Assembly: GCA_021325135.1 (NCBI GenBank)
Contig: JAJPHT010000012.1
Coordinates: forward strand, 1 to 62,286
Direction of reading: 5' to 3'
DNA length: 62,286 bases
Origin: Pseudomonadota bacterium
Lineage (GTDB): Archaea > Thermoplasmatota > SW-10-69-26 > JACQPN01 > JAJPHT01
Made by a program: the position numbers and the translations under genes. This document shows positions 1-62,286 of the stretch, piece after piece. The notes beneath the pieces were generated by a model. It had not been told where the DNA came from. It did not search any database and was given only the letters and a program-made list of their open reading frames with translations. Positions within the stretch are counted from its first letter, which is position 1. Every line of letters begins with the position of its first letter.

Positions 1-1066
1 GACCTTCGAAAGAGAAAACGGGGGGCGGGGCGGGGGTCGGAGGGGGAGGGGCCGGCGAGGCCCCTCCCCCTGAGTGGTGGGGGAGAGCGGGGGCCTCCGG
101 CCCCCGCGTGGTGGAGGGTCCGGGAGGCTCCGCCTCCTGGCGGTGGGGGTGCGGGGGCTCCTGCCCCCGCTTCGGGCGGCTCCGCGCGTATCTCGCGTGC
201 GCGTGCGCGTGCGCGCGGTGCGTGCGACTGCCGCCCGCCTCGGGGGCAGGTCCCTTCCCCCGTCCTCTCCTCTGCCCCCGGTCGTCTCCTCCCACCCGCG
301 GGGGCACCGCGCCCCCGCTGGCCTCCCACCCGAAGGGGGAGCCGCCTCGCGGGCCTCTCCCCCCTCGACGCTGCCGGCGGGCGCGGCGGGCGTGTTGCCG
401 CGCGCCCGCGCCCCCGGCGGCGGTGTTGCGTGTTGCGCCGCGGCCCCACCGCGCCGGCCCGCGCCGCGCAGCGGCGCGCGGCCCGGCGCGTCGTGGGCCG
501 CGGCCCGGGGTCCGGGGCCTTGGCCCCGGCGGGGGTGCGGGGGCAGCGCCCCCGCGTCGGGTCCTCCGCGATGCGCGCCCTCCTGTGCCGGGTCCAGGGG
601 AGCCGGGAGCCCCTGGAGTGGCGGGCATCGCGTGAAGGCGTCGTCCATCGTCGTCCGACGCCGCCGGGGGGCCTCGCCCGCCCCCCGGCGGTGGCGGACG
701 CCATCAACCGGCCCAACCTGTTGCACGTCGCGGGCGGGCTCCCCGCGCTGCCCGCGTGCGTCACGATCTACACGACGGGCGCCGCGCTGTGCATGGCGTT
801 GCCCGGCGCCACGCCGGGCGACGACTCGCACCAGGCGGCATCCTCGCCCCGCGTCGTGTCGGGCGCGCGCACGCGCCCGACCGTGGGGGCTCCGGGGGCC
901 GCGGCCCCCGGCGGGAGGGGAGCGGGGGAGGGCAGCGCCCTCCCCAAGAATCGCACGACGCGGGATGCGCGGGGGTTCGCAAGGGGGCGCGCGCCGCCCG
1001 CGCCCCCTTGCTTGGCCCGGGGGGTATTCGGGGGGCGCGGCCACGGAGCGCCCCCCGCTCGCAGGG

Positions 1067-1101
1067 GGGTGTTAGGGGGGAGAAGGTCCCCCCTAACACC
1101 C
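1067..1101. repeat. Perfect 15-bp stem hairpin within a hairpin-rich GC region
   Basis: GGGTGTTAGGGGGGA-GAAGG-TCCCCCCTAACACCC. Confidence 0.85.
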
Positions 1102-1181
1102 GAAAAGAGAACGGAGCGACGACGCGCAAAGCGCAAGGAAGCTGGACCGTCACCGACGAAAGCGATCCGTCTCTTCTCTAC

Positions 1182-2435
1182 TCACTTCCAGTTGCTTTCG
1201 CGTATCGACTGATACTGCGCTTGATAGCTCGAAGTTGAGTCCTGAGCAGGCTGCACGCGCCCTTCAACCGCCTTGACGAATGCGGGGACGAATGCAGGGC
1301 CGACGACTCCCCATCCTTGCTGTGCGGCGCCGCCGACAATCGGGACCGTGACGACGAACACCTTTCCGAGCACCGGGCTTTCCTCGGGTTCGCCAGTCGG
1401 ATTGAAGTCCGTCGGACCGAAGCGAATGGCGCTCGCGTTCGCCGCCTCTCGCATCTGGTGGGCGCAATCCGGACTGAGCGCCCGGCAGAATCCGGCTTCC
1501 CTCAACTGAGCCAATCCCTCTGCGAAGGCGCCCGCCGCGGTCGGAGTGCTGAAGCTCGTCCCGCTGCGCCAAGTGTAGTTCTCGGTACTCGTGGCCGTCG
1601 GTGCGAAGGCCGTAACGTTCGAGATGAAGTCCACGCCATGCGAACTGTCCGCAGACGTGCCGTTCGTGGATGGCTCGAAACCGCCAATGCAGATGATCCA
1701 CGGCGGCCCGCAAGTGTAACTTTGCATCGTCGGGCTTGGGTCGTTGCCCGCCGCCGCGACAACCAGTTTCCCTTCCGACGCTGCGAGGCGCGTCCCGTCA
1801 AGGTACGTCTGCATCTCGGGATGCAGGGACGGATCATCAGGAGGATTGCCGGGGTTTCCAAAGCTGATGCTGATGACATCTATCCAAGGCTGGTGTGCCG
1901 CCCATGCGACGCCGTTCGGCAAGCTGGGGTCGATTAGACAAGAGGTTGTGCAAAGGCCGCCCGAGCCCTGGATCGCCACGATCAGCGACGACTGCGCGAT
2001 CTTCGCCACCACGCCCGCGGTCGCGGTCCCGTGGCTGCTCGAATCATCGAGGATGAAGCTCCCCTTCGTCGTGTTGAGCATCGAGATAGCAACGACGCGA
2101 GTCCCCGCGAAATGGTACAACTGACCGGGCTTGAGGGAACTCCACATACCTTGGTCGGCCTCGATGCGATCCCCGAAGGAGCCCGTCTGAGAGAGGTTGA
2201 CCTCCGTGACCGGAACACCGATCATCCTTGCGACGGTGCCGTTGTCGAACTCGTGTGACCTGAATGCCTCGTGATAGGGGTTAATCCCTGAATCAACCAC
2301 GGCGACAACAACGGGCCTCACGACTACAGGTTGTGACCCGTTACTCGGGGCCGGCGGCTCCGAGGTGGTGCAACCGGCCAGCAAGAAAAGCGCCAGGAGG
2401 ACAGGCAAGAACGCCGCCGTTCCCCCGTGTCGCAT
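1182..2435 (-). CDS. Subtilisin-like S8 serine peptidase, lipoprotein
   Basis: Lipobox LLAGC; catalytic motifs VVDSG, HGTATAG, AAAGN, GTSFSTP; ATG 2435 chosen as start. Confidence 0.9.
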   Translation of the reverse strand: MRHGGTAAFLPVLLALFLLAGCTTSEPPAPSNGSQPVVVRPVVVAVVDSGINPYHEAFRSHEFDNGTVARMIGVPVTEVNLSQTGSFGDRIEADQGMWSSLKPGQLYHFAGTRVVAISMLNTTKGSFILDDSSSHGTATAGVVAKIAQSSLIVAIQGSGGLCTTSCLIDPSLPNGVAWAAHQPWIDVISISFGNPGNPPDDPSLHPEMQTYLDGTRLAASEGKLVVAAAGNDPSPTMQSYTCGPPWIICIGGFEPSTNGTSADSSHGVDFISNVTAFAPTATSTENYTWRSGTSFSTPTAAGAFAEGLAQLREAGFCRALSPDCAHQMREAANASAIRFGPTDFNPTGEPEESPVLGKVFVVTVPIVGGAAQQGWGVVGPAFVPAFVKAVEGRVQPAQDSTSSYQAQYQSIRESNWK

Positions 2436-2549
2436 GATGGCGAGACGACCGAACGACCTACAAGAACTTTGTTGCGCCGTACCCCTTGCAACAGGCGCCA
2501 AGAATGTTCAAATATGGCCCCCTGCCTCGGTAACAACGGGGTACCAAGC

Positions 2550-2804
2550 TTGAAGGCAGTTCTCCCTGCATTGACCACACTTTGTTTCCTGTTCCTCTCG
2601 GGGGTCGCCGCAGCCTCGCCCGGTGTCAAGATCGAGGTCATCGTCAGCTGCGACGGGGCCGATCCGGAGTCGTGCGTCTGCACCCTGCCGGGCGACCTCT
2701 GCGACGACGACTGCCCGATCAACGATCCGCACCTGCTGGCGAATTACGGCGACGACCTCCACCAGTGTCTTGCCGCCGTCCTTCCGTTCCCCCCGCCGAT
2801 CTGA
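2550..2804 (+). CDS. Small secreted Cys-rich acidic protein
   Basis: Signal-peptide-like N-terminus then 6 Cys; ends 12 bp before the next ATG; start uncertain (TTG 2550 or ATG 2514). Confidence 0.6.
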   Translation: MKAVLPALTTLCFLFLSGVAAASPGVKIEVIVSCDGADPESCVCTLPGDLCDDDCPINDPHLLANYGDDLHQCLAAVLPFPPPI

Positions 2805-2816
2805 AGGTGACTCCAC

Positions 2817-4340
2817 ATGACCCGGTGGGGAATCCTCTGCGTGGCTGCAATCCTCCTAGCTACGCAAGTCCCCACCGAGCCGGCAAGTGCTGGCGGTTCC
2901 GTCAACGCCACGGGCGCAAGCGTCGAAGTCCGCGACGGCTTCCAAGACTGCTCGCAACAGACGACGCACTTCTGCGAATACAACGTCTCGAACGGCAACG
3001 ATCCTGCGAATGCGACGATCGACGCCTATCAACGAATCGACTTCGTGGGCGTCACCGTCGATTCCACCGCCGTGAATCGTCTCCTTGGGTCGCACGTCGT
3101 CGGACGGCAATCGGTTCAGATCAACGGCAATAGCACTTACTTGCCTAACCCTCTCCTGCCGATGGTCAGCGAGGCTTGGACCGAGATTGACGCGCAGCGT
3201 CCCGGGCGATCCCTCCTCGACGTTGAGATGAGCCGTGAGAACGTTTCTCTCGTCTATCCGATGATCCGTTACAACACGTCAGAGCCGATCGGCTGGAATT
3301 GGCTCGCCTTCCCTTATCCAGATGACGGAGGGATCGGCTACGATCGGATCGGCCCGTACAACGCGCCCGAAGGCAACAGCACGGACGGATACCTCGAACA
3401 GGATCAGCGCCTTCTCTGCGACTACCCGGGGATCGACACCTACTGCAATCCGGTGGTTGGCGAGACGCGAGAAACGTTCACGGCCACGGCGCCGAACGTC
3501 ATCGTCGGCGCCGAGTTCTACAACGCTTCGATTTCGGTTCGTGAGGGCAACGTCTCCAACGCAACTTACTACTGGACAGGCTCAGATTGGGTGTTCTATC
3601 CGAGATATGATTCCGGCAACTTGCCTAGGATCGTGTTCGATTCTACGCCGTTCATCCATCAGAACTGGACGTTCACACCTCCAACGGATCAGCGACCCAT
3701 GATCCCGCCGAAGGCAGCGCCCACGCGGGGCACGACCGGCCCGCAGAGCGAGTCCGAACACACCGTCCCCAATTGGACTGTTGCGGTCGTTGCGGCTGCT
3801 GCCGGAGCCCTGCTCCTTGCTGCCGCAGCGGTCCTCTACTCTCGCTTCACGAGCAAGAACGCGCTTCTCGCCTCCAAGAGCCGCCAAGAACTCTTGGCGC
3901 TCATCGACGCGCATCCGGGCATATCTCCTTCAGAAGCCGCAGCCAAGATGGGCTGCCGGAGAAACAATATCATGCACCATGCCCGCGTGCTGGAGAAGGC
4001 GGCGTTCATCAAGATCGTCGCCACGAATGGGCGCGCGTTCTTCTACCGATCCGGCCAGGAAGTTCCACCCCAGGAAATCGCGGTCGCGCATCCCGTGGCG
4101 CAAGCGATCCTCCGGCGCATCCGCGACGGCGGGCCGGCAACGATGCAGGAGCTTCTCGCTGCCTGTGGAGACACGCCGCAACGCACCTGCTACTATCATG
4201 TTGCACGCCTCGTGAACGCTGGCCTTCTCACCGTGGAAACAGTCGGTGAGAGTCGGAAGATCGGGCTCCCTTCGGAGAATAGCCCCGAGGCTCCGCGGTC
4301 TGTCGCCCCCGCGACTCTCACCGCGCCCGCGCCGATCTAG
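2817..4340 (+). CDS. Membrane-anchored transcriptional regulator (extracellular domain, TM helix, tandem wHTH)
   Basis: Signal peptide; TM VAVVAAAAGALLLAAAAVLY; then two ArsR-like wHTH motifs (HPGISPSEAAAKMG..HHARVLE and ..TCYYHVARLVNAGL). Confidence 0.85.
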   Translation: MTRWGILCVAAILLATQVPTEPASAGGSVNATGASVEVRDGFQDCSQQTTHFCEYNVSNGNDPANATIDAYQRIDFVGVTVDSTAVNRLLGSHVVGRQSVQINGNSTYLPNPLLPMVSEAWTEIDAQRPGRSLLDVEMSRENVSLVYPMIRYNTSEPIGWNWLAFPYPDDGGIGYDRIGPYNAPEGNSTDGYLEQDQRLLCDYPGIDTYCNPVVGETRETFTATAPNVIVGAEFYNASISVREGNVSNATYYWTGSDWVFYPRYDSGNLPRIVFDSTPFIHQNWTFTPPTDQRPMIPPKAAPTRGTTGPQSESEHTVPNWTVAVVAAAAGALLLAAAAVLYSRFTSKNALLASKSRQELLALIDAHPGISPSEAAAKMGCRRNNIMHHARVLEKAAFIKIVATNGRAFFYRSGQEVPPQEIAVAHPVAQAILRRIRDGGPATMQELLAACGDTPQRTCYYHVARLVNAGLLTVETVGESRKIGLPSENSPEAPRSVAPATLTAPAPI

Positions 4341-4426
4341 CGCGGGGTCTGATTGCGCGCGAACTTTTGCAAGCTGCGACAAATATTGGCTTGGTAACGC
4401 GCGTGGTTGCGCTCCTCGGTGACTGA

Positions 4427-4924
4427 TTGAACGTCCCAAGGAACCTGCTCTGTCTGACCATCGCCGCCTGCCTCGCCATGTTCGCCGCGCCGCAGATCAC
4501 GGCCCTCCCCACGGAGGCCGACGTGTTCGTGTCCGCGCCCGTCCATGCGTTCTCCACGACGGACGCCTACTCCGGCTTCGTCACCGACACCTGCGTCCAG
4601 GCGACCGGCGTCCCGCTCGATGATAGCGCCTTCGGCGGCTTGATCCGCGAGGCGGCGAACTCCCAGGGCGGCGTGATCTACTCCGACCCCGGCACGCTCG
4701 ACCACTACCGCAGCGGCGGGAGCCCCACGAACCTCCCCGTGGACGGGGAGGGCCAGGGCTCGACCGGCGGCATGGACCCGTGCTGCGTGTGCGGCATCAT
4801 CAACCCCGACCAGTCGATCCGCGGCTGCGTCGCGCTCTCCAAGCCGTGCTGCTGCTACTCGGAGATCCACACCGACCTGTCGATCGTTTGCCTCTGCCAG
4901 GGGGGCGAGGGATGCAGCAAGTGA
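4427..4924 (+). CDS. Secreted protein with Cys-rich C-terminus (paralog of 5225-5662)
   Basis: Signal peptide, TDAY motif, C-terminal CCVC..PCCC..CLC. Confidence 0.75.
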   Translation: MNVPRNLLCLTIAACLAMFAAPQITALPTEADVFVSAPVHAFSTTDAYSGFVTDTCVQATGVPLDDSAFGGLIREAANSQGGVIYSDPGTLDHYRSGGSPTNLPVDGEGQGSTGGMDPCCVCGIINPDQSIRGCVALSKPCCCYSEIHTDLSIVCLCQGGEGCSK

Positions 4925-5172
4925 AGCTCCTTCCGCTCGCGCTCCTCGCGCTCCTCGTCGTCCCGCTGGCCCTGGCCTCCCCTGCCTCCAAGGTCACAGG
5001 CCAGCTGGGCGACCCGTACCCGAGGACCCCGCCCGGAACGCTCTGCGTGGTCGAGCAGAACCAGGAGGGCCTTCTGCCGTCCTTCTACGTGTACTGCTGC
5101 CCCTACATGCAGATCAACCCGCCCGACGGGCCGTACATCATGTGCGTGTACCCGATGGGCAAGCACCCCTGA
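4921..5172 (+). CDS. Small secreted Cys/Pro-rich protein
   Basis: GTG overlaps the upstream TGA; MKLLPLALLALLVVPLALA signal peptide; 4 Cys. Confidence 0.75.
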   Translation: MKLLPLALLALLVVPLALASPASKVTGQLGDPYPRTPPGTLCVVEQNQEGLLPSFYVYCCPYMQINPPDGPYIMCVYPMGKHP

Positions 5173-5224
5173 CGCGGGTCGCGTCAGGGGACCTCCCCTC
5201 TTTCCATCTCCAAGGTGAACCCCC

Positions 5225-5662
5225 ATGAAGCTCCCTCTCCTCGTCGCCGCCGCCTTCGCCGTGTGCCTCCCGATCGCCTACGCGCAGGAGGTCGGCGGAA
5301 GCCCCGTCCCCTCCGTGCCCCCTCCCGCCGCGGACCTCATCTCCGCGACCGACGCCTACGCGGTCGCCACGATCGACGGCTGCTCCCACGCCGCCAACTT
5401 CGATGCCCAGGACGGCGGCCTCGCCGTTTACTACGGCAGCCCCACCGCAGCGGGTACTCCCCTCGCTCTCGACGGCCCCGCCAAGGCGATGCTGTCTGAG
5501 CAGGTCAACATCTGCTGCGCGTGCGGCCCGCATATTTGCGATCACTGGTGGTGCTTCTTCACCACCACTTGCGAAGTGTTCGGAGACGGCCCCTGCTGCT
5601 GCACGGCCATCATCGAACCGGACGGCACGACCCATTGCTACTGCGCGGTCGGCAAGTGCTGA
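5225..5662 (+). CDS. Secreted protein with Cys-rich C-terminus
   Basis: Signal peptide, TDAY motif, CCAC..PCCC..CYC tail. Confidence 0.8.
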   Translation: MKLPLLVAAAFAVCLPIAYAQEVGGSPVPSVPPPAADLISATDAYAVATIDGCSHAANFDAQDGGLAVYYGSPTAAGTPLALDGPAKAMLSEQVNICCACGPHICDHWWCFFTTTCEVFGDGPCCCTAIIEPDGTTHCYCAVGKC

Positions 5663-5675
5663 CGGAGGGGAGCAT

Positions 5676-6596
5676 ATGACCACCCGAAAAGAACTCGTCG
5701 CCGTGGGCGTCCTCGCCGCGCTCCTCATCGTGGGCGCCGTCGCGGTCGCGCTCAACTCCAACAGCGCGGAAGCGACTCACGCCAACGCACCCGCGCAAGC
5801 GATCGCCCTCAACGCGACCGCCGACGCCAACCACTCGATCCAGTGGGACGACAAGGTGTTCTTCCGCTACACCATGTTCAACGCGAGCGGGAAGCCCATC
5901 TTCACGAACCAGTACGCCTCGGCCCTCATCATCAACAACACGGATCCGCTGTATCTGATCAGCGAGATCGAGGACTACAAGGTGAGCAACCTCACCTTGG
6001 GCGCCTACAACGTGGGCCAACCCTTTGGCACACCCTTTGAGGCGTCGTTCATCGGCCATCACGCGGGCGAAACCTACGTCACGCCTCTGATCGCCGCGAA
6101 CGACACCGTGACGGGCTCGACGGGCGTCCACGTCACGCTGACCCGCGTCTCCAAGGATTTCCCCATGCGCGAGAGCGTGCCCTCTGCCGCCTTCCGGCAG
6201 CGGTTCCCCAACGCCACGGAGGGCTCCGTCGTCCAACTCAACCCGCGGTACTTCGTCACCGTCGAGGCGATGAACGACACTGTGACGACGTACCGCTACC
6301 TCGTCCACGACGGCGAGCAGCACCCGTACCCCGAGCTTGGCGAGTTCGCCAACCTGACGACGATCGTCAGCGCCGACCGGACGACGTTCCATGACAGGAT
6401 CGACATTCCGACCGGCGCCGCGTTCTTCCGCAAGAACGATCACGTTCTGAACCTCACGCACGGCTCGTACTACGTGCGCGGCGTCACGCCTGATTCGATC
6501 CTGCTCGACCAACTGAAGGCCCCGTGGTACGCGCACCTCTTCGAGGACGTGTTCTTCGTCGTGGAGGTCGTGGAGGTCCAGCCCGCGGCCCGGTAG
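5676..6596 (+). CDS. Membrane-anchored exported protein, possibly a degenerate FKBP-type PPIase fold
   Basis: GGAGG RBS; N-terminal TM; DDKVFFRYTMFNASGKPIFTN and a C-terminal FFVVEVVEV resemble FKBP strands. Confidence 0.6.
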   Translation: MTTRKELVAVGVLAALLIVGAVAVALNSNSAEATHANAPAQAIALNATADANHSIQWDDKVFFRYTMFNASGKPIFTNQYASALIINNTDPLYLISEIEDYKVSNLTLGAYNVGQPFGTPFEASFIGHHAGETYVTPLIAANDTVTGSTGVHVTLTRVSKDFPMRESVPSAAFRQRFPNATEGSVVQLNPRYFVTVEAMNDTVTTYRYLVHDGEQHPYPELGEFANLTTIVSADRTTFHDRIDIPTGAAFFRKNDHVLNLTHGSYYVRGVTPDSILLDQLKAPWYAHLFEDVFFVVEVVEVQPAAR

Positions 6597-6644
6597 GTTC
6601 ATCGACGGCGGCAGGGATCGGCCAAGGAGGAGGGAACCAGAGCG

Positions 6645-7676
6645 ATGCAAGTCCGACATGGATCATTCGTCGTCTTACTGGTTACTCTCCTCCTCTCGCC
6701 CTTCGTCACCGCCCTTTGCGACGACTCGACAGTGACTCCCGGGATTCGCAGCTGCTCCCCAGGGCCGCAGCAAGCCTGCTACGGGATTCGCCCCGGGGCG
6801 CTGTTCCACAGTGAGAACTGGACCGACTGCACGGCCAGCTTCGTCTTTGTTGCACCCGAAGGCGTGTTCATGGAAACTGCGGCGCATTGTGTTCACGAAA
6901 AAGGGCAGAAGATTTGGTTCTACTACCCGAACGCGAGCGCCGCGCCTACCAGTTACGCCGATCTAGAGAGCCGCGCACCAGACGCAACCGTCGCGTTTAT
7001 CGCCCCGGGATGGACGCAAGTCGGGTCGGGCGACTTCCGCCGCGATCAGGACTTCGCGCTCCTCCGGCTGGGCGATCACGTCCTGCGCGACGTGGCGCCC
7101 GACGTATGCGGCGGACGCGGCCCGACAGGCATCTACAACGAGACGGGCAGCAAACAGCACGTCCTGTATTTCTACGGTCACGGTGTCGGCTTCAACGGCG
7201 CGATGGAAGCTCGCCAAGGCGTAGGCCCCACATGGGACGGTGGCGCGTTGTTCTACGCGACCGCCACCCTGTCTGACGGCGACAGCGGCGGGCCGTGGCT
7301 GACGCAGGAGGGCTTGGCGATCGGCCACGAATCCGGCGGCACGCCGCCCGCGCAGAGTACCAACGGGAGCGAAGTCGGCGTCCACATAGGCACCGTGATA
7401 GCATCCGCCCGATCCGCCGGGCTGTCACTTCGGTTGCTCCTCGCAGGACAGACTGCGAGCGTAGAATATGCGAAGGAGCGCCCCGCCGGGCCGACGCCTC
7501 CGACCACGAACGAAACCCCAAGCCCGACGGTCAGCGCGCCATCAAGCCCTGCGGCGCCGACGGCCCCCGCGAATGGCCCGGTCAGCAGCAGTCCGCGGGC
7601 CGTTCCATCCGCGGATGTGCCTGCCGCCGTCGCCTGCGCGATGGGTGCGGCCCTCCTGTCAAAGCGGCGGCGATAG
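6645..7676 (+). CDS. Secreted trypsin-like (S1) serine protease with C-terminal anchor
   Basis: TAAHC, DFAL, GDSGG triad motifs; Pro/Thr linker; hydrophobic tail ending KRRR. Confidence 0.88.
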   Translation: MQVRHGSFVVLLVTLLLSPFVTALCDDSTVTPGIRSCSPGPQQACYGIRPGALFHSENWTDCTASFVFVAPEGVFMETAAHCVHEKGQKIWFYYPNASAAPTSYADLESRAPDATVAFIAPGWTQVGSGDFRRDQDFALLRLGDHVLRDVAPDVCGGRGPTGIYNETGSKQHVLYFYGHGVGFNGAMEARQGVGPTWDGGALFYATATLSDGDSGGPWLTQEGLAIGHESGGTPPAQSTNGSEVGVHIGTVIASARSAGLSLRLLLAGQTASVEYAKERPAGPTPPTTNETPSPTVSAPSSPAAPTAPANGPVSSSPRAVPSADVPAAVACAMGAALLSKRRR

Positions 7677-7767
7677 CAACCTAGCAACCCCGAGGCACGC
7701 ACCCCATTGAAGTTGTAGCTTCAGCCTCCGCACCCAACCCCACATTCCAGCTTGAGCCCTGATCTGC

Positions 7768-8661
7768 ATGAGTTTCGATTTCATCACGCTTGTTCAACTT
7801 CTGCCGCCTATCGTGCGCTTTCTCGTCGCCGGATGGTTGTTCAACAAAGGTCGTCCAGTTCCCATCGCCATTGGCCTTGTCGTCTTGGCCGCGGGCATCG
7901 TTGGCCTCGGGAACCGTCTCGTTGATCTTGGCTTCCCCGAGTCGTGGCGGACCTTTGCGCTGACGACCTATCCGTTGCTCTTGCCGGCCTTGGTGTTCGT
8001 TTGGATGGCGTTCCACCCCTGGCAAATACAGAACCCGAGGGCGAAGGCCGTTCTTGCCGTGGCGGGTGTCGTGGCGCTCGCGTTGGCGGCATGGCTCATC
8101 AACGACTCGTGCGCGTGGTTCTGTTCTACCAAGGCCGGCCCGCACGCTGGCCCCATCTATGTGCTGGCGTCAATGCTATCTTTCGCCTACCTCTGGCTCG
8201 CGCTCCTGCTCGCCCGCGACTCGATCAAAGCAGAACCTATCCTCGACCCCGCCGCGGGCGAAAGCGCCTCAATCATCGTCGCATGGACGGGCCTCAGTTT
8301 CTTTGGCATTATCGCAGCCAACGCAATCATGGGCTATTTCAACTACGGAGGCCAATGGTTCGGCAACAGTGTTGAAGTCCTGCTCGGCCTGGGCGATCTT
8401 GCGGTCCTCGTATGGGTTGCGTGGCCGTGGGGCCGGTCCATACCGGGGTTCCGCGCAGGCTGGATTCTCCTCTGGGGCGGCTTCGCCGTCCTCCTCGGAA
8501 TGATCCGCGCTGGCCTCACGGACAGCCTATGGGGCGAGGACAGCGACCTTCCCGTGATCCTCTACTCCCTGTGGGGCCTGGGCGTCACCGTCGCGCTCTA
8601 CGTCGCCCTTTCCAAGTCCGGCGCCTTCTTGGAGGAGGCACCTCCGGAAGCCATGCCCTAA
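7768..8661 (+). CDS. Multi-pass membrane protein, unknown function
   Basis: About 8-9 hydrophobic segments. Confidence 0.8.
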   Translation: MSFDFITLVQLLPPIVRFLVAGWLFNKGRPVPIAIGLVVLAAGIVGLGNRLVDLGFPESWRTFALTTYPLLLPALVFVWMAFHPWQIQNPRAKAVLAVAGVVALALAAWLINDSCAWFCSTKAGPHAGPIYVLASMLSFAYLWLALLLARDSIKAEPILDPAAGESASIIVAWTGLSFFGIIAANAIMGYFNYGGQWFGNSVEVLLGLGDLAVLVWVAWPWGRSIPGFRAGWILLWGGFAVLLGMIRAGLTDSLWGEDSDLPVILYSLWGLGVTVALYVALSKSGAFLEEAPPEAMP

Positions 8662-8672
8662 GCTCGGCCTGC

Positions 8673-8813
8673 CAGCCCAAGTTTTGATCCTATCTTGACT
8701 TCAAAAGTTGGGCTGCAATCCATCATCAGGCACCCACCGACGCACGTTCAGTCCTCTACTTGCTGAAAGCAATAGTAGAGGACTAGTAACGTGGTCGGCT
8801 GGGTGGAACGCCT
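8673..8813 (+). repeat. Bipartite hairpin unit A
   Basis: Stem 8673-8687/8701-8715 with loop TCCTATCTTGACT; 86-nt rod hairpin 8728-8813. Confidence 0.9.
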
Positions 8814-9340
8814 CTGAGGGATCGCTGCCCGTCCCCAACGCAGCCCCGACAGGCCGACCCCATGCGAAGCCAGCGGACGCACGCGCAGCATCGGAAGCGC
8901 GAAGCGCCAGGATCGCGCAGGCGCCACGCTCGATGCCTCGCGGCTCCCGCCCGCCGCGCTCGCGCCGGATCGCGCCTTGTGCGCGCTCCCGGACGGCTTC
9001 TCCATGATCCCCGCGCCCCGCTGCGTCGGCGTCGTCGTGACGATCTACGCGACCCCGCCCGCGCGCTCGACCCCGCCCGCTGTGAAGGGCGGCTCGCCCG
9101 TGTTGTGGGCGAAAGTGAACGCCGACCTCGCCACCAGAGCGCCGTCCCGAGTGCAACCCTTCACGTCATCCTCTGGCCTTTGGCGTGCCGATGGTCGAGT
9201 TCCTGCCCGTGCGCGTCGGACTCCTGGCCGGCGGCGCCCTGGGCGGTGTCGTCGCGCGCCGCATCGCCCTCCGGGTCCGCCTCCGCCTACGCCTGGAGGT
9301 CGAGGCCGGCGACCCGCCGCCCCCGTGATCGCGCCGGCAC

Positions 9341-9482
9341 CCGACCTCTTCGCCCGCGCCATCTTGACTTGGGAAGAGTCGGCAACGCGATTCACGCCCG
9401 CCGCGGACGAATAGGCGCCCCCTATACGCTCCCCTTACCAAAGGGAGCGTATATGGGAGGCGCCACTTCCGTGACGCGGCGG
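9341..9482 (+). repeat. Bipartite hairpin unit D
   Basis: Bulged stem with loop ending CCATCTTGACT (9369); ~85-nt hairpin 9398-9482 with core TATACGCTCCC/GGGAGCGTATA. Confidence 0.8.
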
Positions 9483-9563
9483 ACCGACCGTCGAAGCGCT
9501 GGGCCATGACTCGCCTCCTCTGCCGACTCATCCCCCCGCCCCGCCTTCTCTCCTCGACGCCTC

Positions 9564-9601
9564 CGCGCGGCATGGTTCACCGAAACCCATGATATTGGAC
9601 C
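9564..9601 (+). promoter_or_regulatory. Repeated promoter/operator, copy 1
   Basis: 36/38 identical to 10264-10301; GATATT lies 29 bp before the ATG in both copies. Confidence 0.7.
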
Positions 9602-9619
9602 TCGACGTACCGGCTTGCC

Positions 9620-10243
9620 ATGCGTCGAGTCCAGCGCCGAACGCTCAGGCAAGACGAGCGCGTGCGCGAAGCCTACACGCGCGCTCCCAACGACTATGGC
9701 TTGGCGATCTACGCGGACCTTGGCACGCGCGCCCAGGCGCGCAACAGCCGCAAGCGCATGGGCCTCCCATCGCTCGCGCGCGCGCACCGTCCCCGCAACC
9801 AGAAGGAGCACGACGCGCGCCGCCGCCAGCTTGTCGAACACCCCGAGTGGTCGAGCGCCCAGCACGCCGAGGCGCGCGGCATCAGGCCCAGCGCGTGGCG
9901 TCAATGGCGCTGGCGCGAAGCCCACAAGCCTCTGACTACGCCGCCCACGGAGGCGCACGCCGCGAGCTGGGGCCAGCTCGTAGAGCAAGCCCTCCGCGCC
10001 GGCTACCTGCCCAGCCGCCGCACGCGCCTGCTCTGGTGGCGCCGCCGCCCACCCGTCGTGTTCCTGCTCCGCTTGGCGATGCTCCCGCCCCGCCTCGCCT
10101 GGATCGCGCCCCCGACCGCGCCGCCCGTGCTCCTCCGCGCGGACCTCGCCGCCGAGCTTGCACACCTCGCCACGCACGGCCTGAGCGCCGCGCTGGAGGA
10201 GCCCGACACCGACGCGGGGGCGATGCCCGCGAGCGTGATCTAG
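9620..10243 (+). CDS. Basic putative DNA-binding (HTH-like) protein
   Basis: HPEWSSAQHAEARGIRPSAWRQWR resembles an HTH; follows the repeated promoter. Confidence 0.65.
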   Translation: MRRVQRRTLRQDERVREAYTRAPNDYGLAIYADLGTRAQARNSRKRMGLPSLARAHRPRNQKEHDARRRQLVEHPEWSSAQHAEARGIRPSAWRQWRWREAHKPLTTPPTEAHAASWGQLVEQALRAGYLPSRRTRLLWWRRRPPVVFLLRLAMLPPRLAWIAPPTAPPVLLRADLAAELAHLATHGLSAALEEPDTDAGAMPASVI

Positions 10244-10263
10244 TCGCCCATGCCCTCGACGCT

Positions 10264-10301
10264 CGCGCGGCATGGTTGACCGTAACCCATGATATTGGAC
10301 C
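10264..10301 (+). promoter_or_regulatory. Repeated promoter/operator, copy 2
   Basis: CGCGCGGCATGGTTGACCGTAACCCATGATATTGGACC, same spacing to ATG 10320 as copy 1 has to ATG 9620. Confidence 0.7.
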
Positions 10302-10439
10302 ACGCCGTAGGCCAGGCGCATGGACGTTCACCAGGCGCCCGCGCTCCTCCTCTCCCTCCTCGTCGGCTCCCTCGTCCTCGTCGCGCTCCTGGGCCTCCTG
10401 CCAGTCGGCCCCGCCCGCGCCGGTTGCCTTGCCGGTGAA

Positions 10440-10820
10440 GATCCCGACGACGATCCCCGCCGCCGTGCGCGTCACGATCCCGACGCACACGACGTGCGCG
10501 GACTCCGTCACGATCTGGACGGACTCGCGCTCTACGATCCGCCCCGCGCGCTTCTCCGCGGCGAGGATCGCCACGATCCCCACGAACACCGCCACGGGCC
10601 GGACGATCCGCGCCAGGATCACGACGAACCCCGCCGCGTTCGCCACGATCCCGACGCACGCGCCCACGATCCACACGACGAACCGCACGCGGTTCCCGTC
10701 AGAATCGAGCCCGATCCCGTCAGGAAGTACGATCCGACTCCGGCTGGATCGCACTTCGCTGCGTCGGAATCGAGTTCGATTCCGTCAGGAAGTGCGATCC
10801 CGGATCGCACTTTTGGATCG
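10440..10820. repeat. ACGATC/GATC-rich low-complexity repeat tract
   Basis: About 17 GATC by hand count, 9 of them as ACGATC, with ACGATC spacings all multiples of 3. Confidence 0.8.
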
Positions 10821-11238
10821 GACTCGACGCACCCGAAGCCGAGCCCTCGACGTGCCGCGCGCCTGTGGGCCTGGCTTGCGTCACGTTCGGCACACCCGCT
10901 CCGAAGGTTCAAGATGCCTCACGCGAACAAGGATGGCGGCGCTCGCCGCCTTCGACGCGGCGAGGACAACCACGCGCCGCCGGCCATGCCCGGCGCGCGG
11001 GGGCACACCGCCCGCGAGCATTCGGGCCGCGGGATGGGAGCCGGCACGGTTCTACCGCCGGCCTCGCCCACCCGCAAAGGCGGGTCCAACTTCCTCGCCC
11101 TCGTCTCGTCGGCTGCGATCCACGCCAAGGATCGTGACCAGTCCTTGCCGACGCTTCGGCCCTCCCCTAGCTCGCCCCATGTCTCACCCTCGACCGTCGC
11201 ACCCGCAACGCGCGCCTGCGAGCCTTCGCGCAAGCCCA

Positions 11239-11356
11239 GGACCCGAGCTTGGCTCGTATTCTTGACTCCAACTCGGGTCCATTCTCATGGCAATTCGCGC
11301 CGTGGCCCCTTGCCGAATAGTAGAACCCTAGTGCTACTATTCGGACTGGGCCACGG
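11239..11356 (+). repeat. Bipartite hairpin unit C
   Basis: GGACCCGAG(C)TTGG/CCAACTCGGGTCC stem with loop CTCGTATTCTTGACT; long hairpin 11300-11356. Confidence 0.85.
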
Positions 11357-11560
11357 ACGCAGCGATAATCCCACTGGAAACCGGAGCCCGAAACCAACCC
11401 ATGACCCACGGCCCGGACCCGATCTAGGCCGAGCGGAACCAAGATGCACAACCTCGCAGCGAACCGACCGCCGCATGGTCCTTCGCCGCGCCCCCGGCTT
11501 CCTCCTCACGATCTGCACCGCGATCCGGCGCACGCGCGCCGCCTGCTCTCGAAGCCCTCG

Positions 11561-11697
11561 GCCAACTTTGGGGCGCTATCCTGACTCCCCAAAGTTGGCA
11601 AACCCGAAAAAAGGCACCCGCCGTCCCACGTCGAGTATCCTACCTATCGAAGATAGTAGTAGGATACTAGTAACGTGGTCGGCAGGGTGGAACGCCT
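11561..11697 (+). repeat. Bipartite hairpin unit B (homolog of unit A)
   Basis: Perfect 13-bp stem with loop CGCTATCCTGACT; 86-nt hairpin 11612-11697. Confidence 0.9.
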
Positions 11698-12113
11698 CTT
11701 CGGGATCGACGCCACACCCAACACCACCCCCAACCTTCGGGCCGGTGCGGAAGCCGGAAGTAGTACCGGAACGCGACCCCGCCCCCGTGTCCTTCGCTCT
11801 CCTCGTCGCCACGATCCCCGCGGCCCCCTCGCCCGCCATCCTCGCCAAGCTCGCCGCCCTCCTGGGCCTCGCCCTGGTCGCCCTCGTCCTGCTCCCGCCC
11901 CGGCGCGAGCGCGACCGCGCGCCGCCCCACCAGGGCGACGACGCGCACGACGACGGCGGCGCGGAGGCGGCCCGCGTGCTGCACGAGGACCACGGCGCGC
12001 ACGTCGGCGCGACGATCTACGCGACGACACAACCCGCCTTGTGTTCGACGCCACCCACGCCAAGGCGGGGCCGGCGCCAGGACCCAGGCCAGGAAAATCT
12101 CTCTCTCCGCGCG

Positions 12114-12451
12114 CTCCTCCCCTTTCTTGACTCAATGGGTAGCGCGCACGACGACGCCTCCTCCGGCGCCGTCACCGTGACGGAGAGCCCGCGCTCCCGG
12201 CCCAAGCTGGGCCGCGCCCTCTCATGGACTGAAGAAAGAGTAGAGATTCAGCAAAAAAAGAAAAACCGCGCCGCCTCGGCCCGCGCCCAGGTGCCGGCTC
12301 CTGGCACCGGCTCCCGGCTCGTCCTGGGGCTCCAGAAGATGTGTGAGAGATGCGGAACGCTACTCTTTCTTCATTCCATGAGGCGCGCGAGCCATCATGC
12401 CTCCGCAGGATCGCCGCGCCGCCTCTCATGGAGTCAAGACAAGGGGAGAGC
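12114..12451. repeat. Four related ~20-bp motifs in alternating orientation
   Basis: 12221-12243 and 12360-12382 are 22/23 inverted repeats; ~12120 (+) and ~12427-12450 (-) both contain TCTTGACTC. Confidence 0.8.
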
Positions 12452-12567
12452 CCCACCCACGCACAAGCACGCCACGAGCTCTAGGCGCTGCGCCCTGGCA
12501 ACTAGTTGCCAAGCCGAAAGACCGCGGAACAGTACCCGGCTAATACTACCTGACCAACCAGGGAAGG

Positions 12568-12909
12568 ATGAGACTCCCCGCCTTCGCGCTCCTCGCGCTC
12601 GCGGCGATCCTCGCGCCCACCCGGAAGGAGGCCGGCGCCATGCTGGAGCCTGACGGCCTCTCCTCGATCCTGCCCGACGCCGAGGAGCGCCGCCGCTACC
12701 TCTCGACGCTCCACCGCCTGTCAATGGGGCACGTCACGCCTGCGCGCCTCGCGGAGCGCGCGAAGCTCATGCACCGCGCCGCCCAGGTCCGCGCCGCGCT
12801 GCGCGCTGACCCGCGCTTCACCCGCGTCCGCGAGCCCGCGGGCGGTCCCGAACGCTATGCGCTTCGGCCCGAGCACCGCCACGGGACGCGCCAGGAGGCG
12901 AAGGCGTGA
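12568..12909 (+). CDS. Hypothetical protein
   Basis: High-GC3 codon usage; stop overlaps the next GTG; alternative start at ATG 12640 after GGAGG. Confidence 0.65.
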   Translation: MRLPAFALLALAAILAPTRKEAGAMLEPDGLSSILPDAEERRRYLSTLHRLSMGHVTPARLAERAKLMHRAAQVRAALRADPRFTRVREPAGGPERYALRPEHRHGTRQEAKA

Positions 12910-13082
12910 CGCGCTATCGTTTCGCCTTGTGGCCGCCCTCCGAAGCCTGGAGGAACGGCTACCTGTGGGGCGCCCCGCTCCCAACCTTCCGCGCGAAGTA
13001 CCCCGAGAAGGTCAAGGAACACGGCGCTCCCTTGCGCGTGTGGGACACGGACAACGACAAGAAGCAGGCCGAGGCGGACTAG
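12906..13082 (+). CDS. Small hypothetical protein (58 aa, not in ORF track)
   Basis: GTGA coupling to the upstream gene; MTRYRFALWPPSEAWRNGYLWGAPLPTFRAKYPEKVKEHGAPLRVWDTDNDKKQAEAD. Confidence 0.6.
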   Translation: MTRYRFALWPPSEAWRNGYLWGAPLPTFRAKYPEKVKEHGAPLRVWDTDNDKKQAEAD

Positions 13083-13282
13083 GCGCCGCGTCTCGTGGTA
13101 TGCGAGCGGGGATGGGACTTCCCGCCGCTGACTTGCGCTTTGCCGGTCTTTGCGTCCGTGTTCTTGCTGGCCGTCCGCTTCACAAAGTCGGCGTAGCTCT
13201 CCGGCTCGCTGAAGCCCTCTGCGTGGCTTGCGTAGCTTTCGGGGAAGCGCGAGGGGTCGCGCGAGCGGGACGCACGTCTCAT
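13079..13282 (-). CDS. Small basic hypothetical protein
   Basis: Tandem PESYA repeat; shares a CTAG convergent stop with the 12906 ORF. Confidence 0.45.
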   Translation of the reverse strand: MRRASRSRDPSRFPESYASHAEGFSEPESYADFVKRTASKNTDAKTGKAQVSGGKSHPRSHTTRRGA

Positions 13283-13369
13283 CTTGGGTCCCTATGGGTC
13301 GTCCACGCAGTTCAACAACATGGACGCCGGGCGCAAGCTTGCCTAGGTGCGGTCGGCCCTGTGGGGCGC

Positions 13370-13639
13370 TTAGGGCTTCTGGACGCTCCAGCCTTCACCC
13401 TTCTCGCGGGGGGCTTGCAAGATGCCAAGGACGCTGCCTTCGGGGTCCGTCACGGCCCAGGCTCCCCCCTTCGCGGGAGCCCACACGAGGCGAGCCAAGG
13501 CGGGCTCATGCGGCGAGCGTGAGAAGGGCGCCCCGTTGAGGAGGTCCGCCGCGGTGCGCGCGTCCATCTCCGCTTTCGTGAAGGCGGCGGCGATCTGGTG
13601 CAGCCGTTCGTTGACCAAACGATGCGCCGGAGCCTCCAT
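13370..13639 (-). CDS. Hypothetical protein
   Basis: ATG 13639 MEAPAHRLVNERLHQIAAAF..; protein-like composition; lies downstream of the integrase. Confidence 0.55.
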   Translation of the reverse strand: MEAPAHRLVNERLHQIAAAFTKAEMDARTAADLLNGAPFSRSPHEPALARLVWAPAKGGAWAVTDPEGSVLGILQAPREKGEGWSVQKP

Positions 13640-13881
13640 AGGCGAGCCGCGAAGCAGGGCGGCCCCTCTTGATCCCATCGAACCTGCACCGCCCGCGAAG
13701 CCAAAAGCGCACGCGCCAAGGGCAAGGCTCGCGCCCGTTGAAGAGGAGGAGCCACCGCGTCCCTGTGTGGGAGGCCGGAGGCGCAAGACCCAAGAAGGAA
13801 GGCCACGGATGGCCTGCCCGGGCCGGGGTCTGAAGCCTCCTCGCACAACCTTCTTCCCCGGCCTCCTACTCCCTGCGCGAT

Positions 13882-15051
13882 CTAGACCGCGCCCGCCTTC
13901 ACCGCGCGCAGCAGGCCCGCCACCGTCTGCGCGGTGGCACGGCTTGGCATCGCCCGCTCCCAAATCTCACGCGCACCCACCACCGGCATACAGCGGTCGT
14001 ACCAATAGCGAACCTCGGGGATGCCCTCGACCTTGCCAAACTTCGTGTAGTGGCCTTGCGTCGTGTCGGGCGTGTTCTCGTTGCGGCTCAACAGCGAGTC
14101 GCCGCGCAGCACGGCCACGATATGCGAGGGGCAGCCGGAGGGCGCGGTGGGCCGCTTGCGCTTCAAGCAGCTGGTGAAGCTCCTGCGCGCCGTGTGCATC
14201 GTGATCTCCGTCTCGCGGTTCTTCACGGTCTTGGCAAGCGGGCTGTTGGCGACGATCCGCTTGATCCACTTGCCAAGCTGGTTCGCGGTAATGTGCCGGT
14301 TCTTGCCCTGCGGGCTCGGCATCAAGTAAGGGTTGCCGGGGTGGTCGCGCTTGTTGCGCTCGACCTTGAGCCGCAGGAAAAACTCTAGCTCCTCGTCAAA
14401 GTAGGCGCGCAGGTAGGTGCGGCGCGGGTGGGGATCAAGCTCGATGGTACGCGATTGCCAGTCGATCCGATCCATGCGGATTCCGGCAAACTCCTCTCGG
14501 CGCACGCCGAGCTTGAACGGGCCGAGGACGGTCAAGAAGTCGTCCAACGACTCGCAGCCAAGGAGGAGTTGCGCGACTTCGCCTTCATCGAGCGCGCGCA
14601 GGTCGGGATGCAGCGCGGCGCGGTTCTTGCGCTTGAACACGCGGATGAGCGGGAAGAACGGGTTCTGCGTGGCGAGGCCGCGCACGTCGCGCAGGTAGTT
14701 GAACAGGCTGCTTCCCTGGAGAATGTGAAGAAGGACGCTCGTGGCCTTCAACGCGCCCTTCTTCGTGCGGCCTTCGTAGTCCGCCGTGGGGAGCCACGAG
14801 ACGTAACGCTGCGCCTCGGTCCGGTCGATGCTCAGAAGGTGCAGCTTCTGGCGCTCGCAATACTCCACAAGATGCTTGCTCGTCTTGCGCCACGCCTTGA
14901 GCGTGTCCGACACGCATTCGACTTCCGCGACCTTGAGCCAGTCGTCCACAAGCTGACGGCTCGTGTATTGGCGCCGCGCTGCCTCCGCAAGCTTCGCTTG
15001 GTACTCGCGGTTAAGCTCCTCAATCGTGGCGATACCCCGCGCGTTCGCCAC
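13882..15051 (-). CDS. Tyrosine recombinase/integrase, archaeal LRGD type
   Basis: N-terminal SAM-like core-binding region; GVRREE (R), HTARR (HxxR), LRGD in place of LLGH, GHYTK (Y). Confidence 0.92.
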   Translation of the reverse strand: MANARGIATIEELNREYQAKLAEAARRQYTSRQLVDDWLKVAEVECVSDTLKAWRKTSKHLVEYCERQKLHLLSIDRTEAQRYVSWLPTADYEGRTKKGALKATSVLLHILQGSSLFNYLRDVRGLATQNPFFPLIRVFKRKNRAALHPDLRALDEGEVAQLLLGCESLDDFLTVLGPFKLGVRREEFAGIRMDRIDWQSRTIELDPHPRRTYLRAYFDEELEFFLRLKVERNKRDHPGNPYLMPSPQGKNRHITANQLGKWIKRIVANSPLAKTVKNRETEITMHTARRSFTSCLKRKRPTAPSGCPSHIVAVLRGDSLLSRNENTPDTTQGHYTKFGKVEGIPEVRYWYDRCMPVVGAREIWERAMPSRATAQTVAGLLRAVKAGAV

Positions 15052-15825
15052 CTAGGCCACCTCCTCCATCGGCTCGGGCTGCTTCGCCAAGCGATACCGC
15101 ATGTCCTTGCCCTTCGTGATGAGGTCAAGCCTGCTCGCGCCCTTGATCGCGTCCCCCGCCTCAACCTCCGTCAAGCCCTCCGACATGAGGCGTTCGACCA
15201 ACTCGGGGCGGCGCAGGCCCGCCGACACGGACAGGGCCTTGACGATCAGGAGCGTGGGCCGGGGGATCGCCTCGACTTCCGCGCCCGCGCTCATCGCGCG
15301 CTCCCGGTTGCCCTGGTCGGTCCTGGCGAGGTCCACGACGTAGCCCGCCAAGCTCTGCGCGCGCTCCGTCGCGTCGGTGAGGCGGCGCTCCAAGTCCGCC
15401 GCGTGCTTCTCCGCGTCGTCCCGGTCCCGCGTGGCGTCGTCGCGCTCCCGCGTGAGCTCTAGGACCCGCTTCTCAAGCTCGGCCACCCGGCCCGCGTCCT
15501 GCGGGTTCCCCATGAGTCCCGCCGCGAAGCTCGGATCGCGCAGGCGGCAATACTGGAGGAAAAGCAGGGGGTCCTTGCGCGCGCCCAGGATGAAGCGCGC
15601 GTATGCGCTCGCGTCGGGCCGCCGCTGGCTCCCCCCTGGGCTGTGCTGGCGGGCCTCCTCCTCAAAGGCCGCCTTCTCCTGGGCGCTGAGATAGACCTTC
15701 AGGAAGATGCGCTTCCCGCTCGCCTCCTCTTCCTCGACGGGCGCCGGGGCGGGGGCGGGAAGCGGGTGGTGGTGAAGGGCGCTGGCACGCTTGGCGACGA
15801 ACATAGGCTTCTTGTCTCCGGGCAT
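15052..15825 (-). CDS. Integrase-associated RHH + coiled-coil + wHTH protein
   Basis: LKVYLSAQEKAAFEEEA..SAYARFIL RHH-like segment, heptad region, C-terminal wHTH; TAG abuts the integrase GTG; start uncertain. Confidence 0.75.
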   Translation of the reverse strand: MPGDKKPMFVAKRASALHHHPLPAPAPAPVEEEEASGKRIFLKVYLSAQEKAAFEEEARQHSPGGSQRRPDASAYARFILGARKDPLLFLQYCRLRDPSFAAGLMGNPQDAGRVAELEKRVLELTRERDDATRDRDDAEKHAADLERRLTDATERAQSLAGYVVDLARTDQGNRERAMSAGAEVEAIPRPTLLIVKALSVSAGLRRPELVERLMSEGLTEVEAGDAIKGASRLDLITKGKDMRYRLAKQPEPMEEVA

Positions 15826-15954
15826 CCGGAGTCCCACGCCAAGGGGGGCGACCCGACTACTAAGGCGGTCGCCGGAACCCGCAAGAACCCCCAAACACGG
15901 GTTCCCCTGCGGGCACCTTGAGAGGACTCCAAGAGGCCCGCATAGTCATAGGAG

Positions 15955-16093
15955 CTACGACTACCCGCGGCGCATCACGCTCTCGCACCTCGCGGACCGC
16001 CTGGGCATCGCGAAGTCGACGCTCTCGCAGTCGCTCACCATGATCGAAAGCGAGGTCATGAAGACGGCCCGCGCTCCCCCGCGCCACGCTTGA
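15955..16093 (+). pseudogene. 3' remnant of a Bat-like HTH_10 transcriptional regulator
   Basis: YDYPRRITLSHLADRLGIAKSTLSQSL matches HTH_10 (GYYDxPR..LA..LGI.KST); no credible upstream coding part. Confidence 0.8.
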
Positions 16094-16123
16094 GGTCTCC
16101 TGTTCTCTTCTCTCCCTTCTCTT

Positions 16124-16273
16124 GGGGGACTCCGTCCCCCAAACCCCCACAACACCCGAATCTCAGAATCTCCGAATCAGCGCCGCGACAAACACTCGCG
16201 AGTGGTTTTCTCCTCGGGGATTCCGAGATTCGGAGATTCGGGTTTCGCGGGGGTCTGGGGGCGGCAGCCCCCA
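16124..16273. repeat. REP-like palindromic element
   Basis: ACCCGAATCTCAGAATCTCCGAATC ... GATTCCGAGATTCGGAGATTCGGGT inverted arms; GGGGACTCCGTCCCCCAAACCCC also occurs at ~43095. Confidence 0.7.
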
Positions 16274-16286
16274 GGAGATGAAGATA

Positions 16287-17390
16287 TCAATCCTTCTCCG
16301 CCGGGTCCTCCGCCGAAGGAAGCTCCAGCCGCGCGCGCCCGCCGCCCCCGGGCGGGTTCTCCAGGCGCAGCTTGCCTTGGAGGCGCTGCGCGGCGCGGTG
16401 GCTGATGACGAGGCCGAAGCCCGCGCGCAGCGTCGCGGGGCGCGAGCCGGTGAGCTGGTCGAAGCGGCGCAGCACGTCCGCGGGGAAGCCGGGCCCGTTG
16501 TCCTCCACGAGGACGTCCACGCGGCCGGGCGCGGGGCCGGGCTCGGCGCGGATGCGCACGATGGGCGCGGGGGACGCGTTGTGCCTCACGGAGTTCAGGA
16601 TGAGGTTGCCCAGCACCTGCGCGAGGATCACCTCGTCCCCCATGACCGGGGGGATGCCCGGGGCCACCTCCAGCCTCGCGCCGCGCTCGCGCAGCATGGG
16701 CTCGTACTGCGCGCGGCACGCGTCGCCCATGACGACCTCCTCGACGCCCAACGCGCGAGGCGCGGGCACGAGGGAGGAGGCGCGGGAGTACGAGAGCAGG
16801 CCGTGGAGGAGGCGCACCAGGCGGCGGTTCGCGTCGGTGGCCTTGTCCAGGTCGCGGGCGCCCTCCTCGGTGCCCCACGCCTCCTGCGCGGCCTCCAGGT
16901 AGTTCTCGATGGCGCGCACGGGCTCCTTGAGGTCGTGGCTCACGACGTAGCCGAACGCCTCCAGCGCCGCGTTGGCCTCGGTCAGCTCCTCGTTGCGCCG
17001 CTGCAGCTCGGCGGCGCGGTCGCGCAGCGCGCCGCGGAGCCTCTCCTCGCGTCGCCGGATGAGCGCCATGGGGACCGACATGACGGCGCCGATGACCAGC
17101 ATGATGACGACCCCCTGGAGCGTGGCCGGGCTGAGCGTCAGCGGGCTGGCGGGCTCCGACGTGAAGTGGGCGGTGTAGAGGGCGAGGAGGAGCGCGCTCA
17201 GGAGGCCCGGGCCCACGCCTCCGGCGAGGCCCGCGTAGGCGACGGGCAGCAGCGCGACGATGAGGAAGGCGACCGGCACCGGCTCCGGGAGCGTCCAGAG
17301 GGAGAGCTCGGTGAGCGCGATGGCGACCAGCGTCAGCCCCGGTCCGACAAGCGGGCCCCAGCGAGGGGGGGCCTGGTCCTCGGGCGCCAT
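16287..17390 (-). CDS. Membrane sensor histidine kinase
   Basis: N-terminal TMs; SHDLKEP H-box; NLILNS, DNGPG, GFGL boxes. Confidence 0.92.
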   Translation of the reverse strand: MAPEDQAPPRWGPLVGPGLTLVAIALTELSLWTLPEPVPVAFLIVALLPVAYAGLAGGVGPGLLSALLLALYTAHFTSEPASPLTLSPATLQGVVIMLVIGAVMSVPMALIRRREERLRGALRDRAAELQRRNEELTEANAALEAFGYVVSHDLKEPVRAIENYLEAAQEAWGTEEGARDLDKATDANRRLVRLLHGLLSYSRASSLVPAPRALGVEEVVMGDACRAQYEPMLRERGARLEVAPGIPPVMGDEVILAQVLGNLILNSVRHNASPAPIVRIRAEPGPAPGRVDVLVEDNGPGFPADVLRRFDQLTGSRPATLRAGFGLVISHRAAQRLQGKLRLENPPGGGGRARLELPSAEDPAEKD

Positions 17391-17438
17391 CCTGGCAGGG
17401 CAAGGCATCGTCCGAGAATGAATCCGACGGGTTCCCTG

Positions 17439-17870
17439 CTATCGCGACGCGGAGCGCCGGAAGTCGACGCCCAGCGCGCCCTGGATGATGGAGGCCAGGG
17501 GCGCGATCATCTCGTCGAGCCGCATGGGCTTCTCCAGGAAGCCGTGCAGGTCGGCCTCGTCGAGGCGCGGGCCGATCTCGTGGCGCGCGTGGCCCGAGAA
17601 GAGGATGCGCACGGCGCCGGGCAGCCGCCGCTCGATCTCCTCCAGGAGGTCCAGGCCGGTCATGCTCGCGCGCAGGTTGTAGTCCGAGAGCACGACCTCG
17701 GGGTGCACGCGCTCCGCGACGGCGAGCCCCTCCTCGGGGGTGGAGGCGGTGACGACCTCGGCGCGCAGGCCCGCGCGGATGCGGCGCGGCAGCATGTCCG
17801 TCATCAGCGGGTCGTCGTCCACGATGAGGATGCGCACGCCGTCGCCCTCCTGAGCCATGCGCGCCGCCAT
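17439..17870 (-). CDS. Single-domain response regulator
   Basis: ILIVDDD, LSDYNL, EKP motifs. Confidence 0.92.
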   Translation of the reverse strand: MAARMAQEGDGVRILIVDDDPLMTDMLPRRIRAGLRAEVVTASTPEEGLAVAERVHPEVVLSDYNLRASMTGLDLLEEIERRLPGAVRILFSGHARHEIGPRLDEADLHGFLEKPMRLDEMIAPLASIIQGALGVDFRRSASR

Positions 17871-17910
17871 GCGGCCGGAGGAGGGTTAAGCCTTGCCGCT
17901 GGCCACACCT

Positions 17911-18789
17911 TCAGTTGCGCAGCTCCACCGCGACGGACGCCGTGGAGCCGGTCCATCCGGAGGCGACGTTGTAGAGGACGATCTCCACGGAGGTCGCCGT
18001 GTTGTTGGCCGCCGTGTAGCAGAAGCTCTTGGTGGAGACGAAGGCCTGGCAGTCGGCTTTGGGCAACGGCTCGCCGCGCAGGCCCGCCGCGTTGAGCGTG
18101 CGGTTGAGCGCCGCGCGCCAGGCGCCCGCCTGCACGCCCGCCACCTGGAGGGTCACGTTGCCGGCGCTGAAGGAGCGGTTGGACACCGACGCGAGCGTGC
18201 CGGAGACGGCGGCGTTGCCGTTGCCCCCGGCCTGCTGGGGCGCGCCGGTGAGGTTCATCGTCTGGAGCGCGAGGCTCACGCGCCCGCTCGCCGCGCGCGA
18301 GACGGCGATCATGCTGCGCAGGTCGACCCACGCGCCGTCGGGCTGCGCCACCTGGATCGCCCCCAGCGCGTAGGAGTAGGTCTGGTTGGGGTAGCGCAGC
18401 GTGTGCGTGCTCAGCGCCACGCCGCCGCCGGCGAGGACCAGCGGGAGGCTCCCCTGCGAGACGTTGAGCGTGGGCGTCGTGGCGACCGAGACCTCGCCCG
18501 ACGAGGAGCCGGTCCCCAGGATGGGGAGCCCCGAGACGCCCAGGGGCGCGGGCACCGTCCACTTGGAACCGGTCTGCGCGCGGGCGACGTGGTCCTCCGC
18601 GTCGGTGGCCCACGTGGCGAGGGCGTCGGAGACGTCCATCGCGTGGTTGGACTCCTTGCTCTCGACCCACGCGGGGACCCACGTCGCGTTCATGTAGGCG
18701 AGGAACGCCACGATGGCGCCCAGCATGATGATGCCCGCGACGACGCCCGCGGCGGCGGAATCGTCGGGCCGGCGGCGGATCGCCCTCAT
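17911..18789 (-). CDS. Archaeal pilin-like protein
   Basis: RRRPDDSA/AAGVVAGIIML class III-like signal; WVPAW..E..H motif; ATGA coupling to the upstream gene. Confidence 0.8.
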   Translation of the reverse strand: MRAIRRRPDDSAAAGVVAGIIMLGAIVAFLAYMNATWVPAWVESKESNHAMDVSDALATWATDAEDHVARAQTGSKWTVPAPLGVSGLPILGTGSSSGEVSVATTPTLNVSQGSLPLVLAGGGVALSTHTLRYPNQTYSYALGAIQVAQPDGAWVDLRSMIAVSRAASGRVSLALQTMNLTGAPQQAGGNGNAAVSGTLASVSNRSFSAGNVTLQVAGVQAGAWRAALNRTLNAAGLRGEPLPKADCQAFVSTKSFCYTAANNTATSVEIVLYNVASGWTGSTASVAVELRN

Positions 18790-21700
18790 GGCGCAGCCCC
18801 GCTCCCTGCCGGCGTCACCCAGGCTTCGAGGGTGTAGGCGGCGAAGTTGGCCGTGTTGCTGGTGCTCGTGTTGTGGCACATGACCTGGATGGTCACGATG
18901 TGGTGGCCGTCCGCGAACTGGGTCATGAGCGCGTCGTTGATGGTCGTCACCGTGCTGGTGCCCGAGTTGTCGATGTCCGTGGAGGACCCGTCCTCGTAGA
19001 CGAAGTGCATGCGCACGTACCGCGACGTGGCGACGCGCGCCGGCTCGATGATCTTGTAGGGGATGAACTGGCCGTCCGTCACGGTGTAGGTGTCGATCAC
19101 CGTGTCGGCGCTCGCGTTGCACGTGACCGAGGGGGGGTCGACGACCTTCGCGACGTGGCCCGCGAAGGAGGAGATCTTGGCCGACGTCACGGAGCTGGAG
19201 GCGAGGTCGCTCGCGGTGATGGTGGCGTCGACGATGTCGGAGGACGTCACGCTGCTGGCGAGGTTGAGCTTGGAGTACGCGATGGCCGCGCCGCTGGCGA
19301 CCATGGCGTTGGTGAGGCCCGTCGAGGGGACGATGCCCGCCGTCGCGGCGGCCGCGGTGGGGAGGTTGCCCGCGGGCAGCGTGCCGGTGACGACGCCGCT
19401 GCCGCCCGCGAGGTTGAGCGCGCCGTAGGCGGGATCGGAGCTGCTGCCCGTCGAGAGGAGCGCCTGCCCCGAGGAGCCCGTCCCGGTGGCGGCGATGGCG
19501 CCCGTGCCTTCGCCCACGAGGACGCCATGCGTCGTGAACGTGGCCGCTCCGGTCCCGCCCTGGGGGACGGTGACGGCGCTGGCGGTGGAGAGGAGCGTGC
19601 CGCTGGTGGGCAGCGTGACGCTGGTCGAGCCGGTCGTCGTGAAGGTCAGCGCGTTCGCGCCGCTCGTCGTGAGCGGGCCCGCGAGGCTGAGGGCCTGGCC
19701 GTTGATCTGCACGGAGCCCGAGCCCTTGCTCGCGAGGTTGAGGCCCACGTTGAGGTCGCTTCCCGACGCCTGGATCTTGGGCGTGCCGGCGGCCGCGGCG
19801 TCGCTCACCGTGATCTGGTTCGCGGAGCCCACGGCGCTGAGGATGATGGCCTTGTTGCCGCTGGCGTCGGAGACGTCGCTGGCCTTGAGCGTCCCCGTGT
19901 TGAACGTCTTCGCGCCGCTGATGGTGTCCGTCGAGGCGCGGCCCAGGAGGGTGTCCGTCGAGGAGGGGAGCGAGAGCGTGGCGGCGCCCACGGTGAGGTC
20001 GCTCACCTTGAGCAGGCCCGCGCCGTAGGTCTGCTGCGCGGTCCACGTCTGCGCCTTGCCCAGCGCGGCCAGCGTGTCGGTCTGTCCGGGCAGCGTGTAC
20101 GTCGCGGTCGCGCCGTTGGCGAAGGTGATGGCGGAGCCCGTGGTCGTGAGCCCCGCGGCGAGGCTGATGGGCTGCCCGTTGATCTGCACGCTGCCCGAGC
20201 CCTTGGGCGCGAGGTTGAGGTTGATGGCGGCGTCCGCGCCGCTGGCGGAGAGGCTGGGCGCGTTGCCCGCGGCGGCGTCGGTGACCGTGACCTGGTTCAC
20301 GGCGGAGGCGGTGGCGGCGAGGATGAGCGCCTTGTTGCCGTTGGCGTCCGAGACGTCCGCGGCCTTGAGCGTCCCCGTGCTGAACGTCTTGGCGCCGGTG
20401 ATGGCGTCCACGCTGGCGCGCCCCAGCAGCGTGTCGTTCCCCGTGGGCAGCGCGAGCGTGCCGCTGGGCGTGGCCAGGTTCGTGGCGTTGAGGAGCCCGG
20501 CGCCGAACGTCTGCGCGGCGGTCCACGTCTGCGCCTGGGAGAGCATCGCGAAGACGCTGCTGCTCCCCGCGATGGTCACGGCGGCGGAGGCGGGCTGCGT
20601 CGCGTTGGCGTACGCGAGGACGAGGGAGTCGCCCCCGCGCGCGTCGTGGTACTTGAACGAGGCCGAGGCCGCGCCGTTGAGCGTGAGGCTCGTGATGGTG
20701 GAGCTGGACGAGGGGGAGACGAAGTAGCCCACGGTGCTGTTGGTCGCGAGGTTCACCGTGAGCGGCCAGGGCGGGATGACGTCGCGCTCGAAGGAGTCCT
20801 TGAGCGTCACGGTGAAGCCGCTCACGTCCACGCCGTTGGACATGGGCATGGCGGGCGTCGCGGTGAACGCCAGGTGGTAGGGGAAGGTGTGGCCGCTGGT
20901 CTGGTCGACCTGCACGACGGTGGCGACGGAGACGACGCCCTCGGCGTTGGCGGTGATGACCGAGTTCCCGTAGTCGCGGTAGTCGAGGTAGTAGAACGTC
21001 GTGCTGCTCTGGCTCGCGGGGATCGTCACGGTGGTCGTGGGCGTGGCGCCCGCCGCGTCGAGGAAGAACGAGCCCGAGCTGCTGTTGGTCGCGAGGCTCA
21101 CGACGAGGGGCGAGCTGGCGTTGACCGCGGTGCCGTTCACGTCCTTGAGCGTCAGGGTGAACGCGGGCGAGACGACCCCGGAGGTCAGCGACGCGCCCGA
21201 AGGGAGCGAGAGGTGGTTGATGGAGGGGCCGCTGGAGGAGGACGCGATCTGCGTCGTTGTGAACTGGAACTGTGCGGAGGTCGCGGCGTTGCCCGAGGGG
21301 TCGGCGCTCACGACCTGGTAGAAGTACTGCATGTTGTCCGAGAGGCCCGTGAGCGTCGCGGTGTGCGAGGTGCCCGTGCCGGTGGCGGCGACCGCGGTGA
21401 AGCCGAGGCTCTGCGTGGGGCCCGCGTAGACGAGGTTCGTCGTCGCGGCCTCGTCGGTGGTCCACGCGATGGTGGCGCCCGCGGTGCTGACGCCGCTGGC
21501 GAGGACGCCCGTGATGCCGGGCGCCACGCCGTCGGTCGCCCGCGTCGAGGCGCTGGCCGCGAAGGCGTTCCCCGCGAGGTCGGAGGCGTAGCGCGGCGTC
21601 GCGGTGGAGTTGATCCACGGCAGCGCGTCGGTGGGCATCGCGGGGCTCACGGCGATCTCGGCCGCGGAGCCGTTGGAGAGGAGATGGATGCCCGAGACGG

Positions 21701-22346
21701 AGTAGCTGGTCCCGAGCACCTGCACCGTGAAGTCCACGGGGCTCAACGAGTCGGGCGTCGTGGGGTCCGTCATGTTGCGGACGGGCTCGGTGAAGTTCAC
21801 CTGGATCGTCGTCGTGCTCGTCGTGCGCGCGGAGAGGAACGTGGGCGGCGTCGAGTCGGCGGCCTGCACGGTCGTGGGCTCCAGCGCGAGGGCGGCCCCC
21901 GCGACGCCGGTCGTCGCGCCGTTGACGACGGTGACGGAGGTGGCGGCGCCCCAGAGCGCGGGCGCGGTGTAGATGGCCTGGTCGCCCGCGACGAAGCTGT
22001 CGGCCGCGGTCTTGGACGCGCCGCTGGCGGAGACGACGCTCCACGAGCCCGCCGTGACGCCGCTGGCGACGTTGAACTGCGTCGCGGTGCCGTTCACGGT
22101 GACGGTGGCCGTGAGCGCGCTCAAGGGGATGGGCGGCCCGCCGCGGTGCTCGATCACCAGCTGGTCCGTCGCGGGGGGCGTGAACGCCTGGAGCGTCGCG
22201 TGGGAGCTGGGCTGCGGCGGGGGCAGCGTGAAGATGGTGAGCGCGAAGACGCCGGCCAGCGCGACCGCGATGGCCAGGAGAAGGATCGTGCCCACGGTCT
22301 CGGACGCGGCGTGCTGCGACCTCGCGGAGCCACGGAGCGGGGGCAT
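18786..22346 (-). CDS. Giant type IV pilin/adhesin (pilin N-terminus, FN3/Ig-like domains, tail-fibre-like repeats)
   Basis: AASETVGTILLLAIAV prepilin motif; IEHRGGPPI; WTTDEA..HTATLTGL..YFYQV FN3-like segment; duplicated AQTWTA..GAKTF..KGSGSV repeats. Confidence 0.85.
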   Translation of the reverse strand: MPPLRGSARSQHAASETVGTILLLAIAVALAGVFALTIFTLPPPQPSSHATLQAFTPPATDQLVIEHRGGPPIPLSALTATVTVNGTATQFNVASGVTAGSWSVVSASGASKTAADSFVAGDQAIYTAPALWGAATSVTVVNGATTGVAGAALALEPTTVQAADSTPPTFLSARTTSTTTIQVNFTEPVRNMTDPTTPDSLSPVDFTVQVLGTSYSVSGIHLLSNGSAAEIAVSPAMPTDALPWINSTATPRYASDLAGNAFAASASTRATDGVAPGITGVLASGVSTAGATIAWTTDEAATTNLVYAGPTQSLGFTAVAATGTGTSHTATLTGLSDNMQYFYQVVSADPSGNAATSAQFQFTTTQIASSSSGPSINHLSLPSGASLTSGVVSPAFTLTLKDVNGTAVNASSPLVVSLATNSSSGSFFLDAAGATPTTTVTIPASQSSTTFYYLDYRDYGNSVITANAEGVVSVATVVQVDQTSGHTFPYHLAFTATPAMPMSNGVDVSGFTVTLKDSFERDVIPPWPLTVNLATNSTVGYFVSPSSSSTITSLTLNGAASASFKYHDARGGDSLVLAYANATQPASAAVTIAGSSSVFAMLSQAQTWTAAQTFGAGLLNATNLATPSGTLALPTGNDTLLGRASVDAITGAKTFSTGTLKAADVSDANGNKALILAATASAVNQVTVTDAAAGNAPSLSASGADAAINLNLAPKGSGSVQINGQPISLAAGLTTTGSAITFANGATATYTLPGQTDTLAALGKAQTWTAQQTYGAGLLKVSDLTVGAATLSLPSSTDTLLGRASTDTISGAKTFNTGTLKASDVSDASGNKAIILSAVGSANQITVSDAAAAGTPKIQASGSDLNVGLNLASKGSGSVQINGQALSLAGPLTTSGANALTFTTTGSTSVTLPTSGTLLSTASAVTVPQGGTGAATFTTHGVLVGEGTGAIAATGTGSSGQALLSTGSSSDPAYGALNLAGGSGVVTGTLPAGNLPTAAAATAGIVPSTGLTNAMVASGAAIAYSKLNLASSVTSSDIVDATITASDLASSSVTSAKISSFAGHVAKVVDPPSVTCNASADTVIDTYTVTDGQFIPYKIIEPARVATSRYVRMHFVYEDGSSTDIDNSGTSTVTTINDALMTQFADGHHIVTIQVMCHNTSTSNTANFAAYTLEAWVTPAGSGAAP

Positions 22347-22496
22347 CTCGACGCGAGCAGTCTGCCGCAACCATATATATGAACGGAAATGCGACGGACG
22401 GACGCCCGTTCTGCCTGCTTCGCCGGGCAAGCGGTTGTCTGTCAGGGGAGACAAACGGAGGGTTATGCCCCGCGCTCGTCCCGGAGAGGACGGTCC

Positions 22497-25178
22497 ATGC
22501 GGCCCTTTGCTATCTCGCGCGTCCTTCCCCTGGGGGCGATGGTGGTGGCGCTCCTCGCGCCCCCGGCCGCCTCCGCGGAGGGGTCGGGCGCGCCGATCGC
22601 GACGGACTCGCCCAGCATCGCCATGGAGGTGGGCACGGCCATCCAGGTGGGCTACGAGGTCCAGTCCACGGCCGCCGGATGCGTCGCCTCGCCCGCCGCG
22701 CCCACGCTCCTCGCCTTCAGCGCGCCCCCCGGCGTCGGCGTGGGCCCCACGCCCCTCGTCCTCGCGTCGTGCGACGCGTGGGTCTTCGCCACCGTGAGCG
22801 CCAGCGCGCCCGTCACGGGCACCATCGTCGTCACGGCCTCCGACGCGCTGGGCCACGCGTACAACGCCTTCGCGGCCGTCTCCTCCATCTTCGTCCACGC
22901 GCACGGCGACACGACGCCGCCCGTCGTGAGCGTCCCGCCGCAGTACGTCGCGGAGGCCACGAGCCCCTCGGGCGCGCGCGTCGCCATCGTCGCGACGGCC
23001 AGCGACCCCGACGACACCGTCGTGTCCACGAGCTGCGCGCCGCGCCTGCCCGTCTACCCCATCGGCGTGACACCCCTTGCGTGCAGCGCGAAGGACTCCA
23101 ACGGCAACGTCGGCGTCGCGTCCACGCAGGTCGTCGTCGTCGACACCACGCCCCCCTCCTTCGCCGCGCCCGGGGATGTCACGCTGGTCCCCGACGGCGC
23201 GCCCCTCGTGGGCTTCGCCGTGGCCGACGCGACGGACGTCGTGGACGTGACCGACCCGGTGCTTTGCTCGCCGGCCTCGGGCAGCGCGTTCCCCGCCGGG
23301 ACCACCACCGTCTCCTGCACGTCCACCGACGCGCACGGCAACGCCGCGACGAGGACGTTCCGCGTGACCATCGTCGACAAGGTGCCACCCAGCGCGACCT
23401 CCACGCCCTTGAGGGTCGAGGCGACGGGGCCCGCGGGAGCGCAGGTCCTGGCATATGACGGCCTCCTGGCGTTCGACTTCATCGACCCCGCGCCCACGGT
23501 CACATGCCTCCCGGCGGCGGGCGCCACGTTCCCGCTGGGCAGCACCACGGTCGCGTGCGTCGCGGCCGACCGCTCGGGGAACTCCGCCGCCGTCTCGTTC
23601 CCGGTGAGCGTGGTCGACACGACGCCGCCGACGCTCGCGCTCCCCGCCCCCGCGGCCGAGGCCACGGGCCCCTCAGGCGCCGCCGTCGCGTTCTCCGCGG
23701 GCGCGTCCGATCTCGTGGACGGGACCGACCCCGTCCTCTGCTCCCCCGCCAGCGGAAGCGTCTTCCCCGTGGGCCAGACCCTCGTCTCGTGCGCGTCCAC
23801 CGACGCCCACGGGAACGTGGCGAGGGGCGCGTTCCTCGTCACGGTGCGCGACTCCGCGTCTCCCGTCCTCTCGCTCCCGCCCGACGCCACCCGCGAGGCG
23901 ACCGGGCCCGCGGGCGCAGCGGTCGCGTACGACGCCAGCGCCTCCGACGCGGTCGACGGCGCGCTGCCCGTGCTCTGCTCCAGCCCTTCGGGCGCGACGT
24001 TCCCGCTGGGCAGCACCACCGTCGCGTGCAGCGCCGTGGACTCCCACGGCAACGTCGTCTCGGGGAGCTTCCGCGTGGCCGTCGTCGACACCACGCCGCC
24101 CGCGCTGACGCTGCCCGCCAACGCGAGCCTCGCCGCCGCGGGCCCGCGCCCCGTGGGCTACGCCGCCTCTGCGCTGGACCTGGTGGACGGCGCCGTGACG
24201 CCCGTCTGCTCGCCCGCGCCGGGCTCCACGTTCCCCATCGGCCGCACCCTCGTCGCGTGCACGGCGACCGACGCCCACGGCAACGCGGCATCGGGCAGCT
24301 TCGCCGTGGAGATGTCACAAGCGCTTCCGCCCCGGCTCGCGCTGCCGCCGGACCTCACGCTTGAGGCCGCGGGGCCGGCGGGCGCCCCCGCGACGTACCC
24401 GGCCAGCGCCACGGACCCGCAGGACGGCCCCCTTGCGCCCTCCTGCGCGCCCGCCTCGGGCGCGACGTTCCCGCTGGGCGCCACCACGGTCGTCTGCTCC
24501 GCGATGGACAGCTACGGCCTCTCCGCCAACGGATCGTTCACCGTCACGGTGCGCGACACGACGCCGCCGACGCTCGCGCTCCCCGCGCCCATGGCGGTCT
24601 CCACCGGCGGAGCCTCCGCGAACGTCACGTTCAGCGCCGGCGCCAGCGACCTCGTCGACGGCGCGGACCCCGTCTCGTGCGCGCCCGCCAGCGGGTCCAG
24701 CTTCCTGCTGGGCGCCACCACCGTCTCCTGCTCGTCCCACGACGCGCACGGCAACGCGGCGAGCGCCGCCTTCACCGTGACCGTGACGAGGCTGGCGCCC
24801 GAGTGCGACGCGACCCTCTTCCGGCCCCCCATCGACACGCCGGGCCACGACAAGGACGGGATCAACTCGTTCAAGGCCGGCAGCACCGTCCCCGTGAAGC
24901 TCCAGGTGGACTGCCACGGGCGGGCCCCGCCCCGCGCGCCGACGCTCTTCTACGGCGGGCTCCTGCCCGACGGCAGCGTCGCGTGGGAGAAGGCCGCGCG
25001 GTCCACGAGCGGCGCGGTGGGGGACAACGCCTTCCGGCCCGCCGGCATCCAGTGGCTCTTCAACTGGGACACGTCGGGGCTCGCGGCCGACGCGTACCGG
25101 CTCCGGGTGGACGTGGGCGACGGCGCGCTCCACGCGCTGCCCCTCCAGCTCACCGGCGCCAAGGCCCGAAGCTCTTGA
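22497..25178 (+). CDS. Secreted HYR-repeat surface protein with PxKF-like C-terminal domain
   Basis: About 8 repeats of DTTPP..CSPASG..FP.G.T.V.C...D; C-terminal NSFKAGSTVPVK. Confidence 0.9.
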   Translation: MRPFAISRVLPLGAMVVALLAPPAASAEGSGAPIATDSPSIAMEVGTAIQVGYEVQSTAAGCVASPAAPTLLAFSAPPGVGVGPTPLVLASCDAWVFATVSASAPVTGTIVVTASDALGHAYNAFAAVSSIFVHAHGDTTPPVVSVPPQYVAEATSPSGARVAIVATASDPDDTVVSTSCAPRLPVYPIGVTPLACSAKDSNGNVGVASTQVVVVDTTPPSFAAPGDVTLVPDGAPLVGFAVADATDVVDVTDPVLCSPASGSAFPAGTTTVSCTSTDAHGNAATRTFRVTIVDKVPPSATSTPLRVEATGPAGAQVLAYDGLLAFDFIDPAPTVTCLPAAGATFPLGSTTVACVAADRSGNSAAVSFPVSVVDTTPPTLALPAPAAEATGPSGAAVAFSAGASDLVDGTDPVLCSPASGSVFPVGQTLVSCASTDAHGNVARGAFLVTVRDSASPVLSLPPDATREATGPAGAAVAYDASASDAVDGALPVLCSSPSGATFPLGSTTVACSAVDSHGNVVSGSFRVAVVDTTPPALTLPANASLAAAGPRPVGYAASALDLVDGAVTPVCSPAPGSTFPIGRTLVACTATDAHGNAASGSFAVEMSQALPPRLALPPDLTLEAAGPAGAPATYPASATDPQDGPLAPSCAPASGATFPLGATTVVCSAMDSYGLSANGSFTVTVRDTTPPTLALPAPMAVSTGGASANVTFSAGASDLVDGADPVSCAPASGSSFLLGATTVSCSSHDAHGNAASAAFTVTVTRLAPECDATLFRPPIDTPGHDKDGINSFKAGSTVPVKLQVDCHGRAPPRAPTLFYGGLLPDGSVAWEKAARSTSGAVGDNAFRPAGIQWLFNWDTSGLAADAYRLRVDVGDGALHALPLQLTGAKARSS

Positions 25179-25278
25179 ACTCGTGCCTCCCGGGTGGGTG
25201 GGCTCCTTCGCCAGGGTTATATAATCCTAACCCGAGGAAAGAGCGAGATTCCGCCGGCGCCCCCTGCGCCGGTCCGAG

Positions 25279-27072
25279 GTGACCGTGAGCGCGTCGAAGA
25301 TCCCGGGCGGCTTCCGCAAGTCCGCCGCCAACGCCGTTCCCGCCCCCGCGGAGCCGCGGCTCCCCGCCGAGGAGGACGCCGCCATGGAGCGCGAGCTTTT
25401 CGGCGACGCCGCGTCCGTGGGCGTGCCGGTGGACGCGCTGGAGGAGATCCCCGAGCCCGGCAACGGCCAGGCCGCCCCGGGCGGCATCAAGGGGCTCTTC
25501 TCGCGCTTCCGCGGCGAGGACGCCTCCCAGCCGGCGGCGTTCACCGACGAGGACGTGACGCGCATCCCCGCGCCCGGCCCGCACGAGCGCGTCGTCGAGC
25601 TTCGCCCCATCCGCCCGCCCTACTCCTACGTGCGCATCCTCTACGACGAGCAGACCAACAGCCACCGCTATGAGGTCCACGAGCCGCAGATGACGGCCGA
25701 GGAGCAGGAGGCCTACGAGTTCGTCCGCGACGCGTTCCTGCGCACGTTGGACGTGGACATCGACGCGCTGGACCGCCGCGGAGCGCGCGCCTACCTCTCC
25801 GACCGCTTCGAGGCGCTCGCGCGCCGCCACAAGGTCAAGCTCTCCGCGCTCTCCCGCGCCCGCATCGCGTACTACCTGGAGCGCGACTTCCTGGGCTTCG
25901 GCCGCCTGGACGTCGCGATGCAGGACCCCAACATCGAGGACATCTCCTGCGATGGCGCGAACCTGCCCGTCTTCATCTTCCACCGCCGCTTCGAGAGCAT
26001 CCGCACCAACATGCAGTTCCCCAACGACGACGCCCTCGACGCGTTCGTCATGCAGCTCGTCCAGCGCAGCGGCAAGCACATCAGCGTGGCCGAGCCCCTG
26101 GTGGACGCGACGCTCCCCGACGGGAGCCGCCTCCAGGCGTCCCTCTCCCGCGAGGTGACGACGCGCGGCAGCACGTTCACCATCCGGCGCTTCCGCAGCG
26201 ACCCGCTCACCCCCACGGACCTCCTCATCTTCGAGACCATGAGCCCCGAGATGATGGCGTACTTCTGGCTCGCCGTGGAGCACGGCAGCAGCGCCATCGT
26301 CTGCGGCGGCACGGCGTCGGGCAAGACCACGACGCTGAACGCGCTCTCGCTCTTCATCCCCGCGCAGAAGAAGATCGTCAGCATCGAGGACACGCGCGAG
26401 CTGAACCTCGTCCACGAGAACTGGATCCCCGGCGTCACGCGCGCGGGCGGCGGCTCGGAGGGCGGCGGCAAGCGCGCCGGCGAGGTCGACATGTTCGACC
26501 TGCTCAAGGCCTCGCTGCGCCAGCGCCCCGAGTACATCCTGCTTGGCGAGGTGCGCGGCCCCGAGGCCTACGTGCTCTTCCAGGCCATGGCCACGGGCCA
26601 CACCGTGTTCTCCACCATGCACGCCGACAGCGTGCAGAGCGCGGTCCACCGCCTGGAGTCCAAGCCCATCGAGATCCCGCGCAACATGCTCGCCTCCCTG
26701 GACATCATCGGCATCCAGGCCGACATGCGCCTGCCCGCGGGCCGCGTGCGCAAGATGCGCGAGGTCGTCGAGCTCACCGGCAGCGACCCGCGCACGGGCG
26801 AGCTGCTCACCAACCGCGCGTTCTACTGGGACGGCAACGAGGGGCGCTTCCGCTACTCGGGCGCGTCCTTCGTGCTCGGCGAGGTCGCCGAGGAGCGGCA
26901 CCTCTCCGAGAAGGACCTGCGCGCAGAGTTCGAGCGCCGCGTCCGCATCCTGCTGCTCATGAAGGAGAAGAGGCTGCGCGACATCTCCACGGTCTCGCGC
27001 ATCATCGCCGGCTACGCCATCGACCCGGCGCGCATGCTGCGCGAGCTGGAGGAAGCGCCCGTTGCCCCGTGA
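25279..27072 (+). CDS. Type IV pilus assembly ATPase (FlaI/TadA-like)
   Basis: IEDISCDG; Walker A GGTASGKTT; LRQRPEYILLGEVRG; TGH..STMHA. Confidence 0.95.
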   Translation: MTVSASKIPGGFRKSAANAVPAPAEPRLPAEEDAAMERELFGDAASVGVPVDALEEIPEPGNGQAAPGGIKGLFSRFRGEDASQPAAFTDEDVTRIPAPGPHERVVELRPIRPPYSYVRILYDEQTNSHRYEVHEPQMTAEEQEAYEFVRDAFLRTLDVDIDALDRRGARAYLSDRFEALARRHKVKLSALSRARIAYYLERDFLGFGRLDVAMQDPNIEDISCDGANLPVFIFHRRFESIRTNMQFPNDDALDAFVMQLVQRSGKHISVAEPLVDATLPDGSRLQASLSREVTTRGSTFTIRRFRSDPLTPTDLLIFETMSPEMMAYFWLAVEHGSSAIVCGGTASGKTTTLNALSLFIPAQKKIVSIEDTRELNLVHENWIPGVTRAGGGSEGGGKRAGEVDMFDLLKASLRQRPEYILLGEVRGPEAYVLFQAMATGHTVFSTMHADSVQSAVHRLESKPIEIPRNMLASLDIIGIQADMRLPAGRVRKMREVVELTGSDPRTGELLTNRAFYWDGNEGRFRYSGASFVLGEVAEERHLSEKDLRAEFERRVRILLLMKEKRLRDISTVSRIIAGYAIDPARMLRELEEAPVAP

Positions 27073-27964
27073 GCGCGAATCCTTCGGCGAGGCGTTCGTC
27101 CGCGTGGCCGTCTCCACCTTCGGCGCCCCCGCGCGCCGCGCCGCCGCGAGGCAGGACAAGCTCCGCTTCGCGCTGGAGCAGGCGCAGATCTCCATGCTGC
27201 CCGAGGCCTACGTCGCGCTGACGTGGCTCGCGACGGTGGTCGTCCTGGGCCTGGGCTGCGTCCTCGTCCTGGCCATCTTCGCCCTGGGCGCCGCCTCGGG
27301 GAGCCCGCCCACCGCGGCCGTCTCCGCCGTCATGGCGGTGGCGCCCGTCATGTTCGCGGGCATCACCTACGTCGCGCTCCAGGTCTACCCCGACTACCAC
27401 GCGGGGGAGCGGCGCCGCCAGATCGACCGCGACCTCCCCTACGCCGTGAACTTCATCGCCGCCATGAGCAGCGCGGGCGTCGTGCCCACCGTGCTCCTGC
27501 GCGACCTCGCCCGCGAGACGACCTACGGCGAGGTGAGCAAGGAGATCCAGTGGATGATCCGCGACGTGGACCTCCTGGGCATCGACCTCGTCAGCGCCAT
27601 CACGCGCGCCATCGCGCGCTCGCCCAGCCTCCGCTTCCAGGAGTTCATGCAGGGCGCCAAGACCACGATCCTCTCGGGCGGCGACCTCAAGGTCTACTTC
27701 TCCAGCAAGGCCGAGCAGTACATGGCCGAGAACCGCCGCGTGCAGCGCGAGTTCCTCGAAGGCCTCGGGGTCCTCGCGGAGTCCTACGTGACCGTCGTCA
27801 TCGCGGGCCCCCTCTTCATGCTCGTCATGCTCTCCATCATGCTCGTCGTGGGGCGCTCCACGGGCTCCTCGCAGACGTTCCTCTTCCTGCTGATCTTCCT
27901 GCTGCTCCCCATGACGCACGGCGTCTTCTCGTGGGTGCTGAAGAACATGGCCCCGGAGTCGTGA
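27062..27964 (+). CDS. TadC/FlaJ-like membrane platform protein
   Basis: IDRDLPYA..SSAG; LAESY; follows the ATPase. Confidence 0.9.
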   Translation: MPRERESFGEAFVRVAVSTFGAPARRAAARQDKLRFALEQAQISMLPEAYVALTWLATVVVLGLGCVLVLAIFALGAASGSPPTAAVSAVMAVAPVMFAGITYVALQVYPDYHAGERRRQIDRDLPYAVNFIAAMSSAGVVPTVLLRDLARETTYGEVSKEIQWMIRDVDLLGIDLVSAITRAIARSPSLRFQEFMQGAKTTILSGGDLKVYFSSKAEQYMAENRRVQREFLEGLGVLAESYVTVVIAGPLFMLVMLSIMLVVGRSTGSSQTFLFLLIFLLLPMTHGVFSWVLKNMAPES

Positions 27965-27968
27965 GCGC

Positions 27969-29183
27969 GTGACGAGCCCCCCCAGCATGGCGGACCCCGA
28001 CGACGAGCGCCAGCTTCACTCGGTGCCGCTGCCGCCCATGGTGCGCGACGCCGTGGAGCGCGAGCAGCAGCCCTCGCTCCCCACGGGCTCCGCGCGCATG
28101 GTCTACCTCTTTCTGGGGCTCATCCCGACGCTCCTCGTCGCCATCGTCGTCCTGGTGCGCGCGGGCGTCCTCACCAACGCCAGCAAGGGCGCGCACACGC
28201 CCTGGGACCTCTCCATCCTCTTCCTGGGCGCGGCCGCCACCATGGCGATGGCCGCCCTCGTCGCCTCGCGCACGCCCCTCCTCTACGCCCGCGCCCGCGG
28301 CCCCGGCATGGACAACAAGGCCGCCATGGCGGAGCTGGTGACGCTCCTCGTCACGATCCCCATCGCGTTCGTCGTCGCGGGGCTCTCCATCGCCGTCTGG
28401 AGCGGCGCGCTGGACGGCTTCGGCCTCTTCGCCGGCCGCCCCATGGCGCCCCCGCTCCTCGCGGGAGTGGCCATCCTCGTCGCGTGCGCGCCCACGGCCT
28501 ACTTCGCCTTCCTGCGCGACCGGAAGATCCACCAGATGGAGGAGCGCTTCCCCGACTTCCTGCGCGACCTCAACGAGAGCCACAACGCCGGCATGACCAT
28601 GGCGCAGGCCATCCGCGTCGCGTCGCGCGGAGACTACGGCAAGCTCAACGACGAGGTGCGGCGCATGGCGCACCAGGTGTCGTGGGGCACGCCCTTCCAG
28701 GACGCGCTCACCATGTTCTCGCAGCGCGTCGGGACGCCCCTCGTCACGCGCTCCGTCGCCCTCATGATCAAGGCCACGCAGGCGGGCGGCAACGTCAAGG
28801 ACGTCCTCTTCGCGGCGGCGCGCGACGCGCGCGAGATCAAGGCCGTCGAGGCCGAGCGCCGCGCCTCCATGCTCCTCTACGTCATCGTCGTGTACGTCGC
28901 CTTCGGCGTCTTCCTCGCCGTGACCGCCGCGCTCCAGGGGCTCCTCATCCCCAGCGTGCTGGGCTCCACGCAGTCCATCGGGAGCAACCTGGGCAACGGC
29001 CTCATCGTGAGCCACGGCATGACGCTCACCGACTTCCGCTACGTCTACTTCGGCGTCGGCCTCGTGCAGGCCATCGGCAGCGGCATGGTCGCGGGCGTCA
29101 TGAGCGAGGGCAACCTCCAGGCGGGGCTCAAGCACGCCTCCATCCTGGTGCTCCTCGCCATCGTGGGGCTCGGCTTCCTCTGA
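27969..29183 (+). CDS. TadC/FlaJ-like membrane platform protein
   Basis: EERFPDFLRDL..GM; YGKL..EV; GLKH. Confidence 0.9.
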   Translation: MTSPPSMADPDDERQLHSVPLPPMVRDAVEREQQPSLPTGSARMVYLFLGLIPTLLVAIVVLVRAGVLTNASKGAHTPWDLSILFLGAAATMAMAALVASRTPLLYARARGPGMDNKAAMAELVTLLVTIPIAFVVAGLSIAVWSGALDGFGLFAGRPMAPPLLAGVAILVACAPTAYFAFLRDRKIHQMEERFPDFLRDLNESHNAGMTMAQAIRVASRGDYGKLNDEVRRMAHQVSWGTPFQDALTMFSQRVGTPLVTRSVALMIKATQAGGNVKDVLFAAARDAREIKAVEAERRASMLLYVIVVYVAFGVFLAVTAALQGLLIPSVLGSTQSIGSNLGNGLIVSHGMTLTDFRYVYFGVGLVQAIGSGMVAGVMSEGNLQAGLKHASILVLLAIVGLGFL

Positions 29184-29240
29184 GGCCCATCCTTCGGTGG
29201 CGGGCCCAACGAAGCGTTCTCTGGCCCTTCACCAGGGGGC

Positions 29241-30026
29241 CTACCGGATGCGGCCCGCCGAGAAGGAGCCCACCACGTCGAAGGAGCGCTCGCCGAAGCG
29301 GTACTCCACCCAGCCGCGGTTCTCGGTGACGCCGATGCCGGTCACCTGGAGGAAGTTGGCGGGGCCGTCGGGGCGCACCTCGATCACGCCGTCGGAGAGG
29401 TGCTTGATGGTCTGCACCTCGGGGTCGCTGTGCATGCCCTGGTCCAGGAGCATCATGGTGGTGGCGCCCGCGCGCTTGGCCTTGCCCACGAGGACCTGGA
29501 GGAAGCGGAACGTCGTCTGCGCGTTGGTGTACGTGATGGTCGTGGAGACGCTGTCGTACACCATGCGGTGCGTGGGGTGGTCGCCGATGAGGCGCCGCTG
29601 CGCGTTGTTGACCGCCAGCGAGACGGCGTTGAGGTTCACGGGGCCGTCCACGTACTCGGCCTGCGCGAAGTCGTCCTCCGCGCCGATGCTCTTGCTGTAC
29701 GTGTCGACGAACTGGATGAGCCCCTCGCGCTCGTACTCGGGGTAGGCGGGGTCAAGCTGCGCGAGCTGCTGGCGCGCGTCGCTGGTGGCCGTGCTCGTGA
29801 GCACGAGGATGCCGGGGACGCCCTGGCGCAGGCCGTGGAGGAGGAAGAGGCGCGTGAGCAGCTCCTTGCCCAGGAAGGGGGGGCCGTAGACGAGCGTCAC
29901 GCTCGCGGCGGGCAGGCCCCCTTCCAGCAGGTCGTCCAGGCGCCGCACGCCGATCTCGACGCGCGGGGGAGGGGCGCCGCCGGTCGCGGTCGCGGTGGGG
30001 CGGTCGCCCGCGCGGCCGCCGGACAT
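29241..30026 (-). CDS. KaiC/RAD55-like ATPase with degenerate Walker A
   Basis: GVRRLDDLLEGGLP, GPPFLGKE, YDSVST, LSDGVIEV. Confidence 0.85.
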   Translation of the reverse strand: MSGGRAGDRPTATATGGAPPPRVEIGVRRLDDLLEGGLPAASVTLVYGPPFLGKELLTRLFLLHGLRQGVPGILVLTSTATSDARQQLAQLDPAYPEYEREGLIQFVDTYSKSIGAEDDFAQAEYVDGPVNLNAVSLAVNNAQRRLIGDHPTHRMVYDSVSTTITYTNAQTTFRFLQVLVGKAKRAGATTMMLLDQGMHSDPEVQTIKHLSDGVIEVRPDGPANFLQVTGIGVTENRGWVEYRFGERSFDVVGSFSAGRIR

Positions 30027-31204
30027 CACGCGGACACCCCCGCGGCGAGGATGAGGTCGACGAGCTCCTTGAGCACGCGGCGGCCGCTCTCTCGGTCCTG
30101 GCCCGAGCAGGGCACGATGCGCACGCCCCGGGGGACGGGGATCATGCGGGCGATCTCCTCGGGCGGGAGCGCGCCGGGGAGGTCCTGCTTGTTGGCGGCG
30201 ATGACGCCGGGAAGCCCCTGGCGCCACGTGAGGTTCATCATCTCCGCGGCGCGCGCGAAGGAGTCGGGCTTGGTGCTGTCGATGACGACGATGACGCCCA
30301 GCGCCTGCCCCGCGACGATGCGCAGGATGGGGTCGAAGCGCGCCTGGCCGGGAGTGCCGAAGACGTCGGCCGTGAGGCCGTCCAGGGTGACGCGGCCGTG
30401 GTCCAGCGCGACGGTCGTGCCAAGCTGGTCGACGGAGACGGCGGTGTCGCTGATGGCGTGCACGAAGCTCGACTTCCCGGCGTTGTACGGACCCGTGACG
30501 ACGATCTTCGGGATGAAGACGTGGACGCCGCCGGGCTTCAGCGAGCGGTAGAGGCGCGGCTTCGTGTCGACCTCGACGCGCCATCGCGCGCGCTCGACGC
30601 GGAAGTACTGCGAGATGGTGATGCGGTCCTCGACGCCCTTGAGCTGGACGACGCCGTCGAAGTCCTCCAGCATGCGCTCCACCGACGAGGGGTAGGGCCA
30701 GCGCGTGAAGAGCGACTCGGACCAGCGGAACTTCGCCATGGCGGACTGGAGGCGCGGCCAGGCGGCCTCGAACCGCTCGGCGCCCGCCTGGTCGACGAGG
30801 GTGGAGAGCGCGTCCACGACGAGCATGGCGTCGGGCGCCTCGCGCGCGGCGGCCTCCAGCACGCGCGCGAAGTCCAGGGGGTTCGACGGGTTCTGGACGA
30901 CGTGCTTCGCGTTGCTGGGCTGCGCCATGTGCGCGCTGAAGGCGTCCAGGAAGGCGAGGCGCTCCTTGTGGCCGTCCGCGTCGAGGCCCAGCGCCGCCAT
31001 GGCGTGGAGCACCGCCTCGGGCGCGCGGTTCGTGACCGCGTACACGACGCGCCCGCCTGCGGCGAGGTGCGCGTGCGCGCCCTGGTAGAGGAACGCCTCG
31101 GCCTCGACGCCGGGGTCGTTCACGAAGAGGAGGCTCGTGTGCTCGGGCATGGGGCAGATGAGCCGCTCCAGCTGCGGGACCCCCACCGCCTCCACCTGGG
31201 ACAA
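30026..31204 (-). CDS. Degenerate KaiC-like domain fused to an MglA-like small GTPase
   Basis: C-terminal GPYNAGKS, TTVALD, GTPGQARF, NKQD; N-terminal RecA-like VVDALSTL..FDGVVQL. Confidence 0.88.
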   Translation of the reverse strand: MSQVEAVGVPQLERLICPMPEHTSLLFVNDPGVEAEAFLYQGAHAHLAAGGRVVYAVTNRAPEAVLHAMAALGLDADGHKERLAFLDAFSAHMAQPSNAKHVVQNPSNPLDFARVLEAAAREAPDAMLVVDALSTLVDQAGAERFEAAWPRLQSAMAKFRWSESLFTRWPYPSSVERMLEDFDGVVQLKGVEDRITISQYFRVERARWRVEVDTKPRLYRSLKPGGVHVFIPKIVVTGPYNAGKSSFVHAISDTAVSVDQLGTTVALDHGRVTLDGLTADVFGTPGQARFDPILRIVAGQALGVIVVIDSTKPDSFARAAEMMNLTWRQGLPGVIAANKQDLPGALPPEEIARMIPVPRGVRIVPCSGQDRESGRRVLKELVDLILAAGVSA

Positions 31205-31576
31205 TCAACCACCCGCGAGGACCTTGCCCACTCCCTTGGCCGCCTCCTCGACGCGCGCGATCACCGCGGGGAGCGCGGCGTCCGTGCGCGCGGAGGCGAC
31301 GAGGAGCATCTCCCGCGTCGCGCCCACGACGACGATGAGCACCTTCTCGGTGGAGGCGACGATGCTGCGCGTGGCGCCGCCGTCAAGCTCGCGCAGCGCG
31401 ATCTCGGCTGCTCCCATGACGGTGGCGCTCATGGCGCTGAAGGTTTCCCTTGAGAGCTCCGTGCGGCCCGCGCTGCGCACGCAGAGGCCGTCCCTGGAGA
31501 CGAGGGCCGCGCCCAGGAAGCCTTCGCCCCGGGTCAGCTCCGCCAGCAGCGCGTCGACGCGCGTCGCGTGGTCCAT
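31205..31576 (-). CDS. Roadblock/LC7 (MglB-like) protein
   Basis: GAALVSRDGL..FSAMSATVMGAAE. Confidence 0.92.
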   Translation of the reverse strand: MDHATRVDALLAELTRGEGFLGAALVSRDGLCVRSAGRTELSRETFSAMSATVMGAAEIALRELDGGATRSIVASTEKVLIVVVGATREMLLVASARTDAALPAVIARVEEAAKGVGKVLAGG

Positions 31577-32115
31577 CAGCCGGACCGCCTCCGCGCGTTC
31601 ACGTCGCGCCCTTCCAGGAGGCGCGCCTCGAAGCGGCCGGCGCCTGCGGGCGTCGCGGCGGCGCGGCAGTTGAACACCTCGCCCAGGTAGCCCGCCAGGA
31701 GGCCCGACACGAAGGCGGACGAGACCTCCGCCGCGAGGGCGGGAGGTGGGGAGTGGACGAGGACGCCCTGGCGGTGGAACCAGGACTCGATGGCGACGCC
31801 GCCCCAGCCCGAGGCGAGGGTCGTGGCCGAGAGGATCGCGACGGCGCCCTGCACCGAATCCTCGTAGCAGCGGCGCGCGACCACGTGGCGGCCGATCTCG
31901 TCGCCGGCCTGCTCGAGGGCGGGCGCCGCGAGCGCGAGGTCCTGGGGGGAGAGCCCGCGCAGGGCCGCGAGGAGGGCCTGGTCCGCCTCGTCGCCGAAGG
32001 TGGGGCGCGCCCGCTGCGCGTGGCGCACTTCCAGGATGCGCTGGACGGCCTCCCTCACGCCCTGGATGGCAAGGGGCCCGTGGGCGGCGGCGTGGGAATC
32101 CCTGACGTCGGGCAC
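31576..32115 (-). CDS. V4R-like domain protein
   Basis: SGWG..GLLAGYLGEVF; TTAATA about 30 bp upstream of GTG 32115. Confidence 0.65.
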   Translation of the reverse strand: MPDVRDSHAAAHGPLAIQGVREAVQRILEVRHAQRARPTFGDEADQALLAALRGLSPQDLALAAPALEQAGDEIGRHVVARRCYEDSVQGAVAILSATTLASGWGGVAIESWFHRQGVLVHSPPPALAAEVSSAFVSGLLAGYLGEVFNCRAAATPAGAGRFEARLLEGRDVNARRRSG

Positions 32116-32245
32116 GGTGCTCCAGCCATCATGAAGTGGCCTAGTATTAAAGTCGTGGGAGTTGGCGCAGAAGGGCGGTGAGGCGAAGGCTATCGCCGCG
32201 GACGCGGCGCGACCCTTTATCCACGAAGAATCCCAAGGCCGGGCG

Positions 32246-33898
32246 GTGACGACGTCGCAGGCGGTCGAGGAGAAGGTCTTCGCCGCGGAGCAGGGGCTCG
32301 CAGGCCTCCGGCTTGCGATCATCGTCCTCAACTCCCTCGTCTACGCCTTCCTCCTGGACAAGGCGGGCACGATCCGGCCGCTGGCCTACGGCGTCATCGT
32401 CACGGCCAACGTCTACGGCATCGCCGTCGTGGCGTTCCAGCCCTACCGGCGCTTCCCAGTCCTCCTCTCCAGCTACTTCACCACGGCGCTGGACGCCATC
32501 TTCATCACCATCTGGCTCGTGGCGACGGGCGGCCTGGGCTCGGTCTTCTACCCGCTCTGGCTCGTGAGCGTCACCGCGGTCGCGTTCCGCTACGGGCTGG
32601 CCGAGACGGTGACCGCCGCGGCCGTCTACGTCGCCAGCGACCTCGCCATGGTCGTCCTCTCGGGCCAGGTCCCCGGCCACGCGGCGCTGGTCGTCGTGCG
32701 CGAGGCGTACCTCGTCTTCGTCGCCGCGGCGGGCGCCCTCTTCGCGCGCGAGAGCGTGAAGCAGACCGAGGAGGCCATCGAGATGCGCCGCCTCGCCGAG
32801 GCGTTGCGCGAGAGCGAGGAGCGCCTGCAACGCCTCTCCGACGCGGCCTTCGAGGGCATCGCCATCCACGACGGGAGCGGGCTCATCGTGGAGTCCAACG
32901 CGGCCTTCGCGCGCCTCTTCGGCTACGCACCCCCCGAGGTCGCGGGCCGGAGCGCCTTCGACCTCGTGGACCCCGACGACCACGTCCTCGTGCGCGACCG
33001 GCTGCTCCGGCCCCAGGACGAGCCCTATGAGGTGCGCGGCCGCCGCAAGGACGGGTCGCGCTTCGACCTGGAGATCACGGCGCGCGACTTCCCCTACGAG
33101 GGGCGCGCCATGCGCGTCGTCGCCGTGCGCGACGTGACCGAGCGCAAGCGCGCCGAGCGGGCGCTCCTGGAGAAGGCCGCGCTCCAGGCCACCAACGACC
33201 GCCTGCGCGAGATCGACGCCATGAAGACGCAGTTCATCAACAACGCCGCGCACGAGCTTGGCACGCCGCTCACGCCCATCAAGCTCCAGGCCCACCTGCT
33301 GCGCTCCGACGCCGCGCTCACCGCCAAGCAGCGCCGCAGCGTGGACGTGCTCAACCGCAACGTGGACCACCTCAGCCTCATGGTGCGCGACCTGCTGGAC
33401 GCCTCGCGCCTCCAGGCGGGGCGGCTCTCCCTGGAGCCCCGGCCGGTGGACGTCGCTCGGCTCGTCGAGGAGGCCGCGGAGAGCTTCGCCGAAGCGGCCC
33501 GGCAGGCGGGCGTCGACCTGCGTGCCCGCGCCGAGGGGCCCCTGGTGGTCAAGGCCGACGCGCCCCGCGTGACGCAGGTGCTCCTCAACCTCGTGGGCAA
33601 CGCGCTGAAGTTCACGCCCGCGGGCGGCTCCATCGAGGTGAGCGCCCAGCGGGAGGGGGACGAGGTGGTCCTCCGCGTGCGCGACACCGGCGCGGGGCTC
33701 TCCGAGGACCAGATCGAGCGCCTCTTCCGCCCCTTCAGCCAGGTGCACGACCGCACCGGCCTCTCCCACGGCGGGACGGGCCTGGGCCTCTTCATCAGCC
33801 GCGGCATCGTCGAGCAGCACGGCGGCCGCATCTGGGCCTCCTCCGAGGGGCCCGGGCTCGGGAGCACGTTCGGCTTCGCTTTGCCCTCCGCTGGCTAG
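32246..33898 (+). CDS. Membrane PAS sensor histidine kinase
   Basis: TMs; PAS/PAC (RKDGS); AHELGTPL, NALKF, GTGLGL. Confidence 0.95.
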   Translation: MTTSQAVEEKVFAAEQGLAGLRLAIIVLNSLVYAFLLDKAGTIRPLAYGVIVTANVYGIAVVAFQPYRRFPVLLSSYFTTALDAIFITIWLVATGGLGSVFYPLWLVSVTAVAFRYGLAETVTAAAVYVASDLAMVVLSGQVPGHAALVVVREAYLVFVAAAGALFARESVKQTEEAIEMRRLAEALRESEERLQRLSDAAFEGIAIHDGSGLIVESNAAFARLFGYAPPEVAGRSAFDLVDPDDHVLVRDRLLRPQDEPYEVRGRRKDGSRFDLEITARDFPYEGRAMRVVAVRDVTERKRAERALLEKAALQATNDRLREIDAMKTQFINNAAHELGTPLTPIKLQAHLLRSDAALTAKQRRSVDVLNRNVDHLSLMVRDLLDASRLQAGRLSLEPRPVDVARLVEEAAESFAEAARQAGVDLRARAEGPLVVKADAPRVTQVLLNLVGNALKFTPAGGSIEVSAQREGDEVVLRVRDTGAGLSEDQIERLFRPFSQVHDRTGLSHGGTGLGLFISRGIVEQHGGRIWASSEGPGLGSTFGFALPSAG

Positions 33899-33911
33899 GC
33901 TCCTTGGTCAG

Positions 33912-33964
33912 GGGTCCAAAGAACGCGACGGGCGCTCTTCGCGCCCGTCGCGTTCTTTGGACCC
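33912..33964. repeat. REP-like palindrome, short copy between convergent genes
   Basis: GGGTCCAAAGAACGCGACG..CGTCGCGTTCTTTGGACCC. Confidence 0.85.
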
Positions 33965-33981
33965 GCAAGACCCGGGAGATA

Positions 33982-34464
33982 TCAAGCCGAGTCGAGCCGG
34001 CGCCGGATGAGGTCCATGGAGCGCGCGAAGGAGCGGCTCCGCAGCTCGGCGGCGCGCTGCTCCTGCAAAAGGGAGCGCACGACCTCCAGGACCTTCTCGG
34101 CCTCGAAGGGCTTGGTGAAGAAGTTCTCCACGTTGGCGTCGTTGATGGCGCGGATGGCGATCTCCAGGTCGGGGAAGGCCGTGACGAGGATGCGGGGGAC
34201 GGAGGGGCCCTTCTTCGCCGCGCGGGCGAGAAACTCCAGGCCGTTCATGCCGGGCATCTTGTAGTCGGTGATGATGAGGTCCACCGTCTCGCGCTCCAGC
34301 ACGTCCAGGCCGTCGGCGCCGGAGGCCGCCGTGACGACCTCCACCTCCTCCAGGCAGGTCTCGAAAAGCGCCTTGAGGGACTCGCGGATGTCCTCCTCGT
34401 CGTCCACGACGAGGATGCGCTGCGCTCGGGCTGGGGCGTCCGGGCGCGGCTCGGCGGGCTCCAC
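33982..34464 (-). CDS. Response regulator receiver protein
   Basis: LVVDDE, TDYKMPGMNG, TKPF. Confidence 0.92.
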   Translation of the reverse strand: MEPAEPRPDAPARAQRILVVDDEEDIRESLKALFETCLEEVEVVTAASGADGLDVLERETVDLIITDYKMPGMNGLEFLARAAKKGPSVPRILVTAFPDLEIAIRAINDANVENFFTKPFEAEKVLEVVRSLLQEQRAAELRSRSFARSMDLIRRRLDSA

Positions 34465-34575
34465 GGAGGGAAATGAGGCGTCCAGCCCAAGAAGGGTTTG
34501 GTTTCTCCCGCGGGAAGGGCAACACAGGAAATCGCGGATGGTTCAAATACCGGGCTGCAAAAGAGGCAGGGCGTC

Positions 34576-34983
34576 ATGCGCGAGGCTCCCGCGGATACCG
34601 TCCAGCTCATCGCTGGCCTTCTCTCCCACATGAAGCAGATCGTGGGGGACGGTGCCGCCTACGCCATGCTCCACTACGGCGCGATGGAGGAGGGCAAGCG
34701 CTTCGGGGCGGCCGAGGCGAACAAGGGTCTCCCCGGCGTGCTGGAGCGCATCGACGCGATCCTCATGCACAAGTCCGAGATCGTGGAGGACTCGGAGGCC
34801 CTCGTCACGGTCCGCATCCACTCCTCGCAGCTCCTGGGCACCGGCCAGCGGGCCGTCCACGGCATCGTCCTGGGCCTGGTCGAAGGCGCGGTGACGAGCA
34901 CCCGGAAGGCGCGTTACAAGGGCACCGTGGTGCAGGCGGCCACTCCCGGCGAGATCACGCTGGAGCTGCGGAGGGAAGGGTGA
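34576..34983 (+). CDS. Small V4R-like protein
   Basis: ..EEGKRFG..HGIVLGLVEGA; coupled to the KaiC gene. Confidence 0.6.
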   Translation: MREAPADTVQLIAGLLSHMKQIVGDGAAYAMLHYGAMEEGKRFGAAEANKGLPGVLERIDAILMHKSEIVEDSEALVTVRIHSSQLLGTGQRAVHGIVLGLVEGAVTSTRKARYKGTVVQAATPGEITLELRREG

Positions 34984-37121
34984 CCTCAGTGGGCGCCAAC
35001 GGCCTCACGGTCTCGACGTTCTCCACGGGCGTCCCCAACCTCGACTCCCTCCTGGGCGGCGGGCTCCCGGCGAACACGCTGAACATCCTGGCGGGCGAGC
35101 CCGGCACAGGCAAGACCATCCTCGCGCAGCAGGCGATGTTCCACTACGTCAAGGAGCACCCGGACGCCCGCGTGCTCTACCTCACGACGCTCTCCGAGCC
35201 GGCGATGAAGGTCATCCGCTATCTCCAGAGCTTCGAGTTCTACGACCCGGACGCCTTCGGAACGCGCGTCGTCTACCGCGACGTGGGCGGCTTCCTGCGC
35301 GAGCACCCGACGCGCGAGCTCCTGGAGGAGATCGTGCGCCTCGTGGAGGAGTACAACCCCGCGCTCCTCTGCATCGACTCGTTCAAGGCGATCCGCGACC
35401 TCATGCCCAACTCCGAGGAGTTCCGCCGCTTCTGCTACGACCTCTCGGTGCGGCTCTCCAGCGCCGCGTGCACGACGCTCCTCCTGGGCGAGTACGAGGA
35501 CGTGGACTCCGCGGACGGCGCCGAGTTCGCGGTGGCGGACGGCATCGTGCAGATGCGCCGCGGCACGCTGAACGGCGAGCCCCAGCGCATGATCCGCGTG
35601 AAGAAGATGCGCGGCCAGCCCATGAACATGGGCGAGTTCCCCTTCGCCATCTCCAGCGCGGGCATCCACGTCTACACGCCCGCGCTCCTCATCGACCAGA
35701 TGCCGGCCCTGAAGGAGGAGGTCGAGCGGATCGCCACGGGCGTCCCCGGCCTCGACGACCTCCTGCACGGCGGGCTCCAGCGCGGCCGCAGCGTGATGCT
35801 CTCGGGCGTCTCGGGCAGCGGCAAGACGACGCTCGCGCTCCAGTTCCTCATCGAAGGCGCGAAGCGCGGCGAGCGCGGCATCCTCTACTCCTTCGAGGAG
35901 ACCGAGGAGCGCCTCGTGGCCCTGGCGACGCGCTTCGGCTGGGACCTGAAGCCCTACCTCGCCTCCGGGCTCATCCGCCTCATCGCGCGCCCCCTGACCG
36001 AGGTGCGCGTGGACATGGACCTGGAGCGGATGGCCACCGAGGTCGAGCGCCTGCGCCCGCAGCGCGTCGTCATGGACTCCTTCAGCGTCTTCCTCCACAA
36101 GATCGACGACCACGCGATGCAGCGCGACGTCGCGTTCCAGGTCGCGCGCATGATCGCCCGCGGCGGCGCCATCGCGCTGCTCATCAGCGACATCCCCAGC
36201 CACGAGCCCAACCGCGTCAGCCGCTTCGGCGTGGAGGAGACCGTCGTCGACGGCACCATCGTCCTCTCCACCGAGCTTCGCGCGGGCAAGCGCGTGCGCT
36301 ACATCGAGGTCTACAAGATGCGGGCGGTCGACCACGTGCGTGGCCGCCACCGCATGGAGATCGGCGAGGGGGGCATCCGCGTCTTCTACCGCGCGCCCGA
36401 GCACGGCGACGCGGGAAGCTCCGCCGTCATCTCGTACTCGCCCATGGAGGGCATCGTCGACGCCGACGTGCCCTACGACCACTCGTGGCTCGTGCGCGGC
36501 GGGCCCGGCTCAGGCAAGTCGGTCTGGGCCGTGCAGTTCGCCGTGGAGCGCCTGCGCAGCGGCGAGGCCGTCCTCTTCGTCGCGACCGAGGCGGGCAGCC
36601 GCACCATCCTCTCCAGCATGGAGCGGCTCGGCCTCCTCACCGAGCCCTACCTTGAGGCGGGCCAGCTAGTCGTCAAGAGCGCGGAGGACGACCCCGAGCT
36701 TGACATCGACGATCCCGAGAGCTTCTTCAACACGATCACGCTCTGGCTGGACGCGATGCCCAAGCCCTGCGCGCGCATCCTCGACAGCCTCACGCCCCTC
36801 ATGGTGGGCATGACGCCCGACGAGTTCAAGGCCATGCTGACGAAGCGGCGCCTCTTCGCGCGCAACGACGTGTCCCTGCTCGACACGGTCATGGCGTCCT
36901 CCGACCAGCTCCAGCCCTACCTGACGAACCACTTCGACGTGGTGATCGACCTCTACACGCCCGACTGGGGCGACCTGCGCGGCGCCGACGACCGCGGCCG
37001 GCCGGTGATGCGCGTCGTCAAGGCGCGCGGCGTCCGCGTGGACACCCGGCCCTACCCGTTCCGCATCTCCAAGGAGGGCGGCGTCGTCGTGCAGAAGGAT
37101 TTCTACGGCGCAAGGAGCTGA
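34980..37121 (+). CDS. KaiC-family ATPase with three RecA-like domains
   Basis: Walker A motifs GEPGTGKT, GVSGSGKT, GGPGSGKS; KMR/KAR fingers. Confidence 0.92.
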   Translation: MTSVGANGLTVSTFSTGVPNLDSLLGGGLPANTLNILAGEPGTGKTILAQQAMFHYVKEHPDARVLYLTTLSEPAMKVIRYLQSFEFYDPDAFGTRVVYRDVGGFLREHPTRELLEEIVRLVEEYNPALLCIDSFKAIRDLMPNSEEFRRFCYDLSVRLSSAACTTLLLGEYEDVDSADGAEFAVADGIVQMRRGTLNGEPQRMIRVKKMRGQPMNMGEFPFAISSAGIHVYTPALLIDQMPALKEEVERIATGVPGLDDLLHGGLQRGRSVMLSGVSGSGKTTLALQFLIEGAKRGERGILYSFEETEERLVALATRFGWDLKPYLASGLIRLIARPLTEVRVDMDLERMATEVERLRPQRVVMDSFSVFLHKIDDHAMQRDVAFQVARMIARGGAIALLISDIPSHEPNRVSRFGVEETVVDGTIVLSTELRAGKRVRYIEVYKMRAVDHVRGRHRMEIGEGGIRVFYRAPEHGDAGSSAVISYSPMEGIVDADVPYDHSWLVRGGPGSGKSVWAVQFAVERLRSGEAVLFVATEAGSRTILSSMERLGLLTEPYLEAGQLVVKSAEDDPELDIDDPESFFNTITLWLDAMPKPCARILDSLTPLMVGMTPDEFKAMLTKRRLFARNDVSLLDTVMASSDQLQPYLTNHFDVVIDLYTPDWGDLRGADDRGRPVMRVVKARGVRVDTRPYPFRISKEGGVVVQKDFYGARS

Positions 37122-37127
37122 GGGGCC

Positions 37128-38702
37128 ATGGCGGAGCGCGCCGGTCCCCGGAAGGACGTCTTCCAGGCGGCCCTGGAGAGGGGAGCCCACGGCATCGCCG
37201 TGCTCGACCTCGACGCGCGCTTCGTCGACGCGAACCCGGCGTACTGCAAGCTCGTGGGCCGGACGCTGGACGAGCTTCGCGGCATGAGATATCAGGACCT
37301 CCGCCGCCCCGCGGAGCGGGCCGAGACGGAGGAGAAGCTCCGCCGGCTCAAGAGCGGCGACCAGCCCGCCGTCCACGTCGAGCGCGACTACGTGCGCCCC
37401 GACGGCGGCGTCGTCTGGGCCGACGTCACGATCTACCTCGCGCACGGCGACCCCGGCGAGCCCGACCGCATCGTGGTCCTCGCGCTGGACGTCACGGACC
37501 GCAGGCGCGCGCAGGAGGAGATCGACCGCCTGCGCCGCCAGAACGACCTCATCCTCAACGCGGTCACGGAGGGCGTCCTGGGCGTCGACGCCGCGGGCCG
37601 CATCACGTTCGTCAACGAGGCCGGCGCGCGCCTCCTGGGCTACAAGGCCTCCGAGATGGTGGGCAAGGAGCGGCACGCGCTCCTGCACCACTCCCGCGCG
37701 GAGGGCGTGCCCTACCCCGACTCGCGCTGCCCCATCAGCGCCACGCTCGCGGACGGCAGCGTGCACCACGCCAGCGGCGAGGTCTTCTGGCGCAAGGACG
37801 GCCGCCCGGTCCCCGTGGACTACACCAGCGCGCCCATCCGCGAGGAGGGCCGCCTCGTGGGCGCCGCCATCATCTTCGCCGACGTGAGCGAGCGCGCGCA
37901 CGCCGAGGCCATCGCGAAACGCGCCAACCAGCGCATCCTGGAGATCTACGAGCGCATCCCCGAGGCGTTCTTTGTCCTCGACCGCGAGTTCCGGCTTCTT
38001 TACATGAACCCCATCGCGGAGCGCATGCGGCACACGCCCAAGGAGAGCGTGATGGGGAAGGTCCTCTGGGACGCGTTCCCCGACCTCAAGGGGACGAAGT
38101 TCGACACCGAGTACCACCGCGCCATGAAGGACATGACGCCCGTCACGGTGGAGGAGCACTACCCGCGCATGGGCATGTGGTTCGAGGCCACCGCGTACCC
38201 CACCGAGGAGGGGCTCTCCATCTTCTTCCGCGACATCACGCTGCGCAAGCGGCTGGAGGAGGAGTCCAAGGCCGCGTCCATCTCGCGCCCCCTCGTGCGC
38301 AAGATCGTGCAGGACCTCGTGGAGACCGGCGGCGTCGCGCACCAGATCCTCCAGCAGGTGGGGCGCAAGCTCGCCGCCGAGAACCCCGCGGAGAGCGTCG
38401 CGGCGTACCTCAAGTCGTACACCGACATGGGCCTGGGCAAGGTGGAGATCGAGAAGGAGGAGGGCCAGCGCTACGCCTTCTCCGGCACCGACCTCCTGGA
38501 GAAGCGCCCCGGCAGCCGCGTCGCGACGTGCTCGTTCACGCTGGGCTACCTCAGCGAGGCCGTGAGCCGCCAGAACGGGAGCGAGCCCACGCTGGGCACG
38601 GAGATCGAATGCCAGTCGCGCGGCGCCCCGCACTGCCGCTTCATCGTCCAGGTCAAGAAGCCCGAGGAGGGCCTGGCCCGCCGCGTGAAGGAGCTGGTCT
38701 GA
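37128..38702 (+). CDS. PAS-PAS-PAS-V4R sensor protein
   Basis: Three PAS/PAC units; C-terminal C..GYL..EIECQSRGAPHCRF. Confidence 0.9.
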   Translation: MAERAGPRKDVFQAALERGAHGIAVLDLDARFVDANPAYCKLVGRTLDELRGMRYQDLRRPAERAETEEKLRRLKSGDQPAVHVERDYVRPDGGVVWADVTIYLAHGDPGEPDRIVVLALDVTDRRRAQEEIDRLRRQNDLILNAVTEGVLGVDAAGRITFVNEAGARLLGYKASEMVGKERHALLHHSRAEGVPYPDSRCPISATLADGSVHHASGEVFWRKDGRPVPVDYTSAPIREEGRLVGAAIIFADVSERAHAEAIAKRANQRILEIYERIPEAFFVLDREFRLLYMNPIAERMRHTPKESVMGKVLWDAFPDLKGTKFDTEYHRAMKDMTPVTVEEHYPRMGMWFEATAYPTEEGLSIFFRDITLRKRLEEESKAASISRPLVRKIVQDLVETGGVAHQILQQVGRKLAAENPAESVAAYLKSYTDMGLGKVEIEKEEGQRYAFSGTDLLEKRPGSRVATCSFTLGYLSEAVSRQNGSEPTLGTEIECQSRGAPHCRFIVQVKKPEEGLARRVKELV

Positions 38703-38703
38703 G

Positions 38704-39474
38704 ATGGCGGTCGACGCGCTCTCGGGGATCAAGCTCGCCCTCTCGGCGGCCAGCGCGGGCGTGTACGCCTACGTCGGCGTCCGCCTCTGGAGCCGCCGCG
38801 TCGAGGGGCCCGGCCGGCTGGCGGCCAAGCTCTTCGCCGCGTGGTGGGTCCTCCTGGGCGCCGTGAGCGCCCTCACCGTGGGGCTCGGCCTCTTCGCCGC
38901 CGCGGGCGTCGCGGACCTCGCGCTCTACCTCACCCTCATCGAGATCGAGTTCCTCATCCTCTGCGTCGCGCTCTGGGCGCTCCTCTACTACCTCGTGTAC
39001 GTGCTTACCGGCAGCCGCCGTGCCGTGGCGCCCCTCGCGGCGTTCTACGCCCTCTTCTACGTCTGGATCCTCTACCTCATCACGTCGGCCCACCCGCAGG
39101 GCGTGAAGATCGTGGGCCTGAGCTATCAGCTCGACCCGCAGCCCGACGCGTCGCCCGTCGTCACCACCGCCCTCCTCGCGCTCCTCCTGGGGCCCGTCCT
39201 CCTGGGCGCCCTGGGCTACTTCCGCCTCTACTTCCGCGTGGAGGGCCGCACGCAGCGCTACCGCATCGGCCTCATCGCGATCACCCTCTTCGCCTGGTTC
39301 GGCTCCTCGGGGGCCGCCGCCGTCGCGGGGTTCAACGACGAGGCGTGGTGGGGCGTCGTCAACAGCCTCCTGGGCCTCGCCGCCGCCGTCTCCATCTTCT
39401 TCGCCTACCAGCCCCCCGCCTACGTCCGGCGCCGCTGGGGCATCGCGGCGGTGGGCGAGGAGACGCGGGCGTAG
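38704..39474 (+). CDS. Seven-TM membrane protein (putative sensor)
   Basis: About 7 hydrophobic helices; FAYQPP..RR tail. Confidence 0.8.
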   Translation: MAVDALSGIKLALSAASAGVYAYVGVRLWSRRVEGPGRLAAKLFAAWWVLLGAVSALTVGLGLFAAAGVADLALYLTLIEIEFLILCVALWALLYYLVYVLTGSRRAVAPLAAFYALFYVWILYLITSAHPQGVKIVGLSYQLDPQPDASPVVTTALLALLLGPVLLGALGYFRLYFRVEGRTQRYRIGLIAITLFAWFGSSGAAAVAGFNDEAWWGVVNSLLGLAAAVSIFFAYQPPAYVRRRWGIAAVGEETRA

Positions 39475-39531
39475 GGCCCCAGGCGCTCGTGCGAGAACCC
39501 ATAAGCCGGGCGCGGGCCCCTGGCGCCGCCC

Positions 39532-40656
39532 GTGCGCTACGACGTCGTCATCGTGGGCGGGGGGCCGGCGGGCATCCACGCCGCGCTCAAGGCGGCTGTC
39601 CTCCAGCACACGGCGCTCCTCGTGGACAAGGGCGCGGAGTTCTCCCGCGTCTCCCAGGCGCAGGCCATCGCGAACGTGCCCTTCGCGCCGGGCGTCTCGG
39701 GGCCCGATCTGCTGCGCGCGGGCCGGCGCGACCTGGACGAGTTCACGCGCCTGAGCGGCCGCAGGCTCGTGGACGTGGCGGAGCGCACGGAGGCCGTGGA
39801 CGCGGTCCGCGACGAGGAGGGGTTCCGCGTGCGCCTGCGCGACGCCTCGGGCGCGGAGCGCGACGCGCACGGACGCGCGCTGGTGCTCGCGACGGGCGTC
39901 GTGGACCGCAAGCCGGGCATCGACCGCTTCCACGAGGCGGGCCACCGCGTGCTCGCCCCCTACGTGCGCGGCGGCCAGGTGGGCTACTGCGTCCTCTGCG
40001 AGGGCTGGCGCCTGGAGGGGAAGCGCGTCGCGGTGGTGGGCCGGGGCGATGAGACGCGCGAGATCGCGCACGACCTCGCGAGCCACTTCGGCGCGGCCGT
40101 GACGCGCCTGGCGCCGGAGGAGGTCGCCGCGCTGCGGGACGAGCAGGGCGTCCTCGTCGTCGAACTGCGCGACGGGAGCGAGGAGAGGTTCGACCACGCG
40201 CTCTTCCACGCGGGCTGGTACCAGGTGAACAACGCGCTCGCCGTGGGGCTCGGCGCGGCGGTGGACCCCGAAGGGTTCGTGCGCACCAGCGCAGACTGCG
40301 AGGCCCTGGACGCCTCGGGGCGCGTGCTGCCGGGCCTCTTCGCCATCGGCGACGTGCGCGACGGCTCGTGGAAGCAGGTGCCCCTTGCCTGGGCGGACGC
40401 GGAGCGGGCGATCATCAAGGCCTACGCCGCCCGCCTGCCCGACCCGCATCCACGTTCCCGCCACAACGCGGATCGCGCCCGGACGCCTCACCCTTTCCTC
40501 ATGCCGGACGCCGACGAAGAGCCCCCGCGCCGCCACGGCGGGCCGCCCGAAGGGGGATCGAGCACCCTCGCGCAGCGCGACGCCAGCGGCGAGGTCGAGG
40601 AGAAGGACCTCAAGCCCGGCGAGCGCCGGCGCGGCGGCGAGCGCCTCCAGAGGTAG
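39532..40656 (+). CDS. Thioredoxin-reductase-like FAD/NAD(P) oxidoreductase
   Basis: GGGPAG, LATG, CVLCEG, GLFAIGD. Confidence 0.88.
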   Translation: MRYDVVIVGGGPAGIHAALKAAVLQHTALLVDKGAEFSRVSQAQAIANVPFAPGVSGPDLLRAGRRDLDEFTRLSGRRLVDVAERTEAVDAVRDEEGFRVRLRDASGAERDAHGRALVLATGVVDRKPGIDRFHEAGHRVLAPYVRGGQVGYCVLCEGWRLEGKRVAVVGRGDETREIAHDLASHFGAAVTRLAPEEVAALRDEQGVLVVELRDGSEERFDHALFHAGWYQVNNALAVGLGAAVDPEGFVRTSADCEALDASGRVLPGLFAIGDVRDGSWKQVPLAWADAERAIIKAYAARLPDPHPRSRHNADRARTPHPFLMPDADEEPPRRHGGPPEGGSSTLAQRDASGEVEEKDLKPGERRRGGERLQR

Positions 40657-40721
40657 CCTCGCGGGAGTAGTTCCGGTGGGCCCCGCGGAATGCCCACGCT
40701 CACGCCAGCGGAAGCGCTCCC

Positions 40722-40949
40722 ATGCCCAACGCCCTCGTGACGGCCGACCAGAAGACGTGGGAGGAGTATCGCCTCTACCAGCGCGACCTGCTGCAGCAGT
40801 GCTTCGAGGACGCGCACCTGATCCTGAAGCGCATGCACTCGCTCCACCCCGAGGAGGAGCTTCGCCTCGTGGTCCAGCTCCTCTTCGAGAAGCGCTGCCA
40901 GCCGTGGAAGTTCTACCGCGACGAGGCCCGCGCGCTCGTGCGACGCTGA
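40722..40949 (+). CDS. Small hypothetical protein
   Basis: Host-like codon usage; protein-like composition. Confidence 0.65.
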   Translation: MPNALVTADQKTWEEYRLYQRDLLQQCFEDAHLILKRMHSLHPEEELRLVVQLLFEKRCQPWKFYRDEARALVRR

Positions 40950-41422
40950 GCCTCCGCCATCGCCGCCAGCGCGGGGTCCACCCGCGGCGCGATCTCGGCC
41001 ACCGTGCGCTTCGCCTCCTCGTCCCCCTCCAAGGCCTTCGCGCGCAGCGCCTGGAACGCCTCCGAGAGGCGCGTGAGGTCGTCGTCCTCCATGTCCTCCA
41101 CGTCGATGAGCCGGTTGCTCGCGCCCTCGACGGCCGCGATGAGCTCGTCGAGCTTCAGGTGCAGCGCCTTCGTGTCGCGGTTCTGCGAGTGCTGGATGAG
41201 GAACACCATGAGGAACGTCACGATGGTCGTGCCCGTGTTGATGACGAGCTGCCACGTGTCGCTGAAGCGGAAGATCGGCCCCGTGAGCGCCCAGACGACG
41301 ATCACGAGAAGCGCCCCGAGGAAGGCCCACACGCTGCCCGAGGCCTCCACGGTCCAGCGCGCGGTCTTGCCCCACCAGGCGCGGAAGCCGCGCGCACGGC
41401 GGGGGGCATTGGGCTCGGTCAT
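40913..41422 (-). CDS. Low-affinity iron permease (Fet4-like) family protein
   Basis: FSDTWQLVINTGTTIVTFLMVFLIQHSQNRD..LKLDELI. Confidence 0.92.
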   Translation of the reverse strand: MTEPNAPRRARGFRAWWGKTARWTVEASGSVWAFLGALLVIVVWALTGPIFRFSDTWQLVINTGTTIVTFLMVFLIQHSQNRDTKALHLKLDELIAAVEGASNRLIDVEDMEDDDLTRLSEAFQALRAKALEGDEEAKRTVAEIAPRVDPALAAMAEAQRRTSARASSR

Positions 41423-41505
41423 CGCGCCGACGAGAGCGCCTGCGGCCAGGGGCATGCTCCGCGAGCAGGAAGACGGCGCGCCTATGCGTTCTCGCCGCTT
41501 TGTCG

Positions 41506-41985
41506 CTACCGCAGCCCGCGACCCTTCAGGGACGCCGCGTAGCCGCGCACGAACTCCGCCTGGCCGTTCCACGTCATGACGTCCCGCGCGGGGGGCACCT
41601 TGGACCAGTAGAACGAGAGCGCCCGCTCCGCGCTCCAGCCCCGCTTCGCCACGAGGGCGCACGCGATGGCGCTCCCCGTGCGCCCCCATCCCGCCTTGCA
41701 GTGGACCAGCGCAGAGACGTCGTCGGGCAGCGCGAGGTAGTCCGCGAGGAAGGCGTCCATCTGCGCGGGCGAGGGCGGCGCGTCGTCCGTCCAGAAGTGC
41801 GGCCGCCAGTCGAACGTGGAGGCGCGCTGCGCGGGGATCGCCTCCTCCATGCTGTAGATGACGCGGATGCCCGCGTCGCGCAGCGCCCGGAAGTGCTGCT
41901 CCTTGTACGGCAGCGGCGAGCGGTGGAGGTTCCCCTCGATGGGCGTGAGGCCACCAAGCTCGTCGAACCAGGCGTCCAGGGGCAC
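41506..41985 (-). CDS. Dual-specificity/tyrosine protein phosphatase
   Basis: VHCKAGWGRTG (CX5R). Confidence 0.9.
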   Translation of the reverse strand: MPLDAWFDELGGLTPIEGNLHRSPLPYKEQHFRALRDAGIRVIYSMEEAIPAQRASTFDWRPHFWTDDAPPSPAQMDAFLADYLALPDDVSALVHCKAGWGRTGSAIACALVAKRGWSAERALSFYWSKVPPARDVMTWNGQAEFVRGYAASLKGRGLR

Positions 41986-42038
41986 GCTTCCGCGATCGGC
42001 TTGGCTCTGACTTCAGGCTTTGCTCGGTGTCTGTCTCT

Positions 42039-42154
42039 CTGGTCAAGGGTCCAAAGAACGCGACGAGCGCGAAGAGCGCAAAGGACGCGATGAAAGGAGA
42101 CTTTGCGACCTTGGCGCTCTTTGCGCTCGTCGCGTTCTTTGGACCCTTGACCAG
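42039..42154. repeat. REP-like long palindrome
   Basis: CTGGTCAAGGGTCCAAAGAACGCGACGAGCGC..GCGCTCGTCGCGTTCTTTGGACCCTTGACCAG. Confidence 0.88.
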
Positions 42155-42176
42155 GGGATGGACTGCCTTGGTTCGG

Positions 42177-43013
42177 CTAAGGGGGAGCCCCAGGTTCGCG
42201 GTCCGCGCCCTGGACCACGCCCACGGCGACGTCCTTCAGGCCCACGCCCTTGCCGCGCCACTTCTTGTCCTTGATGCCCTGCTTCAATTCGCCGAAGGCG
42301 TCCTGGAGGCCTTCGCGGATGATCTGGTTGAGCTCGGGGCCGGTGAGGGCCGCGTGGACGGCGTCCACCATCTCCTCGCGCGTCTCGTCGACCCACTTCT
42401 CCACGACGCCGAAGCGCGTGATCGTCTGGAGCTTGGGCGAGGCCTCGATGGCACGGTCCACCGCCTTCTCGATGAGGTCGCGCCGCTCGTCGAGGCGCTT
42501 GCCGATGGCGGCGGCGTAGTCGCGGCTCGTGACCGCGTCCTCCAGCACGATGGCGAGGCGCATCAGCAGGGGGTCGGTCAGCTCCTCGATGAGCATGTAG
42601 CGGTAGCGCTCGAAGAGGCCGCGCAGCACGCGGGCCCCGAACGCGCGGTCCAGCGCCTCGCCCGTGCGCAGCACGATGATGATGACCTGCACCACGATGT
42701 AGAAGCGCGCCGGCACGAGGACGGGGATCGTGAGGGGCAGGACGCCGAAGGCGTAGATCCAGTAGCGGCGCAGCCACCGCAGCGGCGCCTCCACGATGAG
42801 GACCTTGAAGACGAACGCGCCGCCGTAGAGCGCGACGAGGGTGAGGTCGATGATCCTCAGGCCGCTCTCCTCGTCCGCGGGGAGCGCGTGCGTGCGGTCC
42901 AGCAGGAACACGAAGAGGCTCGTGAACGCGAGGACGAGGATCGCGACGTCGAGGAAGTAGAGGTTCTCGCGCAGCCGCAGGCGCGTCTCCGTGGGGGTGC
43001 CCCGGGGGGCCAT
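42177..43013 (-). CDS. Membrane protein with ion-transport S1-S4-like N-terminus and helical C-terminus
   Basis: Four TMs, WLRRYW; long amphipathic tail. Confidence 0.7.
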   Translation of the reverse strand: MAPRGTPTETRLRLRENLYFLDVAILVLAFTSLFVFLLDRTHALPADEESGLRIIDLTLVALYGGAFVFKVLIVEAPLRWLRRYWIYAFGVLPLTIPVLVPARFYIVVQVIIIVLRTGEALDRAFGARVLRGLFERYRYMLIEELTDPLLMRLAIVLEDAVTSRDYAAAIGKRLDERRDLIEKAVDRAIEASPKLQTITRFGVVEKWVDETREEMVDAVHAALTGPELNQIIREGLQDAFGELKQGIKDKKWRGKGVGLKDVAVGVVQGADREPGAPP

Positions 43014-43225
43014 GCGCCCCCATCGGCGGGCCCTGCGTTTCGGGCTTCCGATTCCGCTCCTGCCGCTCCCCGGGGCGATCTCCACGCCGTCGGGGGGACT
43101 CCGTCCCCCAAACCCCCTGGTTCGTGGCGCTCGCTGCGTCCAGAGGTGACAGACGGGCAATCTCCGGTGTGGAGACGCAAGACCTGTTTCCCAAGCCTTC
43201 AAGGGCCGAGGGGGGATGCTCGCCC

Positions 43226-44149
43226 GTGGAGCCCGCGAAGCCGGACGTGAAGCCCTACCTCGCGCTGGGCGCCGCGCTGCTCCTCCTGGGCGCGGCGCTC
43301 CTCGTCCCCGCCTCGCGGGCGTGGCTCGCGGACAACGTGGGCGCGCCGCTCCAGGGGCAGGCCGACCCGGAGAGCGGCGCGCGCGTGGGCTACAGCGCGG
43401 GCGGGCTCGCGTTCTGGGCGGCGCTGGGCGCGGCGTTCGCGTGGGCCGCCTACGACCTCCTCTTCCGGCGCCTGGGGCTGCGCCCCGACGCGGGCTTCTT
43501 CACCGTGCTGGCGCCCTTCCTCCTCTTCGGGCCGCTGCTGCACGCGCTCCTCGCGGTGGGCATCCTGCCCCACGCCACGCCCCTGGCGTACCTCGCGGCG
43601 GAGCCCGTCATCTACCTCACCACCGCGGCGCTGGCGCTGGTGGCGCTCCTCGTGGGGCGCGCGACGCGCCGCGAGCTTGCCCTGGTCCTGGGCGTCGCGC
43701 TGCTGCTGCCCCTGCTCGCGGCCGCCGCGCTGCACACCGCGGGCGGGAACGCCATCCGCGTGCTGGTCATCCTCGGCCTCGCCCTCGTGCCCGCCCTCGC
43801 GTTGGGCTGGGCCTACGCGCGCTGGCGCAAGGACGTGCCCTTCGTGGCCGCCGCGCTCGTCGTGGGCGCGCACGCGCTGGACGGCGGCACGACGTGGATG
43901 GTGCTGCGCGACCCCTTCGGCCTGGGCTTCCGCAGCTTCGGCGAGAAGAACCCCGTGAGCCAGATGCTCGTGGAGCTCTCGGACGGCTGGCCCTACTTCG
44001 TCGTGAAGCTCGCGCTGCCCCTCGTGCTCCTGGCCCTCGTGCGCCCCGAGGAGGACGAGAAGGACGTGCATGCCTTCCTCCTCCTGGCGGTCTTCGTCCT
44101 GGGATGGGGCCCGGGCATGGCGAACCTCCTCCAGGTGCTCCTGGCGTAG
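43226..44149 (+). CDS. DUF63-family archaeal membrane protein
   Basis: AHALDGGTT..GEKNP..GPG. Confidence 0.8.
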   Translation: MEPAKPDVKPYLALGAALLLLGAALLVPASRAWLADNVGAPLQGQADPESGARVGYSAGGLAFWAALGAAFAWAAYDLLFRRLGLRPDAGFFTVLAPFLLFGPLLHALLAVGILPHATPLAYLAAEPVIYLTTAALALVALLVGRATRRELALVLGVALLLPLLAAAALHTAGGNAIRVLVILGLALVPALALGWAYARWRKDVPFVAAALVVGAHALDGGTTWMVLRDPFGLGFRSFGEKNPVSQMLVELSDGWPYFVVKLALPLVLLALVRPEEDEKDVHAFLLLAVFVLGWGPGMANLLQVLLA

Positions 44150-44151
44150 TG

Positions 44152-44397
44152 CTATCGCCGCGTCGATTCGGTCGTCGCTTCCGCGTATCGGGCCAAATCA
44201 GGAGGGGGCGAGGCCGTCCGCTCCGATCTGAGGGCGGCGATTAGCGCGTGAAGCAGCCAGACTGCGAGCGCCAGGAGTGCGGTGGCCGCGACCACCGTGA
44301 CCCACCGGCCAGGACCTTCGGGCCCAAGAAGGAGCAGGGCAAGGCTCGCGCTGATGAGGAACACGTCCAGCCCGACGAGCCGCTCTGCGAGCCCCAT
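44152..44397 (-). CDS. Small two-TM protein
   Basis: MGLAERLVGLDVFLISASLALLLLG.. Confidence 0.5.
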   Translation of the reverse strand: MGLAERLVGLDVFLISASLALLLLGPEGPGRWVTVVAATALLALAVWLLHALIAALRSERTASPPPDLARYAEATTESTRR

Positions 44398-44405
44398 GCT
44401 TCCCC

Positions 44406-45038
44406 TCACGCGGGCGTGCCGCGCTCCACGTCCACGACGGCTTTTGTCTCGGAGATGGGCGTCCAGAGCATGCGCTCGCCCCCTTTGAGGCGCATGACGC
44501 GCAGCACGTCGTCCGGAAGATAGAGGCCCAAGCGTGTGCCGCTGAGCTTGGAGAGCTTGATCGCATAGTTCGCCCGCATCGGTGACTCCAGCGTCCGACG
44601 CGCCAAGGCTTCGCTCGCCGCGTCGAGGCGCTGGGCTCCGCACGCGACGCAACGGTGCCCCCGCAAATTCGCGACGACGACGCGCTCTCCCGGCGTCGCT
44701 CGTTCCTCTACGAGGTCGGTCCGCGCCTCCCAGGCTGTGGCGCCGCACTCGCAGCGGTTGGTGGGGAGAATGTGGCCAAGCTCGACACCGAGGTTCATGC
44801 TGCCGTGGATGAGCGCGTTACGAACGGCGCCAATCTCCGCGAGGAGGCTGGCATCAGCCCCGTGGAAGGAGATTCCATTTCCCAGCCGTATGGCCGAATC
44901 GGCGGCGCTTACTTGCCGCCAGGTGTTCGCTGCATCCTCGATGGTGACCTCTGCGTTCGTTGCATTCTCCCATTCATTCTGAAGCGGGCGGATGCGGCCG
45001 CGGGAGAACTTGGGCATGAGACGTACCTTGTACGTCAT
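44406..45038 (-). CDS. YgiT/MqsA-type Zn finger + AbrB-like protein with N-terminal extension
   Basis: CECG..CVACG; C-terminal KLSGTRLGLYLPDDVLRVMRLKGGE; RNALIH in the extension. Confidence 0.7.
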   Translation of the reverse strand: MTYKVRLMPKFSRGRIRPLQNEWENATNAEVTIEDAANTWRQVSAADSAIRLGNGISFHGADASLLAEIGAVRNALIHGSMNLGVELGHILPTNRCECGATAWEARTDLVEERATPGERVVVANLRGHRCVACGAQRLDAASEALARRTLESPMRANYAIKLSKLSGTRLGLYLPDDVLRVMRLKGGERMLWTPISETKAVVDVERGTPA

Positions 45039-45115
45039 AAAAACGTCTGATCTATTTGAGCCTTCTGGAACCGAGGGCTCCTAAGTGGGGGCGGCGCTGG
45101 AGCCTCGGATTGCCG

Positions 45116-45694
45116 ATGCTACCCGAGATCGTGCTGGCCAGCGCGAGCCCCCGGCGCGCGAAGCTCCTCGGGGAGGCGGGATATCGTTTCCGCGTCTGGG
45201 CGACGCACGCCGACGAGTCGGTGGAGGAGGGCACGGCCCCCGCGCTCGCGGCGGTGGAGCTTGCCGTGCGCAAGGCGATGGCCGTCCCCGAGGCGCGAAG
45301 CTGGGTGCTGGCGGCCGACACCGTGATCGACCTCGACGGCGCGATCCTGGGCAAGCCCCGCGACCGCGCCGACGCGCGGCGCATCCTGGGATTGCTATCA
45401 GGGCGCGAGCACTGGGTGGCCACCGGCGTCGCGCTGCGCGCCCCCGGCGAAGGCGTGCTCACGGGGCTCGCGCAGACCAAGGTGGCGTTCCGCGCGCTCT
45501 CGCCCCGGGAGATCGAGGACTACGTCGCCACGGGCGAGCCCCTGGACAAGGCGGGCGCCTACGCCATCCAGGGGGGCGCGGCGCGCTTCGTGGCGCGCGT
45601 GGACGGGCCCCTGGACAACGTCATCGGGCTGCCCATGGACGTCGTGCGCCGCCTGCTCGTCGAGGCCGGTTGGCCGGGTCGGGCGCGTGGATGA
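45116..45694 (+). CDS. maf: Maf family nucleoside triphosphate pyrophosphatase
   Basis: LASASPRR, AADT, GKP, DKAGAYAIQG, NVIGLP. Confidence 0.95.
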   Translation: MLPEIVLASASPRRAKLLGEAGYRFRVWATHADESVEEGTAPALAAVELAVRKAMAVPEARSWVLAADTVIDLDGAILGKPRDRADARRILGLLSGREHWVATGVALRAPGEGVLTGLAQTKVAFRALSPREIEDYVATGEPLDKAGAYAIQGGAARFVARVDGPLDNVIGLPMDVVRRLLVEAGWPGRARG

Positions 45695-45711
45695 GGGCCG
45701 CGACCTGCGGG

Positions 45712-46143
45712 TCACGGCTTATCCACACGCTGCGGCGCGTGGATGAGGCCGTTCTTCGCGCGGTAGCGCCGCACTCCGCTGGCGAGGAAGAGGGTGCCGC
45801 CCGCGCTGGCCGCGCCCGCGACGAGGGGCGGCACGAGGAGCACGACCCACACCTCGGATGTCGAGGGGAGGTCGCCCTGCGCCAGGAGGACCGCGATAGG
45901 GGTCGCGAAGAAGGCGAAGACGGAGAGGAACCCGCCCAGGCCGCCCACCAGGGTCGAGTAGTCCTTCCCGCGGCGGTAGAGCTGCACGGCGAGGCCGCTG
46001 GCGAGGAAGATCGCGCCGAAGAGCGTGGCCGAGAACGCGGCGGGCGTGAAGCCCCCCGTGAGCACCACGGCGGCGCCGGCCGAGGCGCCCAGGACCGTGA
46101 GCCCCGCGACGCTGCCGAGGGCCCAGAGGGTCGACTCGTCCAT
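45712..46143 (-). CDS. Four-TM membrane protein
   Basis: Hydrophobic helices; host codon usage. Confidence 0.7.
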   Translation of the reverse strand: MDESTLWALGSVAGLTVLGASAGAAVVLTGGFTPAAFSATLFGAIFLASGLAVQLYRRGKDYSTLVGGLGGFLSVFAFFATPIAVLLAQGDLPSTSEVWVVLLVPPLVAGAASAGGTLFLASGVRRYRAKNGLIHAPQRVDKP

Positions 46144-46239
46144 GGGGGAGGGGTCTCCGGCGCTTCCTACTAGAAGGTGGCGGAAAGGCCGGACGTGGCG
46201 CCGCCAGGTTCAAGGCCCCCGGCGCGTGAGGCCCCTCCC

Positions 46240-47253
46240 ATGGCGGACGACCTCCTGAGGCCCCTCACGCTGGGCAACGTCCGCCTGCCCAACAATCTCG
46301 TCCTCTCCCCCATGGCGGGCTTCTCGGACCTGCCCTTCCGCGTCCTCTGCCGCCAGCACGGCGCAGGGCTCGTGTGCAGCGAGATGGTGAGCGCCACCAG
46401 CGTGCTGCGCGAGGTGCCGCACACGCTCCAGCGCATGAAGACGCTGGAGGCCGAGACGCCCATGAGCATCCAGCTCTTCGGGACGGACTTCGACGCCGTG
46501 CGCCAGGCCGCGGCCGACCTGGACAAGCGCTGCGCCATCGTGGGGTTCAACATGGGCTGCCCCGCGCACCAGATCCAGCGCCAGGGGTGCGGCGCCGCCA
46601 TGCTGGACACGCCCGAGCTTGCGCTGCGGATGGTGGAGGCCGTGCAGGAGGGCACCGACAAGCCGCTCCTCGTGAAGATCCGCCTGGGCAACCGCGAGCG
46701 GCGCGACAGCGTGGCGTTCGTGCGCGCGCTGGAGGCGGCCGGCGCCGCGGGCGTCATCGTCCATGGCCGCACCGCCGCCATGGGCTACTCGGGGCGCAGC
46801 GACTGGGAGGAGATCGCCCGCATCAAGGCCGCCGTGGGCATCCCGGTCATCGGCAACGGCGACGTCGTGGACGGCCCCTCCGCGGAGCGCGCGCTGCGCA
46901 CGGGCGTCGACGGCCTTGCCCTGGGCCGCGCCACCCTGGGCAACCCCCGCGTCTTCCGCGAGATCGCCCACTTCCTCGCCACCGGCGAGAGGCTGCCCCC
47001 CGCCAGCGCGCAGGAGCGGCTGGAGGACTTCGAGGCCTACGTCGCCATGGCGGCGGCCGTGGGCGTCGACGCCGTGCAGGTCCGGGAACAGGCCCAGCAG
47101 TTCACCCGCGGGCTGCGCGGCGGGGCCGACCTCCGGCGCGGGTTCACCGGGAACGTCCCCCTGGGGGAGATCCTTGCTCGATTCCGGGCGTTCGCGACCG
47201 GTCCGCGAAACGACCCCCTCCCGTCGGAGAACATCGTCACGGCAAGGCTTTAG
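46240..47253 (+). CDS. dus: tRNA-dihydrouridine synthase
   Basis: LSPMAG, QLFG, NMGCP, VHGRT, IGNGDV. Confidence 0.95.
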   Translation: MADDLLRPLTLGNVRLPNNLVLSPMAGFSDLPFRVLCRQHGAGLVCSEMVSATSVLREVPHTLQRMKTLEAETPMSIQLFGTDFDAVRQAAADLDKRCAIVGFNMGCPAHQIQRQGCGAAMLDTPELALRMVEAVQEGTDKPLLVKIRLGNRERRDSVAFVRALEAAGAAGVIVHGRTAAMGYSGRSDWEEIARIKAAVGIPVIGNGDVVDGPSAERALRTGVDGLALGRATLGNPRVFREIAHFLATGERLPPASAQERLEDFEAYVAMAAAVGVDAVQVREQAQQFTRGLRGGADLRRGFTGNVPLGEILARFRAFATGPRNDPLPSENIVTARL

Positions 47254-47278
47254 TAGGGCGAGGGGGTCGCGAACGTCC

Positions 47279-48541
47279 ATGGTGGCTGCTCGAACGCTCT
47301 TCGTGGCCTTGGCGATCCTCTCCGTGGGTCTCGCGGGCTGCATCGGAGCGAAGAACGGTGGAAAGGCCGACGTCAAGCTGGGCAACGTCACGAAGACCGA
47401 CACGTTCACGACGCCCCCCGACGGCCGATCCGGCAACATCTCCGCGTTCAGCGAGACGAACAAGACGGAGACGGGCGCCGGCGGCATCGCGCACACCCAC
47501 GACCTGTGGGCCGGCCGCAGCCGCGTCACCATCTTCCAGGGCCGCGTCAGCATGGACCCCACGCCGAACGACCAGAACCAGGCCACCACCTCGTTCCACA
47601 TCGCGCAGCCCGGCCTCGTCTACGAAGGCACCGGCTCGGTGGAGGTCAGCATCAGCGACCCCCAGCGCAAGGTGTGCGAAGGCGCCTTCAACCTCGACGG
47701 CGGCCCCGTGTGCAGCGACCGCGTGCCCGGCGCGCCCGCCCAGGCGCCCCAGGCCCCCGACCCCACGGGCGGCGGCACCCAGTTCATGCTCAAGTACGAG
47801 CACGCCTCGTCGAGCACCTACCTCGACGCCGGCTCGCTGACCTTCGGCAAGCCCACCGTCATCAAGATCACCGACCCCAAGCAGACGGACATGCCGCACT
47901 CCACGGCGTCCCTCTGGCAGTTCCAGATCATCTCGCCCAACGCGTATGACAACACGCTGACCTTCGTCGTCAAGGTGGACATCGTCCGCAACCCGGACTT
48001 CTCCATCCCGCTCTGGCCGGCGCACCCCAACTTCTACGCCGACAAGCACACGCGCGACATCTTCGATGGCACCGCCATCTCCGTGGGCACGGGCACGCAG
48101 AGCCCCACCGCCCCCAAGGAAGCGGGCCCCGTCACGCCGCAGCGCCTCATCAGCTACGGCACGCGCTCGCTCTACGTCTGGGCCAACATCACGGACGTCA
48201 CGGCCCCCAACCCGGCCACGGCGCCCACGACCTGGTTCCTCCACCACCTCAACGCGACGGGCATCTCCAACGTCACGAACCCCTTCGACAACGCGAACCA
48301 CAGCGCGGACAAGAAGAACCACTTCTGGATCCTGCCCGTGAACGACAGCGACATGGACTCCCCCTACCAGAGCACCAGCCGCTGGCAGTTCGAGCTGCGC
48401 GCCGCCCTGACCACGCCGGTCATCACCTGCTACGAAGGGTGCGCCGACTACCAGGTCAAGTACACCCTGGTCATCAAGGCCAGCGACGTCGTCGAGGACC
48501 CCTCGAAGTACGAGATCTACTGCGAGGACCGCACCTGCTGA
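47279..48541 (+). CDS. Lipoprotein (paralog of 48616-49884)
   Basis: LAGC lipobox; shared ITDPKQTDMPHSTASLWQF. Confidence 0.85.
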   Translation: MVAARTLFVALAILSVGLAGCIGAKNGGKADVKLGNVTKTDTFTTPPDGRSGNISAFSETNKTETGAGGIAHTHDLWAGRSRVTIFQGRVSMDPTPNDQNQATTSFHIAQPGLVYEGTGSVEVSISDPQRKVCEGAFNLDGGPVCSDRVPGAPAQAPQAPDPTGGGTQFMLKYEHASSSTYLDAGSLTFGKPTVIKITDPKQTDMPHSTASLWQFQIISPNAYDNTLTFVVKVDIVRNPDFSIPLWPAHPNFYADKHTRDIFDGTAISVGTGTQSPTAPKEAGPVTPQRLISYGTRSLYVWANITDVTAPNPATAPTTWFLHHLNATGISNVTNPFDNANHSADKKNHFWILPVNDSDMDSPYQSTSRWQFELRAALTTPVITCYEGCADYQVKYTLVIKASDVVEDPSKYEIYCEDRTC

Positions 48542-48615
48542 GGGCCCCCAGGCGGGGGCCCCTGGAGAGGGCGCGCACGGCAAGGCTTTAGGACCTGCAA
48601 GGGGTCGAAGCCCCC

Positions 48616-49884
48616 ATGGCTGTGCGGGTGCTCGTCCTCGTCGCCCTCCTCGTCGGAGCCGGCTTCGCCGGCTGCATCGGCGCCAAGGACTCCGGAAAGC
48701 AGAACTCGAAGATCACGACCTCGGGCACGAACACGAGCGTCTTCACGACGCCTCCGGACGGCCGCTCGGGGAACATCTCCGCGTTCAGCGAGACCAACAA
48801 GACCGAGATGGGCGCCGGCGGCATGGCCCACACCCACGACCTGTGGGCGGGCCGCACGCGCGTGACGCTCTTCGACCAGCAGGCCATGATCAGCCCCGGC
48901 ACCAGCATCCACGACCCCGCGTCGTGGGCCGAGGGCACGGCCGCCATCCTCACCGTGCCCCGCGGCCTCCTCGTCTTCGAGGGCACCGGCGCCGTGGACT
49001 TCACCATCACCGACCCCCAGCGCCACGCCTGCGAGGGCGCCATCCAGTTCCAGAACCACTTCGTCTGCACCGACGACACCACCTCCTTCGGCAGCCCCGC
49101 GCCCCCCGTCAGCGCGCCCGACCCCAGCGGCAGCGCGACGGGCCTCACGCTGCGCTATCGCAACGCCGCCACGAGCACCTGGATCGACGCGGGCCCCCTC
49201 GCATGGGGCACGCCGACGCACATCAAGATCACCGACCCCAAGCAGACGGACATGCCCCACTCCACGGCGTCCCTCTGGCAGTTCGAGGTCGTCTCGCCCA
49301 ACAGCTACGACCGCACGCTGGAGTTCCACGCCAAGGCGGAGATCATCCGCGGCGACGGGCCCATCCCCCTCTGGCCGGGCCACCCGCAGTTCTACACCAA
49401 CGAGACGCACGTCCGCGACGTCTTCGACGGCGACGCCACCAGCGTCAGCGGCACCACCAGCGGCATCGCCAACGGCGGCGACTCCCTGCCCATCTCGCCC
49501 AAGAAGCTCATCAGCTACGGCACGCGCAGCCTCTACGTCTGGGCGAACATCACGTCCATCTCGGCCACCAACCCCGCGACGGCGCCCGACTCGTTCTACC
49601 TCTACCACACCAACGCCACGGGCAAGGAGAACATCACGAACTCGGGCAACTCCAGCGCCTCGTCCGACAACGTGCACTTCTTCTGGGTCCTCCCGGTGCG
49701 CGACGACGACATGGACTCGCCCTACCAGGACAGCAGCCGCTTCCAGTTCCAGCTCAACGGCCAGCTCGCGAACTGCATCAACTGCGCGGACTACTCGATG
49801 AAGTACCACCTGACCATCAAGGCGTCCGACCTCGACGAGACCGGGAAGTACCACATCTACTGCTGGGACGCCAGCGACTGCTGA
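48616..49884 (+). CDS. Lipoprotein (paralog of 47279-48541)
   Basis: FAGC lipobox; extensive identity to the upstream gene. Confidence 0.85.
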   Translation: MAVRVLVLVALLVGAGFAGCIGAKDSGKQNSKITTSGTNTSVFTTPPDGRSGNISAFSETNKTEMGAGGMAHTHDLWAGRTRVTLFDQQAMISPGTSIHDPASWAEGTAAILTVPRGLLVFEGTGAVDFTITDPQRHACEGAIQFQNHFVCTDDTTSFGSPAPPVSAPDPSGSATGLTLRYRNAATSTWIDAGPLAWGTPTHIKITDPKQTDMPHSTASLWQFEVVSPNSYDRTLEFHAKAEIIRGDGPIPLWPGHPQFYTNETHVRDVFDGDATSVSGTTSGIANGGDSLPISPKKLISYGTRSLYVWANITSISATNPATAPDSFYLYHTNATGKENITNSGNSSASSDNVHFFWVLPVRDDDMDSPYQDSSRFQFQLNGQLANCINCADYSMKYHLTIKASDLDETGKYHIYCWDASDC

Positions 49885-49941
49885 GCAGGCGGCCCATACC
49901 TTGAAGTGGGGCGCCGGTTTTGCCGGCTCCACTTCCACCCT

Positions 49942-50026
49942 GCGGAGGTAGCCTAGCCCGGTCAAGGCGTCGGTCTCGAAAACCGATGGCTTCACGGCCT
50001 CGGGAGTTCGAATCTCCCCCTCCGCG
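49942..50026 (+). tRNA. tRNA-Ser(CGA)
   Basis: Acceptor GCGGAGG/CCTCCGC; anticodon arm TCGGT-CTCGAAA-ACCGA; long variable arm; GTTCGAATC T-loop. Confidence 0.93.
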
Positions 50027-50104
50027 CTTTCTCCCCCCTTAGCCCGCGCGATTCCCCGGCGTCGCTTCCGCGCACCTTAAGCCAGGGCGGCAGAACTCCC
50101 GGCC

Positions 50105-50890
50105 GTGCGCCTGGTCCCCTTCCTGGTCGCCCTCATCTTCACGCTCGTCGCGGCGGGCTGCACCTCGGGCCCGCTGGCCGACAAGATCAGCCACGTGGGC
50201 GCGGCGAACCACGACCTCGTCTCGGCGAAGGCCTACCCCAAGCTGTACGTGGAGATCGACAGCCCGTCGGGGTACGGCCCCAACGCGGACGCGCTCTCGG
50301 CGTTCCACGACGCGCTGGCGCAGGTGAGCGGCCGCAGCGGCGCGGACGTCGTGCTGGACACCAGCGACACGTCCATCCCCGCGGAGCCGGGGCACAAGTA
50401 CACCGAGCAGGAGATTCAGGACCTGGAGTCGAAGCACCGCAGCCACCACACGGGCGGCGACACGGCGGCGCTCTACATCCTCTACGTCGCGGGCGGGAAC
50501 GTCGCCGACAACGGGCAGACCTCGGTCCTGGGCGAGGCGTACCGCGGCACGAGCATCGCGATGTTCAAGGGGAACGTGCAGTCGACCTCCTCCTCGGGCG
50601 GGCTCTCCACGAAGCCCTCGGAATTGTGCGTCGAGCGCGCGGTGCTCATCCACGAGTTCGGCCACGACGCGGGGCTCGTGAACCTCGGCACGCCCATGCA
50701 GACGCCCCACGAGGACTCGGGGCACCCGGGCCACTCCAGCAACCAGGGCTCCGTCATGTACTGGGCCGTGGACGGCTCCGCCTCGCTGCTCAACCTGCTC
50801 ACCCCCCTGGGCGGCGGCTGCGAGCAGCAGATCCCCTGGCACTTCGACGACAACGACCTGGCCGACCTGCGCGCGCTCGCCGCGTCGTGA
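50105..50890 (+). CDS. Zinc metalloprotease lipoprotein
   Basis: AAGC lipobox; HEFGHDAGL; SVMYW Met-turn. Confidence 0.88.
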   Translation: MRLVPFLVALIFTLVAAGCTSGPLADKISHVGAANHDLVSAKAYPKLYVEIDSPSGYGPNADALSAFHDALAQVSGRSGADVVLDTSDTSIPAEPGHKYTEQEIQDLESKHRSHHTGGDTAALYILYVAGGNVADNGQTSVLGEAYRGTSIAMFKGNVQSTSSSGGLSTKPSELCVERAVLIHEFGHDAGLVNLGTPMQTPHEDSGHPGHSSNQGSVMYWAVDGSASLLNLLTPLGGGCEQQIPWHFDDNDLADLRALAAS

Positions 50891-50935
50891 ATCCAGAACG
50901 GAACGGTCAAGACCCGACCGGGCCTCGTCGCGGGC

Positions 50936-51121
50936 ATGCACGACAGGCTGTACGACGAGGCCCTCACCATGAGCGTGAACAAGAACCTCGTCGACGTCAC
51001 GACGCTCCTGGAGTTCGCCCAAGGAACGGAGAACGTCCTGGAGAAGGCGCGCCACATCGACCGCGCCGTGGAGCTTCTTTCAGACGTGCGCCGGCAGCTT
51101 GTCCACCTGGGCGCGCCCTAA
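50936..51121 (+). CDS. Small hypothetical protein
   Basis: Helical composition; host codon usage. Confidence 0.6.
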   Translation: MHDRLYDEALTMSVNKNLVDVTTLLEFAQGTENVLEKARHIDRAVELLSDVRRQLVHLGAP

Positions 51122-51327
51122 GGCGGGGGGTCCGGGGGGCGCAGCCCCCTGACGTCTCGGTCGTCTGCTGGAACGGCTCTTTCACGTCAGGGGGGCGAGC
51201 CCCCCTGAAACCCCCCATTTTGGCCGCGCCGCAGCGCGGCCGGACGACGATTGTCATGACGTTTGTCCTGGGTCCATCGACACCGCGGCCGGAACCCGCA
51301 TCCCCCTGCCCGCCCGCTCCTCGCCCC

Positions 51328-51705
51328 ATGCCCGAGCATCCGCCCGTTCCGGGGCCGCTCGTGATGCCCAACTTCCTGGCGGTCGAGGAGGCGCTCGGCG
51401 ATGTGACGTTCCCCATCGCGAAGCGCGACCTCCTGGACATCATCGGCGCGGGCGACGAGGCGCCCACGGCGCTCCTGGGGGGGCGCAACGTGGACCTGGC
51501 AGACCTCGTGGCCGAGCTTTCCGAGGACTACTTCGAAAGCGAGGAGGACTTCCGCGCCGCCATGGAGCGGCGCTTCGCCGCGCTGCCCAACGACCCCGAC
51601 CCCGAGCCGCTCCCCACGGGCCCCCAATCGGGCTGGCAGGCGGACGCCGGGCCCGGAGCGGCGGGCGGCGCCGACGAGTACGTGGAGCCTCCCGAAGGGC
51701 TCTGA
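51328..51705 (+). CDS. DUF2795-like small acidic protein
   Basis: LGDVTFPIAKRDL..FES. Confidence 0.6.
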   Translation: MPEHPPVPGPLVMPNFLAVEEALGDVTFPIAKRDLLDIIGAGDEAPTALLGGRNVDLADLVAELSEDYFESEEDFRAAMERRFAALPNDPDPEPLPTGPQSGWQADAGPGAAGGADEYVEPPEGL

Positions 51706-51777
51706 GGGCGCCGCGTGGCCGGTTTGTTCCAGAACGGGCTAACCGCCGCCAGGGTCCCCGGGCATCGGGTCACTCCC

Positions 51778-52044
51778 ATGGCCAACCAGGACCGGAACCA
51801 GCAGAAGGGCAACCAGGGCAACGCGAACATTGGCGAGGAGAAGGAGAACGTCCAGAACCAGCAGGGCCGCAACCTGCAGCAGGGCCAGAGCCAGGGCCAG
51901 AACCGCAGCAACCTCGGCGGCTCCCAGAACGTCGGCCGCCAGGGTGGCCAGGGGCAGCCCGGCTTCCAGGGCTCCCAGCAGCAGAACAAGGGCTCCATGG
52001 GCTCCCAGGAGAGCGAGGAGTCCGAGTCCGAGACGGACGAGTGA
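51778..52044 (+). CDS. Gln/Gly/Asn-rich hydrophilic (stress-type) protein
   Basis: Low-complexity MANQDRNQQKG.. Confidence 0.7.
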   Translation: MANQDRNQQKGNQGNANIGEEKENVQNQQGRNLQQGQSQGQNRSNLGGSQNVGRQGGQGQPGFQGSQQQNKGSMGSQESEESESETDE

Positions 52045-52077
52045 GCCTCCCGCCATCCAGCGCCGGGCGGCGCCCCC

Positions 52078-52854
52078 TCAGTACGAGATGGGGATGCCCG
52101 GCGCGCCTTTCTTCTCGTATTCGTCCTCGGTGTAGTGCTTGATGGGCTTCGCCGGGACGCCGCCCCACACCTCGTGGGCCGGGATCTTCGTCCCCTTGGG
52201 CACGAAGCTCATGGCGCCCACCGCGCTGCCGTCGCCGATCTCGACGCCGGGGCCGATGACCGTGTTGATGCCGATGACCGCGCGCTTGCCGACGCGCACG
52301 GCCTGCGCCTTCACCATGCCGTTCTCCACGAGGTGCGCGACGAGCTTCGCGTCGCCGCCCACGACGGACTTGTCCTCCAGCACGAGGAGGTTGTGGTCGT
52401 TGAGGCGCGCCGTGTTGACGTACACGCCCTTGCCGATCTTCGCGCCGTTGGCTTTGAGGTAGTACGTCCACAGGGGCGTCGCGCGCATGGCCTCGCCGCA
52501 GAAGATGCGCACGACGCTGATGCTCGCGTTGTAGCTGCCCCAGCGGATGACGGTCCACGAGTAGTCGTGGAGCACGTGCTCGCCCGGGTCGGTGCGCCAG
52601 CGCATGAGGCGGTTCCACCCCGCCGAGAGGAACATGAGGAAGACGGCGAAGAGGATGTACGCCGGGATGAGGCTCGTCGCGACGATCACGTAGCGGCCGT
52701 AGGGCTCCAGCACGCCGAAGTTGCGCGAGCGCGCCAGCGTGAACTGCCAGAAGAGGAGCGCCGGCAGCACGGCGAGGCCGAAGAGGGCCGACTGCGAGAC
52801 GAGGAGCAGGGAACCCCCCAGCGCGGTGCGCGCCATGACGCCGGGCTTCACCAT
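52078..52854 (-). CDS. Membrane-bound hexapeptide-repeat acyltransferase
   Basis: GAKIGKGV, VGKRAVIG, WGGVPAKPI. Confidence 0.88.
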   Translation of the reverse strand: MVKPGVMARTALGGSLLLVSQSALFGLAVLPALLFWQFTLARSRNFGVLEPYGRYVIVATSLIPAYILFAVFLMFLSAGWNRLMRWRTDPGEHVLHDYSWTVIRWGSYNASISVVRIFCGEAMRATPLWTYYLKANGAKIGKGVYVNTARLNDHNLLVLEDKSVVGGDAKLVAHLVENGMVKAQAVRVGKRAVIGINTVIGPGVEIGDGSAVGAMSFVPKGTKIPAHEVWGGVPAKPIKHYTEDEYEKKGAPGIPISY

Positions 52855-53513
52855 CCGGCCCGCGCCTCCGCAAGGAGCGCCTTCACGCGCTCCATGATGT
52901 CATCCGTCGCGTCGCGCATCCGCTGCTTGTCCTCCGCGTCCGCGGGCTTGAGATCAAGCCGGAGGGGCGCGCCCACGACGAGGCGCACGCGGCACCCGAA
53001 GCGCGGGAGGCGGACGTGCCGCGGCCAGAACGAGGAGGTGTCGATGCCCAGGGGCACGACGGGGGCGCCGGAGAGTGCGGCGATGCGCGCGACGCCGGTC
53101 CTGCCGCGGCGCACCTGCCCGGGCCGGCTGCGCGTGCCCTCGGGGAAGACGCCCACGACCCTGCCCTCGCCCAGCGCACGCACGGCGGCGGAGACGGCGC
53201 CCTCGTTGCCGCCCGACTCGCGGTCCACCTTGATGCAGCCGAAGGCCCCCATGGCGAGGCGGCCCGCCGCGTTGCGGAAGAGGTCGCCCTTGGCCATCCA
53301 GTAGGTGGGGCGCGGGATGGCGTCGTTGATGAGGATGGGGTCGGCCCACGAGAGGTGGTTCGACGCGACCAGGGCGGGCCCCGCGGCGGGGACGTGCTCC
53401 AGGCCTTTGGTCTGGAGGCGCGCGAGGGCGCGCACGGGCCCGCGGGCGGTGAGGGAGAGGAAGCGGTACGCGGGCGTCGCCGACCTCCAGTCGGGGCTCG
53501 CGTGCCAGCTCAT
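52848..53513 (-). CDS. PlsC-like lysophospholipid acyltransferase
   Basis: NHLSWAD, FPEGTRS. Confidence 0.92.
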   Translation of the reverse strand: MSWHASPDWRSATPAYRFLSLTARGPVRALARLQTKGLEHVPAAGPALVASNHLSWADPILINDAIPRPTYWMAKGDLFRNAAGRLAMGAFGCIKVDRESGGNEGAVSAAVRALGEGRVVGVFPEGTRSRPGQVRRGRTGVARIAALSGAPVVPLGIDTSSFWPRHVRLPRFGCRVRLVVGAPLRLDLKPADAEDKQRMRDATDDIMERVKALLAEARAGW

Positions 53514-53578
53514 GCCGCCGGGACCCGCCTGGGGGCTTTAGAACCCTGCGCTGGAGGGGCTCCGTCTTTTTGGGGCCC

Positions 53579-53698
53579 CCTGGTCCAGGGTCCAAAGAAC
53601 GCGACGAGCGCCACGAGCGCGAAGGACGCGACGACGAAAGACGCCGTCGCGACCTTGGCGCTCTTCGCGCTCGTCGCGTTCTTTGGACCCTTGACGAG
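53579..53698. repeat. REP-like long palindrome
   Basis: Same family as 42039-42154. Confidence 0.88.
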
Positions 53699-53793
53699 AG
53701 GGTACAATTCCGAGAATCCCTAGCACGCCCCTTGTCCCTTCGAGGTTTGCCGGAGCGGGTTCAAGTCCCCTCTGTCGGTGGTCCCCTCCGGAC

Positions 53794-54804
53794 ATGACCA
53801 TGCGACACTCCCATGCGTTCCTGGCGCTCCTTGCCGTCGCGCTGCTGGCCCTTGCGGGCGGCGCCGCGGCCGCGGGCAGCCCCCCGAAGCTCACCGAGGA
53901 GGGCGGCAAGATCGTGCTCTCCAACGACCAGGTGCAGGTCTGGCTGAAGGACAAGAAGCCCACCCTGCGCGTCCTGCCCCCTGCGGCGAAGGACGAGAAC
54001 GCCACCGGCGCGTTCACGTACCGCTTCCTCGACGTCGTGGAGTACCGCGACCTGGACGGCAACGGCGCGCCCAGCCCCGGCGAGGTCGTGCAGACGCTCA
54101 ACCTCGACCGCGCGGACGGCTGGACGCTGAACCGCACCTCCTCCGACACGGTCGCCGTGCTCAACATGACGCTGGCGGACGACGTGAAGGCCGCCAACGC
54201 GCCCGACCTGCCCAAGCCCCCCGTGGGCCTCCCCGCGGACCGCGCGGCGCAGGTGAGCCTCGTCTTCACGCTACGCGGCGACGACGCGACGACGCTGGCG
54301 GGCCTCGCGAACCTCTCGGTGCGCGCCTCCTCCGTGGAGTCCGACCTCGTCGTCGCCAAGTGGCCCTTCCTCGACGCGGCCAACGACCGCCTCGCGCTGG
54401 AGAGCGACGTCACGGGCTCCGCGAAGGCGCTCAACTCCTCGGGCGTCGAGTCCGCCGCCGTCTCTTCGCCCAACGGCACCGCGCTGGGCTCGCTCTCGTG
54501 GACCACGATCGCGCAGGGCAAGACCGCCGCGGGAAGCCCGGTAGCCGTGCCCGTGCGCGCCGCGCTGGAGCCGCAGACCGACGCCACGGGCGCCGCCACC
54601 GGCGTCACGCGCCTGGCGCTGACCTACGACGCGCCCGCCGTCGCGAGCCTCGCGCACCAGGGCACCGTGGGCCTCTTCCCCACGACGGTCCTGGGCGCCA
54701 CGGGCATCGCGGGCTCGAGCGCCTCGAAGCTCACGCCCGGGCCCGGCGTCGTCCTCGCCGTGGGCGCGGCCGCCGTCGCGGCCTTCGCGCTGCGGCGCCG
54801 ATGA
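53794..54804 (+). CDS. Secreted surface protein with C-terminal sorting signal
   Basis: Signal peptide; DLDGNG Ca-binding-like loop; TPG-TM-RRR tail. Confidence 0.82.
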   Translation: MTMRHSHAFLALLAVALLALAGGAAAAGSPPKLTEEGGKIVLSNDQVQVWLKDKKPTLRVLPPAAKDENATGAFTYRFLDVVEYRDLDGNGAPSPGEVVQTLNLDRADGWTLNRTSSDTVAVLNMTLADDVKAANAPDLPKPPVGLPADRAAQVSLVFTLRGDDATTLAGLANLSVRASSVESDLVVAKWPFLDAANDRLALESDVTGSAKALNSSGVESAAVSSPNGTALGSLSWTTIAQGKTAAGSPVAVPVRAALEPQTDATGAATGVTRLALTYDAPAVASLAHQGTVGLFPTTVLGATGIAGSSASKLTPGPGVVLAVGAAAVAAFALRRR

Positions 54805-54879
54805 GGCTGGACTGTCCCAAGGGGTACAACAATCGCTAACCCCCCTTGGGGGCGACGGCGGGGCAAGGACGGACTCCCC

Positions 54880-55794
54880 GTGAAGTTCCCCCGCACCCTC
54901 CTCGCCGTCGCCCTCTCCTCCCTCCTCGTCCTCACGCTCCTGCCCACCGCCACGCCGGCGGCCCCCGGGCCCGAGCGCGCCATGTTCGTCTTCCCCGCCT
55001 CGGCGGACCGCACGACGCCCGCCGCCGCGGTGCCCCCCAACGTCCCCACCACGGGCGGCTGGATCGGCCCCGGCGCGCACCTCCTCATCACGTTCGACTC
55101 GGTCCCGGGCACCATCTTCGGCTGCACGGCCAACTACCTCTGGAAGGCCGGCACCACGACCTACCTGGGCGCCGCGGGCCACTGCTACATCCCGCCTGGC
55201 ACCACCGCGACGCACGGCACCGGCGCCGACTACAACCCCTCCGGCACGCACGTGCGCGTCTGCGTCTCGGGCTGCGAGTTCGGCGGCGAGACCGGCTTCA
55301 TCATCCAGGGCACCACCGTCGCCTTGGGCGCCGTCGCCTACGGGCGGCAGACCGCGTCGGACGGCGACATCGGCAACGACTTCGGCATCGTCGCCATCCC
55401 ATCGAGCCAGATGTCGCGCACGACGCCCACCATGCCCGTCTGGAACGGCCCCACCTCGGGCAGCCCCGGCGTCGGCCTGGGCGCCGTCTGCTTCTACGGC
55501 AACGCCGCGGGCCTGGGCGAGACGGTCGCCACCAAGGCGCGCGCGGGCGTCGTGACGGTCATCGGCACCAAGGCCTGGAACGCCGTGCTCCCCGTGTTCG
55601 AGGGCGACTCCGGCTCCGCCCTGGAGCGCTGCACCGCCGACGCGTCGGGCGCCGTCCACGGCACCGCCGCCGTGGGCATCGTCACGCACCTCACCGTGGG
55701 CCAGAACACCGCGGCGGGCACCACCATGGCCCGCGCCGAGCAGATGGCCACCGAGGCCGGCCTCACCATCACGCCGGTGCTCTCGGCGATCTGA
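54880..55794 (+). CDS. Secreted trypsin-like serine protease
   Basis: CTANY, AGHC, DFG, GDSGS. Confidence 0.85.
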   Translation: MKFPRTLLAVALSSLLVLTLLPTATPAAPGPERAMFVFPASADRTTPAAAVPPNVPTTGGWIGPGAHLLITFDSVPGTIFGCTANYLWKAGTTTYLGAAGHCYIPPGTTATHGTGADYNPSGTHVRVCVSGCEFGGETGFIIQGTTVALGAVAYGRQTASDGDIGNDFGIVAIPSSQMSRTTPTMPVWNGPTSGSPGVGLGAVCFYGNAAGLGETVATKARAGVVTVIGTKAWNAVLPVFEGDSGSALERCTADASGAVHGTAAVGIVTHLTVGQNTAAGTTMARAEQMATEAGLTITPVLSAI

Positions 55795-55909
55795 GGCCCT
55801 GCCCTTGCTCGCTGGGGGACGGCGTCCCCCAGGCGAAAGACCGCAGGCGAGAACAATCAGGGTCGGCTGCCCCAAGCCTTTATCTCGGGCCCACCCGTGA
55901 GGGAGCCCC

Positions 55910-57313
55910 ATGGTCCTGGACGCCCTGGGCGAGAGCCTGCGAACCACGCTCGCCAAGATCGCCAAGACGGGCACCATCGACGAGAAGTCCATCAAGGAGA
56001 TGGTGCGCGACATCCAGCGCGCGCTCCTCCAGGCCGACGTCAACGTGAAGCTCGCCCTCAAGCTCACGCGCGAGATCGAGCGGCGCGCGCTCTCGGAGAA
56101 GCCCTCCTCGTTGGCGGGCGCCCGCGAGCACGTCGTCAAGATCGTGTACGAGGAGCTGGTCAAGGTCCTCGGCACCGCGCGGGAGATCAAGCCAGGCAAG
56201 AAGCAGACCGTCATGATGGTCGGCCTCTACGGCCAGGGCAAGACCACCACCACGGGCAAGCTGGGGAAGTGGTTCAGCAAGAAGGGGCTCAAGGTCGGCT
56301 TCATCGCGGCCGACGTGCACCGCCCCGCCGCCTACGAGCAGCTCAAGACGCTCGCGCAGCAGTCCAACTCCCTCTTCTACGGCGAGCCCGACGCGTGGAA
56401 GGGGCAGGAGAAGGACGAGACCGAGATGCAGCTTGGCGGCCGCGTCGCGGCGCAGATCGTCGAGCGCGGCCTCAAGGAGCTTCGCCCCAAGTGCGACGTC
56501 GTCATCGTCGACACCGCGGGCCGCGACAAGCTGGAGGAGGGCCTCATCGAGGAGATGAAGGAGGTCTTCAACGTCGCGAAGCCCGACGAGAAGTTCCTCG
56601 TCATCGACGCGCAGGTGGGCCAGCAGGCGGGGCCCCAGGCGCGCGCGTTCCACGAGGCCGTGCAGGTCACGGGCGTCATCGTCACGAAGCTCGACGGCAC
56701 GGCCAAGGGCGGCGGCGCGCTCTCCGCCGTCTCCGAGACGCAGGCCCCCGTCATGTGGATCGGCGTGGGCGAGAAGATCGACGACCTGGAGAAGTTCGAC
56801 TCCGCCCGCTTCATCTCGCGCCTCCTGGGCATGGGCGACATCCAGACGCTCCTGGAGAAGGCGCAGGAGGCCGTGGGCGAGGACGCCGAAGAAGCCGAGG
56901 ACATGGCCAAGAAGATCATGACCGGCCGCTTCTCCCTCGTCGAGATGCGCCAGCAGATGGAGATGCTCTCCGGCATGGGGCCCCTCTCCAAGGTGCTCGA
57001 CATGCTGCCGGGCCTGGGCGCCGCGCGCGCGAAGATGCAGAACGCGCAGATGGAAGCGACCCAGAAGAAGTTCGAGCAGTTCAAGATCGTCATGTCCTCC
57101 ATGACGCGCTACGAGATGGAGAACCCCGGAGAGATCAAGTCCAGCCGCATCCGCCGCATCGCGCGCGGCGCGGGCGTCGAGGCGAAGGACGTGAAGGACC
57201 TCCTCGCCTACTACGAGACGTCCAAGAAGACGATGAAGGGCATCGCGGGCAACAAGAAGATGCAGCGCAAGCTCATGGCGCAGTTCAAGATGGACGGCAT
57301 GGACGGGCCCTGA
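55910..57313 (+). CDS. srp54: Signal recognition particle protein SRP54
   Basis: GLYGQGKTTT, DTAGR, TKLDGTAKGGGALS, M domain SRIRRIARGAG. Confidence 0.97.
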   Translation: MVLDALGESLRTTLAKIAKTGTIDEKSIKEMVRDIQRALLQADVNVKLALKLTREIERRALSEKPSSLAGAREHVVKIVYEELVKVLGTAREIKPGKKQTVMMVGLYGQGKTTTTGKLGKWFSKKGLKVGFIAADVHRPAAYEQLKTLAQQSNSLFYGEPDAWKGQEKDETEMQLGGRVAAQIVERGLKELRPKCDVVIVDTAGRDKLEEGLIEEMKEVFNVAKPDEKFLVIDAQVGQQAGPQARAFHEAVQVTGVIVTKLDGTAKGGGALSAVSETQAPVMWIGVGEKIDDLEKFDSARFISRLLGMGDIQTLLEKAQEAVGEDAEEAEDMAKKIMTGRFSLVEMRQQMEMLSGMGPLSKVLDMLPGLGAARAKMQNAQMEATQKKFEQFKIVMSSMTRYEMENPGEIKSSRIRRIARGAGVEAKDVKDLLAYYETSKKTMKGIAGNKKMQRKLMAQFKMDGMDGP

Positions 57314-57486
57314 GCCTTATTCCTGGGGGAATCCCCCTCTGCGGCCCTCGCCTGCGGGGCCTCTTCCGGAGCGGGCGGGCCCGGGGAAAAAGACGGGGTG
57401 CCGGGGCCCGGCGCCCCAAGGGCCCTCCTGCCGGGCGTTCGTTCCTCAATTGTTATCCCCCCTCGTCCCAACGCCCCTGGTCGTCC

Positions 57487-58386
57487 ATGGGCGATCGCCG
57501 ATTCGCCGCGCCCTACCGCGCGATCCGCGACGCGCCCGACCCCTTGGCGGCCACCGCGCGCCTCAGCGACGACGAGGTGGTCCAAGCCCTCGCCCACGCG
57601 AGCCGCGAGCGAGATCCCTACGCCGCCAACGTGCTGGCCAGCGAGGCGATGAACCGCATGCGCCGCGCGCGGCTGGTCAACGAGCACATCGGGGAGGGCG
57701 TCTGCGTGCTCACCGCGGAGGGCGTCATCCAGAGCATGAACCCGGCCGCGAGGCGCCTCCTGGCCTGGCGCGCCGAGGACGTCGCGCGCGGCATCCCCCA
57801 CGAGAGGCTGCACGTCAACGGCCCCTGCTGCGTGTGCCGCTCCATGGCCGCGATGGAGCCCTGCGAGTCCGACGAGGAGGCCTTCGCCACGCGCCTGGGC
57901 CTCGCGACGCCCGTGTCCTGCGTCGTGGCGCCGGTCCTGGTGGAGGGCCTCTGCGAGGGGTTCGTGCTGGCGTTCCGCGACATGCGCGAGCGCCGCGCCG
58001 CCGAGGCGGACCACGCAGGCTGGACCGCGCTCATGGAGGCGTTCTACCACCTGCACGACACGCTGGGCATCGGCCTCGTCATCACCGAGGGGCCGCGCCT
58101 GCACTACGCCAACGACGCGTTTCGCGCCATGGTGGGCCGCTCGCTGGAGGAATTGAGGGGAACGCGTGATCTCCTGACCCTCGTCCCGCCCGGGGAGCGC
58201 GACAGGCTGGAGCGCGCGATGGGCGTGCCCATGCCCCAGCGCCCGGTGCGCGCGACGCTCCTCGCGCGCGAGGGCGCGCGCGTGCCCGTGGACCTCTACG
58301 TGGCCATCGCCAAGGGGTCGACGCCGCAGGGCGAGCCGCGGTTCGTGTGCCTCGTGCAGCGGCGCGACGTCACGCCACGAGCTTGA
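57487..58386 (+). CDS. PAS domain protein
   Basis: Two PAS-like segments (MNPAARRLL; YANDAF). Confidence 0.75.
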   Translation: MGDRRFAAPYRAIRDAPDPLAATARLSDDEVVQALAHASRERDPYAANVLASEAMNRMRRARLVNEHIGEGVCVLTAEGVIQSMNPAARRLLAWRAEDVARGIPHERLHVNGPCCVCRSMAAMEPCESDEEAFATRLGLATPVSCVVAPVLVEGLCEGFVLAFRDMRERRAAEADHAGWTALMEAFYHLHDTLGIGLVITEGPRLHYANDAFRAMVGRSLEELRGTRDLLTLVPPGERDRLERAMGVPMPQRPVRATLLAREGARVPVDLYVAIAKGSTPQGEPRFVCLVQRRDVTPRA

Positions 58387-58780
58387 GGTTCCGCAGGAGC
58401 CCCAGGAGCGAGCCCACGAGGCCGAGGATGCCCGCGATGGTGCCCGCGAGGCCGGCGAAAAAGATGAGCACGATGCTGAACGCGAGCCCGAGGATCGCGC
58501 CTTCGGTGGGCTTCGTGCGCATGTTGGCGAAGGCCAGGAGGAGGAAGACGCCGAAGACGAGGGCGACGGCGTAGCCGAAGACGGCGGACGCGTTGCTGGC
58601 GACGGCGAAGCCGGGCAGGCCGATGTTGTCGCCCGCCAGCTGGAGGAGCACCGTGAGCGTGCCGAAGCCCAGCGCGCAGATGGCGGCCAGGAGGACGAGG
58701 AGCCGGTCCGTGCCGATGCGCTCCAGGGCGTTGCCCCAGGTCTGCGCGGGCTCTTCCGTGGGCTCTCCGGCGAGGGTCAT
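58370..58780 (-). CDS. Four-TM membrane protein
   Basis: Hydrophobic helices; host codon usage. Confidence 0.75.
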   Translation of the reverse strand: MTLAGEPTEEPAQTWGNALERIGTDRLLVLLAAICALGFGTLTVLLQLAGDNIGLPGFAVASNASAVFGYAVALVFGVFLLLAFANMRTKPTEGAILGLAFSIVLIFFAGLAGTIAGILGLVGSLLGLLRNLKLVA

Positions 58781-59099
58781 GGCCAGGCAGACGGGCGGGC
58801 GGGTTTGAGCCCTTCGAGACGTTCATCGAACCGTGGGCCGGAACCGGCCTGGGCTCCGCCGACGAGGGTGGGGCCATGCGCTCGCAGCCCGCAGCCTGGG
58901 CCGCCTCCCTCCTGGCGGGCCTCCTGGGGTGGATCGCGGGCCCCAGCCTGGCCGCGCTCCTGCCCGCGGCGTCGCGGGCGCCGCCCCTGGCCTTCGCCCT
59001 CTCCCGGGGGCTCGCCTGGGGCCTGGCCGGCGCGACGCGGGCCCTCCTGGCCCCGGGCCACCCCAATCTTCAAGCGGCGGACGCCCCTGAGCGAAATCC

Positions 59100-59417
59100 A
59101 TGCCCACCCGCGACGAGGTCCTGGCCGCCCTGAAGGAGGTCTACGACCCCGAGATCCCGGTGAACATCGTGGACCTGGGCCTCGTCTACCGCGTCGACTT
59201 CCCGACGCCGGAGACCGTGGACATCGACATGACGCTCACCGGGATGGGCTGCCCCGTGGGCCCCGCCATGGTGGAGATGGTCCGGCAGACCGCCCTCATG
59301 GTGCCCGGCCTCACCGACGCCAGGGTCAACCTTGTCTGGCGCCCCGCGTGGGACCCCAAGAAGGCGACCGAGGACGGCAAGGTCATGCTCTCCGCCATGG
59401 GCGTGCGCGTGGACTGA
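59100..59417 (+). CDS. DUF59/SufT Fe-S cluster assembly protein
   Basis: DPEIPVNIVDLGLVY..TLT..GCP. Confidence 0.93.
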   Translation: MPTRDEVLAALKEVYDPEIPVNIVDLGLVYRVDFPTPETVDIDMTLTGMGCPVGPAMVEMVRQTALMVPGLTDARVNLVWRPAWDPKKATEDGKVMLSAMGVRVD

Positions 59418-59423
59418 GCCTTG

Positions 59424-60482
59424 TCAAGTCGCGGTGGCGGCCTCGCGCTGGGATAACCCTCCGTATCCATCCAGCCAGGAGAATTCCGAGGTCGGGATCA
59501 GCGCCCAATGCATGGTCACGTTGGCCGCAACGCCGTCGGTCAGGCGCAGCTTGGCGGCCCAGGGGCGGCCTTCGTTCGTGAGCACGACCCCGAGCGTCAC
59601 GCCGCTGATGGGCAGGCCGAAATCCGTCTCGTGGGCTTCCCAATGGACGGAATCCGTCACGTTGTACGCCAGCGAGCCGCCGGGGAACGCCGGCAGGTCC
59701 ACCCGCCAACTCACCCTCTCGTGGCAGCGGGTCTCGCCCGGATCGAACTCGTCCGACGCCGTCGGGGTCGCCACGGTCAGCAACACCTTGGCCGACCTTT
59801 CCGCCATACGGGGCGGCGCAGGGTCGTCGAAGAGCTGGCCCGTGCGCGCGTCGACGAACGCCCACACCCGGTGCGAAGGATCGGCCCCTGAGATGCCAAT
59901 CCGCCAGAAGGGCCCCGGGTGGCTCTCCCAGAAGGGGCGCCAGCAGGCCCAGTCGCGGCCGTCCATGAGGACGAACGCCATGGAGGCCCCGGGGCCGTCG
60001 AGGATCCTCGCCAGGGTGGCGTTCGCGCGCACCGCGGCGGCCGCCTGGGACGAGTCCAGCGAGAAGTCCCCGACAGGGGGCGGTTGCGAAAAGGGCCAAT
60101 CGAACCACGTCTGATGCTCCGTGGCGTTGTAGGCCGTGCTCAGGATGCGCAGCTCGTAAGGCATCGCGTAGACCGTGACGAATTGGTCCGGCTTGTCGAG
60201 CGACGTGAAGGCGTATGTCCAGCTCCAGTCGCGCCCTTCGCTTCCCGCGATGCCGATGAGCTTGGCGCCGCGGCTCCACTTCCTCGCCTCCTTGTAGGCG
60301 GCCTCCAGGCTGGACTTCGCCGTGTCGTGGCGTGCCGGCGGGCCCGTCACGTCAAGGCACCCTGGTGCTATCAAAAGCAGCGCCAGCAGGGCTGGCAGCC
60401 ATGGCTTCCGTCGCTCTCCCTCGCGGTGGGGCGACGGGGGTCGGGTCCTGAGCCTCACGGGGGCCGCAGCGGCCCCCCGCAT
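59424..60482 (-). CDS. Putative lipoprotein
   Basis: LLIAPGC lipobox; FVDARTGQ PepSY-like strand; start uncertain. Confidence 0.65.
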   Translation of the reverse strand: MRGAAAAPVRLRTRPPSPHREGERRKPWLPALLALLLIAPGCLDVTGPPARHDTAKSSLEAAYKEARKWSRGAKLIGIAGSEGRDWSWTYAFTSLDKPDQFVTVYAMPYELRILSTAYNATEHQTWFDWPFSQPPPVGDFSLDSSQAAAAVRANATLARILDGPGASMAFVLMDGRDWACWRPFWESHPGPFWRIGISGADPSHRVWAFVDARTGQLFDDPAPPRMAERSAKVLLTVATPTASDEFDPGETRCHERVSWRVDLPAFPGGSLAYNVTDSVHWEAHETDFGLPISGVTLGVVLTNEGRPWAAKLRLTDGVAANVTMHWALIPTSEFSWLDGYGGLSQREAATAT

Positions 60483-60665
60483 AATAGAGTTGTAACTCGC
60501 GCCCTCGGCCGCAAGGAGATTTCCACCTTGGGCGCGGGTCGAGCGGGGAGCCGCAGGCGCGGCTCCCAAGCGGTCGCCCGTCCGGGATCGACGACGCGGG
60601 ACGGTCCGCCTCCGCGCCCCTCCGAGGGGTGAAGGCTTAAGACGCGCACCCCCGTCCCGCCTCAC

Positions 60666-62009
60666 GTGAACCACTTCCTGACGGGCGCTTCCGACGAGGA
60701 GGCCATGCTTCGCGCGCTCGACGTGAAGAGCGTCGACGACCTGTTCGCGGACGTCCCCCAGCAGGTGCGCACGAAGCTCAAGCTGCCCGCGGGCCGCAGC
60801 GAGCAGGAGGTCTTCCGCGAGATGAAGGCCATGCTCGCGCGCAACGCGGACTTCGACAAGAGGCCCCACTTCCTGGGCGCGGGGAGCTATCAGCACTACG
60901 TCCCCCAGGCCGTGCTGCCCCTCATCCTGCGCGGCGAGTTCTACACCTCGTACACGCCCTACCAGCCCGAGATCCTCCAGGGCTACCTCCAGGCGATGTT
61001 CGAGTACCAGACCTACGCCACGCGCCTGCTGGAATTGGAGGTCAGCAACGTCTCCATGTACGACGGGCCCACCGCGCTGGCGGAGGCGGCCATGATGGCC
61101 GTGCGCGCGAACCGCGGGAAGAAGGTGCTCCTGCCGCGCAACCTCTCGTGGGAGAAGAAGAGCATCGTGAAGAACTACCTCGCGGGCCTTGCGGTCCAGA
61201 TCGAGGAGTTCGGCTTCGACGCCACGAGCGGCGAGATGGACCTCGCGGACCTGGAGCGCCGCGTGACGCCCGACACCGCGGCCGTCGTGCTCCAGAACCC
61301 CAACTTCTTCGGCGTCTGGGAGAGCAGGGCCGCCGACGTGCGCGTCCTGCTGGACCGCAAGGTGCCCAAGGCGTTCTACGTCGTGGACGTGGGCGACCCC
61401 TTCAGCCTCGGCCTCGCGCGCGGGCCCGGCGCCTACGGCGCGGACGTCGCGGTGGGCGAGGGGGGCGCCATCGGCAACCACCCCAGCTTCGGCGGGCCCG
61501 CGCTGGGCATGTTCGCCACGCGCTGGGAGCACGTGCGCAAGATGCCCGGCCGCATCGTGGGCGAGACGGTGGACAGCCACGGCCAGCGCGCGTATTGCCT
61601 CACCTTCAGCACGCGCGAGCAGCACATCCGCCGCGACAAGGCCACGTCCAACATCTGCTCCAACGAGGCGCTGAACGCGCTGGCGTTCAGCGTCCACCTG
61701 GCGCTCCTGGGCGAGCGCGGCTTCCGCGAGGCGGCGGAGACGTGCGCCGCCCGCGCAGCCGAGGCGCGCCAGGTCCTCTCCCGCGCGGCGGGTGTCACGC
61801 CCGCCTTCCGCGGCGCGCACTTCCACGAGTTCGTCCTCCGGCACGAGCGCCCCGTTGCCGAGCTGGAGGCGAAGCTGCAGAAGGCCGGCCTGCGCGGCGG
61901 GCTCGACCTCACCGCCCAGCTCCCCGAGCTTGGGCACGCGAGCCTCTGGTGCGCGACGGAGATGCACACGCCTGACGTCCTCGCCCGCCTCAAGGAGGCG
62001 ATCGCGTGA
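60666..62009 (+). CDS. gcvPA: Glycine dehydrogenase (decarboxylating) subunit 1
   Basis: [36 protein letters not shown]. Confidence 0.97.
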
Positions 62010-62286
62010 GCCCGCGGCAGCACAAGGACGGCAGCCTGCCGCAGTTCCGCCAGGCGAAGTGGCACACGCCCACGCTCTTCGAGATGGACCGGGGCGAGGT
62101 GGGCGACCACTACAGCGCGGGCGCCAAGGGCGGCGACCGCGTGCCCGCCGCGCTCGCGCGCGACCGCGTGGGTCTCCCCACCCTCGCGCAGGTGGACGTG
62201 GTGCGCCACTACACGCGCCTCTCGCAGAAGAACATCGGCGTGGACACGAGCTTCTACCCCCTGGGCTCGTGCACCATGAAGCTCAA
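62006..62286 (+). CDS. gcvPB: Glycine dehydrogenase subunit 2, 5' part (runs off window)
   Basis: GTGA coupling; [22 protein letters not shown]. Confidence 0.92.

Follow-up and report, generated by a model that had tools for sequence, protein, structure and literature searches.

Rolling-circle origins of pC194-family plasmids (PMC5037232) and of pGT5 from Pyrococcus abyssi carry a dso with the nick motif TATCTTG^A, and in pGT5 the dso lies within the rep coding region, with the sso upstream (PMC9569500); neither has been described as a multi-origin array. In Staphylococcus aureus, the pWBG749-family oriT mimics provide a non-autonomous element with 2-3 captured origin subtypes, on which an HUH enzyme acts in trans (PMC8136818). 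Among archaeal elements, pSSVx and the SRCEs retain a replication protein of their own and use a borrowed virion (bioRxiv 10.1101/2025.02.15.638363), and Rep-Arvir of betapleolipovirus SNJ2 is Rep_trans-like, not HUH, with its origin downstream of rep (PMC13107129). According to a recent review, the discovery of archaeal hitcher elements has lagged (PMC11389934).

The window, by which we mean the whole stretch of 62,286 nt analyzed here, carries an array of four hairpin units on an integrative island, and a second island without a Rep, with another integrase family and four more origins, lies on contig C45 of the same genome. As in pGT5 and pC194, the units carry the nick motif and go with an HUH Rep, here with weak Rep_1 similarity; unlike in those plasmids, the loop that holds the motif closes a variable stem of 11-14 bp whose pairs covary, a long hairpin follows 3' of the nick, and the unit stands upstream of rep. 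The window island is like the oriT-mimic type in having no HUH enzyme of its own and several captured origin subtypes (capture is documented for unit B of the C45 array), whereas oriT mimics are transfer origins on bacterial plasmids and these are replication origins of virus- or plasmid-like elements on an archaeal integrative island, with use in trans predicted. It would thus work like that class without being a member of it, the ATPase of the candidate helper being of viral Zot type and the Rep being Rep_1/IS91-like. With pSSVx, pSSVi, and the SRCEs it would share reliance on a helper virus whose morphogenesis module is ATPase-based (helper use is predicted here), but unlike pSSVx and the SRCEs it lacks a Rep and keeps origins only. 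The SNJ2 Rep-Arvir origin is also built of two hairpins and belongs to an archaeal rolling-circle element that integrates; identity with it was rejected, as the Rep here has a predicted HUH fold and the origin is upstream of rep.

Structure of the array

The original prediction described four stem-loops, each followed by a long imperfect hairpin, and all were recovered at their coordinates with the loops as described. The units share one orientation and a common nick motif, and the nick-to-nick distances (669, 1898, and 319 nt) agree with the segments of roughly 0.3-1.9 kb proposed. Folded as DNA, units 1-4 gave z = -8.49, -6.88, -8.37, and -8.48, with none of 200 shuffles as stable. The features of the array are as follows.

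8673-8716, forward strand: unit 1 nick-site (dso) hairpin, predicted nick G8697^A8698, covariance model 37.6 bits
8729-8830, forward strand: unit 1 long hairpin (8729-8812) and 3' tail motif, the tail common to Rep-linked origins
9191-9328, forward strand: 45-aa hydrophobic ORF, stopping just 5' of unit 2; gene called in a second assembly
9341-9382, forward strand: unit 2 dso hairpin, predicted nick G9366^A9367, covariance model 29.2 bits
9398-9482, forward strand: unit 2 long hairpin, 74% identical to C45 unit A, 3 compensatory pairs
9564-9609, forward strand: promoter-like 46-mer, copy 1, also found 3' of unit A in the C45 array
9620-10243, forward strand: 207-aa ORF, between the two 46-mer copies
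10264-10309, forward strand: promoter-like 46-mer, copy 2, preceding a hydrophobic-start ORF at 10320 that is common to the C45 array
11239-11280, forward strand: unit 3 dso hairpin, predicted nick G11264^A11265, covariance model 19.9 bits, E 0.045
11297-11360, forward strand: unit 3 long hairpin, the shortest (64 nt)
11561-11599, forward strand: unit 4 dso hairpin, last in the array, predicted nick G11583^A11584, covariance model 38.3 bits
11613-11715, forward strand: unit 4 long hairpin (11613-11696) and 3' tail motif

The nick base of unit 1 was placed by analogy with pGT5 (PMC9569500). TATCTTG^A is exact in unit 1 and most Rep-linked units, and units 2-4 carry one- to two-base variants. 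The long hairpin and tail of unit 1 may act as an sso or a Rep-binding element; its long-hairpin region is a paralogue of that of unit 4 (70% identity, 7 compensatory pairs). Unit 2 is a homologue of C45 unit A, and its nearest Rep-linked origins are those of loci L038 and L040, while the nearest units to unit 3 are C45 units C and D. Unit 4 matches in position and orientation the origin of an autonomous relative, L050, and is possibly the element's own former origin. The repeated promoter proposed within one segment corresponds to the two copies of the promoter-like 46-mer, which are 91% identical. The 207-aa ORF between them, for which no homologue was found outside the source genome, probably encodes an HTH-repeat DNA-binding protein (score 0.83, a weak lead).

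Units as predicted origins of an HUH Rep family

Judged from sequence, each unit is an origin module of an HUH rolling-circle Rep family related to IS91 and pC194, bearing a Zn ribbon and carried by integrative viruses and plasmids of Thermoplasmatota. The original prediction had likened the loop to the nick sites of pC194 and pGT5, with an HUH enzyme cutting in trans, and the proposal gained a predicted cognate Rep family, whose near-clade members with enough upstream DNA are each preceded by one unit: 18 out of 18 such loci have a single unit at a distance of 198-936 nt upstream of the rep match. The more alike two Reps are, the more alike are their origins (Mantel rho 0.80, permutation p 2e-4, n = 18, kin not being independent), and all 11 of 11 dso stem pairs covary with compensatory change in a model-fitted alignment. 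Small elements such as L038 comprise only origin, rep, and integrase. No clear unit accompanies the more distant Reps L043 and L055-L057. The best Rep-linked matches of window units 1-4 reach similarities of only 0.16-0.20 (shuffled ceiling 0.11), and no Rep cognate to them was found in the source genome, which is 94% complete.

The Reps carry the motifs FTLP, HPH, and YS. They match Pfam Rep_1 at best E values of 0.051 and 0.0007, under the curated cut-off where one is given, and show weak sequence matches to Lactobacillus plasmid Reps and one IS91 transposase; six of the 38 family members matched Zn_Tnp_IS91 (best E 1.8e-7) and two matched Y2_Tnp. A search of the Rep profile against PDB sequences gave no match, and a structure model had HUH relaxases as its best, albeit weak, Foldseek matches (E 6e-3). 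It is on these fold matches that a relaxase reading could be built, under which the HUH protein would be a relaxase of conjugative helpers and the array a set of oriT mimics for conjugative mobilization; a long hairpin 3' of the nick, like leading-region hairpins, and a gene in the island on contig C39 that we take to be ArdC-like would fit it. We consider this very improbable, since the Rep sequence is related to Rep_1/IS91 and not to MOB families, the linked ATPase groups with viral Zot-type ATPases, and small elements like L038 have nothing beyond origin, rep, and integrase.

The Zn_Tnp_IS91-like domain, in the family members that match it, is a likeness to the IS91 family (PMC13181058), as is the sequence at the cut, CTTG with a single natural GTTC variant in origin L018, these being the two IS91 target words. 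Unlike in that family, the DNA 5' of the nick belongs to the element, and the elements carry tyrosine integrases; no terIS was identified. Homology between origin copies reaches ~24 nt 5' of the nick, and an IS91-type insertion at the nick was rejected because the 5' arm is base-paired to the 3' arm and covaries with it (the same 11 pairs), so that it is not unrelated target DNA.

Long, imperfect, bulged hairpins near an integrase had also suggested attC-like cassette sites for the tyrosine recombinase or an array of structured ncRNAs. Both ideas are largely refuted, and we give them almost no credence. The attC R'' and R' core boxes are absent from both strands in all eight array units, and the recombinase has a separate 10-bp terminal repeat as its apparent att site. 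For an ncRNA, the window units show no G-T pairs and no strand bias, and Rfam returned no family above threshold (two sub-threshold hits were chance matches). Units that stand alone accompany rep, whereas the integrase family is present without units in an element on contig C19.

The integrative island without a Rep

The integrative element of the window spans ~16,153 nt (16.15 kb), is bounded by 10-bp att direct repeats, and interrupts a bacterio-opsin-activator-like HTH gene, the homologue of which is intact in a congener. Its features outside the array are given below.

C46:216586-216595: attL copy, on contig C46, just left of the window
11-363, no strand assigned: left-end block, matching that of the C45 array island at 90% identity
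1182-8661, no strand assigned: cargo of subtilase, HTH regulator, trypsin-like protease, and small secreted and membrane proteins, without rep
12568-13082, forward strand: two small ORFs (113 aa and 58 aa), found 3' of rep in L050 with 73% DNA identity over 400 nt
13882-15051, reverse strand: tyrosine integrase of LRGD type, 389 aa (PF00589 E 1.3e-5; phrog_1 E 2.3e-16)
15052-15825, reverse strand: integrase-coupled partner ORF, kept with the integrase in relatives
15955-15964, forward strand: attR, 10-bp direct repeat
15965-16093, forward strand: C-terminal half of the split bacterio-opsin-activator-like HTH gene, with the N-terminal half on C46

The original prediction allowed for an HUH Rep beyond the left edge, but the element ends ~200 nt left of the window without one, and a six-frame HMM search found neither a rep nor a rep remnant in the window island or the C45 island. 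The whole element is 99.99% identical in a second public assembly (an ENA contig of 350,741 nt), and units 1-2 have a 100% identical Logan contig; these matches, which possibly come from the same sample as the window, argue against an assembly artifact. The autonomous relative L050 has one origin and rep where the window's array lies, after which both elements have the two small ORFs and the integrase module.

Origins of several archaeal viruses or plasmids in an island without a copying enzyme suggest that the enzyme is borrowed from other elements. Whether the island is an origin-collecting hitchhiker copied by helper Reps in trans, akin to the staphylococcal oriT mimics, we judge from the sequence comparisons to be an even call. 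We lean slightly toward the broader view that it represents a class of archaeal hitchhiker islands that gave up their own replication protein and collected the origins of several unrelated rolling-circle viruses and plasmids, the array being a trace of earlier helpers and a multi-key to replication and spread, or to disarming helpers. Its ancestor would have been an L050-like self-replicating element that then lost rep, with further origins arriving from other elements, each in a block with its leader and a truncated gene start. The island's own integrase would excise it, and a helper virus or plasmid with a matching Rep would copy it in trans and perhaps export it. The predicted cut by the Rep is at TTG^AC in the first hairpin; on the displaced strand, the long hairpin would fold into a second-strand priming site or Rep-binding site. 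With several origin subtypes the island could draw on more kinds of helper, much as oriT mimics broaden the options for conjugation. A candidate helper is the resident virus-like element on C39, whose rep lies at L001:8496-9437 and which encodes a Zot/viral-type ATPase and membrane-anchored proteins; the helper-linked ATPase clusters with viral Zot-type ATPases, and no phage match was found for it.

Capture and retention of origins

Each of the two arrays holds three origin subtypes. C45 unit B is 95.5% identical to the resident C39 origin over the long-hairpin block and 86% over the dso hairpin, whereas behind it the captured leader has fallen to 53% and the first 40 rep codons, 90% identical between intact elements, to 50%. 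That the origin was kept while the leader and rep start decayed points to selection on the origin after capture; gene conversion could be an alternative source of the high identity. The idea of tandem mini-elements survives in part, as the segments resemble pieces of different source elements, each with an origin, its leader, and a truncated gene start (documented for unit B), but they are not self-contained cassettes.

Repeated insertion of rolling-circle elements at an existing origin, followed by deletion, might also leave functionless origin stubs as neutral debris. The decayed rep start 3' of unit B and an insertion of ~46 nt in the dso loop of unit A are what such a history would produce, but we regard it as unlikely, given that decay ends sharply at the origin boundary (95% versus 50%) and that the stems of seven of the eight array units are intact and show compensatory changes from one related copy to another.

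Decoy defense would likewise account for captured origins staying under selection as the rep fragments decay. On this reading the origins serve as baits: they would capture the Reps of incoming viruses by binding or covalent trapping, or induce abortive nicking of the chromosome, and thereby hold several rolling-circle viruses in check. The mix of subtypes and the intact, non-chimeric stems fit this, defense-type genes adjoin origins in related islands, and origin-specific termination would be unnecessary. A single chromosomal copy would nonetheless make a poor sponge, C39 persists as a resident element alongside a copy of its own origin in C45, and a pure bait needs no long hairpin, yet the long hairpin is the best-kept part of unit B; we consider the decoy reading rather unlikely.

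Termination bears on the hitchhiker reading as well. If it requires just the shared nick motif, copying from one unit would halt at the next, and only unit 4 could copy the whole circle, which speaks against that reading. On the mini-circle reading, which goes back to the original prediction of released mini-elements, a Rep starting at one unit and ending at the next nick site would release ssDNA circles of 0.2-1.9 kb that amplify the small genes between units. Such circles would be a probable by-product of promiscuous termination, and the co-oriented units, common nick motif, and ORFs with their own promoter in one segment are in keeping with them. As the array's function, however, we find their release improbable, because it would leave mismatched dso arms and no chimeric stem of the kind expected from shuffling at the nick was found in either array, the shortest segments (213 and 319 nt) have no evident gene, and unit order is identical in two assemblies.

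The comparison offers a clear example of an origin captured and apparently kept by selection, an autonomous and a Rep-less element that can now be set side by side, and, for an uncultured Thermoplasmatota lineage, an origin-Rep family that is defined by sequence and has its nick base predicted. It makes testable the question of whether tandem, diverged rolling-circle origins keep initiation and termination specific, and the origin-Rep pairs are candidate compatible replicons for a lineage without genetic tools.

Distribution of units and arrays

A covariance-model check over 21 genomes of the class found units elsewhere, in the same genus only, and arrays in the source genome only; with 150 candidates per genome scored and several units at contig ends, it does not establish absence. 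That arrays are known from a single genome is a point for debris and against the hitchhiker reading. The integrase relatives L045-L049, L051, and C19 had no unit in the DNA covered, several of these contigs stopping early. IMG/VR viral contigs yielded no relatives of the Rep or unit, and 22 pattern matches there, lacking both stem and rep, were discarded. Pattern matches in genome contigs were chance matches (0 among the 80 loci listed fit the model), a loose fold-based genome scan was too noisy, and a candidate unit on contig C24 was dropped, being inside a coding gene. A structural scan of the 3.77-Mb genome gave eight matches, seven of them true units, at three places (the window, the C45 array, and the C39 origin), against two matches and no cluster in the reversed genome.

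A weaker fifth copy, proposed at 12109-12147, did not stand as a unit: it lacks a long hairpin, folds with z = -1.96, and resembles true units at no more than 0.14, near the shuffled ceiling of 0.11. It is a separate motif with a further copy nearby.

12109-12147, forward strand: separate motif, not a unit, with an inverted repeat copy at 12420-12451 and 90% identity to C7:23841-23879

Hairpin units and their Rep family

The four units (window 8673–11697), each comprising a nick-site (dso) hairpin followed by a long imperfect hairpin, lie where the original prediction had placed its stem-loops. Folded as ssDNA, they gave z scores of −6.9 to −8.5 with zero shuffled sequences equally stable, and the entire region is present at 99.99% identity in a second assembly. 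Going by how its close protein relatives are named, the host is a high-GC Thermoplasmatota archaeon. A weaker fifth copy predicted at 12109–12147 did not hold up (z −1.96, long hairpin absent, likeness to the true units about that of the shuffled ceiling) and was rejected as a unit; it is part of a separate motif, also found inverted at 12420–12451 and on contig C7 of the same genome. Motifs at 12116–12156, 12341–12388, and 13818–13867 are shared with a C7 locus (L004, C7:14675–23282), a probable spindle-shaped-virus-like provirus encoding a two-helix hydrophobic protein, large anchored proteins, and a Zot-like ATPase. Within a long open frame, a low-complexity tract (10400–10830) contains 39.5 GATC sites per kb versus 3.5 in the remaining window.

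One unit of the same structure occurs on contig C39 of this genome, ~370 nt 5′ of a 313-aa ORF whose four-cysteine Zn ribbon and motifs FTLP, HPH, and YS are kept across its family. This Rep is weakly similar to Rep_1, Zn_Tnp_IS91, and Y2_Tnp, and its predicted structure best matched HUH relaxases; AAV Rep and IS608-type transposases ranked lower, and every match had E > 0.001. Among its close relatives in Thermoplasmatota elements (reps from congeners and metagenomes, counting loci with sufficient upstream DNA), exactly one unit per locus was found 198–936 nt before the rep match in 18 of 18 loci, while no upstream unit was seen at more distant Reps. The loop is conserved and the stems are variable, with compensatory change in all 11 modelled pairs of an alignment fitted to the model, and the more alike two Reps are, the more alike are their origins (Spearman 0.80, p = 2e-4, inflated by related sequences). 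The loop had been described as nick-site-like, and it matches the published nick sites of pGT5 and pC194 (PMC9569500, PMC5037232). We therefore regard the four units as very probable rolling-circle origins of this HUH Rep family that have been brought together in an integrative island devoid of rep. Judged by sequence, the unit origin belongs to the pC194/pGT5/IS91-related kind as a new representative, and its long hairpin may act in second-strand priming or Rep binding. Earlier proposals of attC-like substrates or a structured ncRNA array failed their tests, and IS91-type insertion at the nick was excluded because the 5′ arm is part of the element.

The origin loop at one locus (L018:4678–4716) carries GTTC at the nick instead of CTTG; IS91 accepts the same word pair (PMC13181058). 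A further Rep homologue in the window's genome (L052, C45:83584–84489, minus strand; profile E 2e-15) is apparently inactive and possibly domesticated, having the HUH motif PRLH, no motif-III tyrosine, no upstream origin, and housekeeping genes around it.

The island carrying the array

The window forms the first part of contig C26, whose start has a 41-nt overlap with the end of contig C46, a join confirmed by the second assembly. A 16,153-nt insertion, bounded by a 10-bp direct repeat (C46:216586 and window 15955), interrupts a bacterio-opsin-activator-like HTH gene; a congener has an intact homologue of this gene. Behind its left-end block, the element carries cargo (a subtilase, an HTH regulator, a trypsin-like protease, and small secreted proteins), then the array and a pair of small ORFs; last come a tyrosine integrase on the opposite strand and its partner gene. 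When all six frames were searched with a broad Rep profile, neither a rep nor a rep remnant was found in the element. Just beyond attR, window 16096–16278 holds a long palindromic repeat with many genome copies, REP/MITE-like and unrelated to the units.

Origin of the arrays

In an autonomous relative on a metagenomic contig (L050), the integrase is of the same family (56%), and the partner gene and both small ORFs are present as well. Where the window's island has its array, L050 carries a single origin plus a 405-aa rep, oriented like the array; by this comparison, the window's island looks like a Rep-less derivative of an L050-like element. A sister element (L003, C19:29400–29800) has the same integrase and small ORFs but neither rep nor origin, and the gap at the corresponding place holds about four copies of a short motif.

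A second island, on contig C45, has a different integrase family and four units (A–D); its site is empty in a congener, and no rep was found in it. The left end, the unit 2/A block and its promoter, and the sequence right of the array are common to both islands, so the two are related by descent. Their origin sets differ: unit 1 is most similar to 4, unit 2 to A, unit 3 to C and D, and unit B to the resident C39 origin (0.89). Unit B provides the clearest example: compared with C39, its dso hairpin is 86% and its long-hairpin block 95.5% identical, versus 53% for the leader and 50% for the first 40 rep codons, which are 90% identical between two intact elements. The sequences thus indicate that in unit B origin, leader, and rep start were captured as a block, after which the origin was kept and the gene decayed. 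That the arrays as a whole are neutral debris seems improbable to us.

Possible function

The best reading of the array, in which we place about as much trust as doubt, is replication in trans by helper Reps. The island would excise yet could not replicate itself, and dependence on helper Reps is the simplest explanation for several Rep-specific origins being retained in an excisable, non-replicating element. In a comparable way, staphylococcal plasmids maintain two to three oriT subtypes on which relaxases act in trans (PMC8136818). The multi-origin island would work like such an oriT-mimic hitcher, yet is not one, and no description of a multi-origin Rep-less archaeal island was found in the literature searched, whose coverage was incomplete.

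Termination is the main weakness of replication by helper Reps. Were a round to end at any shared nick site, units 1–3 would yield only mini-circles, and a round begun at unit 4 would leave a chimeric origin in place of the array. Release of such mini-circles as the array's actual role is improbable, slightly more so than neutral debris. None of the eight array units showed a chimeric stem, an indication that termination is specific or that the units are seldom used. Also against helper Reps, a cognate Rep for units 1–4 was not found in the window's genome. A role as decoys in defence is unlikely, if somewhat less so than neutral debris.

Distribution and related elements

No arrays were seen beyond this genome in a scan that took in 21 class genomes, in which solo units occurred within the genus only, several at contig ends; viral and genome collections gave no further units or arrays. 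One of the solo units at contig ends, at the start of contig C161 in genome G003 (L083:54–1508), has an integrase-like gene behind it in place of a rep, and may mark the edge of a further array.

Downstream of the C39 rep is a virus-like module encoding a Zot/viral-type ATPase and proteins with membrane anchors. Together with the origin and HUH rep it forms an integrated element (L001:8100–18000; C39:17869–47900) within a larger integrase-bearing island, in which prim-pol-like and ArdC-like genes are presumably also present. Metagenome loci L012, L013, L017, and L024 conserve the module, which possibly represents an undescribed enveloped archaeal virus group. Defence-like cargo (ThiF, RelA/SpoT, Schlafen AlbA_2, OLD-TOPRIM plus UvrD, and AAA_15) lies immediately 5′ of the origins in L012, L015, and L018, which points to the 5′ flank of the origin as a hot spot for cargo.

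Follow-up and report, generated by a model that had tools for sequence, protein, structure and literature searches.

Two rod hairpins that change sequence and keep their pairing

The replication of archaeal mobile elements other than those of halophiles and hyperthermophiles is largely unknown, and the locus described here raises the question of what purpose is served by two long rod-shaped hairpins that share an architecture and differ in stem sequence. The window, that is, the whole 62,286-nt stretch of Thermoplasmatota DNA analyzed (contig JAJPHT010000012.1, assembly GCA_021325135.1), had been reported in a preliminary description to carry two 86-nt rods, at 8728-8813 (rod A) and 11612-11697 (rod B), and both the coordinates and the sequences were reproduced. 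On the + strand, rods A and B were predicted to fold as RNA with energies of -49.7 and -43.9 kcal/mol (z -7.5 and -7.1; none of 200 shuffles equal) and as DNA with -29.9 and -26.0 kcal/mol (z -8.0 and -6.8). The complementary strand folded equally well, both as RNA and as DNA, and the comparison of DNA with RNA folding energies that had been proposed gave z about -7 either way and on either strand. Because both strands fold alike, the active strand was deduced solely from the position of the conserved unpaired motifs. The upper stems of the rods are AT-rich amid DNA of 70% GC.

The two rods were compared by means of a gapless alignment and a common 31-pair structure, every cell of which was occupied by a standard pair in both. 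The seven compensatory pairs claimed earlier were all recovered, within the upper 15-bp helix, no pair was changed on one side only, and a control in which the partner columns were slid gave no double-sided pair changes at all. The rods were found to be 10 nt longer at the base than the cores first described, spanning 8718-8822 and 11603-11704, and this extension contained two further compensated pairs. The 5' arm of the lower stem, on the other hand, carried five uncompensated changes, by which the bulges are shifted. The compensated changes were clustered, in three adjacent pairs and then in four of five adjacent pairs, and so possibly represent just two or three events; template switching can yield clustered compensatory changes even if the pairs were not selected one by one.

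The GAA triloop and the TA bulge were present in both rods, and the conserved 3' side, 33 nt from CTAGTAACG to GAACGCCTCT, was the same in A and B apart from one bulged base, occurring twice in the window against an expectation of zero. The earlier claim that selection acts on pairing and not on a protein frame was borne out, the reading frames across the rods showing no coherent coding. A common protein frame is open in both rods, but codon scores for A were negative and the frame was rejected. Rods A and B are real and under selection to fold.

The rods are parts of bipartite units

Four bipartite units were located in the window, each composed of a short hairpin (hairpin 1) followed by a rod, in the order A, D, C, B and all on the + strand. 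Hairpin 1 before each rod displays a 13-nt loop bearing ATCYTGA. In unit A, hairpin 1 (8676-8712) has a stem of 11-13 bp and the nick-site-like 13-nt loop TCCTATCTTGACT (DNA -11.4 kcal/mol, z -5.6), and is followed by the rod at 8718-8822, with its core at 8728-8813, a basal extension of 10 nt per side and GGAAC as a 3' bulge at 8805-8809. A box after rod A, GGGATCGCTGCC (8819-8830), is conserved in alignments, with the family consensus G/C-R-ATCGCTGSC. Unit B is built in the same order from a hairpin 1 with a perfect 13-bp stem and the loop CGCTATCCTGACT (11561-11599; DNA -15.0 kcal/mol, z -5.9), the base-extended rod at 11603-11704 around its core at 11612-11697, and the box GGGATCGACGCC (11702-11714), also conserved in alignments.

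The hairpin 1 of unit D (9342-9381) includes GCCATCTTGACTT in its loop and precedes a rod at 9398-9482 that is unlike rods A and B in sequence and folds strongly (RNA z -8.1; DNA -36.2 kcal/mol, z -9.1). Unit C combines a hairpin 1 with the variant loop GTATTCTTGACTCC (11239-11280) and a short rod (11297-11360; DNA -25.9 kcal/mol, z -9.3), the 5' arm of which, AATAGTAGA..CTAGT, is similar to the 3' arm of rods A and B. The sequence TCYTGACT occurs six times in the window, confined to 8693-12439, and some of these occurrences lie outside hairpins.

No homology was detected between the ORFs downstream of A and of B (E 0.18), no homologs of the ORF at 9620-10243 were found, and no HUH motif was present in any frame of 8600-13900. 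On the - strand of the same island lies a tyrosine integrase gene (13882-15051) with Pfam and PHROG integrase matches and homologs named as Thermoplasmatota integrases, next to a partner gene (15052-15894, - strand) that is retained together with the integrase in relatives.

Further copies were sought by several routes. BLAST with the A/B unit returned A and B alone from its own genome and no match from 14 other genomes of the order. A covariance model (R1) likewise retrieved just the two A/B-type rods from the own genome and nothing from 150 other genomes sampled from the phylum, and the more divergent rods escaped a second model (R2). An exact A/B-type pattern scan gave no match in genome contigs and viral contigs, and its 15 matches in metagenome contigs were all chance ones, hairpin-free and within coding DNA. 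The Rfam search that the preliminary description had advised gave nothing on the rods even at E <= 5, the sole gathering-score match in the window being a tRNA. Retrons, IS200/IS605 ends and TnpB omega RNA were rejected as candidates, RT, TnpA and TnpB genes not having been found.

Homologous units lie upstream of P0020-family genes

Among genome contigs no confirmed relatives of the island integrase were found. With an integrase relative as anchor, a homologous unit was identified in locus L023, directly upstream of a 405-aa gene termed P0020; a P0020-family gene of L023 spans 7262-8479. A unit was then recognized upstream of a P0020-family gene, on the sense strand, at no fewer than 12 loci (L023, L026, L027, L028, L029, L030, L031, L037, L038, L040, L041 and C39, the last in the window's own genome). 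The rod sequences at these loci could not be aligned, yet a hairpin was present in every case, and the DNA folds of 13 further rods gave z values of -5.0 to -9.8 despite their unalignable sequences.

Across 16 units the hairpin-1 loop shared the core ATC(Y)T(T)GA, with TGA invariant, carried on at least nine different stem sequences. These stems were listed individually; a MAFFT alignment was out of structural register and column-wise pair counting was dropped. GGARCG lay 101-130 nt from the loop motif despite the unlike rods, and the box that follows rod A was also found after the rod at L026, L027, L028, L029, L037 and L040. A fixed spacing from TATA to GGARCG on the 3' arm was considered and dropped, the gaps being 8-30 nt. 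The conserved letters of the unit lie in loops and bulges of one strand.

The preliminary description had held that homologs with non-compensated stem mutations would speak against its reading. In four rods that can be aligned, which belong to independent elements, 95.7% of cells were paired and 22 of the 31 pairs were changed on both sides, which none of 500 shuffles reached. L028 and L029 are distinguished by a paired T/A deletion, and the stem stays perfect. The argument built on the stability of GNA triloops, in contrast, failed, as homologous rods end in CCT, GCCTA, or loops of 4 nt or larger, and GAA recurs in one other only. The proposed role of the + strand as a single-stranded origin or recognition site gained independent support, in that homologous units stand beside a nick-site-like hairpin, 5' of a putative HUH/IS91-like gene.

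A single unit was seen at each rep locus, always 5' of the gene, with no second end in contigs of 7-11 kb. Genome G012 has four copies, and the own genome has two genes together with six orphan units; tblastx of the island against the related G012 contig was uninformative, compositional noise having drowned the signal. The elements that bear P0020 are 10-20 kb in size and carry integrases or Prim-Pol/ParB genes, with an A-rich tract beside the unit. Units A and B are without the A-rich tract that follows the unit at rep-linked loci, and a profile search of all ORFs on the window's contig (C26) revealed no P0020-family gene. Units A, D, C and B are thus orphans, and no protein cognate to A/B-type rods was found.

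P0020 resembles HUH initiators

The P0020 family is characterized by a zinc finger and by FTLP, H..PHxD and YSxRP motifs. Invariant residues are C61, C83, C88, C91, H189 and Y283-x-x-R286; H174 and D191 are near-invariant, and the consensus contains an LVFTLP block. The metal motif is HxD (PHxD) instead of HUH. An AlphaFold2 model (mean pLDDT 90.8) gave HUH nickases as its best structural matches, namely parvovirus NS1 (Z 7.7), TrwC (7.5) and F TraI (6.8), followed by AAV Rep (6.6) and SIRV1 ORF119 (6.0), and also Helitron and RAYT proteins. These fold matches are middling, with Z scores of 5-7.7, all below 8. Pfam has no model for the family. The NCBIfam IS91 transposase model NF033538 matched family members below threshold (2e-13, 1e-9 and 1e-4; bit scores of 50, 38, 21 and 13 against a cut-off of 125), and Zn_Tnp_IS91 gave E 0.012, with 2 of 21 members matched. 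A sample of 401 genomes of the phylum contained 8 with members, most of these belonging to one genus. P0020 looks like an HUH initiator, with predicted kinship to IS91 transposases and pC194-type Rep proteins.

A candidate rolling-circle-type origin

In the interpretation of these data that we favor, and regard as probable with some reserve, a rolling-circle-type origin includes the rod as its variable hairpin, which stands next to a nick-site hairpin and works in the form of folded DNA, and the units of the window are orphans of P0020-type elements. The cis elements would be ordered, 5' to 3' on one strand, as a hairpin with an ATCYTGA loop, a rod of 64-175 nt, GGARCG at the 3' base of the rod and an ATCGCTGSC box. 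Together they may serve as an origin-like signal for related integrative mobile elements of Thermoplasmatota, a family that encodes an undescribed zinc-finger HUH-type initiator of ~400 aa. The nick made by this protein would fall on the + strand in the hairpin-1 loop, inside CTTG or beside it. The rod would have to fold, whether by cruciform extrusion from supercoiled DNA or into a hairpin once the + strand is displaced, and the unpaired GGARCG at its base would thereby come to lie beside the nick hairpin. The rod might then serve as a second recognition or specificity site for the initiator, or as a site at which the complementary strand is primed, a single-strand origin. The units of the window could be what is left of elements that decayed or accreted in tandem, or they could be open to use in trans by an initiator encoded elsewhere.

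A single-strand origin lies upstream in most rolling-circle plasmids, and no archaeal standard for one is known. Rolling-circle origins comprise a nick site and a bind site, with the single-strand origin separate (PMC5714925); single-strand origins are long imperfect palindromes active on one strand (PMC5714925, PMC1851628). The rod and its unpaired GGARCG fit this general design; the terminal loops are not conserved.

Like double-strand origins of the pT181/pMV158 type, the units have a conserved nick-like sequence in a hairpin loop, an adjoining element-specific palindrome and, at P0020 loci, the putative initiator gene alongside. They differ in that the second element is a rod of 64-175 nt showing sequence turnover with pairing kept, and not a short duplex repeat read by protein, and further in the position of the rod directly 3' of the nick-like site, the archaeal host and the undescribed initiator family. 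The SNJ2 origin consists of a conserved nick hairpin and a non-conserved inverted repeat of which the 3' half matters (PMC13107129). SNJ2 and the Rep-Arvir systems thereby share with the present elements an archaeal integrative setting, an integrase and partner module, and a conserved hairpin with a variable inverted repeat; only the 3' half of the SNJ2 repeat matters, and the invariant arm of the present rods is also the 3' one. In contrast, the SNJ2 origin lies downstream of rep with an inverted repeat of ~11 nt (PMC13107129), and Rep-Arvir proteins are DUF7845, Rep_trans-like with a wHTH, whereas DUF7845 (PF25227) matched none of the island proteins or P0020-family members tested.

The rolling-circle reading would point to HUH, IS91-like initiators of a hitherto unnamed family, encoded by integrative elements of Thermoplasmatota, together with the cis signal of that family, a nick-site hairpin joined to a long rod with rapid compensatory turnover, and so to a candidate new replicon family. 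The unit is a directly usable substrate for nicking and binding assays, and the natural series of covarying hairpins bears on how initiators distinguish their own origin from others. If the elements replicate in this way, the unit might be used as an origin for vectors in a phylum that lacks genetic tools.

Alternative explanations

An alternative, unlikely in our judgment though the best of those considered, is that the units are rolling-circle transposon ends resembling IS91 oriIS/terIS, with P0020 as the transposase, the rods as subterminal palindromes that start or stop strand transfer, and the array in the window as the product of one-ended or aborted transposition. IS91 ends have subterminal palindromes next to CTTG, and the family forms ssDNA circles and transposes from one end (PMC13181058). 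The oriIS of IS91 and IS801 has two such palindromes beside CTTG (PMC13181058), the tetranucleotide found at the cleavage or target site of IS91 and at the putative nick site here. The IS91 enzyme, as is predicted for P0020, combines an HUH nuclease with zinc binding in its N-terminal region, and the sole database family matched by P0020 relatives is the IS91 transposase, with the faint Zn_Tnp_IS91 match in addition. The several copies per genome and the direct orientation of the unit arrays fit as well. Against this, the best P0020 match reaches 50 bits where the cut-off is 125, one unit was seen per rep locus, with no second end in contigs of 7-11 kb, and the unit is 5' of the gene whereas the two-palindrome oriIS of IS91 is 3' of tnpA (PMC13181058). 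The CTTG lies inside a hairpin loop, and large elements with integrase or Prim-Pol/ParB genes and an A-rich tract are more replicon-like.

The rod might instead work as RNA, for instance as a structured leader at the 5' end of the downstream gene's transcript, as an sRNA, or as an antisense regulator of that gene that sets copy number. Structured countertranscripts control rep in many rolling-circle plasmids, the predicted RNA fold is highly stable, and the unit is always upstream of the gene on the same strand. We nevertheless judge an RNA role to be decidedly unlikely. No AT-rich promoter-like box precedes hairpin 1, no + strand T-run follows the rod, and the rep gene of L028 is preceded, downstream of the unit, by a TATA-like box of its own ~26 nt from the ATG. 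The conserved loop motif is similar to HUH nick sites. G-U pairs are rare (3%) and without strand bias, 19 of 581 on the + strand and 31 of 581 on the - strand, the + strand being no richer; these counts, the lack of an Rfam match and conserved letters that are unpaired on one strand point towards DNA, and not RNA, as the form in which the rod is active.

A more speculative proposal, to which we give little credence, is that the orphan units are working parts of non-autonomous cassettes. Here an IS91-like initiator supplied in trans, for example by the C39 element, would introduce a nick into the hairpin-1 loop of one unit and stop at the following unit of like orientation. The DNA between them, such as the 2.9 kb that separate A and B, would be freed as a circle of ssDNA, and the hypervariable rod would set the choice of initiator. 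Arrays of units without an initiator do raise the question of trans-mobilized cassettes in archaea, and if this proposal were true they would be an archaeal counterpart of ISCR/Helitron gene capture with a built-in specificity code.

It is very improbable that the rods are double-stranded palindromic protein-binding sites, whether operator, promoter or centromere-like, that never fold. The invariant 3' arm of A and B, the AT-rich upper stems and the local confinement of TCYTGACT, partly outside hairpins, could be read in this way, but the sequence of the upper stem varies freely if pairing is kept, a change that a sequence-reading dimer would forbid. Rods of 64-175 nt with conserved bulges are unsuited to a dimer site, and the conserved letters are unpaired in the fold.

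Finally, we attach almost no probability to the rods being attC-like folded recombination sites of the neighboring tyrosine integrase in an integron-like cassette array: they do resemble attC in that they fold as single strands, keep their structure while the sequence varies, have extrahelical bulged bases and lie in direct orientation at a spacing of 0.3-2.9 kb and 2-5 kb from a tyrosine recombinase, but the hairpin base reads AGGC/GCCT and ACCC/GGGT with the GGAAC bulge in place of the RYYYAAC/GTTRRRY R and L boxes, the integrase is of an archaeal type that weakly matches Phage_integrase (1.3e-5) and not of the IntI type, integrase relatives occur without units (L021/L025, L024 and C19), and the units follow the HUH-like gene, accompanying P0020 where no integrase relative is nearby (L026, L027, L028 and C39).

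Fold and compensatory changes of rods A and B

The two 86-nt rods, A (8728-8813) and B (11612-11697), read as given in the preliminary description, and comparison by a gapless alignment on a common structure of 31 pairs bore out the seven compensatory changes proposed there, each a pair changed on both sides and all within the upper 15-bp helix. Standard pairs filled all cells of this structure, no pair was half-changed, and the compensatory signal vanished once partner columns were slid. For A and B, respectively, folding energies were -49.7 and -43.9 kcal/mol as RNA (z -7.5 and -7.1) and -29.9 and -26.0 kcal/mol as DNA (z -8.0 and -6.8), with no shuffle as good, and the complementary strands folded equally well. 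The 33-nt 3' sides are the same sequence save one bulged base, while lower down, five changes in the 5' arm of the stem are uncompensated, their only effect being to shift the bulges. The helices extend beyond the limits first described, to 8718-8822 and 11603-11704, and these basal extensions add two compensated pairs (G-C to U-A and A-U to C-G). The pair changes are clustered and may represent perhaps two or three events, such as template switching inside a palindrome.

An Rfam search over the window returned one tRNA alone at gathering score, and the rods had no match at E ≤ 5. Further rods of the A/B sequence type were found neither by BLAST in the same assembly (GCA_021325135.1) or its order, nor by a covariance model of this type (R1) in the assembly beyond A and B or in 150 phylum genomes, nor by exact-pattern scans of viral and genome collections, leaving these two copies only. 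Fifteen metagenome pattern matches were rejected as chance occurrences inside coding DNA.

Bipartite units in the window

On the + strand, a shorter hairpin with a 13-nt loop (hairpin 1; 8676-8712 in unit A and 11561-11599 in unit B) lies 5' of each rod. The loops contain TATCTTGACT or TATCCTGACT, and the stems are not alike. Against an expectation of 1.7, the 62-kb window has six copies of the motif TCYTGACT, every one falling within 8693-12439, and two further copies are located in hairpin loops with other rods next to them, namely in unit D (hairpin 1, 9342-9381; rod, 9398-9482) and unit C (hairpin 1, 11239-11280; rod, 11297-11360). Because these hairpins also precede rods, the bipartite units of the window number four, and all are on the + strand.

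Homologous units and the adjoining gene

A homologous unit was found on a Logan contig, L023, which encodes an integrase (P0008) 56% identical to that of the island, and its relative position and orientation are as in the window. The hairpin-1 loop is CCCCATCTTGATT, and the 75-nt rod begins with GCCACCC and ends with GGGTGGAGCG, both as in A and B, scoring 16 bits against R1 (local E 4e-4). Adjoining this unit is the gene for P0020, a 405-aa candidate HUH/IS91-like initiator. An exhaustive search gave 32 clusters of P0020 relatives, and the unit design lay on the sense strand 5' of all those inspected, at loci L026, L027, L028, L029, L030, L031, L037, L038, L040 and L041 and, in the window's own genome, on contig C39.

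The order from 5' to 3' is hairpin 1, rod, GGARCG and an ATCGCTGSC box, followed at P0020-linked loci by an A-rich tract and the gene. The hairpin-1 loop has the consensus C/T-ATC-Y-T(T)-GA; the rod, of 64-175 nt, starts 5-25 nt past hairpin 1; and GGARCG, which is missing from the C39/L038 type, sits at the 3' base of the rod. At least nine unrelated sequences form the hairpin-1 stems, and the rod middles are unalignable between loci, yet every rod folds (DNA fold z -5.0 to -9.8 for 13 further rods). Among the four model-alignable rods (A, B, L031 and L027), 95.7% of cells were paired and 22 of the 31 pairs were changed on both sides, a result matched by none of 500 shuffles; these covariation counts come from alignments fitted to the model, and so biased toward structure, and from a small homolog set drawn in part from one genus. 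Between the L028 and L029 rods one T and its partner A have been lost and the stem stays perfect. The spacing from loop motif to GGARCG is 101-130 nt, independent of the rod, and rod folding would bring these two conserved, unpaired elements together. The 3' arm of the rods has a recurrent 2-nt bulge, which in A, B, L023 and L027 is TA. The GAA triloop, to which weight had been given for its stability in DNA, does not generalize, being seen again among homologous rods in L027 alone.

The P0020 family

Four Cys residues, H189 (in PHxD) and Y283-S-x-R286-P are invariant in the family, H174 and D191 are near-invariant, and an LVFTLP block is a consensus feature; judged from sequence, this order would correspond to motifs I-III of rolling-circle initiators. 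Searches of Pfam, PHROGs and PDB sequences with P0020 gave no match. A confident AlphaFold2 model (pLDDT 90.8) had HUH nickases as nearly all of its top structural matches (Z 5.0-7.7), including parvovirus NS1, TrwC, F TraI, AAV Rep, SIRV1 ORF119, Helitron and RAYT, with which Foldseek agreed weakly. The NCBIfam IS91-transposase model matched four of five tested members (E 2e-13 to 0.04, with scores far under the cut-off), and faint Pfam matches in the family were to Zn_Tnp_IS91 and Rep_1. The family was present in 8 of 401 sampled phylum genomes, mostly of the window's genus, with at most four copies per genome.

Orphan units and sister elements

No P0020-family ORF is present on the window's contig (C26), and no cognate initiator was found for rods of the A/B type; the own-genome family members are one on C39, which has a unit of its own, and a partial one on C45. 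An S8 protease and a secreted 507-aa protein with two C-terminal wHTH domains, encoded at 1182-4340 of the window, have paralogs (43% and 27% identity, respectively) in the same order at C39:25682-28823, upstream of the C39 unit, and the C26 island and the C39 element are therefore related mobile elements. On the - strand of C45 (58680-59036; locus L042), two tandem bipartite units lie 213 nt apart with rods of the GCACCGCC...GGTGGAGCG type and no P0020-family gene nearby. With the C26 units and this pair lacking the gene, orphans thus outnumber gene-linked units in this genome by six to one. A second module of integrase, partner and 113-aa ORF (C19:30056-33240) is 56-65% identical to 12568-15894 of the window, and its surroundings showed no hairpin unit.

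Proposed function and comparison with known systems

The bipartite folded signal is conserved and tied to an HUH-like gene, and the conserved letters of the unit are unpaired positions on the gene-sense strand. We favor, with moderate confidence, a role of the rods as the folded-DNA element of a rolling-circle origin. The initiator would nick the loop of hairpin 1, and the rod, which would have to fold as a cruciform or within a displaced strand, could be a second recognition or specificity site for the initiator or a priming site for the complementary strand. The hypervariability of rods among elements of one host counts toward a specificity role, and the retention of pairing rather than sequence in the upper stem toward a structural or priming role. 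Plasmids of the pC194 type have CTTG-type sites, which the hairpin-1 loop motif resembles; the analogy extends to IS91. The sites of IS91 are likewise of CTTG type (PMC13181058).

The chemistry held in common would also suit ends of an IS91-like transposon, but each gene has one unit only, on its 5' side, and we regard this reading as unlikely. Slightly less likely again is that the rod acts as a structured RNA, for which an Rfam match, promoter and terminator are all missing. Counted toward DNA were the G-U share of rod pairs (3% on the + strand, 5% on the - strand), the failure to see a promoter-like box 5' of the unit or a T-run 3' of it, and the rep gene's own TATA-like box, nearer the ATG than the unit. 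A duplex operator is improbable, as upper-stem sequence varies freely provided that pairing holds, and an attC-like site for the island integrase is most improbable of all, the units tracking the HUH-like gene and not the integrase.

Among described systems, the proposed origin comes closest to the nick-plus-bind origins of pT181-type plasmids (PMC5714925), to IS91 ends, and to the bipartite SNJ2/Rep-Arvir origin, in which a non-conserved inverted repeat matters through its 3' half only (PMC13107129). The present units differ in their long second hairpin with its rapid turnover and in their position 5' of the gene, and the proposed initiator family lies outside DUF7845, with no more than a sub-threshold likeness to IS91.

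The island and its host

The units are surrounded by an island of ~15 kb with a tyrosine integrase and partner gene at its end; its DNA had no match in four same-genus genomes, and the coding signal is weak over 8660-13800. The host genome includes TBP, which marks the host as an archaeon; its GC content is ~70%, and relatives of the island integrase carry Thermoplasmatota names.

Within the window, a ~21-bp motif akin to the hairpin-1 loop (CCCTTTCTTGACTCAATGGG) occurs in four copies of alternating orientation at 12119-12445, the inner pair forming a 23-nt inverted repeat that flanks 116 bp; these could be recombinase or regulator sites. A 46-nt direct repeat (9564-9609 and 10264-10309; 91% identity), whose copies end 11 nt 5' of an ATG (9620 and 10320) with GATATT ~26 nt before it, is probably a duplicated promoter of leaderless mRNAs. 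The tract at 10320-10830 is rich in GATC (19 in the 10-11 kb bin versus 1-8 in most others) and contains four iteron-like 22-nt repeats (10470, 10506, 10569 and 10641) and a 120-nt hairpin (10705-10827), its coding signal being ambiguous between + and - frames. The 11-mer CGATCTACGCG has three copies (9041, 9705 and 12013), on the + strand only and in the island only, and lies ~300-390 nt 3' of rods A and B. Adjoining the right end of the island, 5' of a KdpD-like histidine kinase gene, is a 148-bp imperfect palindrome (16125-16272) made up of GAATCTC repeats, with two 74-nt arms that are 77% complementary.

Positions 1-1000 have a GC content of 81%, well over the rest of the contig, with several frames open. 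A second family of near-perfect palindromes of ~100-105 bp is represented at 33912-33964, 42047-42146 and 53588-53690 and at ~26 more sites on other contigs of the genome, and both orientations are seen. Their arms start with GGGTCCAAAGAACGCGACG, with modular inner blocks (AGCGC-NNN-GAGCGC), and folding energies of down to -104 to -110 kcal/mol are attained across 141 nt. In appearance the family is REP- or MITE-like, and it has no sequence kinship with the rods.
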